From the NCBI RefSeq assembly GCF_964213995.1, contig NW_027590274.1:1-64000 (forward strand): 64,000 bases of DNA, read 5' to 3'. The notes under the pieces are model-generated. The model worked only from the letters and a program-made list of their open reading frames with translations, was not told the DNA's origin and ran no database searches. The position numbers and the translations under genes are program-made. Positions within the stretch are counted from its first letter, which is position 1. Each line of letters opens with the position of its first letter. This document shows positions 1 to 64,000 of the stretch, in pieces. Source of the stretch: Mustelus asterias. Lineage: Eukaryota.

Positions 1-41
1 TCTCTCTCTCTCTGTGGTTCTCTCTGTGTGTGTATGTGTGT

Positions 42-79
<38 letters not shown>

Positions 80-1047
80 GTGTGTCTCTGTGTGTGTGTG
101 TGTGTGTGCTCTGTGCGTTTGTGTGTCTCTCTGTGCGTGTGTGTGTCTCTCTCTCTCTGTGTGCGTGTGTGTCTGTGTCGCTCCTCTCTCTCTCTGTTCG
201 TNNNNNNNNNNNNNNNNNNNNNNNNNNNNNNNNNNNNNNNNNNNNNNNNNNNNNNNNNNNNNNNNNNNNNNNNNNNNNNNNNNNNNNNNNNNNNNNNNNN
301 NNNNNNNNNNNNNNNNNNNNNNNNNNNNNNNNNNNNNNNNNNNNNNNNNNNNNNNNNNNTCTTTGTGCGTGTGTGTCTCTCTGTGCCTGTCTCTCTCTCC
401 CTCGCTGTGCGTGTGTCTGTGTGTGTGTGTGTGTGTCTCTGTGCGTGTGTGTGTCTGTCTCTCTCTGTCTGTGTCTCACTCTCACTTTCTCTGTNNNNNN
501 NNNNNNNNNNNNNNNNNNNNNNNNNNNNNNNNNNNNNNNNNNNNNNNNNNNNNNNNNNNNNNNNNNNNNNNNNNNNNNNNNNNNNNNNNNNNNNNNNNNN
601 NNNNNNNNNNNNNNNNNNNNNNNNNNNNNNNNNNNNNNNNNNNNNNNNNNNNNNNNNNNNNNNNNNNNNNNNNNNNNNNNTGTCTCTGTGCGTGTGTGTG
701 TGTGTCTCTCTCTCTGCGTGTGTCTCTGTGTGTGTGTGTCTCTGTGCGTGTGTGTCTGTCTCTCTCTGTGTCTCACTCTCACTTTCTCTGTCTCTCCCTC
801 TGTGTGTGTGTCTCTCTTTCTCTCTCTGTGCGTCTCTCTCTCTCTCTCTCTCTCTGTGCGTGTGGTCTCTCTTTCTCTCTCTGTGCGTATGTGTGTCTCT
901 CTCNNNNNNNNNNNNNNNNNNNNNNNNNNNNNNNNNNNNNNNNNNNNNNNNNNNNNNNNNNNNNNNNNNNNNNNNNNNNNNNNNNNNNNNNNNNNNNNNN
1001 NNNNNNNNNNNNNNNNNNNNNNNNNNNNNNNNNNNNNNNNNNNNNNN
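1..1047. repeat. (TC)n/(TG)n microsatellite mosaic interrupted by three N gaps
   Basis: Almost pure TC/TG dinucleotide runs, with N runs at about 202-359, 495-680 and 904-1047. Confidence 0.95.
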
Positions 1048-1132
1048 CAATACCAGCACTCACAGCAATGACTTCTGCTGGTGTCGTTGATGGGAAGTCT
1101 CAGACACTAAATTTAGGATAACCATGTTTATG

Positions 1133-2307
1133 AAGAACAAAGAACAAAGAACAGTACAGCACAGGAAACAGGCCCTTCGGCCCTCCAAGCCTGTGCCGCT
1201 CCTTGGTCCAACTAGACCAATCGTTTGTATCCCTCCATTCCCAGGCTGCTCATGTGACTATCCAGGTAAGTCTTAAACGATGTCAGCGTGCCTGCCTCCA
1301 CCACCCTACTTGGCAGCGCATTCCAGGCCCCCACCACCCTCTGTGTAAAAAACGTCCCTCTGATGTCTGAGTTATACTTCACCCCTCTCAGCTTGAGCCC
1401 GTGACCCCTCGTGATCGTCACCTCCGACCTGGGAAAAAGCTTCCCACTGTTCACCCTATCTATACCCTTCATAATCTTGTATACCTCTATTAGATCTCCC
1501 CTCATTCTCCGTCTTTCCAAGGAGAACAACCCCAGTCTACCCAATCTCTCCTCATAGCTAAGACCCTCCATACCAGGCAACATCCTGGTAAACCTTCTCT
1601 GCACTCTCTCTAACGCCTCCAAGTCCTTCTGGTAGTGCGGCGACCAGAACTGGACGCAGTACTCCAAATGTGGCCTAACCAGCGTTCTATACAGCTGCAT
1701 CATCAGACTCCAGCTTTTATACTCTGTACCCCGTCCTATAAAGGCAAGCATACCATATGTCTTCCTCACCACCTTCTCCACCTGTGTTGCCACCTTCAAG
1801 GATTTGTGGACTTGCACACCTAGGTCCCTCTGTGTTTCTATACTCCTGATGACTCTGCCATTTATTGTATAACTCCTCCCTACATTATTTCTTCCAAAAT
1901 GCATCACTTCGCATTTATCCGGATTAAACTCCATCTGCCATCTCTCCGCCCAATTTTCCAGCCTATCTATATCTTGCTGTATTGCCCGACAATGCTCTTC
2001 GCTATCCGCAATTCCAGCCATCTTCGTGTCATCCGCAAACTTGCTGATTACACCAGTTACACCTTCTTCCAAATCATTTATATATATCACAAATAGCAGA
2101 GGTCCCAGTACAGAGCCCTGCGGAACACCACTGGTCACAGACCTCCAGCCGGAAAAAGTCCCTTCGACTACTACCCTCTGTCTCCTATGGCCAAGCCAGT
2201 TCTGCACCCATCTAGCCACTTCTCCTTGTATCCCATGAGCCTTAACCTTCTTAGCCAACCTGCCATGTGGGACTTTGTCAAATGCCTTACTGAAATCCAT
2301 ATAGACG
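1133..2307 (-). mobile_element. 5'-truncated CR1-clade (HER1-like) LINE: RT C-terminal half, 3' UTR and (TTCTTTG)n tail
   Basis: ORF 1212..2384 contains [31 protein letters not shown] and LEYCVQFWSP. Tail gaacaaagaacaaag is at about 1135-1153. The frame is uninterrupted, which suggests a young copy. Confidence 0.95.
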
Positions 2308-2475
2308 GAAGGAGAGGGATCAAATTCTCCCACTGTCCGATTTTCACTTAAACTACTATAAACGTTATGAACAGCTTTGGTCAAACATGTGATTACTAAA
2401 ATTGAATACAGTGGTATGTATCATCATTCATTTTGATTCGAGGGACCAGCAGCGAGAATGTAAAGTGAGCAACTG

Positions 2476-2627
2476 GATAAAAGCAAATTACAGCGGATGC
2501 TGGAATCTGAAACCAAATGTGTCACACAAACCTTTGACAAAGGGTCATCTGGACCCGAAACGTCAGCCCTTTTCTCTCCGACGGATGCTGCCAGACCCAA
2601 TGTGATTTTCCAGCATTTTCTCTTTTC
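2476..2627 (+). mobile_element. Short Penelope-like-derived element with a degenerate hammerhead motif, flanked by a 17-bp target-site duplication
   Basis: TGTAAAGTGAGCAACTG is duplicated at 2459-2475 and 2628-2644. The interior contains ttgacaa-aGGGTC-atctg-GACCC-GAAACGTC. Confidence 0.7.
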
Positions 2628-2706
2628 TGTAAAGTGAGCAACTGACGGGCTTGACGGACGAGATTAGTTGCTCTACCAGTAAATCGCAACTGCTTCAAAT
2701 GCGCAC

Positions 2707-2779
2707 GTTTCTGTAGTGTAGTGGTTATTACGCTTGCCTTGCACGCGGACAGTCCACGTTTTGAAACCAGGCAGAAACA
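2707..2779 (+). pseudogene. tRNA-Val-derived pseudogene/variant (anticodon position reads TGC)
   Basis: GTTTCTGTAGTGTAGTGGTTATTACG...GAAACCAGGCAGAAACA matches the vertebrate tRNA-Val scaffold. The T-loop is TTTGAAA rather than TTCGAAA, and there are stem mismatches. Confidence 0.8.
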
Positions 2780-3454
2780 TTTCAAAATGGCTTTATTTCA
2801 AAATGATTCAAATTTCAGAATTATTCATGTTTATCATGAAACATTAATTGAACTATTGAGTTGTTTGCGGCATTTAAGGCGGGAATAACTCAATGTCGGA
2901 ATATAGAAAGTCTGTGATTGTGACTCAGGCAGGATGGATTCACTGACACAAGGAATAAGGCCAAAAGCAACATTTGTTCCCGTTGTTTGAAAACTTTGCT
3001 GCTTTTCTGGGCGAACTCCAGCTCTCCATTCCTCCATTTCACCGCTCAAACTTAGACTTTCTCCATTCCGCTTTGTTAATCTCACAGTTACGGATTTCTG
3101 AATGAAAACTGCTTGCAATCACTCGAAGTCCATTCATGGAGACGTTTTCTTGCCATTTAGCCCGAGAACGTTATCCAGAAATGAGTGATATTTCTGTCAA
3201 TGCAAATGGTTAAATCTGACCCATTACCAACCAGATTTTACCTTGTATCTCTATCGGCAGCGTTTTGCATCATGTCACTGTCTTTCACTATCTGTGTTTG
3301 TTCTTGACCTGTTGCACATGTGACATTTCCAAAACGAAGCAAAAGTGCAATTCTCAGACCACCGATTCTGGCAGTGCTGCTTTGGACCAGGACGTATTGC
3401 TGGTTTGTTTATTAAAAAATCATTAAATCTTAATATATCGAAGGCAGCCTGCGA

Positions 3455-3493
3455 CCCTGAAATTGCCGAATCCTAACCACGAGACCACCAAGA
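3455..3493 (-). pseudogene. tRNA-Glu-like 5'-half relic
   Basis: The reverse complement reads TCTTGGTGGTCTCGTGGTTAGGATTCGGC, similar to the tRNA-Glu at 5319. Confidence 0.6.
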
Positions 3494-3908
3494 TCCCATC
3501 TGCCTGATTCTCCCTGAGACTGATTACAGGAATGTGCACAGTGCCAATTGTCCACAGTCATAGACTCCTTACAGTCTCTTAAGATTTGAAATTGTTTATA
3601 TTTTCACATGAGCTTCCAGTGTGATGAAAGCAGAGCTGTGATAAGCTGATGTTGTTCAGTAGATTTACCGCAGTAAGGTTTATATCAGTTCGATGATAAC
3701 ATTGCTCTTTGAATGTGGTGAGCTACAGTGAAATTTAATGTAGTTGAAGATAGCCTTCTGACTTTTTTAAGGAGGAACAGCAAGGGCAATGTAAATATGA
3801 ATTGGTGTGGGGAATTGACGGGATTGTGCAATGAGACTGATATTTCTCCCTGCTGTTCCAATTGGCGCAAGTATTGAGCGAGGATTTTCAAACGGTTGCC
3901 ATGTGTTG

Positions 3909-3980
3909 GGTTTCGTGGTGTAATGGTGAGCATTCTGGACGCTGAATCCATCAATCCGAGTTCAAATCTCGGCGGAACCT
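3909..3980 (+). tRNA. tRNA-Gln(CTG), variant or possible pseudogene
   Basis: GGTTTCGTGGTGTAATGGTGAGCATTCTGGACGCTGAATCCATCAATCCGAGTTCAAATCTCGGCGGAACCT has intact A and B boxes. U33 is replaced by G. Confidence 0.8.
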
Positions 3981-4261
3981 TGCTTTAATTTCCAAATGCA
4001 GATGGTTGATTTGCTGAAGGGCGTTTCTTTTAAATTTCTCACAAAGTACTAATCAAGAGGACAATTTGTCAGCACGTTCCACTGCTATTACAATGCACAT
4101 TGCTGAGCTTCTGGTGCCAGGTGCCTGCAACATCAGTGTTTTTCATCTTTTCGCTGCTCTTTAACTCCTCTGTTGAAAAAAATGAAGCAGCTGGTGTCAC
4201 ACAATAACAATTCCTGTAATGTATGCTTCCCATCATTCTGACCCGATATTTACAGAATTAA

Positions 4262-4296
4262 CCTGGCTCATGTGATAACCACCGCACTATAGAAAC
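4262..4296 (-). pseudogene. tRNA-Val 5'-half relic
   Basis: The reverse complement reads GTTTCTATAGTGCGGTGGTTATCACATGAGCC. Confidence 0.6.
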
Positions 4297-5318
4297 ACGG
4301 AGATGGCCTGAGGGCAAGAAGATCCGGTTTGCTGGAGAGCAACGAGACTGGCTCCAGAAGCCCATCTTTTGCCCACAGCAATTGATATTACATTGCCTCT
4401 GCGTGTTCCTCCTGTCAAAATGAATAATGATACTTCCCACTGTAGTAAAGTTTCGTAATAAAATGTTCGAGAAACAGTATTCATGACGTTTAAAACAGAT
4501 CAACTGAACACCTGAAATTTGTGGCATTTGATCACTTTCCCCCACAAATGCTATTGCCTCGGATTCAATGCCTCAGAGCACTCACCAACGGTTCTGGCGG
4601 AAGTGATCGCTGTCAGATCTGGTGCTGCAGGGAACAGAATTAATGGAGTGGGATAGGCTCACATGTCCCATGGAGTCTCCTCCACAATTTAAGGAGATTA
4701 TGACGAATCCCAGGACTCAACACCAATTTCCAACCCTATCATGATGGCCCTTCATTCCCTTAGGTTCCAAAAATATCTCCATCTGGAACTTCAATATCCT
4801 CATTAACTGAGGATCCACAGACCTCTGGCGAAGCGCCATCCAGACTCGAAACGTTGGCTTTTTTCTCTCTCCATTGATGCTGAGATGTTCCAGCATTTTC
4901 TGTTTTTGTTCCAGATTCCAGCATCCGCAGTATTTTGCTTTTCCCGCCGACAATTTACATTCCGTTTGTTTTTTTTCTATCACAACTTTGTCAACTCTTA
5001 CCAACGGCTCCCACCCTCACCCCCCGCATCTCCCACACTTAAAGTATAAATCTCGCCATCTTTTCCTGTCTTCAGCTTTGATGACTGACCATACAGATTT
5101 GAAATGTTGGCTCTATTCTCTCTCCAGAGATGCCGTCATGCCTGTTGAGATTTTCGAGCATTTAAGTTTTTCTTTTAAGTTCCAGAATCTGCAGTAATTT
5201 GCTGTTGACTGAAGCAGTCATTCGTGTTCGACATGAGGTTTTTTTCCCCCCAAACCTTTCTCGAGTATTTGAAAAACGCTGAAATGTATCGGTCAGATTA
5301 AAATGTTTGCTTGCAATT

Positions 5319-5390
5319 TCCCTGGTGGTCTAGTGGTTAGGATTTGGCGCTTTCACCGCCGCGGCCTGGGTTCGATTCCCGGTCAGGGAA
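5319..5390 (+). tRNA. tRNA-Glu(TTC)
   Basis: TCCCTGGTGGTCTAGTGGTTAGGATTTGGCGCTTTCACCGCCGCGGCCTGGGTTCGATTCCCGGTCAGGGAA, followed by the T-rich terminator tgtttatttt. Confidence 0.92.
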
Positions 5391-5904
5391 TGTTTATTTT
5401 ATTGCTGCCGACCAGCACATGACTGAGGAGGGGCTGAAATTACCTCCAGATCGAAAACAGGATTGATCATTGTGCCAGTTTAAACTACCTGAAGAAACAA
5501 AATAAACCCACTTGCACAATCCGGTCAATTGTCCCCGGCAACTTTTCATTACATTCCCCTTGCTGCTTCCTCCTGTCAAAATGAATAATAATGCATTCTA
5601 CCCCACTAAATTTCACTGTAGCTCACCACATTGACAGATCATTCGTAACCTCTGCCTCTTCTATAGCTTCTTGTGGGAATTCTGCTGAACAACACTAGCT
5701 GATCACAGCTCTGCCGTGATTTCAGAGATTTGTATCTCGTTGATCATCATTACTGTCTCCATTGCTTCATTCCAGGTCACTGTCGCTACAGACATCGTCA
5801 CACAGTCATTCTACCTTCTGCAGTAAATGATGTACTCTTCCTTTGCTTTCAGATACTTTCACCTCCAGAAACTGATTACACGCTCAGTAAAATGTTCTGT
5901 TTAG

Positions 5905-5975
5905 TTGACAGTTTATCATCAATCCCGGGCCTTGGCGGTGAAAGCATTGACTCTGAACGACTTGACCACCCGGCC
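5905..5975 (-). pseudogene. Degenerate tRNA-Glu(TTC) copy
   Basis: The plus strand cccgggccttggcggtgaaagc...gacttgaccacc aligns to the reverse complement of 5319-5390. Confidence 0.6.
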
Positions 5976-6204
5976 TCCACCATCGCCAGCTAAATGTTGC
6001 CTTATCCATCACTCCTTGTTTCATTTAATCATCCTCCCTTGCTTTATATCACAGAACATCCGTTTTGTTCTTTTCACAGGCTGATTCATGGCGTTACCAT
6101 CAGAAAATGTTGGAAATACTCGGCAGTTAATGATTCGTGGCAAATGCGTGATTATTTCTGAAAGCTGAGTTACTCTGAAATTGAAAACATTTGGGTTTGT
6201 TTCT

Positions 6205-6400
6205 GTAAAGGTGAAATACTGCTCATGCTGGAACCTGAAACACAAAAAAAAAACTTGAAAATCTCAGCAGGTCTGACAGCATCTGTGAAGAGAGAACAGA
6301 GCCAATCAGGAAATCTGATGAAGGGTCATCCAGATTTGAAACGTTTGTTTCCTCACAGAGGCTGTCAATCCTGCTGAGATTTTCCAACATTTTCTATTCC
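6205..6400. mobile_element. Penelope-like-derived fold-back element with a hammerhead-like core
   Basis: Inverted arms aaaatctcagcagg...gacagc and gctgtc...cctgctgagatttt. The core CTGATGA-aGGGTC-atcca-GATTT-GAAACGTT is at about 6315-6345. Confidence 0.65.
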
Positions 6401-7214
6401 CGTTTAATAAGTTTCTGCTCAGGATTTATATTTGCATTGTGTCTGCTGGTAACTCCTGTTAAAATGTTTAATGATACATCCTACTACGTAGAATTCCGGT
6501 GCAGTCACCACCCCGGGTCTTATCTTTGAGAATAGACTCGGTCGAGGGGACATCGAATGTGAATTGCCAAAGTGGCTTGGCGATCAACGCTGAAACTGGA
6601 AATTACAATGAACATTTTGCTGTCTCTCTCTCTCTCTCTCTCTCCCACTCTCTCATTTACAGCATTAGATTGAGTCAAAAGCGTCGTGACTTTCGATGTT
6701 GACAGTGGAGAAATTGTCAGAAGGGAATGAATAAACGAGAAGGAGTTATGAGAGCCGAGAGACAGGTTGAATGTTTGGTGGATGTGCTGGGAAGTGTGTG
6801 CGCGATATGAGTAGTGTGGAGGAGGTGAATAGGTTCGCGCTCTCTTGTGGCCGTGGCTGACATGATTGTGCAAGTTGAAGATTTTAAAAGTGCAGTTCCT
6901 GCCGTGAGCAGCAGGGGGCGGTAGAAGTGAGGTGGATATTGAGGAGGCAAAGAATGGGGAGAGTGAGGAAAGTGGGGATTGCAGAATGGTGCTTGTGAGC
7001 GTGCAGGGCAGGTGGAGAGTTGGTTGGTCAAAAGTGTGTGTACCCTTGGTTTTGCTGTCCTTGCGTAGTTTGCTGTGGTGATGGCATTGGGTGTGAGAGT
7101 GAATGAAAGGGGCAGCAGAGGGAGTGAGTGTGGAGGCAGGCAGAGAGGCATCCGGTTTCTCTGCATTGATGGGAACGGCAAAACAGTTTGTTTGCTGCGA
7201 TTGAAGGTGTGGAG

Positions 7215-7512
7215 AAAAGGATGCGTCTCGCTGTATTGGTCAGGCGGCACTGCTGCTTCTATTCACAGGTGCTATCCCACTACTGAAGAGCACAGGGGAT
7301 TTGACCTGCTCCGTTTCCGACCTGGGCCGGTTCACCCCTCCTTAGCACACCTGGTGCTCCCAGAGTCCTCTTGGAACACCATGCGGATACTGATCTTAGT
7401 GCGGACACCCGATCGGCACAGAGAACAACAGCCCAGAACTCCCGACCTCAAGCAATCCAGCAGCCTCAGCCTCCCAGCAGCGGGATTACAGGTGCGCGCC
7501 ACAACACCCGGC
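7215..7512 (-). ncRNA. RN7SL: 7SL / signal recognition particle RNA gene
   Basis: About 298 nt. It has the 5' Alu domain GCCGGGTGTTGTGGCGCGCACCTGTAATCC, the S-domain GGGGTGAACCGGCCCAGGTCGGAAACGGAGCAGGTCAAA and a TTTT terminator at 7215-7218. Helix-5 changes on both strands (CTGTTGTTCT / AGAAGCAGCAG) preserve pairing. Confidence 0.93.
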
Positions 7513-7939
7513 AAACACAAGCCTTGATTCAGCCGCCTTCAGTTCAAACAGCAGCAAGAGCTCGAATGCAGACATCACTGCAAATATATTAGGCTGCTTC
7601 ACTGACTCAACTAACCAGAATTTGAGGAAGCTTCAACTTTGTGTGCTCAAGTTAGTCTAATTGACATCTTAAAATTCATTTGTGCGAATTTTTGTTTGTA
7701 TTTATGGAACCTGTGTGAATATGTTCAAACAGTCCAGTCCTCAGCCCAGGGATCAGTGCCGTTGAAAATAAGGAGCCGTTTTCTCTGTTGGAATGGCACG
7801 CAGCAGCTCGGCTGTCTGCCCCTGAAATACACGCGTTTACTGCGCGCATCACAGCAGAGTGGAACAGAGACCTTTCCTTTTCCAGATCTCTGAATGTGAC
7901 GCAGTTCTTTGCCAAGTGGAAGCTATGATACCAGAAGAC

Positions 7940-8839
7940 CATGAGACATAGAACATAGCAAAACTACAGCACAAACAGGCCCTTCAGCCCTCAAGTTGCG
8001 CCGGTCATTTCCCTACCTACCTAGGCCTATATATAGGCTTACCTATAAACCTTAATCCTATGAAGTCCCATGTACTTATCCAGAAGTCTCTTAAAAGACC
8101 CTATTGAGTTTGCCTCCACCACGATTGACGGCAGCCGATTCCACTCACCCACCACCCTCCGAGTGAAAAACTTACCCCTGACATCTCCTCTGCACCTACT
8201 CCCCAGCACCTTAAACCTGTGTCCTCTCGTAGCAGCCATTTCAGCCCTGGGAAAAAGCCTCTGAGAATCCACCCGATCTGTACCTCTCAACATCTTGTAC
8301 AGCTCTATCACGTCACCTCCCATCCTTCGTCTCTCCAAGGAGAAAAGACCAAGCTCCCTCAACCTACCTTCATAAAGCATGCCACCCAATCCAGGCAACA
8401 TCCTTGTTAATCTTCTCTGCACCTTTTCAATAATTTCTACATCCTTTCTGTAATGAGGCGACCAGAACTCAGCACAGACCTCTCAGTGGGGTCTGTCGAG
8501 GGTCTTATAAAGCTGCATCATTATCTCCCGACTCCTGAACTCAATCCCTCGATTGATGAAGGCCAGCACACCATACACCTTCTTAACCACCTCCTCTACC
8601 TGCGAGGCCGATTTAAGAGTCCTATGGACCCGGACCCCAAGGTATTTCTGATCCTCTACACTGCTAAGAGTCTTACCCTTGATATTATACTCCTTCATCC
8701 CATTTGACCTGCCGAAATGTACCACTACACATTTATCCGGGTTCCAAAATGTACCACTACACATTTATCCGGGTTCCAAAATGTACCACTACACATTTAT
8801 CCGGGTTCCAAAATGTACCACTACACATTTATCCGGGTT
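7940..8839 (-). mobile_element. 5'-truncated CR1-clade LINE fragment
   Basis: ORFs 8039..8422 and 8483..8764 match the CR1 ORF2 C-terminus (LFSLERRR, NPDKCVVVHFG). A (ttctatg)-type tail is near 7945. Confidence 0.9.
8715..8839. repeat. About 4 x 32-bp tandem repeat at the LINE 5' truncation point
   Basis: Unit AAATGTACCACTACACATTTATCCGGGTTCCA starts at 8715, 8747, 8779 and 8811 (last copy partial). Confidence 0.95.
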
Positions 8840-9214
8840 ATCTGTGTTGTTTAAGATTTTATGTACACTTCTATCGTGCCTGTATAATATTTCACTACTT
8901 TGTTTAGGTTCCTTCACAATTGAATTTCATAATGGACACATCACTGTGAAGAGGTCAGTCAGAATTATCAGCAAGGATTAATCAGCACTTTCTAATTGGA
9001 GATGTTAATCAGTGGAACCCCTCACACACAGATTTGCAGAAAAGATTAATTAATTTAGGACTGAAGTAAAGTTCGTAATTTTATTATTAACTTTATGAAC
9101 AGGTTCTTGTTGAGGATTCTTGAATTAAGGAGAAAGATCACAGAAGGTGCTTTTGAAAAGGAACATTGCAGCTCCGAAAATCAGTGACATCTCCAGAATA
9201 TTAAACTCCAGCCA

Positions 9215-9490
9215 GGGGCGGCACGGTGGCACAGTGGTTAGTACTGCTGCCTCACAGCACCAGTGATCTGGGTTCACTTCCCGGCTTGGATCATTGTGTG
9301 GAGTTTGCATGTTCCCCCGGTGCTTTGTGGATTTCTTCCAGGTGCTCCTGTTTTTTCCCACAGTCTGAAAGATGTGCTGGTTAGGTGCATTGACCCAAAA
9401 AGGCACGGGAGTTTGGCAACTCGGGGCATTTCACAGTAACTTCATTACAGTGTAAGCCTTACTTGTGACTAACAAAAGTTTTTTTTTAAA
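9215..9490 (+). mobile_element. tRNA-derived shark SINE (HE1-like head) inserted in the ZNF 3' region
   Basis: Head GGGGCGGCACGGTGGCACAGTGGTTAG. The paralogous empty site gccag|ttatagg is at about 11362-11373. Confidence 0.85.
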
Positions 9491-9540
9491 GTTATAGGGA
9501 TGTTAACATCAGCAGAAACAAACCAGATGTTGTCAGACTA

Positions 9541-10341
9541 TCAATCCAGGCTGTGATTAAAAGCAGAATCCAATCCTTGCAGTCTATTATGAATTTGCGG
9601 GTGTCTCAGCAGGCTGGAGGACCTTGTGAATGTCTTTCCACACAAGGAGCAGGTGAAAGGCCTCTCCCCAGAGTGAGTGCGTCGGTGAGTCAGAAGGTTG
9701 GATGACTGCTTGAAACTCTTTCCACAGGTACTGCAGCTGAATGGATTCTCCTGAGTGTGAGTGCGGTGGTGGGACTGGAGGGTGAATAACCGAGCGAATC
9801 CCTTCCCACACACCGAGCAGGTGAATGGTCTCTCCCCGGTGTGAAGTCGCTGGTGTCTCACCAGATCGAATGACTGAGAGAATTTCTTCGCACACACGGA
9901 GCAGGTGAATGGTCTCTCCCCGGTGTGAGTGCGTTGGTGAGCAGTCAGGGTGGATGACTGCCCGAAACTCTTTCCACAGGAAGTGCAGCTGAACGGTTTC
10001 TCCTCAGTGTGAATTCGCTGATGTGCCCAAAGGCCAGATGACCGAGTGAATCTCTCACCGCACACAGGGCAGGTGAACGGCTTCTCCCCAGTGTGAATCC
10101 GCTGGTGTGTAGCGAGGCTGGATGTGCTGTTGAACCTCTTCCCACAGTGAGTGCAGCTGAAGGGCCTCTCCTCAGTGTGAATTCTCTGGTATAACATTAG
10201 GTAGGTTGTCTTGGTAAATCCCTTCCCACACACACAACAGACGAATGGCTTCTCCCCGGTGTGACTGCGTCGATGGATTTCCAGCCGGAAAGAAGACTTG
10301 AATCCCTTCCCACAGTCCCCACATTTCCAAGGTTTCTCCAT
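9541..10341 (-). CDS. C2H2 zinc-finger protein with 9 fingers (finger 2 degenerate), no KRAB recognisable
   Basis: Open frame from [11 protein letters not shown] with repeated CxxC...HxxxH and TGE(K/R)PF linkers. Confidence 0.88.
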   Translation of the reverse strand: MEKPWKCGDCGKGFKSSFRLEIHRRSHTGEKPFVCCVCGKGFTKTTYLMLYQRIHTEERPFSCTHCGKRFNSTSSLATHQRIHTGEKPFTCPVCGERFTRSSGLWAHQRIHTEEKPFSCTSCGKSFGQSSTLTAHQRTHTGERPFTCSVCAKKFSQSFDLVRHQRLHTGERPFTCSVCGKGFARLFTLQSHHRTHTQENPFSCSTCGKSFKQSSNLLTHRRTHSGERPFTCSLCGKTFTRSSSLLRHPQIHNRLQGLDSAFNHSLD

Positions 10342-11469
10342 GGTCTGGGTCTCTTCCTGCCTCGAGATCAGTTGAAGCCTCGTCCACACACAGAACACGT
10401 GTTTGCTCCCCACTGTGAATGGTGTGATGTTTTTTCAGGATGTGTAACTGGTTAAAGCTCTTTCCACAATCAGTTCACTGGAACACTCTCACTCGGGTGT
10501 GTGTGTGTCTTGGTGTTTCTCCAGTTGCACTGATGTTTAAGATCTTTTCCACAGATAAACATTTCTCCTTCCACATTGAAAGGTTGATGAATAGTTGAGT
10601 GACTCAAACCAAAATGTTCGTTTTGAGTTTTGCATCTACAAATCTTTCCCTTGTAAGATCTGTAAAAAGAGTTTACAAAATTAATCACTGTCAGTCCAGG
10701 ATAGAAATTCATATCAGACAATTCTAATTTCTCTAGAACATTCTTTCCTCTCTTGTTGCCCCAAATCTGTAAATCCCCATCTCACACACACTCCCTCCTC
10801 CCTGGGCTGAAATCCAAACCCATCTCACCATCTCCACCATTTCTGTCCTCCACTCCCCGTTTCCTCCCTCCCTCCAGTCTGTCTGGCTTCAGTTCTCTTG
10901 CCCCTCTGTGCAAAATCAAGATTGTTTTCACCCCTGGTCACTGGGACCCTCAAGGCCCACCCACTCTCTGGTTCACTGATACTGTTGGCTGCAGAGACCA
11001 ATCTGTGAGAGGCGGTTCTGCTTCAAGTGCCACATATGAAGTGGTTCTCAGTACTGGTTGTGGGTTGTTGTTTTCGATGTTGGCTCTTGTTGAGTCACTG
11101 GAATGACCATCCTCTATCCTGTGAATGTACCCGAGCTGGCAAAGTCACCTCCACTTGATGAGAACCCATATTCTTGGGAGACAATGAATTGTAGATTTTG
11201 CATCAAAGATCAATTTAGGATTGAAGTAAAAAGTTCAGTCTTATTGCAACCAAATTTCTGTTGCGAGTTCTTGAATTCAGCTGAAAGATTACAGATGGTG
11301 CCTTTAAAAAGGGACACTGTAGCCTTGAAGGTCAGTGACATCTCCAGAATATTAAACTTGAGCCAGTTATAGGGTTGTTAATATCAACGGAAACAAACTT
11401 AAAATTGTCCAACTATCAATCCTGGATGTAATGAACATTAACAGAAATAGCTGAATCCAATCTCTCAGT

Positions 11470-12030
<561 letters not shown>

Positions 12031-12627
12031 CGGTGTCCTTGTGTCTCTCCAGGTTGGATGATTAGTTGAAGGCTCGTCCACACACAGAACACGTGTATAG
12101 TTTCTCCTTGCTGTGAATGCTGCGAGTTTTATCAGGCTGTGGAAGTGGTTAAAGCTTTTTCCACAGTCAGTTCACTGGAACATTCTCACTCAGGTGTGCA
12201 TGTGTCTCTTGGTGCTTTTCCAGTAAGAGTGATGTTTAAAATATTTTCCCTCAGTAAGAACAAATGAACAATTCTCCTTTCAGCCTCAAAGATGATGATA
12301 TTCAGGTCATGATGAACCAACTGATTGTCAGATGAAGTTTGACATTAAGTTTGCTTTGAGTTTCCCATTTGTAATCATTCTTTCTAATATCCTGTAAAAG
12401 GAGTTTACAAAAGTCATCATCGTCAGTCCAGGATAGATATTCTGAACAGACAATTCTAGTTTCGCTGGAACATTTTTTCCTCTTTTGTTGCCCCAAATCA
12501 GTAAATCCCCATCCCACACACTCTCCCTCCTCCCTGGGCTGAAATCCAACCCCATCTCACCATCTCCACCATTTCTTTCCTCCACTCCCAGTTTTCTCCC
12601 TCCCTCTCCTCTGTCTCGGTTCAGTTC

Positions 12628-13129
12628 GAAGATTAACAACACCAGGTTAAAGTCCAACAGGTTTATTTGGTAGTAAAAGCCACAAGCTTTCGGAGCCTTA
12701 AGCTCCTTCTTCAGGTGAGTGGGAATTCTGTTCACAAACATGGCATATAAAGACACAAACTCAATTTACAGAATAATGGTTGGAATGTGAATACTTACAG
12801 CTAATCAAGTCTTAAAGGTACAAACTGTAATCCCCACAGCTTGCCTGGACTTGCAGAGTCTCACTGGCTGTCCTGTCTGGAGACAATGCACATCTCTTTA
12901 ACCTGTCTTAATGCTCTCTCCACTCACATTGTTTGTACCTTTAAGACTTGATTAGCTATAAGTATTGACATTCCAACCATTATTCTGTAAATTGAGTTTG
13001 TGTCTTTATATACCCTGTTTGTGAACAGAATTCCCACTCCCCTGAAGAAGGAGCTTAAGGCTCCGAAAGCTTGTGGCGTTTGCTACCAAATAAACCTGTT
13101 GGTCTTTAACCTGGTGTTGAGACTTCTTA
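12628..13129. mobile_element. Penelope-like fold-back insertion with about 190-bp inverted arms, each carrying a hammerhead-like motif
   Basis: 12637-12826 is the reverse complement of 12931-13119. The TSD is CT(C/G)GGTTCAGTTC at 12615-12627 and 13130-13142. The empty site is present in the paralogue at about 22171-22190. Confidence 0.85.
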
Positions 13130-13214
13130 CTGGGTTCAGTTCTCCAGCTCCTGTCTGCAGACTGACAATAAAACCAATGGGTCTTATTGGGGGTGTTGGG
13201 GCCTCCAGCAGGTG

Positions 13215-13795
13215 TTTGCGAATCCTCCCCGCCCACCTCACAATGCCCCGGGGTGATTGACAGCAGGTCCGGACCAATCGAAAGAGTTGGGGGCCTGGAG
13301 GACCGACCGGGAGCAGCTGGTCCTCCAACCAATCAGTGAACGAGGGGCGGGACCTCGCGCGAGGCTCTCTCTCAGTGCGCATGCGCCGATCCGCCCAGAC
13401 TATTGATAAAGATGGCGGCGGGGAATCTGGGCCTGTTCTGGGGAAAAGCCCGAGCTGATATCCCCGGTTCACAACCCGCTCCCGAACTTTTGTATTCGGA
13501 GCCAACACGGGATGTTTATGCAACCTCAAACCCACCCGCCGGCTCCGTCCCCGCCTCATTCCCCACCCGCCGGCTCCATCCCCCCCTCAGTCCCCACCCG
13601 GCGGCGTCGGATCCGCTGAAAATTCCCACCGCCGCAATCCTGAGCTCCCAGCGGCACTGCGCATGCTCCACATGACAATGTCCGGACAGTGATTGACGGC
13701 AGCACTGGACCAATAGGGAAAGGGGGCGGGACTGGAGGACCGAGCGGGAGCGGCTGGTCCTCCAAGCAATCAGAGTGAATGGGGGCGGGGCTGAT
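13215..13795 (-). promoter_or_regulatory. CpG-rich promoter/5' region of the minus-strand ZNF genes
   Basis: CCAAT boxes (about 13274, 13329, 13710), GGGGCGGG GC boxes, NRF1-type TGCGCATGCGC (13376) and YY1-type AAGATGGCGGC (13409). It is a reverse-complement homologue of 21390-21765. Confidence 0.7.
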
Positions 13796-14014
13796 TACGG
13801 ATCTCCCTCATTGTCTGAAACTGTGCATCAGGGGGCCCAAAGTTGCTCTGTGTCAAACTCCAGGAGAAAACTGGACCTTTCTGTTTGTGGCTTCAAACAG
13901 ATGGAGCCCTGTGGGTGCGGAGCAAACACATCAACATTTGTCACTGAGATAAAGAGAGTAAATGTTGGAAAATCTCAGCAGGACTGAGCATCTGTGGAGA
14001 GAGAAGAGAGTAAG

Positions 14015-14103
14015 AAATGTCACACCACCAGGTTAAAGTCCAACAGGTTTATTTGGTAGCAAAAGCCACTAGCTTTCGGAGCGCTGCTCCTTCATCAGGT
14101 GAC
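14015..14103 (-). mobile_element. Penelope-like terminal fragment with a canonical minimal hammerhead motif
   Basis: The minus strand reads TCAC-CTGATGA-A-GGAGC-AGC-GCTCC-GAAA-GCTA-GTGG. Confidence 0.75.
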
Positions 14104-14174
14104 TATAAAGGAATATCAGTTAAATATCAGTGACTACAAAGGAACAACTTGGTGGGAAGTTAAAAAGCAGGACC

Positions 14175-15110
14175 CCGGGGGTAGTAATCTCAGGATTGCT
14201 ACCTGTGCCCGTGCCAGTGAGGGTAAGAGTAGGATGCTCAGGCGGATGAACACGTGGCTGAGGAATTGGTGTAGGAGGCAGGGTTTCAGATTTCTAGATC
14301 ATTGGAACCTCTTCTGGGGCAGGTGGGACCTGTACAAGAGAGATGGGTTACACCTGAACTACAAGGGGACCAATATACTTGCAGGAAGGTTTGCTAGTGT
14401 TATTGGGAAGGGTTTAAACTAGATTTGCAGGGGTATGGGAACCAGAGTGCCAGAGCAGATAGTGGAGCGGGGGTGAAAATAAATGATGTTAATAGTTCAT
14501 GCAAAATCACAAATAGATTTGTGTGGAGTTGGAATATGGTGAGGTTATATAAGACATTGGTGAGGCCGAATTTAGAGTATTTTGTGCAGTTTTGGTCACC
14601 TAATTACAGGAGGGATATTAATAAGGTTGAAAGAGTGCAGAGAAGGTTTACAAGGATGTTGCCGGGACTTGAGAAACTGAGTTACAGAGAAAGGTTAGGA
14701 CTTTATTCCCTGGAGCGTAGAAGAATGAGGGGAGATTTGATAGAGGTGTATAAAATTATGATGGGTACAGATAGAATGAATGCAAGCAGGCTTTTTCCAC
14801 TGAGGCTAGGGGAGAAAATAACTAGAGGACATGGGTTAAGGGTGAGGGGGGAAAAGTTTAAAGGGAATATTAGCGGGGGGCTCCTTCACACAGAGAGTGA
14901 TGGGAGTTTGGAATGAGCTGCCAGATGAGGTGATGAATGCGGGCTCACTTTTAACATTTAAGAAAAACTTGGACAGGTACATGGATGAGAGGGGTGTGGA
15001 GGGATATGGTCCAGGTGCAGGTCAGTGGGACTAGACAGAAAAGTGGCTCAGCACAGCCAAGAAGGGCCAAATGGCCTGTTTCTGTGCTGTAATGTTCTGT
15101 CGTTCTAACT
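14175..15110 (+). mobile_element. Internally deleted CR1 LINE (ORF1 SGNH-esterase end fused to the ORF2 3' end)
   Basis: WLRNWCRRQGFRFLDHW...DGLHLN (ORF1 esterase) is followed within about 120 bp by LYKTLVRPNLEY...LERRRMRGDL. Confidence 0.85.
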
Positions 15111-16124
15111 GATCTTAAAACCAATCTTTTTCATTCTGTAGGGAGGGGGTGCGCTGAATCAGTTTTAATGGGGTTTTATATTTGTTTATACAATGTGGGC
15201 ATTGCTGGCTCGACCAGCATCAATTGCCCACCCCAAATTATTCTTGAGAAGGTGATTGGGGCTGCCTTCTTGAACTGCAGATTTGAAGTTACTGTCAGAT
15301 CAGCCGTGATCTAATTAAATGGGTCAAGGGGCTGAATGATCTTCTCTCCTATGTTTATAAGTTTGCCGCAGTCGAAGATGCCATTACGAAGGGATTTCCA
15401 GGATTTTTGATCAGCGACAGTGAAAGGACAGCAACATGATTCCAAGTCAGGATTGTTTATGTCTTGGGTGCCATTGTTTTTCGGTAAAGGGTCTGTTCCT
15501 CTGCTGTACTGTTCTTCGTTCTTTGATAATGTCAGTTGTCCATGTTGCCAATTATCTGTTGCCCTTGTCTCTCGGTGGTAGAGTTTGTAGGATTGGAAGG
15601 TAAAGGTCGCAGTGTTGGAAGGTACTGTTGAAAGTTAAATTATATTAATTTCTTCAGACTAAAAAGTGGAACTCAGGTGAAGATTTGGTGGGGAGATCTA
15701 GATCAGAGAGGCAGTATTTCAGAGTTTATCACTGTGATAGCAGCAATCCCATTGCTATCTGTTGGCAAGACTGATGGAAATATTTAAAATGGAGACCATT
15801 GGAGGATGAGGTACAATGGAATTTGTGAACTATCTGAGGATCATGGTGAGGGGAAAGGAAGGGATCAGGAAAGCAGCTGACACTTCATATTGTTCCAGGA
15901 GAAGTGGGGTCAGGTTGTGTAGATGTCAGGTTTTACGCAGCACTCAGTCAGTCTGGATGGAAAATCTCTGAATCACTCAAATCACTCAGTTGGAAACTCA
16001 GAGACCTATCATTGCTCAGAGGAAGGTTGTGTTGCAACTGATGAGAAGCAGCTTCACTCAGATACCCACATCCTCATGCACAAAAACTAACACACGCAGC
16101 CATCCTCCCACCCACCCACCCACG

Positions 16125-16370
16125 TGATGTACCAACTGACTCAAGAGCAGCTTCTTCCCTGCTATCCGACTTTTGAATGGACCAACGTATATTAAATTGA
16201 TCTTATTCTACACCCTCGCTATGACTGTAACACTATATTCTACACCCTCTTTTTTCCTTTCCCCCGATGTACTTTATGAATGTATGTTTTGTCTGTATAG
16301 TGCGCAAGAAACAATACCTTTCACTGTATCCCAATACATGTGATAATAGTAAATCAAATCAAATCAAAAA
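16125..16370 (+). mobile_element. LINE 3' end (Rex1/Babar-like) with (AAATC)n tail
   Basis: Same family as 44076-44390. Ends aataGTAAATCAAATCAAATC. Clade assignment is tentative. Confidence 0.5.
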
Positions 16371-16769
16371 CTCTCAAATGAAACAGAGCCTGTCCCATTG
16401 GGTGGACAACACCAGCTAACATGACTAAAACTGAGGATAAAGTATTGGTGTCTGTAAGGGCTAAAACAATACCATTGACTCTTGTTGATCTGTGGCACCA
16501 AGTTCAAGACTCCTTCATGAATCATCCTCTTGGCCTCTAGCCTGTCAACCCCCCATGAGAATCTTATATGTTTCAGAAAGTTTACTGCTCATTCTTCTAA
16601 ACCTAATGATTAGAGGTGCAACCTTTCCCCAAAAGACAATGAGTTGGATTGTCCGGCCGCGCTCACCCCAAAACTGGAGAATCCTGCCCGAGGTCAATGG
16701 GCCTTTGTGGTCCCGCCCCTCTGCCCGCGACGATACCTGTGGCGGGCGGGATGGGAGAATTCTCACCTA

Positions 16770-17290
16770 CACCTTACAACCTTTCCTCAAAAGACAACAT
16801 CTTCATCTTAGGAATGGGTCTCGTGAACTTTCTCTGAACTCATTCCAATGAAAGCATGTCATTCCATAAGTAGGGAGACCAAAACCGTACACAGTATTCC
16901 AGCTGCTATCTCAGCAATGTCCTGTGTAGGTGCAGCAAGTTCCCTTTTTCAAACTCCACCCCCTTGCAGTAAAGTCCAACACTCCATCTGCCTTCTTCTT
17001 TACTTGCTGTAGCTTCATCCTATTTTTTCACGATTCATATACAAGGACACCCAGATTCCTCTCTACGGCAGTATTCTTCAGTTTCTGTATATTTAAACAA
17101 TTTTCTGCTTCTCTATTCTTCCTGCCAAAGTGGAAAAGCTCCCACTTTCCTGCACTATACTCCATCTGCCATTTTTCTGTCAATTCAGGTAACTTATCTG
17201 TGTCCCTTACAGATTTTTTGTAACAACCTCACAACTTGCTTTTCTACCTATCTTTGTATCATCAATTCTGGCTTCATCCAAGTCATTGAT
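16770..17290 (-). mobile_element. Degenerate CR1 LINE fragment
   Basis: Similar to the 1600-2050 segment (LEYCVRFWSPY region). Confidence 0.65.
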
Positions 17291-17999
17291 CAAGGTGGCT
17301 GTTTTTCTCTCTCTCAGTTGTGGGTGATTTTTGTCTCTATTCTCCTGGAAACTGAATGAATCTTGTTCCAAACTGGGTTCAATATCAGATATTTCAGGGA
17401 GTCAGGAATCATTCGCCCCTGAACCTACACTGGTAAAACCCCAGACAGTTCCTCAGTAAGGGTTTTTCTGGTTCCTCACCGTATATTAGTCAGGATACTG
17501 AAACCCAGCTTTTTTACAGTCCACTCCTGGAGGTCCCACTCCCTGAGCCGACAACATTCAGCAGTGTCAGTGCTGAAGTTTCACAGTGGGAGTGATTCCC
17601 AGAGTAACTGTCAATCAGATCACCATTGATGTCCAGGTTTGTGTAGTTTTAGTTATCCTGATGTCTAACACACACACACATCAATAAAACAGGGAATTCC
17701 TGCAAACAAACTGCAGCTTCTTCTCTGTCTGGACAGACAATGTTTGTTGAATAATTGTCCCAGCGGTTAACAGGCTCCTGTGAACTCATCCAACTCGTAT
17801 TTTAATACTGACTTTAACAAATATATTTTAAATAGGTTTATTTTAAATAAGTTAAAACCAGCCTTAAAATGGTAGATATAGTATAATAACCATAGTACTT
17901 TTCAGACTGGAAACTTTAACCTGCTGTTTCACTTTGATTTAGGAGCAGATCCCAGTTTTACACCAATCTCTGATTCATGTATCCAGCATTCACCGTCAT

Positions 18000-18180
18000 T
18001 CTAAAAACAGAAGTTGCTGCAAAATCTCAGTAAGTCTGACAGTATCTGTAAAGACAGGAACAGTTAATGTTTCCAGTTGAATGTGACTCTTCTTCAGTGT
18101 CAAAACATTAGCTCTGTTTCTCTCTCCAGAGATGCTGTCAGACCTGCTGAGTTTTTACAGCACTTCTTGTTTTTATTTAC
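18000..18180. mobile_element. Penelope-like-derived fold-back element
   Basis: Inverted arms aaaatctcagtaagtctgacag and ctgtcagacctgctgagtttt. Confidence 0.6.
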
Positions 18181-18318
18181 GAGTTCAGGACTCAGACAAG
18201 ACAATCCACAATACAAATCTTACAACTGGGCTCGGGTTTATTAACATCAGCAGAAACAGACACCAATGAAAATGGTTGGGACCTCGATGTGATTAACAGC
18301 AAAATCCAGTCCTTGCAG

Positions 18319-18909
18319 TCACTCGTGAACCTGATGGTGTTTCAGCAGGTGAGGTGACTGAGTGAATCCCTTCCCACACACGGAGCAGGTGAATGGCCTG
18401 TCCCCAGTGTGAATTCGCTGGTGTGCCTGCAAGTTGGATGACTGAGCAAATCCCTTCCCACACTGAGAGCAGGTGAACGGCCTCTCCCCAGTGTGAACTC
18501 GTTGGTGTCTCAGCAGGCTGGATGGATCACAGAATCCCTTTCCACACTGAGAGCAGGTGAATGGCCTCTCCCCAGTGTGAATTGGCTGGTGTCTCAGCAG
18601 GCTGGATGAATCACCGAATCCCTTCCCACACTGAGAGCAGGTGAACGGTCTCTCCCCAGTATGAATGCGCTCGTGTGCCCGCAGGCTGGATGACCGAGTG
18701 AATCCCTTCCCACACTGAGAGCAGGTGAATGGCCTCTCCCCAGTGTGAACTCGCTGGTGTGTCTGCAGGCTGGATGACCGAGTGAATCCCTTCCCACACT
18801 GAGAGCAGGTGAATGGCCTCTCCCCAGTGTGGTTGCGCCGATGTGCTTCCAGCTGTGATGGGGCTCTGTATCTCGTCCCACAGTCCCCACATTTCCATGG
18901 TTTCTCCAT
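18319..18909 (-). CDS. C2H2 zinc-finger protein with 7 fingers, no KRAB recognisable
   Basis: Open frame [11 protein letters not shown]...HHQVHE with nearly identical [15 protein letters not shown] repeats, indicating recent finger duplication. Confidence 0.88.
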
Positions 18910-20659
18910 GGTGCAGGTGTCCTTGCCTCTCTCTTGGGTGGACAATCAGTTGAAGCCTCGTCCACACACAGAACACGGGTACCGTCTCTACCCGCTGTGA
19001 ATGGTGTGGTATTTATTCAGGCTGTGTAACTGGTTAAAGCTCTTTAGTCCGAGCACTAGAACACTCTCACTCGAGTGTGGCAGTGTGTTGGTGCTTTTCC
19101 AGTCACACTGATGTTTGAAATCTTTTCAAATCAACAGACTGGACAATCATTTCTCCTTCTAGATTCAAAGGCCGATGATATTCAGCTCCCAAGGAATATG
19201 ACTCTGTCAGATCGAGACGTGACGTTTGAGATTTCGGCCTGTGATTCCTCTTTCAATATCCTGTAAAACAAGTTTACAAAAGTCATCAGTGTCAGTACAG
19301 GATAGAAATTCAGAACAGACAATTCTAGTTTCTATGGAACATTCTTTCCTCTCCCATTCCTCAAAAGCTGTAAATCTCCATCCCACACACTCTCCCTCCA
19401 TTCTCACTCTGCTGTATCTAATATTCACCCTCCCAATTCTCCTGAAGGTGCTGATTGAGGCTGATTGACAGATCCATGCTCACTGCTTCCTGTCCTGGAC
19501 ACAGAGACCATAACAAATTGGAGCTGCAGTCGGCCATTTGGCTCATCGAGCCTTTTAAACTATTCAATGAGATAATTTGTTCATCTACCTCAGCATCATT
19601 CTCCCCACACTAAACCCATATCCCTTGATATCTTCAATATCGAGAAACCAATCAATCTCTCTCTTGAAAATAGTTGATGACTGAGGCTTCACTGTCCTCA
19701 GGGGTTGAGAATTCCAAATCTTTACCACATCCTTGAGTGAAGAAATCCCCCCACATCTTAGCTTTTGCTCCATCTTCTTGTCTGTTCCCCATAACCTTTG
19801 ACCCCTTGTCAGTCAAAAATATGTCTAACTGGAATATATTCAATGATCCTCAGCCTCCACTGGTCCCTGTGGAAGAGAAATCCAAAAGACTAACAATCCT
19901 CTGAGGGAAGAGATGTCTGGAAAGATATAACGTAGCTACAGTTCCATATTACAAAATATTCAGATCCCAAGGAATATGACTGTCTCGATGTGACAGTTGA
20001 GATTTTTGCCTGTGATTCCTCGTTCAAAATCTTGTGAAATGAGTTTGCAAAGGTCATCACAGTTAATATAGGATAGAAATTCAGAGCAGACAATTCTAGT
20101 TTCTATAGAACATTCTTTCCTATTTCATTCCCAAAAAGTTGTAAATCTCCATCCATATCAATGGATTCTCATCTGGTGTTATGAGACTTCTTACTGTGCT
20201 TACCCCAGTCCAACGCCGGCATCTCCACACTCTGAGTGGAAACAGAGAGAAGTAGGAGAGGCCGGAGGTGAAGAGAGAGATTTTATTCATCAACAACTCA
20301 ACAGGAACTTTGACAGAATTTCCAAACCCTGTGAACACCATCAGCTCCAAGTTCCTCTCCAACCCACACACCATCCTGACTTGTCTGACATCCAGTATTG
20401 AAAGAACAGAAATTTATTTCATTTAAATACTGGGAAGACTGAACCCATTGTGTTCAGTCCCCACTATGAACTCCACTCCCTCACCAACAACTTTATCTCT
20501 CCTCCTGGCAACTGTCTGAGGCTGAACCAGGCTGTTCACAACCAGGGTGAAATAGTTCATCTCAAGATGAGCTTCCAGCCACATGTCCACATCATCATCA
20601 AGACCACCTTCATTCATAGAAGCATTAATAGTAATTAATTAAAAGTAATGAATAATAAA

Positions 20660-20957
20660 ATACAGTGTAGAAGGAGGCCATTCAGCCCATCGAGCCTGCA
20701 CCGACAACAATCCCTATCCAGGCCCTATCCACATATTTACCTGTTAATCCCCCTGATACCAAGTGGCAATTTATCATGGCCAGTCCGTCTAACCAGCACA
20801 TCTTTGGACTGTGGGAGGAAACCGGAACACCCGGAGGAAACCCACACAGACACGGGGAGAATGTAGAAACTCTGCACAGACAGCGACCCGAGGCTGGAAT
20901 CGAACCCGGGTCCCTGGCGCTGTTAGGCAGCTGCACTAACCACTGTGCCACCGGGCC
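20660..20957 (-). mobile_element. HE1-like SINE
   Basis: Minus-strand head ggtggcacagtggttagtgcagctgcc, core GGTTTCCTCCGGGTG, and a LINE-like 3' end. Confidence 0.85.
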
Positions 20958-21009
20958 ACATGTCAGTGCCATCGCCCGACTCCAGCCCAGTCTCAGCTCA
21001 TCAGGAACC

Positions 21010-21118
21010 CTCACCCATTCCATTGTGACGTCACACCCTCACCCATTCCATTGTGATATCACACTCTCACCCATTCCATTGTGACGTCACACGCTCACCC
21101 ATTCCATTGTGACGTCAG
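21010..21118. repeat. 4 x 28-bp tandem repeat containing TGACGTCA (CRE) palindromes
   Basis: Unit CTCACCCATTCCATTGTGACGTCACACN starts at 21010, 21038, 21066 and 21094. Confidence 0.93.
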
Positions 21119-21159
21119 GGCTTCACTCTCCGATCACAATCCCTGCCAGCCTCCCACAT

Positions 21160-21900
21160 GCAGCCTCAATGGCGGCAGTCAGCCCGGGTCTAACACTACA
21201 AGCTGCCGCTCCATTGGGTACAAAGGGGGGGACCGGGAAGTTCATTTCCGGGGTCTGGGTTTGAACAACATGTTTACAAAGCCTCTCCACCCACCCGCCA
21301 CATTTATCATTCCCCGCGCGCCGCCCTCTACCTCGTATTGATCTCGCTTCCGAGTTAAAACCGCCTGTCCGTCGCCATTACCCGCACTTCCTGCCCCTCA
21401 TTCACTCCGAATGGTTGGAGGACCAGCCACTCCCGCTCGGTCCTCAAGCCCCGCCCCTCATTCACTTCGATTGGTTGGAGGACCAGCCGCTCCCGTTCGG
21501 TCCTCCAGCCCCGCCCCTCATTCACTCCGATTGGTTGGAGGACCAGCCACTCCCGCTGGTCCTCCAGTCCCGCCCCTCATTCACTCCGATTGGTTGGAGG
21601 ACCAGCCGCTCCCGTTCGGTCCTCCAGCCCCGCCCCTCATTCACTCCGATTGTTGGAGGACCAGCCGCTGCCACACGGTCCTCCAACCCCGCCCCCTCTT
21701 CTGATTGGTCCGGAGCTGCCGTCAATCAGTGCCCGGGCATTGTGATGTGGAGCATGCGCAGTGTCATTGCTGTCCTTGGCGCTTGTTTGTCCCGGAGAAG
21801 CGGAGTCAGCGTTAGGCGGTGGCTGGGAGGATTTGGAAACACTTTGTGGATCCGCAAACCCTTCAGAATCATTGTCAGCTCCCTGGTTTGCAGCTGCGGG
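21160..21900. promoter_or_regulatory. CpG-island, probably bidirectional, promoter between divergent ZNF genes
   Basis: CpG-rich, with YY1-like AATGGCGG/CGCCATT, ETS-like GGAAG/ACTTCC and NRF1-like GCATGCGCA (about 21752). ZNF genes diverge on both sides. Confidence 0.65.
21391..21710 (+). repeat. About 5.3 x 60-bp tandem promoter repeat (GC box + CCAAT + hairpin)
   Basis: Unit CCGCCCCTCATTCACTCCGATTGGTTGGAGGACCAGCCGCTCCCGTTCGGTCCTCCAGCC. Confidence 0.93.
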
Positions 21901-22724
21901 GCTTCTCCCTCCCTCCCTCCCGGGAACAGGCCCAGGTTAACGGCCCCATCCTGGCTCAGCCACTGGAGGATGGTTCACATCAGAGGATGGGGGAGGGGGA
22001 CAATAAATAAGAGGTTACTCTTTGGCCTCAAATCAATGAGGACTCTGATCTCTGGGAAGGAAGGAAACCCTGGGAGGTGGGCGGGGAGGATTCACAAACA
22101 CCCGCTGGAGGCCCCAACACCCCCAATAAGACCCATTGGTTTTATTGTCAGTCTGCAGACAGGAGCTGGAGAACTGAACCCAGACAGAGGAGAGGGAGGG
22201 AGAAAACTGGGAGTGGAGAAAAGAAATGGTGAGATGGGTTTGGATTTAAGCCAAGGGAGGAGGGAGAATTTGTGGGACAGGAATTTATTGATTTGGGGAA
22301 CAAGAGAGGAAGAAATGTTCCAGAGAATTAGAATTGTCTGTTCAAAATTTCTATCCTGGACTGACAGTGATTAATTTTGTAAACTCCTTTTACAGGTGAG
22401 GTGAAGAAACATCACATCAAAATCAGACAGAGTCTCGATTCACTTGGACTTAAATATCCTCAGACTTTGAATGTGGAAGGAGAAATGTTTGTCTTCTGTC
22501 TGGAGAAGATTTCAAACATCAGTGTGACTGAAAAAGCACCAAGTTACGTGCACACCCGAGTGAGAGTGTTTCAGTGAGTTGACTGTGGAAAGAGCTTTAT
22601 CCAGTTCCGCAGCCTTAAAAAACATCACACCATTCACAGCAAGGAGAAACTGTCCACATGTTCTGTGTGTGGATGAGGCTTCAACTGATCGTTTAACCTG
22701 GAGAAACATAAGGACACCAGCACC

Positions 22725-23648
22725 ATGGAGAAACCGTGGAAATGTGGGGACTGTGGGCAAGGATTCAGTTACCCTTCCCTGCTGGAAAACCATCGGCGCA
22801 GTCACACTGGGGAGAGACCATTCACCTGTTCTGTCTGTGGGGAGGGATTCATTCAGTCATCTGGCCTTTGGTCTCACCAGAGAATTCACACTGAGGAAAA
22901 GCCATTCACCTGCACCTCCTGTGGGAAGAGGTTCAGGCATTCTTCAGCACTCACTGTGCACCAACGCACTCACACCGGGGAGAGACCATTCATCTGCTCC
23001 GTGTGTGGGAAGGGATTCACTCAGTCATTCCACCTACTGTCACACCAGTGAGTTCATACTGGGGAGAGGCCGTTCACCTGCTCCGACTGTGGGAAGGGAT
23101 TCACTGTGTCATCCCACTTACTGTCACACCAGCGAGTTCACATTGAGGAGAAGCCATTCAGCTGCACTGACTGTGGACGGAGTTTCAGACAGGCATCCTC
23201 CCTCATTGCACACCAGCGAATTCACACTGGGGAGAGACCGTTTACTTGCTTTGTGTGTGGCAAGGGATTCACAGCTTTACCCACCCTGCTGAGACACCAG
23301 AAAATTCACACTGAAGAGAAGCCATTCAGCTGCACTGACTGTGGAAAGAATTTCAGGCAGTCATCCAACCTCACTGCTCACCGACGCACTCACACTGCAG
23401 AAAGACCATTCACATGCTCCGTGTGTGGGAAGGGATTCAATCGGTCATCCAACCTCTCTGCTCACCAGCGAGTTCACACAGAGGAGAGGCCATTCACCTG
23501 CTCTGTGTGTGGGAAAGGATTCGCAAAGTCTTTCAACCTGCTGGCTCACCAACGCACTCACACTGAGAGGCCATTCAACTGCTCTGTGTGTGGGAAGGGA
23601 TTCACTCAGTCACAATGGCTCCTGAGACATCAACAAGTTCACAAGTGA
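22725..23648 (+). pseudogene. 11-finger C2H2 ZNF with a single in-frame TGA at 23049-23051
   Basis: ORFs 22725..23051 and 23106..23648 are in the same frame. The stop replaces Arg in HQ*VHTG. Confidence 0.8.
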
Positions 23649-24689
23649 CTGCAGGGGTTGGATTCTGCTGTTTTTGCTGCTGTTCAGTATTGACAGTCTG
23701 ACAATATTTTATTTCTGTTGATGTTAACAAACCCTATAACTCGCTGAAATTTAATATTCTGGAAATGTCACTGATTTTCGGGGCTGCAATGTCCCTTTTC
23801 AAAAGCAACACCTGTGATCTTCCCTCTTAACTGAAGAACTCTCAACAGGAACCTGTTGAGAATAAAATTAAGAACTTTTGCTTCAATTCTAATTTGATCT
23901 TTGGGGCAAAATCTACAATTCATTCTCTGAAAGATCCATCTGCAGGGCTCAAAGTATTTATTTTCAATGCTTGCATTGAGATTTTCTGGAAAGGTACTCT
24001 TTGATTTTTAAGGGCTATTTTTTTGTTTCCAGGGTATCGTTTTCCATTCTCAGTAACTCCTTTATTAGTGATGTAGTCACGTAGTAACATTACCTTTTGT
24101 GTTTCTGTTAGTTTACTTCTTTGAATAAGATAACACAAATACTGAAGACTGTGTATATATTAAATCTTTTAAATTGGAATCTATGAATGATATTTTTTGT
24201 TAACTTATTTTAAAAATACTCCCATACTCTCTTTCCAAAATGAGAATTCTAACTATTTGACACAAGGTAACTGAATCAGATGTTTACTGGTTCAGACGGT
24301 GGAGCAGGAAAAATCTCTCCCGATTCTGATCTTCATTGTGTGTGGATTTACATTGATAACCCATCAATAACCTCACTACACCAGCTGAGATCAGCTCTGA
24401 CCGGGGATTCTGTATGTTGTCTGTGAGCGTTAAACTGCAAATAAAAGCAGTTTAGAATATGAACCTGGATGAATGGATCTCAATTTCTAATGTGACGACC
24501 CAAGTGATTGGTAAGTATGTTCACAATATCTGGTTACTCAAATTCCTGAGCTGTACACCCCACCTACTGAGATATATAAAAATAATCAAGACTTGTTCAG
24601 CAGAATGGGGAAAGCTCTGCCGATGGTTGGATCATTCCTTTTGAGGCTCACACTGCTATGAAACTAGTTCTGTAGCAGGAAGACACAAC

Positions 24690-24988
24690 TCCTCCACACG
24701 TCACTGATAGGCTGCTGAGTCTTTTCTCAAAATAGGTGGCAAAGCTGTTCCTCCAGTTTGAGACTCTGTCTCTGCAGATGCAGCAACATCGGGAGAGACA
24801 GAATCTGTGATTGGAAGAGATGGTCCTCACAGTTTCTGTCTCTCCCATGTACAGGATGATTTATTTCTTCCAGTAGTTCCTCCCATGACAGAATATCCAC
24901 GGTCCTTCTGAGGGTGAATTCACCCTCCACAGCCATGTATTTTGAATCCTGGTTCTGAAATATTCTCACTCTGGGTTTAAGGCTTCCT
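24690..24988 (-). pseudogene. Possible decayed V-type Ig-superfamily exon
   Basis: An acceptor tatgccag is followed by fragments VRIFQ...FTLR, NYWKK, HRFCLSR, LHLQRQSLKLEE and FATYF in V-domain order across frameshifts. Confidence 0.3.
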
Positions 24989-26104
24989 GGCATAATACAC
25001 AGATTTAGATCTTACCACCGAACACCAATTCATATCGTCATCTGAGTTCCAGATTTAAATGTGGTTGTCCAAACCAGAAACTATATATAATTTGACTCTT
25101 TTTAAACTTGATTCACCACACCCTGCCACACTAACTACAAGAGATTGTGTTTGGAACCAGTTGTTCCATTGAAGTCTGTGTTGTTCTCAATGATGACAGT
25201 TTTAACCTTCTCCATAACCTGTCCTAACCCTTCCGCCCTCCAGGGGGCTCTGTTTTTCTGATGGTGACATTCCCTGTTTACCCAGTCAGCCCTTGAATTG
25301 TTTGTGAATCCAGTCACATGTCAGTTAGACTGGATCAGGCGGCAGATTTCCTTCCTTAAAGGGCATTAGAGAACCAGATGTGTTTTTACAATAATTGATT
25401 CATGTTGCATCAATATTTTTATTGAAACGTGTGGGATTCAAACCCAGGTCCCAAAATCATTATAATAAAAACAGAAAATGCTGGATAAACTCAGCAGGTC
25501 AGTTTTATTCACAATTCCAACATCTGCAGGATTTTGCTTTATCCCAAAATCATTACCCGGGATTATCCTCCAGCTCTAATTCCAGTTCCAGAATCCCACA
25601 ACTCTCTGTATTTCCCAGGAGGGGGGTGGGGGGGAAGAAAGTGTTTTTCTCATAAATGTTGGCCAGAGGAGGAAGTTTGAGACTCTGTGTGAAGCTAAAA
25701 ACAAAAGGTGTGCTGTTTCAAATCAAACTGCAGGACTTGGAGGAAAATATTGGAATCTATCATTAAGGAAGTGATAACAATGCAATTAGAAAATTAGAAC
25801 ATGATTGGACAAAGTCAACATTGGTTTATGAATGAATTTGACAAATCCAGTAGAATTTGTTGAGGATGTAACTAACAGGTTAGATAAAGGGGAACCAGAG
25901 AATATTGCATTGATTGAATTTCTAAAAGCCATTTGATAAGGTGCCATACACAAGGTTGTTGCACAGGATAAGGGCTTGTGTCACTGGAGTTGTTAAAGGA
26001 CAAAGAGAAGGGATTGATGTGTCATTTTCAGTTCGGCAGGCTCTTATAATGGGGACAGCGCAAGAAGCAGGACAGGAGTTTATTAACAATCCATGTTCAT
26101 GACT

Positions 26105-26585
26105 TATTTCAAGAGACCAAGTCCAATGTGTTGAAGTTTCCCGATGGGAGACTGTCTCGGGGCAAACAGCATCAAGGTGGTCAATACAAATGACACACGG
26201 ACCCCGTAAAATATATCCTCACAAACTTCTGCACTGCGGACCACCTCTCTGGGGAAAACACTGTGGCGACCGGCAGATATGGAGGCAGCACTGACATTTT
26301 GTTCAGTTTCAAGGACCATCATCACCAAACTCTCAACATCCGAGGTATCCAGAGGAAGATCAGAAGTGGAGCGGTGGCAGAGCAAGACCAGAGGTGGAGC
26401 AGCAGCAGAGGAAGACCAGAGGTAGGGTGGAGCCACAGAGCTCCTCCCATTCCCCTTGAGCACTAACAACAACATCATGAACTGCCAGTTCTGTGGATGT
26501 CCATGTCGATCCCACATCAGACTCTCCCATCAGGAGAGGATCCACAGAAAACAACAAAATCATTGACAGCTTGGACATACTTAAA
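26105..26585 (+). mobile_element. RTE-clade LINE 3' fragment
   Basis: GRYGG...FKDHHHQTL and the C-terminal knuckle CQFCGCPCRSHIRLSHQERIH. Confidence 0.6.
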
Positions 26586-26842
26586 CCATGAGGAGTCTAC
26601 CCCAACGTTTTCCCTGTTCTCTGGATGGGGTAACTATACTCTGTCTGTATTGTTGCAGTGCTATTAATACAGTCAGCAAAAGACAATCTGTTGTTGGGAG
26701 TTTGATTAGCTGGTGTCTGAAACCACAAGATTCAATATTTAGAGTCAACAAGATGAAAAAGGAAACACACCAGGGCCCAATACTCCAGCTAGATATTCAC
26801 GGGAGAAGTCATCGAGTGGGCAGAACAGAGAAAAATCCCAAC

Positions 26843-27410
26843 TTAGTTAGGCGGCACTTGGAATATAGTGTTCAATTCTGGTCACCACACTACCAGAAGG
26901 ATGTGGAGGCTTTGGAGAGGGTACAGAAAAGATTTACCAGGATGTTGCCTGGTATGGAGGGCATGAGGTATGAGGAGAGGGTGGAGAAACTTGGTTTGTT
27001 CTTACCGGAGCGACGGAGATTGAGGGGAGACCTGATAGAAGTCTACAAGATTATGAGATGCATGGACAGAGTGGATAGTCAGAAGCTTTTTCCCAGGGTG
27101 GAACAGTCAATTACTAGGGGGCATAGGTTTAAGGTGCGAGGGGCAAGGTTTAAAGGAGATGTACGAGTCAGATTTTTTACACAGAGAGTGGTGGCTTCCT
27201 GGAACTCGTTGCCAGGGGAGGTAGTGGAAGCAGATACAGTAGTGACTGTTAAGGGGTGTCTTGACAAGTGCATGAATGAGATGGGAATTGAGGGATATGG
27301 TCCTCGGAAGGATAGGGAGTTTTAGTTAAGTCGGGCAGCATGGTCGGTGCAGCCTTGGAGGGCCGAAGGGCCTGTTCCTGTGCTGTAATTTTCTTTGTTC
27401 TTTGTTGTTT
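26843..27410 (+). mobile_element. CR1 (HER1-like) LINE 3' fragment
   Basis: LVRRHLEYSVQFWSPHY...; tail ttctttgttctttg. Confidence 0.9.
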
Positions 27411-28897
27411 GTAAGAAACCCTCCAATCATTTGTGAATATCTTTCAAATGCTAACAGGTTGCATCTCCCAGTTTCCATTATACTGAATCAATGGAGAGCG
27501 GTTTTCCTGGAACTACTAAAAACACTAGCTAGATCACAGCTGGAGTACTCAGCACCATTCTAGTTAGGGGGTGGTTAGCCAGAGAGTGTGGCTCAGAAGG
27601 TCCTAGATCCTTAACAGAGATGTCAAGAACTAAGGGGCAGAGAGGTAAAGCAATTGGCAGAAGGATTAGAGAAGTGTGGAGAAGTTTTCACCCAGAGGGT
27701 GGTGGGGAATCAAACTGACTCTCTGAAAGGGTGGTGGAGACAGAAATGTTCACATGCAAGAGGTATTCAGATATGGACTTGACATGCTGTGTCCTATAGG
27801 GTCATAACCTATACCTGGAAAGTGGGACTAAACTGGATAGCTCATTTTCTCCTGGTACAGGCATGATGGGCTGAATGGCATCCTGTGCAGTAAATTTCTC
27901 AGATTCTGTGATGACAAGTGATCCTCATGATTTTATTCAAGCCAGGTCTCAGCCCAGTCATTTACTCTAAGTATTGATGTGATGGTTCAGTCACATTGTG
28001 CAAACGAGCTGCTGTGATACAGTAATAACTAGAGGATTTTCACAGTAACTTCACTGCATTGTTAATGTAAGCCTATTTGTGACTAATAAACTCTAACTTA
28101 ACTTGTATTTATAGGAACAGAATAGGTAAATTTCAGCCCTTAGAGCCTGCTCCGCGATTCAGTCAGATCATGGCTGATCTCTCCCTGGTCTCAAGTCAAC
28201 CTCCCCACTTGTTCCCCATATCTTCCATCCCTTTTTGTGTCAGAAATATATCTATCTCCTCCTTGAAACCATTCAACGATTCAGACTCCACCACGCTGTG
28301 AGGCAGCGAGTTCCACAAATTTACCACTCTTGGAAAACTTCCCCCTTACATCTCTTTTAAACTTTCCCCCTCTCACTTTCAATTGTGGATCTTTCAGAGT
28401 GTGAGGTGAATGATAATCAGTACACTACAGACACACGTCACGGTCAGCATCTCAAAGGGACTGCAGAGTATTTCAAACTGTGTCGTCATGCTGTAGTTCG
28501 TGACCTTGATTTGCAGAGATAGAATTCGGACTGGATATTTTGGAATGTTGGAGAGACATTGATCTAACAATAGAATCGTGAAATAACAGCTCATGAGGAG
28601 ACACATCATGTCTGTGCTAGCTTATTTTCAAACAGTTATACAATTAGTCCTAATATCATTCCCTTTCATAAAAACGTGCATTATTTCTCCTTTCAAACGA
28701 TTGTTCAATTCTCTTTCTGAAAAATCTGAGTTAACAAACAACAACATCGGAAGAGTTGCAGAAGCCTCTGCAGTATTCATGGACATTTTTTAAATTAACA
28801 AAGTTTCCTTGAATCAATAGAGTCAGGTGGGAATTCTCATACAGTTTTGGAAATAAAACTATTTGCAGTAATGCAGTTGATTTCGTACCTTTTCAAG

Positions 28898-29206
28898 GAT
28901 CATAGAATTCTACAGTGCAGAAGAAGGCCATTCAGCCCATCGAGTCTGGACCGACCACAATCCCACCCACGCCCTATCTCCATAACCCCATGCATTAACC
29001 CTAGCTAGTCCCCCTGACAATTTTTAGCATGGCCAATCCACTTAACCCGCATATCTTTGGAGTGTGGGAGGAAACCAGAGCACCCGGAGGAAACCCACGC
29101 AGACATGAGAAGAATGTGCAAACTCCACACAGACAGTGACCCAAGCTGGGAATAGAACCCAGGTCCCTGGCGCTGTGAGACAGCAGTGCTAACCACTGTA
29201 CTGCCC
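28898..29206 (-). mobile_element. HE1-like SINE
   Basis: Minus-strand head gggcagtacagtggttagcactgctg and tail ttctatga. Confidence 0.85.
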
Positions 29207-29689
29207 CTCAATGTTGGTCTTGGAAATAGGGCAATGCTGACCCAGTCAGTTCTGGAATGCAAGTGGTCAGTTATCCTATTTACAGTAGCACAGCCACACC
29301 AGAAAGAGACCATTCAGATATGTTATGTGTGTAAATGGATTCTGTTCGCTCTGTCAAATTTATTCAAACTGTTTGATTCTAATTGATCTAAGGTCAAATT
29401 ACAACTGCAAAAAAGTCAATAAAAAATTTAAATTAACCTGATGTTCATTTCAAAACTCCCTTCGCCTTTTAACTATCTCTCCCTGTCTGTCTCAAATCAT
29501 GAAAACTGGGCAAAAATGTATTTTTTCTGAAAATGAGCACCTCAAATATAACAGATTCAGGGTAGTGTAATCTCCCTAACAGAGATACAGTGTCTCTGTA
29601 AGAATTGTAATTCATGATTTATTTTAATATGTAAGCACCAGTTAACATGAATAAAAGCCCAAACATCTAATTATTTTATTTTTCCGAAA

Positions 29690-31570
29690 CCTTTTTCCTT
29701 TATCCCTGCAAGAATTTTCAAACGCAGTTTTATTTTCATTTAGCCAGAAAACGTGTAACCGCTCAGTATCACAGAGTTGAAACAATACAGAAACAATTGA
29801 GAAACACCAAACCATTTCACAAATTTTGAGATGAGATTAGTAATTAATTATCTCGGTATCCAATTACAAATTACTTGGAAGGAATAATCTGATTGCGACT
29901 GCACAGAAAGAAAATGTAATAATCGGATACATAAATTGCCAAAAAGCAACGTCTTTTTCTGCAAAACTCGTATTCCAGTGAATGCGAACTTAATCTGGGA
30001 TATAACGACTAATGCAAAGTATCTTGTTGAATTGAGCGCTGCTATGGAAACAGCACGTTATCATTGAAATAGTTTCTGGAATTATCACAAAATATTTCCA
30101 GCCCAGAAACTTTTCTGGTCATTTTAATTGAACAGAACTATTAGAGGTGATTAATGAATAATGATATTAACATAAAAAAATCTTTGGTGAATATGGAGTT
30201 ATATTACCGATCAATAATTGTTTGATTTATCTTAATTTCATGATCAAATTGGTTAATGAGAAGTTTGTGATTGCAGCAATGACTTAGTGTCCAAGTGAAC
30301 TTTGTAAGTCATGATTTATTTTAATATTTAAACATTAGTTAAAATTTATAAAAATGTTGTGATATCTTGATTTCATTTTTATCCAAAACCTGCCTGTTTT
30401 CTACTACAAGGACTTTCAAACTCAGAGATTCTTTGCATTCAACCAGAAAACGTGTAACCGCTCAGTGCCGCCGAGTTTAAACAGTGCAGAAACAATGCGG
30501 AAACACCAAATCACTTCGCAAATTTTAAACTATCATAGTGACCGAACCACAGAATCTCCTGAACATAAACACTACAAAGCACATCACTGAGAGAATTATT
30601 CCGCTTCATGAAGAAGCAGCTCAATTATTCATTCAACATAATAAAATGTAACATTGCAAGAAAATCTCAATATCGAATCCAGCAAAACAGCTCGTCACCA
30701 AATGTATGAATTATTAAACAAAACAGAAATCTGGAATAATAGCAATAGCATTGTGAAGAGATAGAATATATCCAACACATTAATATGGAAACTTTACCAC
30801 ATTTTATTCATATTGGATCATATTTCAAACATATTTAAATATTTGGATGGTAAAAGCTGCAGCAATCACTGAGATTTAACATTGCAGGGTAAACAAATAG
30901 TGAATGCAGTGGCAAACTATATTCTGAACAAACTGCGTAAACTGTGGTTTAGTTTAACCTGCAATTATCAATTATGATTTTCAAAAATACCAATGGAATA
31001 AAGCCTGCCTGATTTCAGCATATAATCATGCGTAAAGCAGTTTCAGACGCGAAGACTGTTTGTATTCAATCACAAAATGTGTAACAGCTCAGTGTCACCG
31101 AGATTAAATAATGCAGAATCGCCAAACCATTTCAAAAATTTTACTTATTCAAAGTCACCCAGACCCACAATCTCCTCAACAGAAAAACATATACATCACT
31201 GAACCCCGCATAATGCAGAAGCAGCTCAATTCTACAAACACTTTCAACAGAATCAAATGTAACATTGACAGCAAATCTCAAATTTAAATCCAGCCAATCC
31301 GCTCATCATCAAACTAATCAATGATTAAATTAACAGAAATATGTCAGAACCACGCCAGCATTGCGAGTAAGCGGAATATGATCACTCAATTAATACAGAA
31401 TCTTTAACACATTTTTAAAATATTGGGTTAGATTTCAAATGCGTGTGCAGCAGATGGTACAACACGCAGCCACTAGATGTCACCGAGTTTATACACTGCA
31501 GAAACGTCGAACTGTTTAACAGAAGTTAGACAGTAACTTTTAAAGTAACCCAGCCACACAATGTCCTCAG
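29690..31570. repeat. Degenerate about 630-700-bp tandem repeat immediately downstream of JH
   Basis: AAAACGTGTAACCGCTCAGT...GAGTT...ACACCAAA...AAATTTT recurs at about 29745, 30445 and 31075, with partial copies at about 30850 and 31460. Confidence 0.7.
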
Positions 31571-31808
31571 CAGATAAACACCAAAATACAACAACCAAGG
31601 ATTGAATCCCTCAGCATCGCCTTGTCAATTAACAGGAGAATTTTATAACCCCCATTTTAAGCAGAATCACATGAAACTTTGTTAAGACTTTTAGTACAGA
31701 ATCCACCAAACCACATTTCAGTGAACGAATGAATTAATAAAATCGATCAAAAATATAAAACAAAAGCTCAAGGAAAACTTAGTTACGAAATAATTGCATG
31801 GTTCTTAC

Positions 31809-31856
31809 CTGCAGTCACCGTCACCATGGTCCCTTGTCCCCAGTAGTCAAAGTAGT
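31809..31856 (-). other. IGHJ: Ig heavy-chain JH segment (YFDYWGQGTMVTVTA)
   Basis: WGxG motif and splice donor GCAG|GTAAG at 31809/31808. Confidence 0.95.
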
Positions 31857-31895
31857 CACAGTGTCACATTCCCTTGGCTGGGTCATACAGTAACT
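31857..31895 (-). other. 23-bp-spacer RSS of JH
   Basis: Heptamer CACAGTG at 31857-31863, a 23-nt spacer and a non-consensus nonamer ACAGTAACT at 31887-31895. Confidence 0.85.
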
Positions 31896-32222
31896 GGCCC
31901 TGCAAAAAATAGACAGAAAAGCCGCCATTATTTTAAATATTCACAAACCTGAGGAAAAGCAAAGTCAATTAATATTCATGAGATTATTATTGTATTTGTG
32001 GATACCGTTCGCTCTACATAAATAACCCTTATGTTTTGTATTTCACCGGGTATAACATGAACATGTTACTGAAAACACCAAATGATAATTGAATAGTTAT
32101 CATAAATTTTCCGTTTGATTCTCGCCGTTTGTACAGAGCTGGACATAAATAATACAGCACTGCAAATAATGTTGGATGGTAAAACAGAGCACTGACCCAG
32201 TCTCGGTCAATTAGTGCTGAGG

Positions 32223-32291
32223 GGTTTTTGTATTGACAGTAACTGTTGTGCCACCCCAGTTATCACAGTGAGATACAGCATGACAAATACT
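32223..32291 (-). other. IGHD: DH2 segment (ATAACTGGGGTGG, 32251-32263) flanked by two 12-bp-spacer RSSs
   Basis: The minus strand reads AGTATTTGT-12nt-CACTGTG-ATAACTGGGGTGG-CACAACA-12nt-ACAAAAACC. Confidence 0.9.
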
Positions 32292-32604
32292 GAGTCTGAC
32301 TGCTGACTGTAAAATACAGAGATTTAATTTCACTGCTCTCTCAAAAATCTGATTCTGCCTCTTCTGTGAGCGAATGAGTGAGATATTGTAGCTTGTCCAA
32401 GTCATTATATTTACAAGGGGTATCGGAATGCTTTTAAACCCTCTATGTAGATTTAGCATATCGTTCAACACAGATTTTACGGGAAGATTTTTATACCTTT
32501 CCACAATCTAATATTGCTTCTGCGCATTATTTCATTGAAGCCTCGTTTACTTTGAAAATCCTGCTGTAGTGCTGATCACCAATTTGAGCGATCTCTTTCC
32601 ATGA

Positions 32605-32642
32605 GGTTTTTGTATGAGGATGTCGCTGTGCTCAGCACTGTG
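32605..32642 (-). other. 22-bp-spacer RSS, typical of the 3' side of shark DH1
   Basis: CACAGTG-CTGAGCACAGCGACATCCTCAT (22 nt)-ACAAAAACC. Confidence 0.9.
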
Positions 32643-32958
32643 ACCCCACTGTAGTATATTGCACAGTAATAGATGGCGGTGTCTTCGGTCTTCAGCCTTG
32701 TCATGTCCAAAGAGAAGATGTTGGTTGAAGTGTCTTTGGACGCAGTAAATCGATCCTTAATTGCTGGGGCGTAGCTGTTGCTGGATGAAGTATAGTACCA
32801 CACCAGCCACTCCAACCCCTGTCCTGGAACCTGCCGGATCCAACCCATGCCATAGCTGCTAAGATCGAAGCCGCTGGTTTTACAGGTCAGTGTCAGGGAG
32901 CCTCCTGGACGCCCGGTCTCTGCCTCTGGCTGAGTCAACACAACCTCCGACTGGACAC
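32643..32958 (-). CDS. IGHV: IgM-type VH exon fused directly to a DH1-like segment (VD1)
   Basis: Acceptor tttttacag|GT. Open frame [30 protein letters not shown]...[12 protein letters not shown]...DTAIYYCA is followed by ATATACTACAGTGGGGT with no intervening RSS. Confidence 0.93.
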
Positions 32959-33089
32959 CTGTAAAAATAGATAAAAAAACCCGAGGATTAATCCTGGTGT
33001 AATGATTTTTGACTCTGGAATAATACAGAGATGGACTAAAACTGAGACAGTAACTGTGGGAGACTTAGACAATGAAAAAAAGTACTCAC

Positions 33090-33135
33090 CGGATAAGAAA
33101 GTCAGCAACAAACTGAGAGAAATCGCCGACCTCAT
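33090..33135 (-). CDS. IGHV: VH leader exon (MRSAISLSLLLTFLS-G)
   Basis: 46-nt hydrophobic leader with donor G|GTGAGT and a 131-nt intron (32959-33089) in phase with the V exon. Confidence 0.92.
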
Positions 33136-33199
33136 CCTTCTGGTGATTTGGGGGAAATGGTTGTGTCAGAAACTCAGTGAACCAACCAGCTCCCGGACT

Positions 33200-33320
33200 G
33201 TTGGATTCCGGTCCGGTGAACGGTATTTAAATACCCGGCAGAAGGGGGCGGCTTTCCAGGCGCCGCCTGTTGATTCCCTGCTGGAGGCGGCGACAGGATC
33301 CAGGTCCCACCTTCCACACC
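33200..33320 (-). promoter_or_regulatory. Putative VH promoter
   Basis: TATA-like TATTTAAATA at 33224-33233, about 90 nt upstream of the ATG, within a small GC/CpG-rich patch. No octamer is nearby. Confidence 0.55.
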
Positions 33321-35019
33321 CCCAACAGAATGGACTTCCAGATTTACAATAGGTTAATATTAAAATGGACATTTTATCTGTGTCGGGATATTTGTTTGGC
33401 TGAATATGTTCATTGTATTGTCTCCATTATTTCTGATGGTGATATTGCAGTTCATCATTTCTTTATTTAAAATAACTAATTCCATTGTAAATATGGTGTT
33501 TTTTTTACCACGCCCCCAAGAAGAACACAAATCTGAAAATGATGAAATAACATTTTGGGAAAATAAAGAGACCGTCAGTCTATTTTGCGACAATTCCGGG
33601 TCTCTGTCACATTACAATAATAAAGCATCATTTATCAGAAGAATTTTTACCGATTTCTGTAACTAAATGAGGGGTATGAACAAAGTGATTGCATTTACAG
33701 TGCAGATGGCTATCACTGTACAATCTGGGTTTGGGGATGAGAAGAAACTCTCACACAATACAATGTTTCTCCTTATATTTGTCAAACTACCCCAATCTCG
33801 AAGACAGCCCTTTGAAAATAATAAGAATCGCGCCATCCTGATAATTAAATAGTGAGTTGACAGAGAAACATAAAATTAACATCGACTTTTGACAGAGAAG
33901 TTAATAAATGGAACGGACTCGGAGATCATTAAAGTTCTCCTTCAGCATCCAGATCATTGCAGCTCACTCTATCGGCCACCGGCTGTCTAACATTCGCTGG
34001 TATTGCGAACACAAGATATCAGGGCTTTGCGGCACATTGCACAATATCACAAGAATAAATGTTTTATCTTCCATTGAATCAGGTTATGAACTGATTATTT
34101 CTCCACTTATTGGCAGCTATGATTGGAACTCTTCAATAACAGGAATCAGATTATACTGTACAATAGAATAGGGTGTTAATCAGGTACAAGAGACGCTGCT
34201 GTTTAAATGCGATACAGAACGTTCAGAATATTCCAGGAATTCCCGCTGTTCATGTCAGTTTTATGCCGTTCTCTTCATATTATATTTCGATGCATTTTAT
34301 GCCATTGCACTGATTTCAATTGACTGGGGAATTGGGACCATCAACATCTCTCTCTCGCATTTCACGAAGTGGTTAATAAACAGACTTTAATTATTGGAAT
34401 GACATTTATTTGGAAGTTATACAAATGAAAAAGCATCTGGTCACTTTATTGTTTTGCGATACTATTTACTCATATAATGAACAGGCCATTGAATGAAAAT
34501 ATTTGATTAGAATGATTCCGATTTAAAATGTGTCATTCTTGTGGGAATGAAACATTTATTGTTTAAATGCTGAATCCCATTTTGTCCGTTTAGGTTCACG
34601 CTGATCTGTCCCACACAGTATTTGGCAGCAATCCAGGCTGCTGTCAAATGCTCAAAGTGATTGACAGGAAGCATCGGGGGGTGTTGTGCAGCAGAACAAA
34701 GATCTGTTTCCTCAGTACTGACCGCTTGGCTGCAAGCCAACTTAAAACCCTTCACGTTGTCAATCAGGCCTATTTATAAATAAATCTACCCAGCAACAGC
34801 ACTGCAGGCACTTTACTTTTTTAAAGTTCTAAATCTGGATGAATTTTGCCCATCTCTAATGAAAGGAAAGTCATGCAGCTTCTCTGGCACCCTGTTAGCA
34901 ACAATGATGATTTTTCCAACACATCAGGATATGGTGTTAGATGGATAGAAAGAATTACAGGCAAACTGAGAAATGTCTCAGAGAGACGATACATGAACAT
35001 GTATGTTTGTATTTTCTTT

Positions 35020-35370
35020 CCCTTTATCTTTCCATGGGATGTTTGGATGCAAAGACCGGCACTTTTTGTCTGTCCCAAATTCCCTTGAACTGACTGGTTT
35101 TCTCGGCCACTTCTGAAGATATTAAGGAGTCAGCTATTTTGCTGTCCATCTGGAGTCACATCCTTGTGAGACCAGGTAGCGATGGCAGATTTCACTCATT
35201 GGGGAATCAGAGAGGGTCCGATGGTCGCCATTAGTATCTGTTCCATATTTATTAATTGAATTCAAATTCCACCAGCTGCAATGCTCCGATTTAAATCCCT
35301 GTCCCCACATCATTGTCCTGGGTCTCTGGATCACTGGGCCAATTAAATTAATATTACGTCACCATCTGCG
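35020..35370 (-). mobile_element. Deu-domain SINE (SacSINE1-like)
   Basis: tggagtcacat...ggcagatttc...gaattcaaattccacca. A paralogous copy is at 46690-47040. Confidence 0.65.
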
Positions 35371-37194
35371 CAAACAATAAATGAATGACTGTGTTGATGC
35401 AGGAATGAATGACCGTTGAATGAATGATATGAATATCAGTTGGATGCCTGAATATTTTGATTGAGGAATCAGTGAACGGATTGGTGGATGCATTGTTAAA
35501 TGGTACTGAAAGATGCTGTTCCACATTCCCATATTTGTACTTGACTGGTTCATAAATTGAAACAGCTCCTTGATTCCATTTCTGTCAGCCTAATAACTTC
35601 AATGCTTCCAGAGGGTCTGGGTGAAATCAAACCCGATTTTCGAGGGAGTTAGCAAACTGATCCTCACGAAAAGAAGAGGGCATTTTCCTGCGGCACGGAT
35701 GGTTCATTTCTCTGCTGATGCTGAATATTCATATCCAAGATCGAAAGAGGGAACATGGTTTGGCTGAGGAGGAAGGATTGTAATATTTGAAACATGTGCA
35801 GCAAATCACTCACCATGCCCTCACCCAAATTAGTGAAGGTAACAAGCTGTAAAATAAATAATGTGGCAACAGATATATTGTGAAACTCACTGGACAACTA
35901 CAAGTGTTACATTATTTCCCAAAACAATGTAATAATGAATCGGGATTTAAAAATTCAGTAAAATCATATTAGGTGCAAGGTAGTGTAATTCATATCATTC
36001 CTTTGGAAATCATCACACCAGTTATGTATCAGGAGTTTAAAGCGCAGAGACTGTTGGGTAGCGACTCATGATCCTCAGTCTGAATTCGTTCAATTTCCCA
36101 CTGCATTCTGGGACAGATTTTTATCCTTGTTGACAAAAAGGTCAATACAGTGTCAAGAAATGTTAATATCAATAAATTATTCAAAGCAAAGTTGTACAAA
36201 ATGAAATACTGAAAACAAACAGAAAATGCTGGAAAATCTCAGCAGATCTGACAGCATCTGTGGAGACAGAATAGACCCAACGTTTCGAGTCTGGATGACG
36301 GTTCAGCAGAGTATTCCTAATGCGTTGGAGAGATTATCATTGTATCCAACAAGGCGTCAGACAAGCTGCATAACTTTCTTGTGAGATGTGAATAGTTCAA
36401 AGAGGCACTGTTTAATTATATGCACTATTTCGAGCCACACACAAGTTGCATGAACTTACATACCGATCCCAAATATCATAATCAACTTATCCATGCTAAC
36501 TGACCAAATCAACGTCTCAATCACTAACTATATCCTAAAGAAACTTCCTAATCCCTTTCCACCCTCATCAGTTCCCAATGTCATCGCCCTCTTCAATTTT
36601 CTCCAAATAAAAAAAGGGTCATCCTGATTCGAAACTTTGACTCTATTCTCTCACCACAGATGCTGTCAGACCTGTTGAGATTTTCAGAATTTATTATTTT
36701 TGTTTCAGTTTCCAGAATCCGCAATGTTTTTCATTTATTAAAATGCTGAATATAATTGGCGAAATAATTGTTTATCTGTATTAATTGATATTAATTGGTG
36801 AATTGGAACTACCCCGCCTGGATATTTCCCTCCAGACGCTCATAAACCTGACTTGGACATATATTACCGCTCCTTTAACGTCGCTGGGTCGGAGTCCAGG
36901 AGAACCCTTCCTAACAGCACTGTGGGTGTACCTACACTGCAGGTTGTGCAACGGTTCAAGGTGGCGGCTAACTACCAGCTTACCGAATGCACTTCGCAAT
37001 GTGAAATAAATTATAGCTTAGACAGTTACCCACCTTCCATAAAGTAATTTTAAATAGACTAACCTTTGTGAATGAATGAGAATTGGTGAATGCATTTATT
37101 AAATTGTGAATGGACGGTCATGAGTGAAAATAATTACTATCTTTCTGAACATTTATGACATTCTCCTTATTTGCTGGAAGATTTAAGGTTTGTG

Positions 37195-37497
37195 GGTCAT
37201 TTATTAATGTCACAAGTAGGCTTACATTAACAGTGCTTTGGAGTCACTGTGAAAATCCCCGAGTCGCCACACTGTAGCGTCTGTTCGGGTACACTGAGGG
37301 AGAATTTAGCCTGGCCAGCACACATTACCAGCATTCCTTTTCGGACTGTGCAGGAAACTGGACCACCCAGAAGAAATCCACGCATAAACGGGGAGAATGT
37401 ACAGACTCCGCACAGACACTGACCCACGCCGGGAACCAAACCAGTGGCCCTGGCACTGTGAGGCAACAGACCTAACCACTGTGCCACCATGGCACCC
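37195..37497 (-). mobile_element. tRNA-derived SINE (HE1-like head with gtaagcctacttgtgac tail)
   Basis: Same family as 9215, 56012, 60240 and 61256. Confidence 0.8.
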
Positions 37498-38199
37498 ACA
37501 ATTCCATGAGACATGCATGATTCAAATTTATCACACATTTTTGCAAACTAAACCGATGGAAGAGACTGTTACAACTACAGGCATATCTCAGTCATAACAT
37601 CACGGGAAAGATCTTTGCTGAGGTCACACTTGAAATACATCATCTGCTTGCAGACCGGGTATATCTGATGTGCAGTTTAGTGATTGTATTGGAAGATTTA
37701 CTCCAGCCAACAACTTCTCCATGTTCCATATATGTCCATATCCTTAACGTACTTCGGTCAATCTCGCTAAGACATTCACCACCGTCAGCAGGGCAAGGAA
37801 TACAGGATTTTGGTGATAACTGGTTCTACACCAAAGCTCCTAATATCCATTCATGATACAAAAACAATAACACACAATGACGAATGGTAGCTTAATGGGC
37901 AGCACTTGTGGCCGAACTAACTTTTCAAAAATTGGCCTCCTCAATCATCAGAAAAGGTGACATATGTAAAGGAAGCCAATCTGAATTGGATGTGTTTATT
38001 GTGTGTCCGTCATGTAGTGTAAATGGAAGGATGCACGTGATCATTGTGGAATTAATTTGTATCAAACACGGTGTATTTCACACAACACACACACACACCA
38101 AGATGCTCAATGTGGGTCCCGCAAGGAGCACTCGATTCCAGAAATGATTTGGAAAGAGTCCAAATATGGATTTTAAAAAATAAATTAAAAAGGTGAATA

Positions 38200-38830
38200 G
38201 AGAGTGCCTGCCCTTGACATGGACGCAGCGTCTGACCGTTTGTGGCATCAAGGAGCCCGAGCGAAACTGCAGTCAATGGGAATCAGGGGGAACAGAGTCC
38301 ACTGCCTGAGTCATACTGAGCACAAAGGAAGATGATTGTTGATGGCCAATCTTGCCAGTCACACGCATTGCTGCAGGAATTCTTCAGGTTAGTGACCGAG
38401 CCCCAAGCTTCAGCCTTCATCAAAGTTCAGAAGTGGGATTTTCACTGATGCTTGCACATAGTTCAGCACCAGTCGCGGCTCCTCAGATACTGAAACAGTC
38501 TGTGTCAATGTGCAGTAAGACTTCGAAAACATTTAGTGTTTGGCTAATGAATGACAAGGAACATTAATGCACAACAAGTGGTAAGCAATGACAGTCTCCA
38601 ATGAGGGAGATTCCAAACCACCCCCCATGACATTAAATGGCATGACCCATCGCTGAATTCGCCCACTATCAACATCCTATGAATTATAATTCGTGAAAAT
38701 CTGAACGGAGACAGACGTTTAAATCATGTGGCCACAGGAGCAGGTCAGACGCTCGGAGTTCTGCAGTGAACAACGCACCTCCTGAATTCCCAACTCCTAT
38801 CCATCATCTACAAGGCAAAAGGCTGGAGTA
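38200..38830 (+). mobile_element. Decayed non-LTR retrotransposon RT fragment
   Basis: Paralogue of 54250-55790. Confidence 0.6.
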
Positions 38831-39539
38831 TGAAAAAATATCACAGAACAGTCAAGCACAGGAACAGGCCCTTCGGCCCACCAAGTCTGTGCCGACACAG
38901 ATGATTGAATATTCTCTACTTGCCTGACGTGTGCCACTCAAAAGCTCAATGTCATTCTAGACAAAGTAGCTGGCTCGAAGAACACCCCACCCACCAGCTT
39001 CCCAAAGCTTGCCACCACATTCTCAAAGGAATTCATGGTTTGGCAACAAAAGCTGACTTTCCCAGTGACATCAAAATCACAACAATTTTAAACATACCAT
39101 ATCTCTGCCTATATTCAGCTAGCTTCTGCCTCTGTCTGTATTACAGTAGGCTGTGCCTGGATCATATTCCAGGAGGTCATGTCTAAGCTATTTCCTGCAC
39201 TTGGCTCAATATCAGGTGTTCGTATATGAGACACAGGCCCTGCTTATATTATAATTTCTAAGTTATGGCGGTACTGAGCCATGCTTCTGCTGATCTGACA
39301 AGAGGCCGTGTCTCGATTCTTGCTGCCTCAGAACATTTGCCACTGCATACTAAACTGGAGCAACTGTTTCATGCATGACACATGGTTCTGTCACAGTTAT
39401 TATGCGAATAGTTCATTAGATTTTGATAAATTAGATCCTGTTTACGTTAATGCTGCACCAGTCCATGTATTTATTTATTTAAGACTATGTCACGTCTCAG
39501 CTATAATTGCATTTTGCAATACCTCCTAATTGCTGCATT

Positions 39540-39860
39540 GTCCGTATCTCAGTGTGTATCAGTCTAGGCCTGTACCAGTAATTATTACAAATAAACTGGA
39601 CTCTGTCTCAGTTTACATCAGTCTAGGTACTGTATTAGTAATCATTACTAATACACTGGACTCTGTCTCAGTTTACATCAGTCTAGGTACTGTATCAGTA
39701 ATCATTACTAATACACTGGACTCTGTCTCAGTTTACATCTGTCACTGTCCTGTATCTATTTGTAATTATTACTAATGCACTTGACTCCGTCTCAGTCTAA
39801 AGAAATTTAGGTCCTGTATCATTAATTACTGGGCTCTGTCTCAGTTTATATGTATAAGCT
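39540..39860. repeat. 60-bp minisatellite
   Basis: CTCTGTCTCAGTTTACATCAGTCTAGGTACTGTATYAGTAATCATTACTAATACACTGGA repeats at 39601, 39661 and 39721 (partial). A degenerate paralogue is at about 56640-56870. Confidence 0.85.
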
Positions 39861-42344
39861 CCTATGTCCAGTAAAACTGCACTAGACACTGTCTCAGTTT
39901 TATTTTCCTCGACGTTGTCATATATATTTGTAATGTTTGTTTCATGGGATGTGGGTGTCACTGAAAAGATCAGCATTTGGCCTTTGACCATCCCCACATG
40001 GCACTCGGAAAGAAACCCATTTCTATTTTGCTGGATCAGGACCCAGTTTATGTTAAATTAGAGTCTGTCTCTGTTAATACACTGCTAGACTAGAAATCAG
40101 TTTATATTGCACTAGCCATACTCTCTGGGTAAGTAATATTTGATCCTGACCCTGTACATATTTCACTAGACTGTGTTAGTGTTATGCCTGCACTTAACTT
40201 TGCCTCTATTTGAATGATGTCTGCATTTCTCCGCGGTTCTACGAGAAGAAGAGATATTATGTTGGATGAAAAACAGTGGTCTCTGGCAGGATTCTGAAAC
40301 AGGCAGCATTGGATCGACAGTATTTGGTCGGTGCGGGCTTCCAGTGCCGAAGGGCCTGTTCCTCTGCAGTAACTTTTCTTGTTCTTTGTTCTGTGTTGAC
40401 AGTGCATGCTATACAGGTCTCAGTAACCATTTTCAATGCAGTCAGCAGAAGTAGATTTCAGATAACACTGCTTCTTTTCCTTATTTAAGAGGATGCAGAG
40501 AATTGTGTCCCCTTAAACACTTTCCTCATTACTGGCATTGTCCAGTGCAGTAAAAACTGAGACCATGTCCAATGCAATATAAACGTGGATAGGGTCAAGT
40601 GCAGAAATAAGACTCCATCTAGTTAAATACAAGCAGACAGGTCTAAATTAATACAAACCGATACAGCGGCTAGTTTGATATAAACTGAAACATGTTGATG
40701 CATAATATAAACAGGGACAAGGTCTAATTTAGTATAGTCAGAGAAAGCATCTCGTTTAATATGTGTAGAGATAGCGTCTCGTGCAACATAAACCGAGGCA
40801 TGACCTTATGTAATAGAAGCTGACACAGGGTAAATTTACTGTCTAATAAAGAGACTGGTTCAATCTCCATGAAATTTGGAGAGACGGCCAACTGCCCCAT
40901 CAAAAATTCACAGGACAGGAGTAACATGGGGTTAGCTGTAAAGTTCCCCCATGCATTGCCAAATTTAACACTCCCAAGTCAGGAATAGCATGATTTAGAT
41001 ACAAAGTGAACCTCCCTCTCACTATCAAAATAAAACATTCCTGGAAAAGCGAGACTGTCTAGAAACAGAGTGAAACTCCGTCAACAAAGTCTGCTCAAAC
41101 ACAATGAAGGCATACAGACCAGGGAATCTCTTCTCGGTAAAACCACTTCTGCATTTTTCCTTCAGAGAATCGGGAGGCAAGTTTGAATTGGTGTTCGGTA
41201 GAGGGGGAAGATCCCGCGACACAGTCCCATAAAATACACCCAGGTCAGGTACAGCAGAGATTAGATACGGATTAAATCTCCCTTTACAAGTAATATCAAA
41301 CATTCAAAGGGCAGGTACGTGAGTTTAGATGTAGGTTAAATATTCCTCTACACTGTCCAGTCAAACAGTCCAAGGGCAGGGATAAATACAGGGAAAATTT
41401 CTTTGGTACTGCCACATCGAATTCTTGTTACGAGGTACAATACAGGTTAGATACAGAGGAAAATGTATAAAATATCCCAAAATCATAGATGCTCAAGAGA
41501 TCTTTTAGAGTAAATCTCCCTCATGGATTCCAATTCATTGTGTTGCATTCCTTACAACTCCGGCTGAGAGAATACATTGGGCAACATTGAATTCAGATTG
41601 TGGAGGGAAGACGATGAACTATCGTGAAGAGACAAGACACAGAACCAGAAGGAGAAAGACAGAGAGAGAGAGATGAAACACAGGGAATTTCCACGAACAC
41701 ATTTGCCGTGTTATCACATTTCGGGATCAAAGGGATTATTTCCTAATTCTGAACATAGATATTGTCATGTTTTTTTTCTTCATATAATTGATGAATAACT
41801 AATGTATAAAAACAATCATTTCTGGAATCCGTTGATCGATTTGCATGTTTGTCTCTATTTCTGTGCTGTGTTGGTGGGGAAATATTTGTTGTGTTTTCGT
41901 CAGTCAACAATCTAATCTGGGATTTCTATTTCTGTGTTTATTTACATAAGCACCTCACTGTTTCCAATGAAATGTTAATGGCAGCAAAAACAGATAAACC
42001 GTCACTTATTCATTCGTTTCAACTCAAAATAGCGGTTATTTTAAGAATATTAACAGTTGGTTCAAAAAGAATAGAAATCTTTTTAACATAAATTACACCA
42101 GATGCTATTTAATTAAATGAATAAATACATTCTATTTAAGAATTTGTTCTGAAAGTTCTGATGTCACAATAAATAAAGTATCTGTGAACAGGCTGGTATT
42201 CCATTGAATGTTAATTTGATTGATGATCTAAATTGCTTCAACTCGACAAGTTAAAACAAAGAGAACTGATGTGTGAAATATTCCTGTCATAATTAGTGAT
42301 CAGACTCACACGAGGGAAGAATAAAAAATCCAGTGTGGTTATTA

Positions 42345-42830
42345 CTAAGTGATACAAGTAGCATTGCTGCCTCACAGTGACAGGGAAGCGGGTTCGATTC
42401 CAACCTTGGGTGACTGTGTGTGGTTTTTCACATTCTACCATGTCCATGTGAGTTTCCTCCGGTGCTCCGGTTTCCTTCCACAGTCCAAGGATGTACGGGT
42501 TAGGTGGATTGGTACGATAAATTGCTCCTTTGTGTCCAAGGATGAGCAACGTAGAATCACAGAATCCCTCCAGTGCAGAAGGAGACCATCGCTTCATCAA
42601 GTCTGAACCAGCTGTCCAGCAGGGCATCATTCCCAGGCCCAAGGTGGATTGGCGATTCTAAATTGCCCCTTAGTGTGCAACGATGTGTAGGTTAGAGACA
42701 TTAGCCTCTGAATATGTGAGGTTGTCGGGATAGGGTGAAGGCTGGGCCTGGATAGGATGCTCTGCTGGAGAGCAGCTGCAGACTTGATGGACCGAATGGC
42801 CTGCACTGGATTCTATGATTCTATGCTGCT
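42345..42830 (+). mobile_element. HE1-like SINE with a nested short SINE/LINE-tail fragment
   Basis: SINE core GTTTCCTCCGGTGCTCCGG, duplicated ggtggattgg...aaattgc and tail ttctatgattctatg. Confidence 0.7.
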
Positions 42831-43521
42831 ATGATCAGCAGAGGAATGAATATATTCGCATTAGTCTCTCAGCACTTCCAACGTATTACAACTTTCATTT
42901 TGGTAGAGCTTACATTTATAGAACCCTTTACCCGACCTCATGTAGTCCCAAAGTTCTTAAAACTCACTGATGTACCTTTGCTGAATTTAGTCACTGCTAT
43001 CATGTTGCAAATACAACAGGTAATGTACGTACAACAAACTCCCACAAACCGAGATGTGATAAATTCCAGTAAATTTGTGATTTTGTTTGAAGAATCAGTA
43101 TTAAGGTAGGATATTGGGGAGAACAGCCTTGCTCTTTAGAATTATATCAATGAGATTTTGCATCCTGGCATCGATTTTAAATGTGAATCTGGTTCTCTAT
43201 CTGCTGATGCACACTGACCTGCTGAGTAGCATTTGTGTTACTTTAGTTTTAGATTTCCAGAATCGGCAGCACTTTACACTGTTGTTATTGATCCTCTGGA
43301 TGTGAGCATCACTGACAAAGCCAACATTTAGTTGTCCCTGCTGAGAAGGCAGTTGTGAACCAGCTTGTTGAAACCTGCCCTCTGGATGATTTTATTATTT
43401 GTTTTTCCAAAGCAGCTTTGATACAACTGGATGGCCTGCCCGGCAATTTCAGTAGTGGCTAAGAGTCATTTTCATCATAGTTGAATTGGAGTCTATGCAG
43501 AACAGACAGGGTAAAGATAGG

Positions 43522-44044
43522 AATCTTCGGTTTTCAGTTATTTCCAAAGAGACGATTTCGTTTGAAGTATAAAAGCAAATTACTACGGATTCTGGAATTG
43601 AAACCAAAAGAGAAAATGTTGGAAAATCTCAGCAGGCCTGGCAATATCTGTGAGGAGAGAAAATAGCTGACATATCGAATCCAGATGACCTTTTGACAAA
43701 GTTTTGACAAAGGGTCATCTTTAATCGAAATGTAAGCTCTTCTCTCTCCTTACAGGTGCTGCCGGACTTGCTGAGATTTTCCAGCATTTTCTCTTTACTT
43801 TGTTTGAAGTGTCTTCGGGTGGAGTAAATTGATTCTGAATCCTGGGGCGGAGGAATTGCAGGCTGACCCAAGACTATCGTACTGAAGAAGACACTGTAAA
43901 CACTGTTCAGGGACCTGTCGGACCCAGACCATTCAGTTACTGCCAACATTGAACGCGTTGGCTTTGCAGGTCAGTCTCAAAGAGTTTCAGGGACGCCCAG
44001 TTTCTGCCTCTCGCTGACTCAACACAACCTCCGATTCGACACTT
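43522..44044 (-). pseudogene. IGHV: VH pseudogene (stops, frameshift, element insertion, 3' truncation, leader deleted)
   Basis: The minus strand reads [42 protein letters not shown]...KDTS[insertion]NEIVSLEI..LKTEDS and ends before YYC. No RSS, D or J follows. Confidence 0.88.
43569..43801. mobile_element. Penelope-like fold-back element inserted in the VH pseudogene
   Basis: Inverted arms around ttttgacaaag. TSD GTTTGAAGT at 43560-43568 and 43802-43810. Confidence 0.8.
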
Positions 44045-44075
44045 GTAAAAATATCTAAAATCCTATGAAAATAAA

Positions 44076-44390
44076 ACGCCACGCACTCCGGACATACTCG
44101 CTCACCTTTTTCCATCGGGAACAAGATACAAAAGTCTGAGGACGCGTATAAACCGACTCAAAAAGAATTTCTCTCCTGCTGCAATCGGACGTTTGAATGG
44201 ACCTACGTCGCATTAAGTTCATCTTTCTCTACACCCCAGCTATGACTGCAAAATTACATTATTCACTCTCTCCCTTCCTTCCCTATATACGTTATGCTCT
44301 GACTGTATCGTGAGCAAGAAACAATAATTTGCACTGTGCACTAATATGTGCGATAATAATAAGTCAAATGAAATCAAATGAAATATATCA
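44076..44390 (+). mobile_element. LINE 3' end (Rex1/Babar-like) inserted in the pseudo-VH leader intron
   Basis: Homologous to 16125-16370. Intron homology to 32975-33060 resumes at about 44390. Confidence 0.55.
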
Positions 44391-44784
44391 AAAGCACCAA
44401 GGATTATTCCTGGTGAATTGATTGCTGGCAATGGAACATTCCAGAGACAGACTAACACCGAGGGAGGAACAGTGAAATCCATTGTCATGTCTCTGCTCGT
44501 CCAAGAGTGAAATTGCATTCGAGCATCTGTTAGAAAAAATAAACAATTTCATTGTAAATTAAGTGCCTTTATTTCGTCACCCCTTCACAAGGGAATGGAC
44601 ATACACAGATGACATTACCTTATCAGGGTAAAGATGTCAGTCTGATTTGCAATAATTCTGTGTCTCTAACACTTTACAGCGAAATATAATTCATTCGAAG
44701 AATTATTATCGATTTATGTAACTTAATGCTGGGATGATTGTGTTTCAGGTGTGGATAGCTATCATTGTAATTTGGGACTGGATA

Positions 44785-45125
44785 TAAGAAGTAGGGAAGC
44801 AGTGGCCTCGCGTTATTATCGCTAGACAATTAATCCACAAACTCAACTAATGTTCTCAGGACCCGGCTTCGAATCTCGCCATGGCAGATGGTGGAATTTA
44901 AATTCATTAAAAACGTCTGGAATTAAGAATCTACTTATGACCATGACATAATTGTCGATTGTGTAAAAACCTATCGGGTTCATTAATGTCCTTTCAAGCA
45001 GGAAATATGCCGTCCTTACCTCGTCTGGCTGACATGTGATTGCAGAGCCACAGCAATGTGTTTAGCTCTCAACTGCCCTCGACAATGAGTGGGCAATAAA
45101 TATTGATCAGCCAGCGGCACCCATA
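44785..45125 (+). mobile_element. Deu-domain SINE (SacSINE1-like)
   Basis: ggcagatggtggaattt...ctggaattaag...gtccttacc...catgtga...cagcaatgtg; tail gggcaataaa. Confidence 0.7.
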
Positions 45126-45127
45126 TC

Positions 45128-45404
45128 CATAGAATCCCTGCAGTGCATTAGGAGCATATCGAGCCCACACCGACAACGCTCCCACCCAGGCCCTATTCCC
45201 ATCCCTGCTAATTCACTTGATTCTATGGGACAATTCATCATCGCCAAACAACCTAATTGGCATATCTTTGGACAATGGGAGTAAACAGGCAGACAATTGG
45301 AGAATGTGCAGACTACACACAGACAGTGACCCATTCCGGGAATTGAACCACGGTCCCTGATGCTGTGAAGCAGCAATGGTAACCACTATGCCACCGTGCC
45401 GCCC
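45128..45404 (-). mobile_element. HE1-like SINE
   Basis: Minus-strand head gggcggcacggtggcatagtggttac. Confidence 0.8.
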
Positions 45405-47239
45405 ACGAATAAATTAACAAAATAAACTCCTTATCTGATACAATGTTACACCTTATATTTCCCCAACAGCTCCTTAACCCTGTGAAAATTAACGGTGAAA
45501 GGAAACTTCTTGACTTACAATTAAGCATTGAGTTGACAGAGAAACAGAAATTGACATTGACTTTTGACAAAGAAGCTAATGAATTAGAACGGACACGGCA
45601 ATCAGGAAAGTTCTCCTTCAGCATCCAAATCATGACAGTTCATTTTATTGGCGAGCAGCTGGTATTGGGAACACAGGACATCAGGACTTTGCGGCATAAT
45701 GCACAATATCACAAGAATAAATATTTTATCTTTCACTGAACCAGGTTATGAACTGGTCATTTCGTCACTCATTGGCAGTTATGAGAGGGACTGTTAAATA
45801 ATCGAAACCAGATTATGCTGGACAACAGAACACGTTGTACATCAGGTATAAGTTTTTAATGAGGAGCAGAACATTGAGAATTTTCCAGAAATCCCCGCTG
45901 TTCAAGGTAGATATATGATTTTCTTTTACTTTTAATTATTTTCATTTTTGTGCCTTTACACTGACCTCATTGGACTGAGGGATTGGGGACATCAACATAT
46001 TTTTCCTGCACTTCATGAAGTTGTTCATAAAGAGGCTTTAATTGTTGGAAGGACATTTCTTTGGAAGCTATACAAATGAAATAGCATCAAGTCAATTGGC
46101 TAGTTTCCGATACTTTTTAATCACAGAATGAAAAGTGCATTCATTTAAAATATTTGCTTAGAAGAAAAACCATTTAAAATGTGCCTTCCTTTTGGGAATA
46201 AAACATTTATTGTATAACTGACGAAGTCCCATGTTATCCTTACAGATTCACGTTAATCTGTCCTACGCAGTATTTGGCAACTGTCCAGGCTGCTGCCAAA
46301 TACCCAAAAATATTGACAGGAAGCATCTGAGGGTGTTTGTTCAGTAAATCAAAAACCTGTTTCCTCAGTACTGAACACTTGGCTGCAAGCCAACCTCAAA
46401 CTCTCAGCATTGTCAATGGGGCCTATTAATAAACAAATCTACCCAGCAACAGTACTGGAGGCAATTTAATTATTTTTAAGTTGCAAACATCTATGAATGT
46501 TTCCCATTTCTTCGGAAAAGAAAGTATTCAGCTTCTCCGGCACCTTGTTAGCAACAATGATGATCTCTCCAACACAACAAAACATTGATGGATGGATATA
46601 AAAACAAATACCGGCAGATTATGAGATTGATTCAGAGAGGTGATATATTTTATACTAGATAAACATGTATGCTTGTGTTTTCTTTCACTTTATTCTTCCA
46701 TGGGACGTGAGAATCTCTGGAAAGGCCAACATTTATTCCCTTTCCCTAATTTCTCTTGAACTGAGTGGTATGCTAGGGCATCTCAGAAGGCATTGCCCAG
46801 TTAGTTATATTGCTGTCCGTCTGCAGTCACATCCTGATGAGACCAGGTAGGGATGGCAGATTTCCTTCATTGGGGAATCAGAGAGGTTTATCTGGTCGCT
46901 GTCAGTATGTATTCCAGATTTATTGATTGAATTCAAATTCCACCAGCTGCCAGGGTCGGATTTAATCTCGTGTCTCCACATCATTGGCCTGGGCTTCTGG
47001 ATTACTGGTACACTGGCATTAAGATTACGCCACCATCTACCCAACAATAAAGGAATACTTGCGTTGATGCAGGGATGAACGATAGTTGGATGCCTGAATG
47101 TTTTGATTGAGGAATCAGTGAGTGGATGGATGGATCTGACGATAGCTTGTCCTAAAATTTGCTGTTCTACATGCACAAATTTGTGATTTACTACTTCAAA
47201 AATCGAAGCAGGTCCTTTATTCCAAGTGTGTCAGTATAT

Positions 47240-49230
47240 AAGACCATAAGTCCATAAAACATAAGACATAGGAGCAAAATGAGGCCACTCGGTCCATCGA
47301 GTCTGCTCCGCCATTCAATCATGGCTGACATTTTTCTCATCCACATTCTCTTGCCTTTTCCCCATAAGCACTGATCCTCTTATTAATCACAAACCCATCT
47401 ATCTTTGTCTTAAAAACATCCAATGACCTCGCCTCCACAGCCTTCTGCGGCAAGAGATCCACAAATTTACCACACTCTGGCTGAAGAAATTCCTCCTCAT
47501 CTCTGTTTTCAAGGATCGTCCCTTTAGTCTGAGGTTATGCCCTCTGGTTCTAGTTTTTCCTACGAGTGGAAACATCCTCTCCACGCCCACTCTATCCAGG
47601 CGTCGCAGTAGCCTGAAAGTTTCAATAAGATCTCCCCTCATCCTTCAAAACTCCAACGAGTACAGATCCAGAGGACTCAACCGTTCCTCATACAGCAAGC
47701 GCTTCATTCCAGGAATCATTCTTGTGAAACTCCACTGGACCCTTTCCATGGCCAGCACATCCTTCCTTAGATATGGGGCCCAAGACTCACAATACTCCAA
47801 TTGGGTCTGACCAGAGCCTTGTACAGCCTCAGAAGTACATCCCTGCTCTTGTATTCTAGCCCTCTCGACATGAATGCAAACATTGCATTTGCCTTCCTGA
47901 ACCTGCACTTTAACCTTAAGAGAATCTTGAACAATGACTCCCAAGTCCCTTCGTATTTTTGATTTCCTCAGCATTTTCCCATTTAGAAAATAGTCTATGC
48001 CTCCATTCCTCCTTCCAAGCGCGTAACCTCACACTTTCCCAAATTGTATTCCAGCTGCCACATCTTTGCCGACTCTGCTAACCTGTCCAAGTCCTTCTGC
48101 AGCCCCCCTGCTTACTCAATATTACCTGTCCCTCTACATATCTTTGTATCATCTGCAAACTTAGCAACAGTACCTTCAGTTCTTTCCTCCAAATCGCTAA
48201 TGCATATTGTGAAAAGTTGTGGTCCCAGCACTGACCCCTGAGGCACACCACTAGTCACCGGCTGCCATCCTGAGAAAGACCCCTTTTTTCCCACTCTCTG
48301 CCTTCTGCCAATCAACCAATCCTCTATCCATGCCAGGATCTTACCCTTAACACCATGGGCATTTAACTTATTTAACAGTCTCCTTTTCGGCACCTTGTCA
48401 AAGACCTTCTGGAAATCTAAATAAATCATGTCCACTGGCTCTCATTTATCTAACTTCCTTGTTACCTCCTCCAAGAACTCTAACAGATTTGTCAGATATT
48501 ACCTCTCCTTCACAAAACTGTGCTGACTCATTCCTACTTTATCATGCCCTTCCATGTACTCTGCGGTCTCATCTTTGATAATGGAATTTAAAGTCTTGCC
48601 AATGACCGAAGCAAGGCTAACCGGCCTATAATTTCTCATCTGCTGCCTCCCTCCTTCTTAAACAGTGGTGTTGCATTCGCTACTTTCCAGTCCTCTGGTA
48701 CATTCCCTGCCTCCAGTGATTTCTGAAAGATCACCACCAATGCTTCCACAATTTTCTCAGTTATCTCTTTTAGAACCCTGCAGTGTAGTCCTTCCGGTCC
48801 AGGTGATTTATCCATCTTCAGACCTTTCAATTTACCCAGAATCTTCTCCTTAGTGATGGTCACTACAGTCACCTGTGCCCCCTGACTCTCCTGGAGCTCT
48901 GGCATTCCACTGGTGTCTTCCACCGTGAAGACTGATGCAAAGTAACTATTCAGTTCCTCTGCCATTGCTTTGTTTCCTGTTATTACTTCTCCAGTCTAAT
49001 TTTCCAGTGGTCCAATGGCAATTTTTGCATCTTTCTTACCTTTTTTTTATATTGAAAAAAACTCTCCCTGTCTTATTTCATATTACTACCTAGCTTACAC
49101 TCATATTTCATCTTCTCCCCCTTATTGCTTTTTTAGTTGTCCTCTGCTTGCTTTGAAATGCGTCCCAATCCTCTGGCTTCCCACTAATCTTTGCTGCTTT
49201 GTATGCTTTAACTTTTGCTTTAATGCTGTG
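47240..49230 (-). mobile_element. Decayed CR1 LINE (ORF2 RT region)
   Basis: ORFs 47399-48965 contain [29 protein letters not shown] and KSPGPEG. Confidence 0.92.
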
Positions 49231-49339
49231 CTGCAAAATTTAGTCCTTCCAGATTTTCTCGGTGAATTCAATCCGCGAGATATCGGGAACAAATGAACGA
49301 AGAGCAGTCTGATTTTTTTTTCCATCTGCTGATGGTGAC

Positions 49340-49910
49340 TAGAGTCATAGAGGTTGAGAGCATGGACACAAGCATTTCGGCCCAACTTGTCCATGCCGTC
49401 CTTTTTATTAACCACTAAGCTTATCCCAATTTCCCGCGTTTGGCCCATAACCCTCTGTACGCATCCTACCCATGTAACTGTCTAAACCCTTTTTAAAAGA
49501 CAAAATTGTACCCTCCTCTACCACTACCTCTGGCAGCCTGTTCCAGACACTTGCCACACTCTGTGTGAAACAATATCCCCTCTGAACCATTTTGTATCTC
49601 TCCACTCTCATCTTAAACCTATGCCCTCTCGTTTTAGACTCCTCTACCATTGGGAAAATATATTGACTATCGAGCTGATCTATGCACCTCATTATTTTAT
49701 AGACAGCGATAAGATCCCCCCAAGCCTCCTACGCTCCGGAGAAAAATTCCCAGTCTATCCAGCCCCTTCCTACAACTCAAACCAACAAGGCCTCGTCGCA
49801 TTCCAGTAAAACTTTTCTGCACTCTTTCTAGTTTAATAATATCCGTTCTATAATAGGGTGACCAGAACTGTACACAGCATTCCAAGTGTAGCCTCACCGA
49901 TGTCTTCAAA
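49340..49910 (-). mobile_element. CR1 LINE 3' fragment
   Basis: LECCVQFWSPYY and TRGHRFK motifs. Confidence 0.85.
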
Positions 49911-50138
49911 ATCTTCAAATCCAAGATGGAAAGAGGGATTAGGTTGAGGGGGGAGGATTGTAATATTTGGAACATGTGGCCCTTTATAGTGCAACAAATC
50001 ACTCAACATATCACCTATGTGAAGGTAACAGGCTAAACAGGTAACAGGCTATGTGAAGGTAACAGGCTAAAAAAATAATGAGGCTCACTGGACAGAGTCA
50101 AGTGGTAAATGACTTTCCAGTACGGTGTAAGTGTGCAA

Positions 50139-50450
50139 GGGCGGCAAAGTGTCATATTGGTTAGCCCTGCTGCCTCACAACGCCAGGGACCCGGGTTCAA
50201 TTCCGTCCTCAGGTCACTGTCTGTGTGGAGTTTGCAGTTTCTCTCCTTGTCTGTGTGGATTTCCTCCGGGTACTCTCGTATCCTCCAGCAGTCCGAACAT
50301 GTGCAGGTGAGGTTGATTGGCCATGCTGAATTAACCCTTGTGTCAGGGGTATTAGTGGGGTTAATATGAAGGCCTGGGTAGGATTGAGGTCACTCCAGAC
50401 TCGATGGGCCCAATGGTCTCATTCTGCACTGTAGATTCTTTGTCTATGAA
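50139..50450 (+). mobile_element. HE1-like SINE
   Basis: Head gggcggc...ggttagccctgctgcctcac. Confidence 0.8.
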
Positions 50451-50854
50451 TAATTAATCTGGATCTAAAGTTTCTATACCGTCACATTAGATATTCTAAA
50501 TTATCTTTAACTTTAGATACAGGTACTTTCAGTTATACAGTCACTTTAAAAATGGTTACACACTCCAGTTATATATCAGGGGTTTATGTGTGATGATGAG
50601 GTGATTACGTGTCAATAAAGCGCAGAGGCTGCTGGGTAGCTGCTCATTATCCTCGGTCTGATTTAATTCAGCTTCCCGCTGAATTCTGGGACAGATTTGA
50701 TTCTTTGGTGACAGAAAGGCCAACGTGACCTCAATAAATTTGAATCTCAATAAACTACAATAAATAAACTGCAATTATATTTGTACCAAATAAAATGCTG
50801 AAAATAATTTGTGAAATATTTATTTATTTTTGTGATTTGGAGATTATTAGTAAT

Positions 50855-51590
50855 ATGAGCGCCAGGCAATGACCATCTCCAAAAAGAGAGAATCTACCCA
50901 TTGCTCCTTGTCACTCAATGATATTACGATACTGAATCACCCACTATAAGCATCGTCGGGGTTACCATTGGCTAATCACTGAATTAACTAGATATATAAA
51001 TGCTCCAGCTGGAATATCAGGTCAGCTTGCTGTGAGTAATTCACATCCTGACTCCCCAAATCTGTCCACCACCTATAAAACAACAACTCACGAGTGTAAT
51101 AGGGTTCTCTCCACTTGCTTGAATGAGTGCAGCTCAAACAACATCCAAGAAGCTTTATAGCATTCAGGAAAACGCAGGCGGCTTGACTGGCATAGCATTT
51201 GCAAATGCTCACTCCCTCCACCACCGACAAACAACAGCAGCATTATACACCATCTACAAGTTTCACTTCAGGAACTCACCAAGACTCCTTAGGCAACACC
51301 TTCCAACCACAGGACTGTTACCATTTGGAAGAACAGGGGTAAGAGTTACCTGGGAATATCACCTGTAAATTCCACTCCAAGTCAGTCATATAACTGACTT
51401 AGAAAAATATCGCCTTTCTTTCACTGTTGCTCGATTGAAATCCTGGAACACCCTCTGTAACAGCACTGTGTGAGTACATACACCACAGGCTTCGCAGCAA
51501 TTCACCAAGTTAGCTCACCACCAGCTTACTAAGGGCAATTAGGGATAGGCAACAAATGTTGACCGAGCCAGCAACGATCACATCCCTTAA
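50855..51590 (+). mobile_element. Decayed non-LTR retrotransposon 3' portion
   Basis: SAAQTTSKKL...HSLHHRQ...LYTIYK; tail gggcaattagggataggcaacaaatg. Confidence 0.6.
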
Positions 51591-52834
51591 ATTAAAACGT
51601 AAATATATTAATGTTTATGAATGGTTGATAACTGGTGAACAAAAGTATGCAACTTTGTGAATGGATGGCAATTGGTGAAAATAAATACCAACTTTATGAA
51701 CATTTATGACCTTCTCTTTCTTAATGGAAGATAGGATGCGCTCCACAGGAGATGCATGATTCAAAAGCACAACACTACCAGGAAACAAAGCCGCCAGAGG
51801 ACACTGCAACAACTACAGATAAATATACATCATTGCCAGTGACACATCTGAAAACATTCATCTGTTTGAAGATCCGGATTATCATGAAGCACAATGTTGT
51901 GTTTTTAATGGAAGATTGACTCTGGAAAATATCTGCTTTATATGCCCTATGTACTTATCTTTACCTTCGTCAATCTCATCAAGACATTCAACACCGGTAG
52001 CAGAGCAGGGACTACCATATTTGGGAAAAAGTCGCTCTCCATCAAAACTCCTCAGTCTCATTCATGACACAGAAAACGACAACATTAAACCACAATTGGT
52101 AGTTTCATGGGCAGCACTTGTAACAGAGCCAACCTCTCAAAAATTGTCCTTCTCAGTCATCAACAAAGGTGACATTTGAAAAAGAAAGCATTCTGAAATT
52201 GATGTGTTTACTCTGCGTCTATTTTTTTATTTTAAATGGAAGGACGCCGGTTATCATTGTGAAATTGATTTGTAAACAATATGACGTTTTTCAGACAACG
52301 CACACACTCACACACACAGACACACACACACACATTTTCCTTCAACTTAAGACTCCATCTTTGCTTCCTGGGGGGCTTAAGAGACAATTACCCCAACTAT
52401 CTTTCAGATGGAATGAAGAACAAATACATTTTCCCCAGCACCATGTTTGCTGAACTGAACATTAAAGGTCCCATTGTCTCCAACAGCGCCCTGGCCAGCA
52501 TTCCTCCTTCTAACCAAAATGAACAAATATACATTACCATGGATTGAGGCATTATGCTCTGATGCTGACCTGGCATCATAGGAACAGAGGAGCAGAAGTT
52601 CCCCTCCAAGCCACTCACCATCCTGACTTGGAAATATGTCGCCGTTCCTTCACAATCGCTGAGTCAAAATCCTTAAATTTCCTCCCTAACGGCATTGTGG
52701 GTCTACTCACAGAACCTGTACTGCAGCGATTCAAGAAGGCAACTCACCATAACCTGCTCAAGGGCAAGTAGGTATGGGGAATAAATGTTGACCAGCCAGC
52801 GACGCCCATGTCCCAAGCATGAATAAAAAAAGCA

Positions 52835-53650
52835 GACGCATGCCATTCAGCTTCTCGAACTCGCCCCCCATTCATAAGATCATCGCTGATCTGTGTCCAA
52901 ACCCTATGTACCTGCCCTTGGCCCATATCCCTTGATACCCCTGTTCAATAAAAAAAACGATCTCAGACATAAATCTAACAATTGAACCAGCACCCACTGG
53001 CCTTTGCGGAAGAGAGTTCCAAAAGTCCACCACTCTCTGTGTGTAGAAATACTTTCTATCAACTCTCCTGAACGGCTTGGCCCTGTTTTTTTTAAATTAT
53101 GGCCCTTTATTCTAGAGCCTTCAACTTATTGATCCGCCCGATCCTTCCCGTAAATATTTTGTAGATTTTTGTCAGAACACCCCTCAACCTTCTGAATTCG
53201 AGAGGAAAAGTCCCAATTTGTCTAATTTCTCCTCGCAACTTAACCCCTAAAGGCCAGGTCTAATTCTTGTGAACCTGCGTTCAACTCCCTCCAGGACCAA
53301 AATCTTTGCAAAGGTGTGCTGCCCAAACCTGTGCACAGTACTCCAGGTGGGCTCTAACCAGGATTTTGCATAATTGCAGCATAACATCTGCATCGCTATA
53401 CTCCAGTCCTGTAGATACAAAGGCCAGAATTCTGTTGACCTGCTTGACTATTTTCTGCATCAGTTCGTGTCATTTTAAGAAGCTATTCACTTGAACACCC
53501 AAATCTCGCTGGGCATCCACTAAATTTTACTTTGTGCCTTTTAAAAACTACCTTGATCTATCATTTGGATTATTTGACTTTTTGTGGCATTATCTAAGCC
53601 GTTATGAATATTGTAAATAATTGAGACCTCAAGACAGATTCCTGCGGGAC
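52835..53650 (-). mobile_element. Decayed CR1 LINE 3' fragment
   Basis: Reverse-strand LEYCAQVW-like motif at about 53330. Confidence 0.65.
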
Positions 53651-54249
53651 ACAACTTAACCTGTATTATTCAGCAACGTACATCTAATCTATAATTCGTT
53701 GCACCTTAAATTTGGGGAGTTTCCGCAGAAGGGGATATGGTATTACATTTATGAATGTGAATTATTTGTACATTACTCTCATAAATCATACCTGACAGCG
53801 ATATATTTACAGTAACTGTAATTGCAGAATTTTGCCAGCAGATGGAAGTGGCACCTTGATGGTTTACATTACATGAAGAAGGCACTGCCTCAATAAATAC
53901 TACACTGGACCCTAACTTTGCAGTTCTGCCACATGCAGTCCTGAATGGTGATGGACATTTAAACAAGTAACTGCAGCAGGAGCCTCAAACGAAAGCCCCA
54001 TTTTTAATGATGGGGGAGCTCTGCAAAAGGTAAAAGAAACAAGACTGAAACAATTGCTGCCATCTTCAGCCAGAAGATGTTCCATCTCGGCCTCTCCCTG
54101 ATGCCCCGAACATCACAGATGCCAGTCTCCAAGGAGGTCAACTCATTCAAGATGATAACATGGAGGATAGGAATAGGAGTAGACCATTCAGCCCCTGGAG
54201 CCCGCTCCGCCATGCAATATGATCATGATTGATCTGTGGCCTAACCCTG

Positions 54250-55790
54250 TGCTGAAAGCATTGGATACTGCAAAGATTATGGATCCTGACAATATTTCAG
54301 CAATAATAATAACGATTTGTGCTCTGGAGCTAGCTGAGCCTCAGCCAATCTCTTGAAGTATAGCTACATCACGGTCACATACACAACAGTGTGAAAATTG
54401 GCAGACGTGACCTGTTTTAGAAGGTAGGACAAACCCAACCCGAACAACTACCGCCCAATGCGTCCTCACTCGATCAAAGTAATGGGAACTATGAAGGATC
54501 ATCTAAAAAACTAATAATAATATAATGATAGCAATGCTGCTACAACTACAAATACTAGAACTCTGTTCAATGATGCTCTGTTTGGGTCCCAATCGGAGCA
54601 CTCAGTTCCAGAAATCACTTAAGCTTAGTCCAAATCTAGTGGAAATAGCTGCTTTAATGAGGTGAGGTGAGAGTGCCGGCCCTCGACATCAACGCAGCAC
54701 TTGACCGATTGTGGCATCAAGAAGCCCGAGCAAAGCTGCAGTCAATGGGGATCCGGGGAAAAAAACATTCCACTGGCTTCAGTCATACCGAGCACAGAGT
54801 AAGATGGTTGTGGCAGTTGAAAGCCAATCATCTCAGTCACAGGGCATTTGCTGAAGGAACTCCTCAGGATAGTGCCCTCGGCCTAATATTCACGCTTCAA
54901 TACAAGCTCAGAAGTGGGATGTTCACTGATGATTGCACGATGTTCAGCACATTTACAACTTCTCAGATACTGAAGCTATCCGTGTCCGTGAGCAGAAAGA
55001 CTTAGAAAACATTCAGGTTTTGGCTGTGAAGTGGCATGTGAAATTCGCGCCACCCAAGTGACAGGCAATGCCCTTTCAAGTAAGGGAGATTGCAATCATC
55101 TCCGCTTGCCATTAATGGAATGACTACAGCCGAAACCCCACTATCATCATTCTGGGAATTGCCATTGATGGAAAATTGAACTGGGACAGCCATGTAAATA
55201 ATATTGCTACAAAAGCAGGTCAGATGCTGGGAATTGTGCGCTAAGTAACTCACCTCCAGATTTCCCAAACCTATCCATCATATAAAGGCAAAAGTCAGGA
55301 TTGTGATTGAATATTCTCCACTTGCCTGGCGTATGGTCCTGAACCAACCCCCAAAAAGCTCGAAACCACCCAGTAAAAAGCAGGCGGCTGGATGGACATC
55401 CCACCAACCACTTTAAACATTCACTCTCTGCATCACAGATGTACAACTCTAGCCGTGTGACCCATATACAACTTGTATAGGAGCAACATAATCCTTTGGT
55501 AGCAACTTCCAAACACATTAACTCTGACACTTAAAATGACAAGGGCAGCAGATGCATGAGAACACAATCATCTGCAAATGCCCATAAAACCTCCACACCG
55601 TCTTGACTGGGATCTATATCACTATTTTTTCAGTGTCAATGGATGAAAATCTTGCAACTCCCTTCCTATCAGCACTGTATGTGTACTTACTCATATGGAA
55701 TGCAATGATTTAAGAAGAGGGCTCACTAGCACATTCTCAAAGGAAAAATTATAAGTGGCAACAAATCCTACTTTACCAATGACACCAAAA
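54250..55790 (+). mobile_element. Decayed non-LTR retrotransposon RT region
   Basis: ALDINAALDRLWH...GTPQDSALG...MFTDDCT, corresponding to RT domains. Confidence 0.7.
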
Positions 55791-56011
55791 CCTCATGAAA
55801 TGATTTTGAACATGTCATATCTCTGATTACGTTCAACTGGCCCCCACGTCTGTTTGTATTGCAACAGGCCATGTCCCAATCACATTACAGCATGTCCTGT
55901 CTCTGTTGTTTCTCTACTCGGCTCATTATCAGTTGTTCATAAGTGAAGCCAAGGCCTGTTTTACCGATGGTTTCTGAATTATGACTGTGTTGAAATATGT
56001 TTCAGTTAATC

Positions 56012-56305
56012 AGGGCGGCACGGTGGCACAGTGCCAGGGACCCGGGTTCAATTCCCAACTTGGGTGACTGTCTGTGTGGAGTCGGCACGTTATCCTTGTG
56101 TCTGCGTGGGTTTCCTCCGGGTGCTCCGGTTCCCACTCACCGTCCGAAAGAGGTGCTGGTTTGGTGCATTTTGGCCATGCTAAATTCTCCCTCAGTGTAC
56201 TCAGACAGGCGCCGGAGTGTGACCACTCGGGGTTCTTCACAGTAACTTCATTGCAGTGTGAATGTAAGCCTACTTATGACACTAATAAATAAGCTTTAAA
56301 TCTTT
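56012..56305 (+). mobile_element. tRNA-derived SINE
   Basis: Head gggcggcacggtggcacagtg and tail gtaagcctacttatgacactaataaataa. Confidence 0.85.
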
Positions 56306-59300
56306 AATCTGGGAAGAGACTGTGTCTCAATTCCGACTGCATCAGAACCTTTATCTGTGACTCCTATACTGGAGCAACATCCTTCTTGCGTTACAAAAGT
56401 TTCGGTCACTGTCATTACTCTAATGGTTCGTTCGATCTAATAAACTCGACACTGTTTTAGTTAATGCTGCACAAGTGCATGTATTTGTTTATTCAACACT
56501 GTGCCCTGCCTCTGTTATTATTGCATCATGTGATCCTTCTAATTTGCTGCATTGTCCATATCTCAGTGTATGCCAGTCTCGATCACATATTCATAATTAT
56601 TACCAATGCACTATCCTTTTTCTGAGTTCATATCAGTCTAAATATCGTATCTCCAATCATTAACAATACACTAAATTCTGTCTCAGTTTTTATCAGTCGA
56701 GGTACTTCTTCAGTAATGATCATTAACACACTGGACTCTGTCTCAGTTTATGTCAGTCCAGAATCTGTATCAGTAATTACTGCTAATGCGCTAAGCTCTA
56801 CCTCAGTTAATATCGGTTCAGGCCTGTATCAGTAATTGACACTATATGTCTCAGTTTATATCGCGCAAGTTCCTGCATTCGGTTAAATTGCACCAGACAC
56901 CATCTCAGTTTTTCTTGTATTCGTTGATGTCATTCATATTTTTAAAATATTTATTTCATGGGATGTGGGTGTCTCTGGTAAGGCCAGTATTTCGCCTTAA
57001 CTTCCCACAAGGCACGACCTCATTTCTATTTCACTGCATCAGGCCTCTGTTTATATTAAAATAGATCCTGTCTCTGTTAATACTCCGCTTGACCAGAGCT
57101 TAGTTTATGATGCACTAGACCCAATCCCTGTTTATATGACATTTGATCCTGACTCTGTCTATAATTCGCGAGACCAGGTCACTGTTATTACTGCACTATA
57201 GTATTCCTCTGTCTGAACTATGGCTCCATGAACATTACTCAACGGTTCTGTGAGGTAGAGAGATAATATAATGCATAAATATGCTGGGCTATAAACATCT
57301 GTATTCAGCAGGATCTTGAAACGGAAAATATTGGATCGACAGTGTATGCTGCGCAGGGTTTGATATCTATTTTCAATGCATCAGTAGAATGAGCTTTCAA
57401 ATATCACTTCTTCTTTTCCAGTTCCCAAGACTTGTCTCCATCCGTCAGAGTTGTACCTGTAGGAGGATGCAGAGAATCGTGTTCCCATAGCCACTTTTCA
57501 TATTATTGTGCAATGTCTAGTGCAGTAATAACTGAGTCCGTGCCCAATATAAAATGAACATGGACATGGTCAAGTGCATCCAGTTTAGTACAGAGACAGG
57601 TCTACATTAATAAAAGCAGAGTCATTGTCGATCTCAATATGAACAGAGATATGGTGATGTGTAATATAAACAGAGACAGCATCTAGTTTATTATAAACAG
57701 AAAGTACGTCTAGTGTAATGTGAACGGAGACAAAATCTTCTTTAATATAAACCGAAACAGGGATTAGTTAATTTAACATCAGCAGAGACAGGTCACAGAT
57801 GAGTGCAATATAGAGACAGGGCCTAGAGTCCCATCAAACATTCCAAGGTCAGGTGTAGCATGTGTTTAGGCACCGAATGTAAAGCTCCCTCCACAGTGCA
57901 ACATTAAACACTCCCAAGCAGGTGTAGCACGGGATAGATAAAAAGTGAAACTCCATCCACACTATCTCAATCAAGCATTTCCAGCAAATGAAGACTGTTT
58001 AGAAACAGTAAAAACCTCTCTACACTGTCCATTGAAACAATTGGACGCTGGGACAGAAAGGGTTAGATACAGGGAATGATCAAGATACATATTGGAGAAA
58101 AGCTCCCTCTATAGATTGAATTAAATCCATTTAGTTAGTGGCCTGAAAATAGACCTGAGAGAATACATTTGCTGGAGTTTGACTTGATGTTGTTGAGTAA
58201 AGACAATGACCCATCGTGGAGAGACAAAACAAGACACAGAATCAGAGAGGAGAAAGACAAAGAGAGATAAAGCACATTAAATCGCCATGTCCTTATATTT
58301 TGTGATTAGAGGGAATCTTTCCTAATTTTGAACATTGATAATCATAGCTTGTTTTGTGCAGAAAACGGGTGAAAAAATATGCCCAAAAAACAATCACAAC
58401 TGGAATCCAATGATTGATTTGCATGTTTGTCTCTATTTCTGTGCTGTGTTGATGGGGAAATATTTGTTGCGTTTTTGTCAATCAATAAATCTAATCTGGG
58501 ATTTCTATTTCTGTGTTTATTTCCATAAACACCTCACTGGTTACAATGAGATGTTCATGGCAGCAAAACCAGATAAACCGTCATTTATTCATTAGTTTCA
58601 ATTCAAAATAGCGGTTTCTTTTAAGTATATTGACAGCAGGTTCAAAATCAATAGAAACTTCGTGAATACCCATTTGACCAGACGCTATTTAATTCAAATA
58701 AAAAAATACCCTCTAATCAAGAATTTGTTCTGAAAGTTCTGATGTCAGGATAAATAAAACATGTCTGAAAAGACTGGTATTCCACTGAATGTCAATTTGA
58801 TTGATGATTTAATCTACTAAAACTAGACACTAAACTAAAACATCAGACAGAGGAGTGACGATAATCGCATTAATCTCAGAGCTTTTAACATATCAATTCT
58901 TGCATTTTATAATATTAACATTTGGAAAGGCCTTGCATTTTCATAACGCTTTACCTGACGTTAGGTCGTCCCAAACCATTTACAACTCACTGATATATTT
59001 TCGCTGAAGTTATTCACTGCTGTAATGTTGGACATACAACAAGTATTTGGTGCACAACAAGCTCCCACAAAGCGAGATGTGATAAATGAACAGTAATTTT
59101 GTGATTTTAGTTGAAGAATGAGTGGCCAGGATACTGGGCAGAACAGTCCTGTTATATCGAATTTTATCAATGAGATTTTACATTCTGTCATCGGCCTGAA
59201 ATGAGAATCTGTTTCACCCACTGCTAATGCCCACTGACCTGCCTTTTTTGTTGTATTACTTTTAGATTTCCGGAATTCGCAGTAGTTTGCACTGTTCTAT

Positions 59301-59539
59301 TCATTCTCTGGATATGGGCATCACTGACAAAGTCAGCATTAATTGCCCATACTGAGAAGGCGGTTGTGAACTACCTTTTTGTAATAATTGCCCTCTGGTC
59401 GGTTTTATTTATGTTTGACTTTCTGCAGCAACTTTGAAACACCTGAATGGCTGTTTTGTCAATTTCAGCGGCACGTAAGGGTCAGCTTCATCACTGTGGA
59501 ACTGGAGTCACATGTAGGACAGACAGGCTAAACATAGCT

Positions 59540-59860
59540 TTTTTTATTGATTCGTGGGACTTGCACATTATTGGCTGGCCAGCATTTGTTGCCCATCTCC
59601 AGTTGCCCTTGGAGGGCAGTTGAGAGTCAACCACATTGCTGTGACTCTGGAGTCACATGTAGGTCAAGCAAGGTAAGAACGGCAGATTCCGTTCCCTAAA
59701 GGGACATTAGTAAACAAGATGGGTTTTTACAACTATCAACAATGGTCTCATAGTCATCAATAGATTCTTAATTCCAGATAGTTTTTATTGATTTCAAGTT
59801 CCACCATCTGCCCTGGCGGGATTTGAACTCAGGTCCTCAGAACATTGACTGAACATTAGT
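59540..59860 (-). mobile_element. Deu-domain SINE (SacSINE1-like)
   Basis: Reverse complement of the 44785-45125 family. Confidence 0.7.
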
Positions 59861-60239
59861 TACATAGAAATTAGGAGCCGGAGGAGGCCAGTCGAGCCTG
59901 ATCCACCAGTCTTCATGATCATTGATTAATTTCCTATTTCAAGGCCACATTAATGGATTCTGCTCACACCCCCGATACCATTAAAATCTAATCACAAATC
60001 AATTTATTTCTTGAATCTATTCAGTGGCATGACATCCAAAGCCTTCAGTGCTCGAGCACTCCGTATGTTCACTAGTCTCTGAAGTGAAGAAATATTTCCT
60101 CATTTCTGTCCTAACTTGGCTACCCTATGTCTTGAGACTGCATCCCTGGTTTGATACTACCTAACCAGCGAAAACGTCCTTCCTTCATCTCGCCTGCCCA
60201 GCCCTGTTAGAATTCGTTTAATTATTCATAAGTTCATTG

Positions 60240-60530
60240 ATTATCAATGTCACAAGTAGACATACACTGCAATGAAGTTACTGTGAAAAGGCCCTATGGC
60301 CACACTCCAGCGCCTGTTCAGGTACGCTGAGGGAAAATTTAGCATGGCTAATGCACCGAATCAGCACGTCTTTCGGACTGTGGGAGGAAAAGGGAGCACC
60401 CGAAGGAAACCCACGCAGATAATGGGAGAATGTGCAGTCTCTGCACAGACAGTGACCCAAGTTGGCAATCGACCCCAGGTCCCTGGCATTGTGAGGCAGC
60501 CGTGCTAGCCACTGTTCCACTGCATCGCCC
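60240..60530 (-). mobile_element. tRNA-derived SINE
   Basis: Same family as 56012. Confidence 0.8.
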
Positions 60531-60619
60531 TCATTTTTTATGCTTTGAATGTTGCAATCACAATTTTACGTATTTCAATCAGATCTCCTCTCATCCTTCT
60601 AAACTCGAATGAATATATG

Positions 60620-60745
60620 AGGTGGAGATGCTTGCGTTGCACTAGGGTGTGCACAGTAAGAAGTCTCGCAACGCCAGGTTAAAGTCCAACATGTTTATTT
60701 GGAATCACGAGCTTTCCGAGCGCTGCTCCTTCATCAGGTCAGTCA
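60620..60745 (-). mobile_element. Penelope-like terminal fragment with a hammerhead-like motif
   Basis: The minus strand reads CTGATGA-A-GGAGC-AGC-GCTCG-GAAA-GCTC-GTGA. Same family as 12628 and 14015. Confidence 0.7.
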
Positions 60746-61255
60746 AGTGAATACAGGCCCAGTCGAAGCAATTTCGCCGTATAGGACAGTCCCACCAATC
60801 CGTGTATCAGCTGCACTCGCCAGAGACCCTTTCTTAGGTCGGGAGATCAAATCTATACGCATTACTCCAGATGTGGTCTGATGAAGACCAGGCATTACTG
60901 CAGTAAGACTTCACTAATTCCGAACTCAAATCTTCTTGCAACGAAGGCCTTCCCAATTGCTTGCTGTACATACCTCTACGATTTCATTGTTTGGTGTAAA
61001 AGGATACCCAGATCAATTTGTACATCACACTTCCAAATATATATTGTTTTGTGCTTTACACACGCATATAACTGTACATTTAGCCACGTTGTATTGCATC
61101 TGGCACATGTTCACCCATTCACACAACTTGTCCAGATCACATTGAAGACCCTTGCATCCTCCTCTCAGCTCACAAGTCACGCATCTTCCTCATAGCTCAC
61201 AGTTATGTATCGCCAGCCGCTTAGGACATTTTACATTTGATTTCCTTATCCAAAT

Positions 61256-61525
61256 CACACGGTGGCACAGCGTCGGGGACCGGGTTCGATTCCCAGCTTG
61301 GGGCATTTTCTGTACGGAGTCTGCACGTTCTCCCCGTGCTTATGTGGATTTCTTCTGCGTGCTCCGGTTTCCTCCAACATCCGAAGGACGTGCAGCTCAG
61401 GGACATTGGCCATGCTAACCTCTCCCTCAGTGTACCCGAACAGGCGCTGGAGTGTGGTGACTCGTGGTTTTTCGCAGTAACTTCATTGCAGTGTTACCGT
61501 AAGCCTACATGTGACTAATAAATAA
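61256..61525 (+). mobile_element. tRNA-derived SINE nested in a decayed CR1
   Basis: Head cacggtggcacag...gggttcgattccc and tail gtaagcctacatgtgactaataaa. Confidence 0.8.
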
Positions 61526-61735
61526 TATAAGTTGGGATCCTGAAGTACCCCACCAGTCGCTGACTGCCACTCGGAAAAAGACCCATGTATTTCCATTCTC
61601 TGTTTCTTATCTGTCAACGAATTCTACACAAATGTCAATACATTATTCCCGCTCCCACGTGCTTTAATTTGACCTACTAATATTTTACGAGGAACCGTCT
61701 CAAATGTCTTCTGAAAGTGCAAATGCACCACGTAC

Positions 61736-64000
61736 ATGCACGCTGACATAGGTAGGAAGACGGAAGGGGTAATGAAAAGAGAATATAGGGAGTTAGGTAG
61801 ACAGTTGGGAAGGAGGAACGCAAAGGTTGTCATCTCAGGATTGCTGCCTGTGCCAGGGGAAAGTGAGAGCAGGAATGGGGTGAGGTGGAGGATGAATGTG
61901 TGGCTGAGGGACTGGAGCGGGGGGCAAGGATTCAGTTTCCTGGGTCATTGGGACCTCTTTAGGGGAAGGTGTGACCTGTACAAAAACGACGGGTGGCACT
62001 TGAATCCTAGGGAGACAAATATCCTGGCAGGAACGTTGGCTAAGGCTACTGGGGAGACTTTAAACTAGAAAGGTTGGGGGGAGGGAATCGTGACGAGGTG
62101 ACTGAGAGCGAGGAGGCTAGCCCGCAAATAGAGAAGGATTGTACACAGTGTAAGAGGGAGAATAGACGGGTGATGGAGAAGGGGAGAGCTCAAACCAAAG
62201 GTTTGAGATATGTCTATTTTAATGCCAGGAGTGTAGTGAATAAAGTGGATGAGCTTAGATTGTGGATCGATGCTTGGAAGTGTGATGTGGTGGCCATTAC
62301 GGAGACTTGGGGACAGGGACAGGACTGGATACTTCAGGTGCCGGGTTTCAGATGTTTCAGAAAGGACAGACAGGGAGGCAAAAGAGGGGGGTGGGGAGTG
62401 GCACTGCTGATCAGGAATAGTGTCAGAGCTGCAGAGAATGTGGAAGCCGTGGAGGGATTGTCTACGGAGTCTCTGTGGGTGGGAGTTCGGAGCGGGAAGG
62501 GGTCGATAACTTTGCTGGGTGTTTTGTACAGGCCGCCCAATAGTAACAGGGATGTTGAGGAGCAGATAGGGAACAGATCCTGGAGAGATGTAGGAATAAC
62601 AGGGTTGTCGTGATGGGAGACTTTAATTTCCCAAACATCGATTGGAATATCCATAGAGTAAGGGGTTTGGATGGGGAGGGGTTTGTTAGGTGTGTTCAGG
62701 AGGGTTGCCTGACACAGCATGTGGATAAGCCTACAAGAGGAGAGGCTGTACTCGACCTGGTACTGGCTAATAAGCCAGTACCAGATGTCGGATCTCTCAG
62801 TGGGGGAGCATCTTGGGGATAGTGATCATTACTCTATCTCCTTTACGCAAGCATTGGAAAGAGATAGGATCAGGCAAGCTCGGAAAGTGTTTATCTGGAG
62901 TCAGGGGAAATATGAAGCCATCAGGCAGGAGATTAGATGCGTAAATTGGAAGGAGGCATTCTCGAGGAAAAGTACTGAAGTAAGGTGGCAGATTTTCAAG
63001 GAATGTTTGCCTCGAGTTCTGCATGACAACGTTCCGATGAGAGAGGGAGGTGTTGGTAGGTTACGGGAACCATGGTGCATGAAAGCTGCGCTGAACCTAG
63101 TGAGAAAGAAAAGGAAAGCGTACAAAAGCTTCAGAGCGCTAGGCGATGATAGGGATCTAGATGAGTAGACGGCTTGTCGGAACGAAGGGGTCACGAGAAG
63201 GCCTTGGCAGGTAAGATTAAGGAGAACCCGAAGGCATTCTATAAATATGTGAAGAGTAAAAGGATGAGATGTGATGGAATAGGAATTATAAAAGGTGAAG
63301 GTGAGATAGTCTGTACAGAACCGGAAGAAATAGCAGAGGTGCTTAATGAATATTTTACCTCGGTATTCACGGTGGAAAAAGACCTGGGTGGTTACTACAG
63401 GACTGAGGTGGGCTGAAAAGATTGAGTATGTGGACATTAAGAAAGAGGATGTGTTGGAAATTTTGAATAGCATCAAGATAGATAAGTCGCCGGGACCGGA
63501 TGGGATGTACCCCAGGTTACTGTGGGAGGTGAGGGAAGAGATTGCAGAGCCTCTGGTGATGATCTTTGCGTCGTCGATGGAGACGGGAGAGGTTCTGGAG
63601 GATTGGACGATTGCGGATGTGTTTCCTATATTCAAGGAAGGGAATAGGGATCGCCCAGGAAATTACTGACTGGTGAGTCTAACCTCAGTGGTTGGTAAGT
63701 TGATGGAGAAGATCCTGGGGAACAGGATTTATGAACATTTAGAGAAGTTTCGTATGCTCAAACGTAGTCAGCACGGCCTTGTCAAAGGCAAATCGTGCCT
63801 TACGAAACTGGTGGAGTTCTTTGAAAATGTGACGAAACACATTGACGAAGGAAAAGCGGTAGATGTGGTTTACATGGACTTCAGCAAGGCGTTCGATAAG
63901 GTACCCCATGCAAGACTTCTCAAGAAAGTGAGAGGGCATGGGATGCAAGGGGCTGTTGCCTTGTGGATTCAGAACTGGCTTGCCTGCAGAAGGCAGAGAG
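61736..64000 (+). mobile_element. CR1 LINE: ORF1 esterase end plus ORF2 endonuclease and start of RT, frameshifted, running off the window
   Basis: FLGHWDLF...DGWHLN; YFNARS, AITETW, LYRPP and MGDFNFP (APE); KSPGPDG and VYMDFSKAFDKVPH (RT). Confidence 0.95.

Follow-up and report, generated by a model that had tools for sequence, protein, structure and literature searches.

An immunoglobulin unit that keeps its V side and lacks a constant (C) region raises the question of whether it still serves other clusters as a V donor or is a remnant of gene turnover. Such a unit lies in the window analysed here, positions 1-64,000 (from base 1) of the 539,611-bp contig NW_027590274.1 of the Mustelus asterias assembly GCF_964213995.1. 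The original prediction had left open whether the cluster was recently truncated or had to reach the C region of another cluster. The evidence below bears out truncation, with the break mapped at window position 29341/29340, and the unit is most likely a young C-less IgM pseudogene produced by birth-and-death turnover.

The V side and its probable germline joint

The unit is an IgM heavy-chain minicluster on the minus strand, comprising a leader, a VH joined to D1, a free D2, a JH and RSSs. The features of the locus are as follows.

33233-33225, minus strand: putative TATA-like box TATTTAAAT of the VH promoter, the same in sister clusters
33135-33090, minus strand: leader exon MRSAISLSLLLTFLS(G) with an intact GT donor
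32958-32643, minus strand: VH exon fused to D1, in open frame, ending in ...YYCAIYYSG
32642-32605, minus strand: 3' RSS of D1, consensus heptamer and nonamer, 22-bp spacer
32291-32223, minus strand: D2 (32263-32251) with a 12-bp RSS on each side
31895-31809, minus strand: 23-bp RSS and JH (31856-31809, YFDYWGQGTMVTVTA), GT donor at 31808
31808-29341, minus strand: initial 2.47 kb of the J-C-mu1 intron, whose full length in a sibling is 8.46 kb
29340/29341: breakpoint where the intron meets the post-C flank over a 1-base (A) microhomology
20793-29340, minus strand: repeated zinc-finger flank, colinear with C90 699898-689074
22689-23648, plus strand: convergent tandem C2H2 zinc-finger array of 11 fingers, in-frame stop after finger 4

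The leader, VH, two D segments and one JH lie within about 2 kb and carry 12/23 RSSs, as on the V side of a functional minicluster. The promoter box, leader, V, four RSSs and JH donor are all intact, the V-D1 exon matches Pfam V-set (E 3.6e-17), and the 3' heptamer of D2, CACAACA, is common to most siblings of the subfamily. The preservation of promoter, leader, splice sites, open V, RSSs and JH donor had been predicted, and every part was located on the minus strand. These V-side parts fall outside 23950..31808, the interval originally assigned to the unit. Sisters that have C1-C4, tail and TM are 97-98% identical to the unit, which points to an origin from clusters bearing four C domains, a secretory tail with Cys and a membrane exon. 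The label mu is a putative one, drawn from this C1-C4, tail and membrane layout and from PDB matches in which mu stands among other isotypes.

The V-D1 joint, at 32658, consists of a trimmed V, P nucleotide(s) and an untrimmed D1, with no N region, and an unjoined D1 of identical sequence is present in two other loci (L049 and L062). The V-J distance is 820 bp vs about 1,260 bp in unjoined clusters, about 440 bp shorter, and the DNA between V and D1 has been removed together with its RSSs, as in a RAG-type joint. Because P nucleotides are present and an N region is absent, we infer that the joint was made by RAG in a germ cell. Published work describes Ig genes that are partially joined in the germline and that undergo birth-and-death (PMC5192425, PMC3308330), joints with P regions and little TdT activity (PMC2193156), and elasmobranch IgM miniclusters joined in the germline as VD-J or VD-DJ, which make up about half of the loci in some species (PMC3308330, PMC5192425). 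Here the VD-D-J state occurs in 8 of 30 loci, with one joint found in three identical copies, and the joint of this unit (CAIYYSG) is unique in the assembly. Like the partially joined miniclusters, the unit has L-V-D1-D2-J within 1.4 kb with V already joined to D1, its remaining RSSs are intact, and its joint carries P nucleotides and no N (PMC2193156). Unlike them, it is not followed by C-mu1-4, a secretory tail or a membrane exon, and its intron is cut at 2.47 kb.

Loss of the constant region

In functional miniclusters, the cluster's C-mu exons follow JH at a distance of 8-18 kb; none was found here. The C-mu part of the search that had been proposed, tblastn with sibling C-mu1-4 as queries, returned no C exon from the window or from the 30 kb of contig beyond it, with nothing better than E 0.001 and that one match being a zinc-finger array. 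As a control, C-mu2-4 queries matched 5/5 sibling clusters tested at 92-100%. Further, a scan of ORFs on both strands for the Ig-like C-W-C pattern gave no C domain, the membrane-exon (TM) motif present in 2/2 siblings is absent from the window, and C-mu4 was not found anywhere on this 540-kb contig. The window contains three N stretches, each of less than 190 bases and therefore too short to conceal a C exon. The original claim that C-mu and C-omega exons are both missing is thus confirmed directly for C-mu; for C-omega (IgW), and likewise for IgNAR C domains, it stands on the C-W-C scan for any Ig-like C domain.

The J-C intron is 97.5-97.8% identical to those of eight sister IgM clusters and 96.5% identical to a ninth, and this identity ends sharply at 29341. 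Beyond that base, the sequence continues colinearly in the zinc-finger flank that normally follows C-mu; five intact clusters have it 12-16 kb past C-mu4, in the same orientation. As far as sequence comparison can tell, this truncation joint is the visible cause of the C loss, mapped to the base. The roughly 8 kb downstream of JH had been described as holding only repeats and decayed fragments, which does not hold, as the first 2.5 kb are authentic J-C intron and the remainder is the normal flank seen behind C-mu in other clusters. The convergent ZNF gene reported there is real as a C2H2 array and not as an intact gene; judged by its reading frame and position, it is an ordinary neighbour of these repeated units, itself interrupted.

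Relative to the C90 cluster, 24,839 bp are missing, including C-mu1-4 and the membrane exon, although the C90 intron is 82.6% identical and its parental status is open to doubt. The zinc-finger flank was found behind C-mu4 in none of the nine closest sisters (7-36 kb fetched for each), and for these two reasons the parent may be another cluster and the extent of the loss may differ. Among the 40 scored candidates per side, this contig alone breaks at the joint, and neither a reciprocal product nor a leftover C half is among them. A V-less intron-plus-C unit, C444, was considered as the other half of the break and rejected because 16/488 bases differ just below JH. A search for an allelic twin with C intact yielded none at 99% identity or more over a long range.

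That the contig wrongly fuses paralogous units, the real locus having a C region, is unlikely. In favour of a misjoin, this is a highly repeated region, the contig stops 29 kb beyond the joint, and other small contigs are mosaics of zero-difference blocks from different contigs and may be assembly chimeras. Moreover, no bridging piece across 29341 is among the matches listed for four public contig sets (at most three samples, two studies), which show loose ends of both parental forms at this position; these sets are no evidence of the joint's absence, because contigs drop rare variants. However, the joint has a single base of homology and no shared repeat, neither side has a near-identical twin (best relatives 97-99% identical), no remnant made of intron plus C begins at the break, and order and strand agree with the intact units.

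Nor does the break resemble a product of AID. No AGCT occurs within 500 bases on either side and WGCW is not raised; with neither hotspot enrichment nor a hypermutation signature, an AID or hypermutation origin was rejected. A cryptic RSS, as RAG mis-targeting would need, was likewise not found at the joint, where the nearest candidates are CAC-type 7-mers 9-10 bases away.

Age of the unit and turnover of its relatives

Private changes occupy 15/3,841 positions (about 0.4%). Under neutrality, the intact look would survive with a probability of 0.70, 0.57 or 0.33 at 0.4, 0.6 or 1.2% divergence, so that at this young age it is expected and requires no selection. Going by these values, intactness reflects a short time since the loss and not use. 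The V differs at 2/300 bases from that of a cluster with C-mu4 and a different V-D joint (C91:2457k), and neither conservation beyond neutral expectation nor a unique V, as expected of a functional donor, was found.

The distribution of private changes also bears on whether the assembly captured a chromosome from a lymphocyte, one bearing a RAG joint and a switch-like deletion made by AID. VD-D-J intermediates are common in shark thymocytes (PMC2435157), and a set of private changes runs between the promoter and 30381 and stops before the break. Against this, others lie upstream of the promoter, the V exon has 0/300 private changes, there are no tandem substitutions and the spectrum is mixed, the V-D1 joint lacks an N region, and the allele of a single cell could hardly define a 540-kb contig. 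Such a somatic origin is therefore very improbable. A point against the young-pseudogene reading is that the 1,029 bases next to the break carry no private change, for which gene conversion with C444-like copies is the likely cause.

The unit is one of several broken copies, and C loss recurs across this genome. Matches to an exact 23-base JH pattern, which excludes diverged JH, number 64; C-mu4 follows 11.7-17.9 kb downstream in 52, and four end at contig ends. Of the 60 JH that can be assessed, eight have no complete C region, and their breaks fall at six different positions. Four of these six fall inside the J-C1 intron, which itself makes up about 72% of the J-to-C4 span, and there is therefore no enrichment. 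The V is open in six of the eight C-deficient units, which speaks against the pseudogene reading, and carries a stop in two. The idea that the other C-less units share the same zinc-finger flank was rejected, several of them adjoining a Tx1-like retrotransposon. Conversely, 53 of 105 C-mu4 matches have no exact JH, C444 being the sole one looked at. The nearest sister on the intron tree carries a stop in C-mu4. Dead members of IgM miniclusters are also known from the nurse shark (Groups 6-8 and G2C; PMC2435157); in the present unit the V side is still open.

Collectively, the unit would have arisen in two separate events. One would be the germ-cell joining of V and D1 by RAG, which left P nucleotides; the other, non-homologous end-joining by deletion or by unequal exchange between repeat units, would have linked the zinc-finger flank normally found behind C-mu to the intron at a point 2.5 kb below JH. 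A B cell could probably still complete VD-D-J joining at this locus and transcribe it. No mu chain is expected, because no C acceptor follows, and no pre-selection signal would be given; the RNA would end in intron or flank and encode at most a lone VH with a short tail.

Prospects as a V donor

A V donor in use would require either that AID break the remaining 2.5 kb of intron, so that the VDJ is recombined to another C, or that the 22-bp RSS act in trans with a TCR-delta D. The intact V side is compatible with both routes, and the literature reports exchange of V to another C in sharks (PMC4279169), transrearrangement of IgH V to TCR-delta (PMC12227049), and transcription and mutation of non-functional rearrangements in shark B cells (PMC2435157). 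Nevertheless, this use is improbable. No public sequencing run listed, RNA runs included, contained half or more of the sequence words of this stretch. The near-duplicate V in a C-bearing cluster, an intactness that needs no selection, the recurrence of C loss at scattered breakpoints, the stops in V of two C-deficient copies, the lack of AID hotspots at the break, the loss of the intron's G-rich distal portion and the absence of C-mu4 from the contig all weaken it. Further, rearrangement stays within clusters (PMC2435157), and before switching this VDJ would presumably give a B cell no basis for selection. As a bystander the unit could mechanically act as a V donor, yet such a role is unsupported.

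Inter-cluster 'switching' (credited to Zhu et al. 2012 in PMC4279169 and PMC5192425) likewise parts VDJ from its own C by a break in the J-C intron, but it is somatic, linked to AID and attaches another C, whereas this joint attaches a non-Ig flank, is free of hotspots and hypermutation and was most likely inherited. The lone IgH-like V used with TCR-delta (TAILV, IgH-TCR-delta transrearrangement; PMC12227049) shares a free 23-type RSS and the lack of an own C, whereas this unit keeps D2, JH and intron and is 98% identical to ordinary IgM clusters.

It is similarly improbable that C-less units with intact V serve as a concealed store of V(D)J donors, a living intermediate between cluster and shared-C translocon, expressed only once the J-C intron has undergone inter-cluster switching or an exchange in the germline. 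Were this so, a mu transcript with CAIYYSG would prove recombination or trans-splicing to a foreign C. The literature search found no report of C-less shark IgM clusters, which is not a claim of absence in print; Table S1 of PMC12227049 may list such units.

As a pseudogene, the unit would be of little consequence in itself, and it shows how shark IgM clusters die. It is also useful as a marker: since its inherited V-D joint is unique and no C lies in cis, a C-bearing transcript with this joint would be clean proof of switching or trans-splicing, which is otherwise hard to obtain among genes that are 98% identical. Finally, in this assembly a count of V or J segments overstates the number of working clusters by roughly one in eight.

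Anatomy of the unit and its V-D1 joint

The window covers positions 1-64,000 of contig C242 (539,611 bp, in a genome of 3.68 Gb), and its Ig parts mark the source as a cartilaginous fish. The parts of the unit lie as follows.

33233-33225, minus strand: TATA-like box
33135-33090, minus strand: leader
from 32958, minus strand: V exon, open through ...YYCAIYYSG, V-set by Pfam
32642-32605, minus strand: consensus RSS with 22-bp spacer, after the V exon
minus strand: D2 with two 12-bp RSSs
31856-31809, minus strand: JH with 23-bp RSS and GT donor

For the J-proximal intron, 40 full-length relatives were scored (78-100% identity), which makes the unit one of a large family of IgH clusters. Besides C1-C4, sister clusters have a secretory tail and membrane exon, and from this layout we take the family to be IgM. 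No C1-C4 or membrane exon was found across the window and the 30 kb that follow it, and no C-mu4 on contig C242, which upholds the original prediction of a VD-D-J unit without a constant region. Old internal duplications in the J-proximal intron (29605-29827 / 30302-30526 and 30407-30829 / 31035-31439; 69-76% identity) are common to sister clusters. A second VH fragment, decayed, 3'-truncated and containing stops, is found at 44040-43800 (minus), 11 kb upstream of the V exon; its identity is 54% across 69 aa.

In unjoined sisters, V ends with TGTGCAAGAGAC and D1 follows ~440 bases further on, reading ATACTACAGTGGGGT in two of them (fetched stretches L049 and L062). The window reads TGTGCA-AT-ATACTACAGTGGGGT: V is trimmed by 5-6 bases, D1 is whole, and 1-2 bases are a palindromic copy of the D1 end. 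The joint thus shows P addition and no N region, the pattern given for germline joints by PMC2193156. The VD-D-J form occurs at 8 of 30 loci examined, one joint being present in three identical copies. VDD-J, V-DD-J, V-D-DJ, V-DDJ and VDJ forms exist as well. According to two reviews (PMC5192425, PMC3308330), partial or full germline joining is common in elasmobranchs. The window joint is probably inherited. Elsewhere, in L124 (G000:C166:443k), V, D and J are completely joined and in frame (CARHVQQWGMGYWGQG), and C-mu4 follows 13.9 kb on; this is a candidate fixed-specificity IgM. Four related clusters, L049, L109, L110 and L111 (C173, C87:2440k, C71:12.52M, C91:2457k), carry one extra base ahead of the WGQG codons of JH, the effect of which on frame depends on trimming in rearrangement.

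The break at 29341

From D1 to exactly 29341, the window is 97.5-97.8% identical to eight sisters and 96.5% to a ninth. From 29341 onward it is colinear, with small gaps, with a repeated flank (699898 to 689074 of contig C90) that runs into the convergent zinc-finger gene. One base at the joint is common to both parents. Compared with C90, 24,839 bp containing C1-C4 and the membrane exon are missing. Five clusters (C90, C2511, C158, C140 and C143) have this flank in the same orientation 12-16 kb past C-mu4, which favours deletion in cis. However, C90 belongs to another subfamily (82.6% identity in the intron), and none of the nine most similar sisters shows the flank in the 7-36 kb that were fetched, so the loss may exceed 24,839 bp or reflect unequal exchange between two units. 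Among 40 candidates scored across each parental breakpoint, only C242 is broken at the joint, and no reciprocal product was found.

In four public contig sets compared over 29215-31750, both parental forms appear as loose ends at 29341, and none of the pieces listed from them bridges it. These sets differ from the window at many positions and are thus probably from other individuals or species; every public run contained less than half of the sampled words of the stretch (best 0.45). A misjoin is unlikely because a shared repeat at the joint is absent, and neither a leftover half nor a near-identical twin of either side was found.

The facing zinc-finger array is interrupted by an in-frame stop, and its counterparts on C90 and C107 are interrupted elsewhere (stop and frameshift). 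The window holds four tandem C2H2 arrays (9.6-10.3, 11.5-12.0 and 18.4-18.9 kb, minus; 22.7-23.6 kb, plus), and IgM units in this genome are interspersed with members of a large ZNF family that has undergone segmental duplication.

Age, origin and possible use

Against 73 fetched sequences, some of which cover one and the same cluster, 15 of 3,841 positions (~0.4%) are private to the unit; the V exon and the 1,029 bases leading up to the break have none. The thinning of private changes towards the break first suggested a hypermutation gradient. They contain no tandem substitutions, are mixed in spectrum, leave the V exon untouched and are also present upstream of the promoter, and an origin of the break by hypermutation or AID was rejected. 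AGCT is absent from the 500-base bins on both sides of the break, where WGCW occurs 5-6 times per bin versus 8-13 near JH. Along with the C region, the unit lost the distal part of the intron, which is rich in G+C (50-60% at 5-7.5 kb).

In a neutral simulation, 70%, 57% and 33% of runs stayed intact (ORF, cysteines, splice sites and RSS cores kept) at 0.4%, 0.6% and 1.2% divergence, respectively. Nothing in the intact look of the unit calls for selection. Its V and that of the C91:2457k cluster, which has C-mu4, are the same except at 2 of 300 bases, although their introns differ by ~3%, a pattern suggestive of V-exon gene conversion among clusters. The nearest intron relative of the unit (support 0.97) has a stop in C-mu4.

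The most likely account of the observed structure, held with considerable confidence, is that RAG joined V to D1 in the germline and that, before or after this, a non-homologous break and rejoining would have removed C. Nurse shark transcribes and mutates even non-functional rearrangements (PMC2435157), so the unit could complete VDJ joining in B cells and undergo transcription there. No mu chain can come from it in cis. Reading on past JH yields GKNHAIIS-stop, and AATAAA words occur from 30808 onward, so a short RNA with VH alone is conceivable. The original prediction had offered either a truncated cluster or a V used by recombination or splicing to the C of another cluster. Truncation is supported, with the break placed at 29341 and the C region gone. 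A role as switch or trans-rearrangement donor draws on published mechanisms, as described in reviews; nothing observed here favours it, and such a role is quite improbable.

Collectively, the unit is most probably a genuine and young C-less member, resolved to the base, of a known group, the partially germline-joined shark IgM clusters. Biologically it is ordinary, with a modest use as a barcode in tests of inter-cluster switching. Shark IgM clusters without C did not turn up in a literature search that had key primary papers outside its reach.

Other C-deficient units

JH counted by exact pattern gave 64 matches (control 0), and C-mu4 gave 105 IgM-type matches. C-mu4 lies 11.7-17.9 kb downstream of 52 of the 64 JH; four JH end at contig ends (C1007 by coordinate), and eight of the other 60 lack a complete C over the 27-58 kb examined (29 kb for the window unit).

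Position of C loss, as distance downstream of JH or by exon
Window unit: J+2.5 kb
C91:2409k: J+4.0 kb
C123 and C154: J+5.0 kb
C971 and C1012: J+5.6 kb
C325: after C1
C1179: start of C2

These eight units represent six breakpoints, though certain pairs may consist of haplotype copies or have arisen as chimeras in assembly. Four of the six fall in the J-C1 intron, which makes up ~72% of the span at risk and is therefore not enriched. The V exon has a stop at its start in C123 and C154 and is open in the other six. C971 shows no differences from C143 (C143:782k, L126) from V to J+3 kb and is identical to C1012 from ~J+1 kb through their common break, while the C1012 V region has 0/700 differences from C325 and C1179. 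Behind these mosaics is either exchange between clusters in the J-C intron, very recent and in the germline, or a chimeric assembly.

A young non-LTR retrotransposon at L029:2252-8488 (G000:C145:42-48 kb), with ORF1 and a 1,304-aa endonuclease-RT ORF, is presumably Tx1-like. Copies 97-99% identical adjoin the C971, C1012, C1179 and C444 breaks, and one is close to the C325 break; the element may thus drive loss of Ig cluster parts. The C444 unit (L112:3962, G000:C444:177962) is a V-less IgM unit that keeps its intron and C-mu4; the retrotransposon copy adjoins the last 10 bases of its JH, and no V or D was found in the preceding 4 kb. At G000:C91:2409k-2457k, a C-less VDD-J unit lies tail to tail with an intact cluster 48 kb away, and if C-less units are ever used, this pair would be the likeliest for inversion-type exchange.
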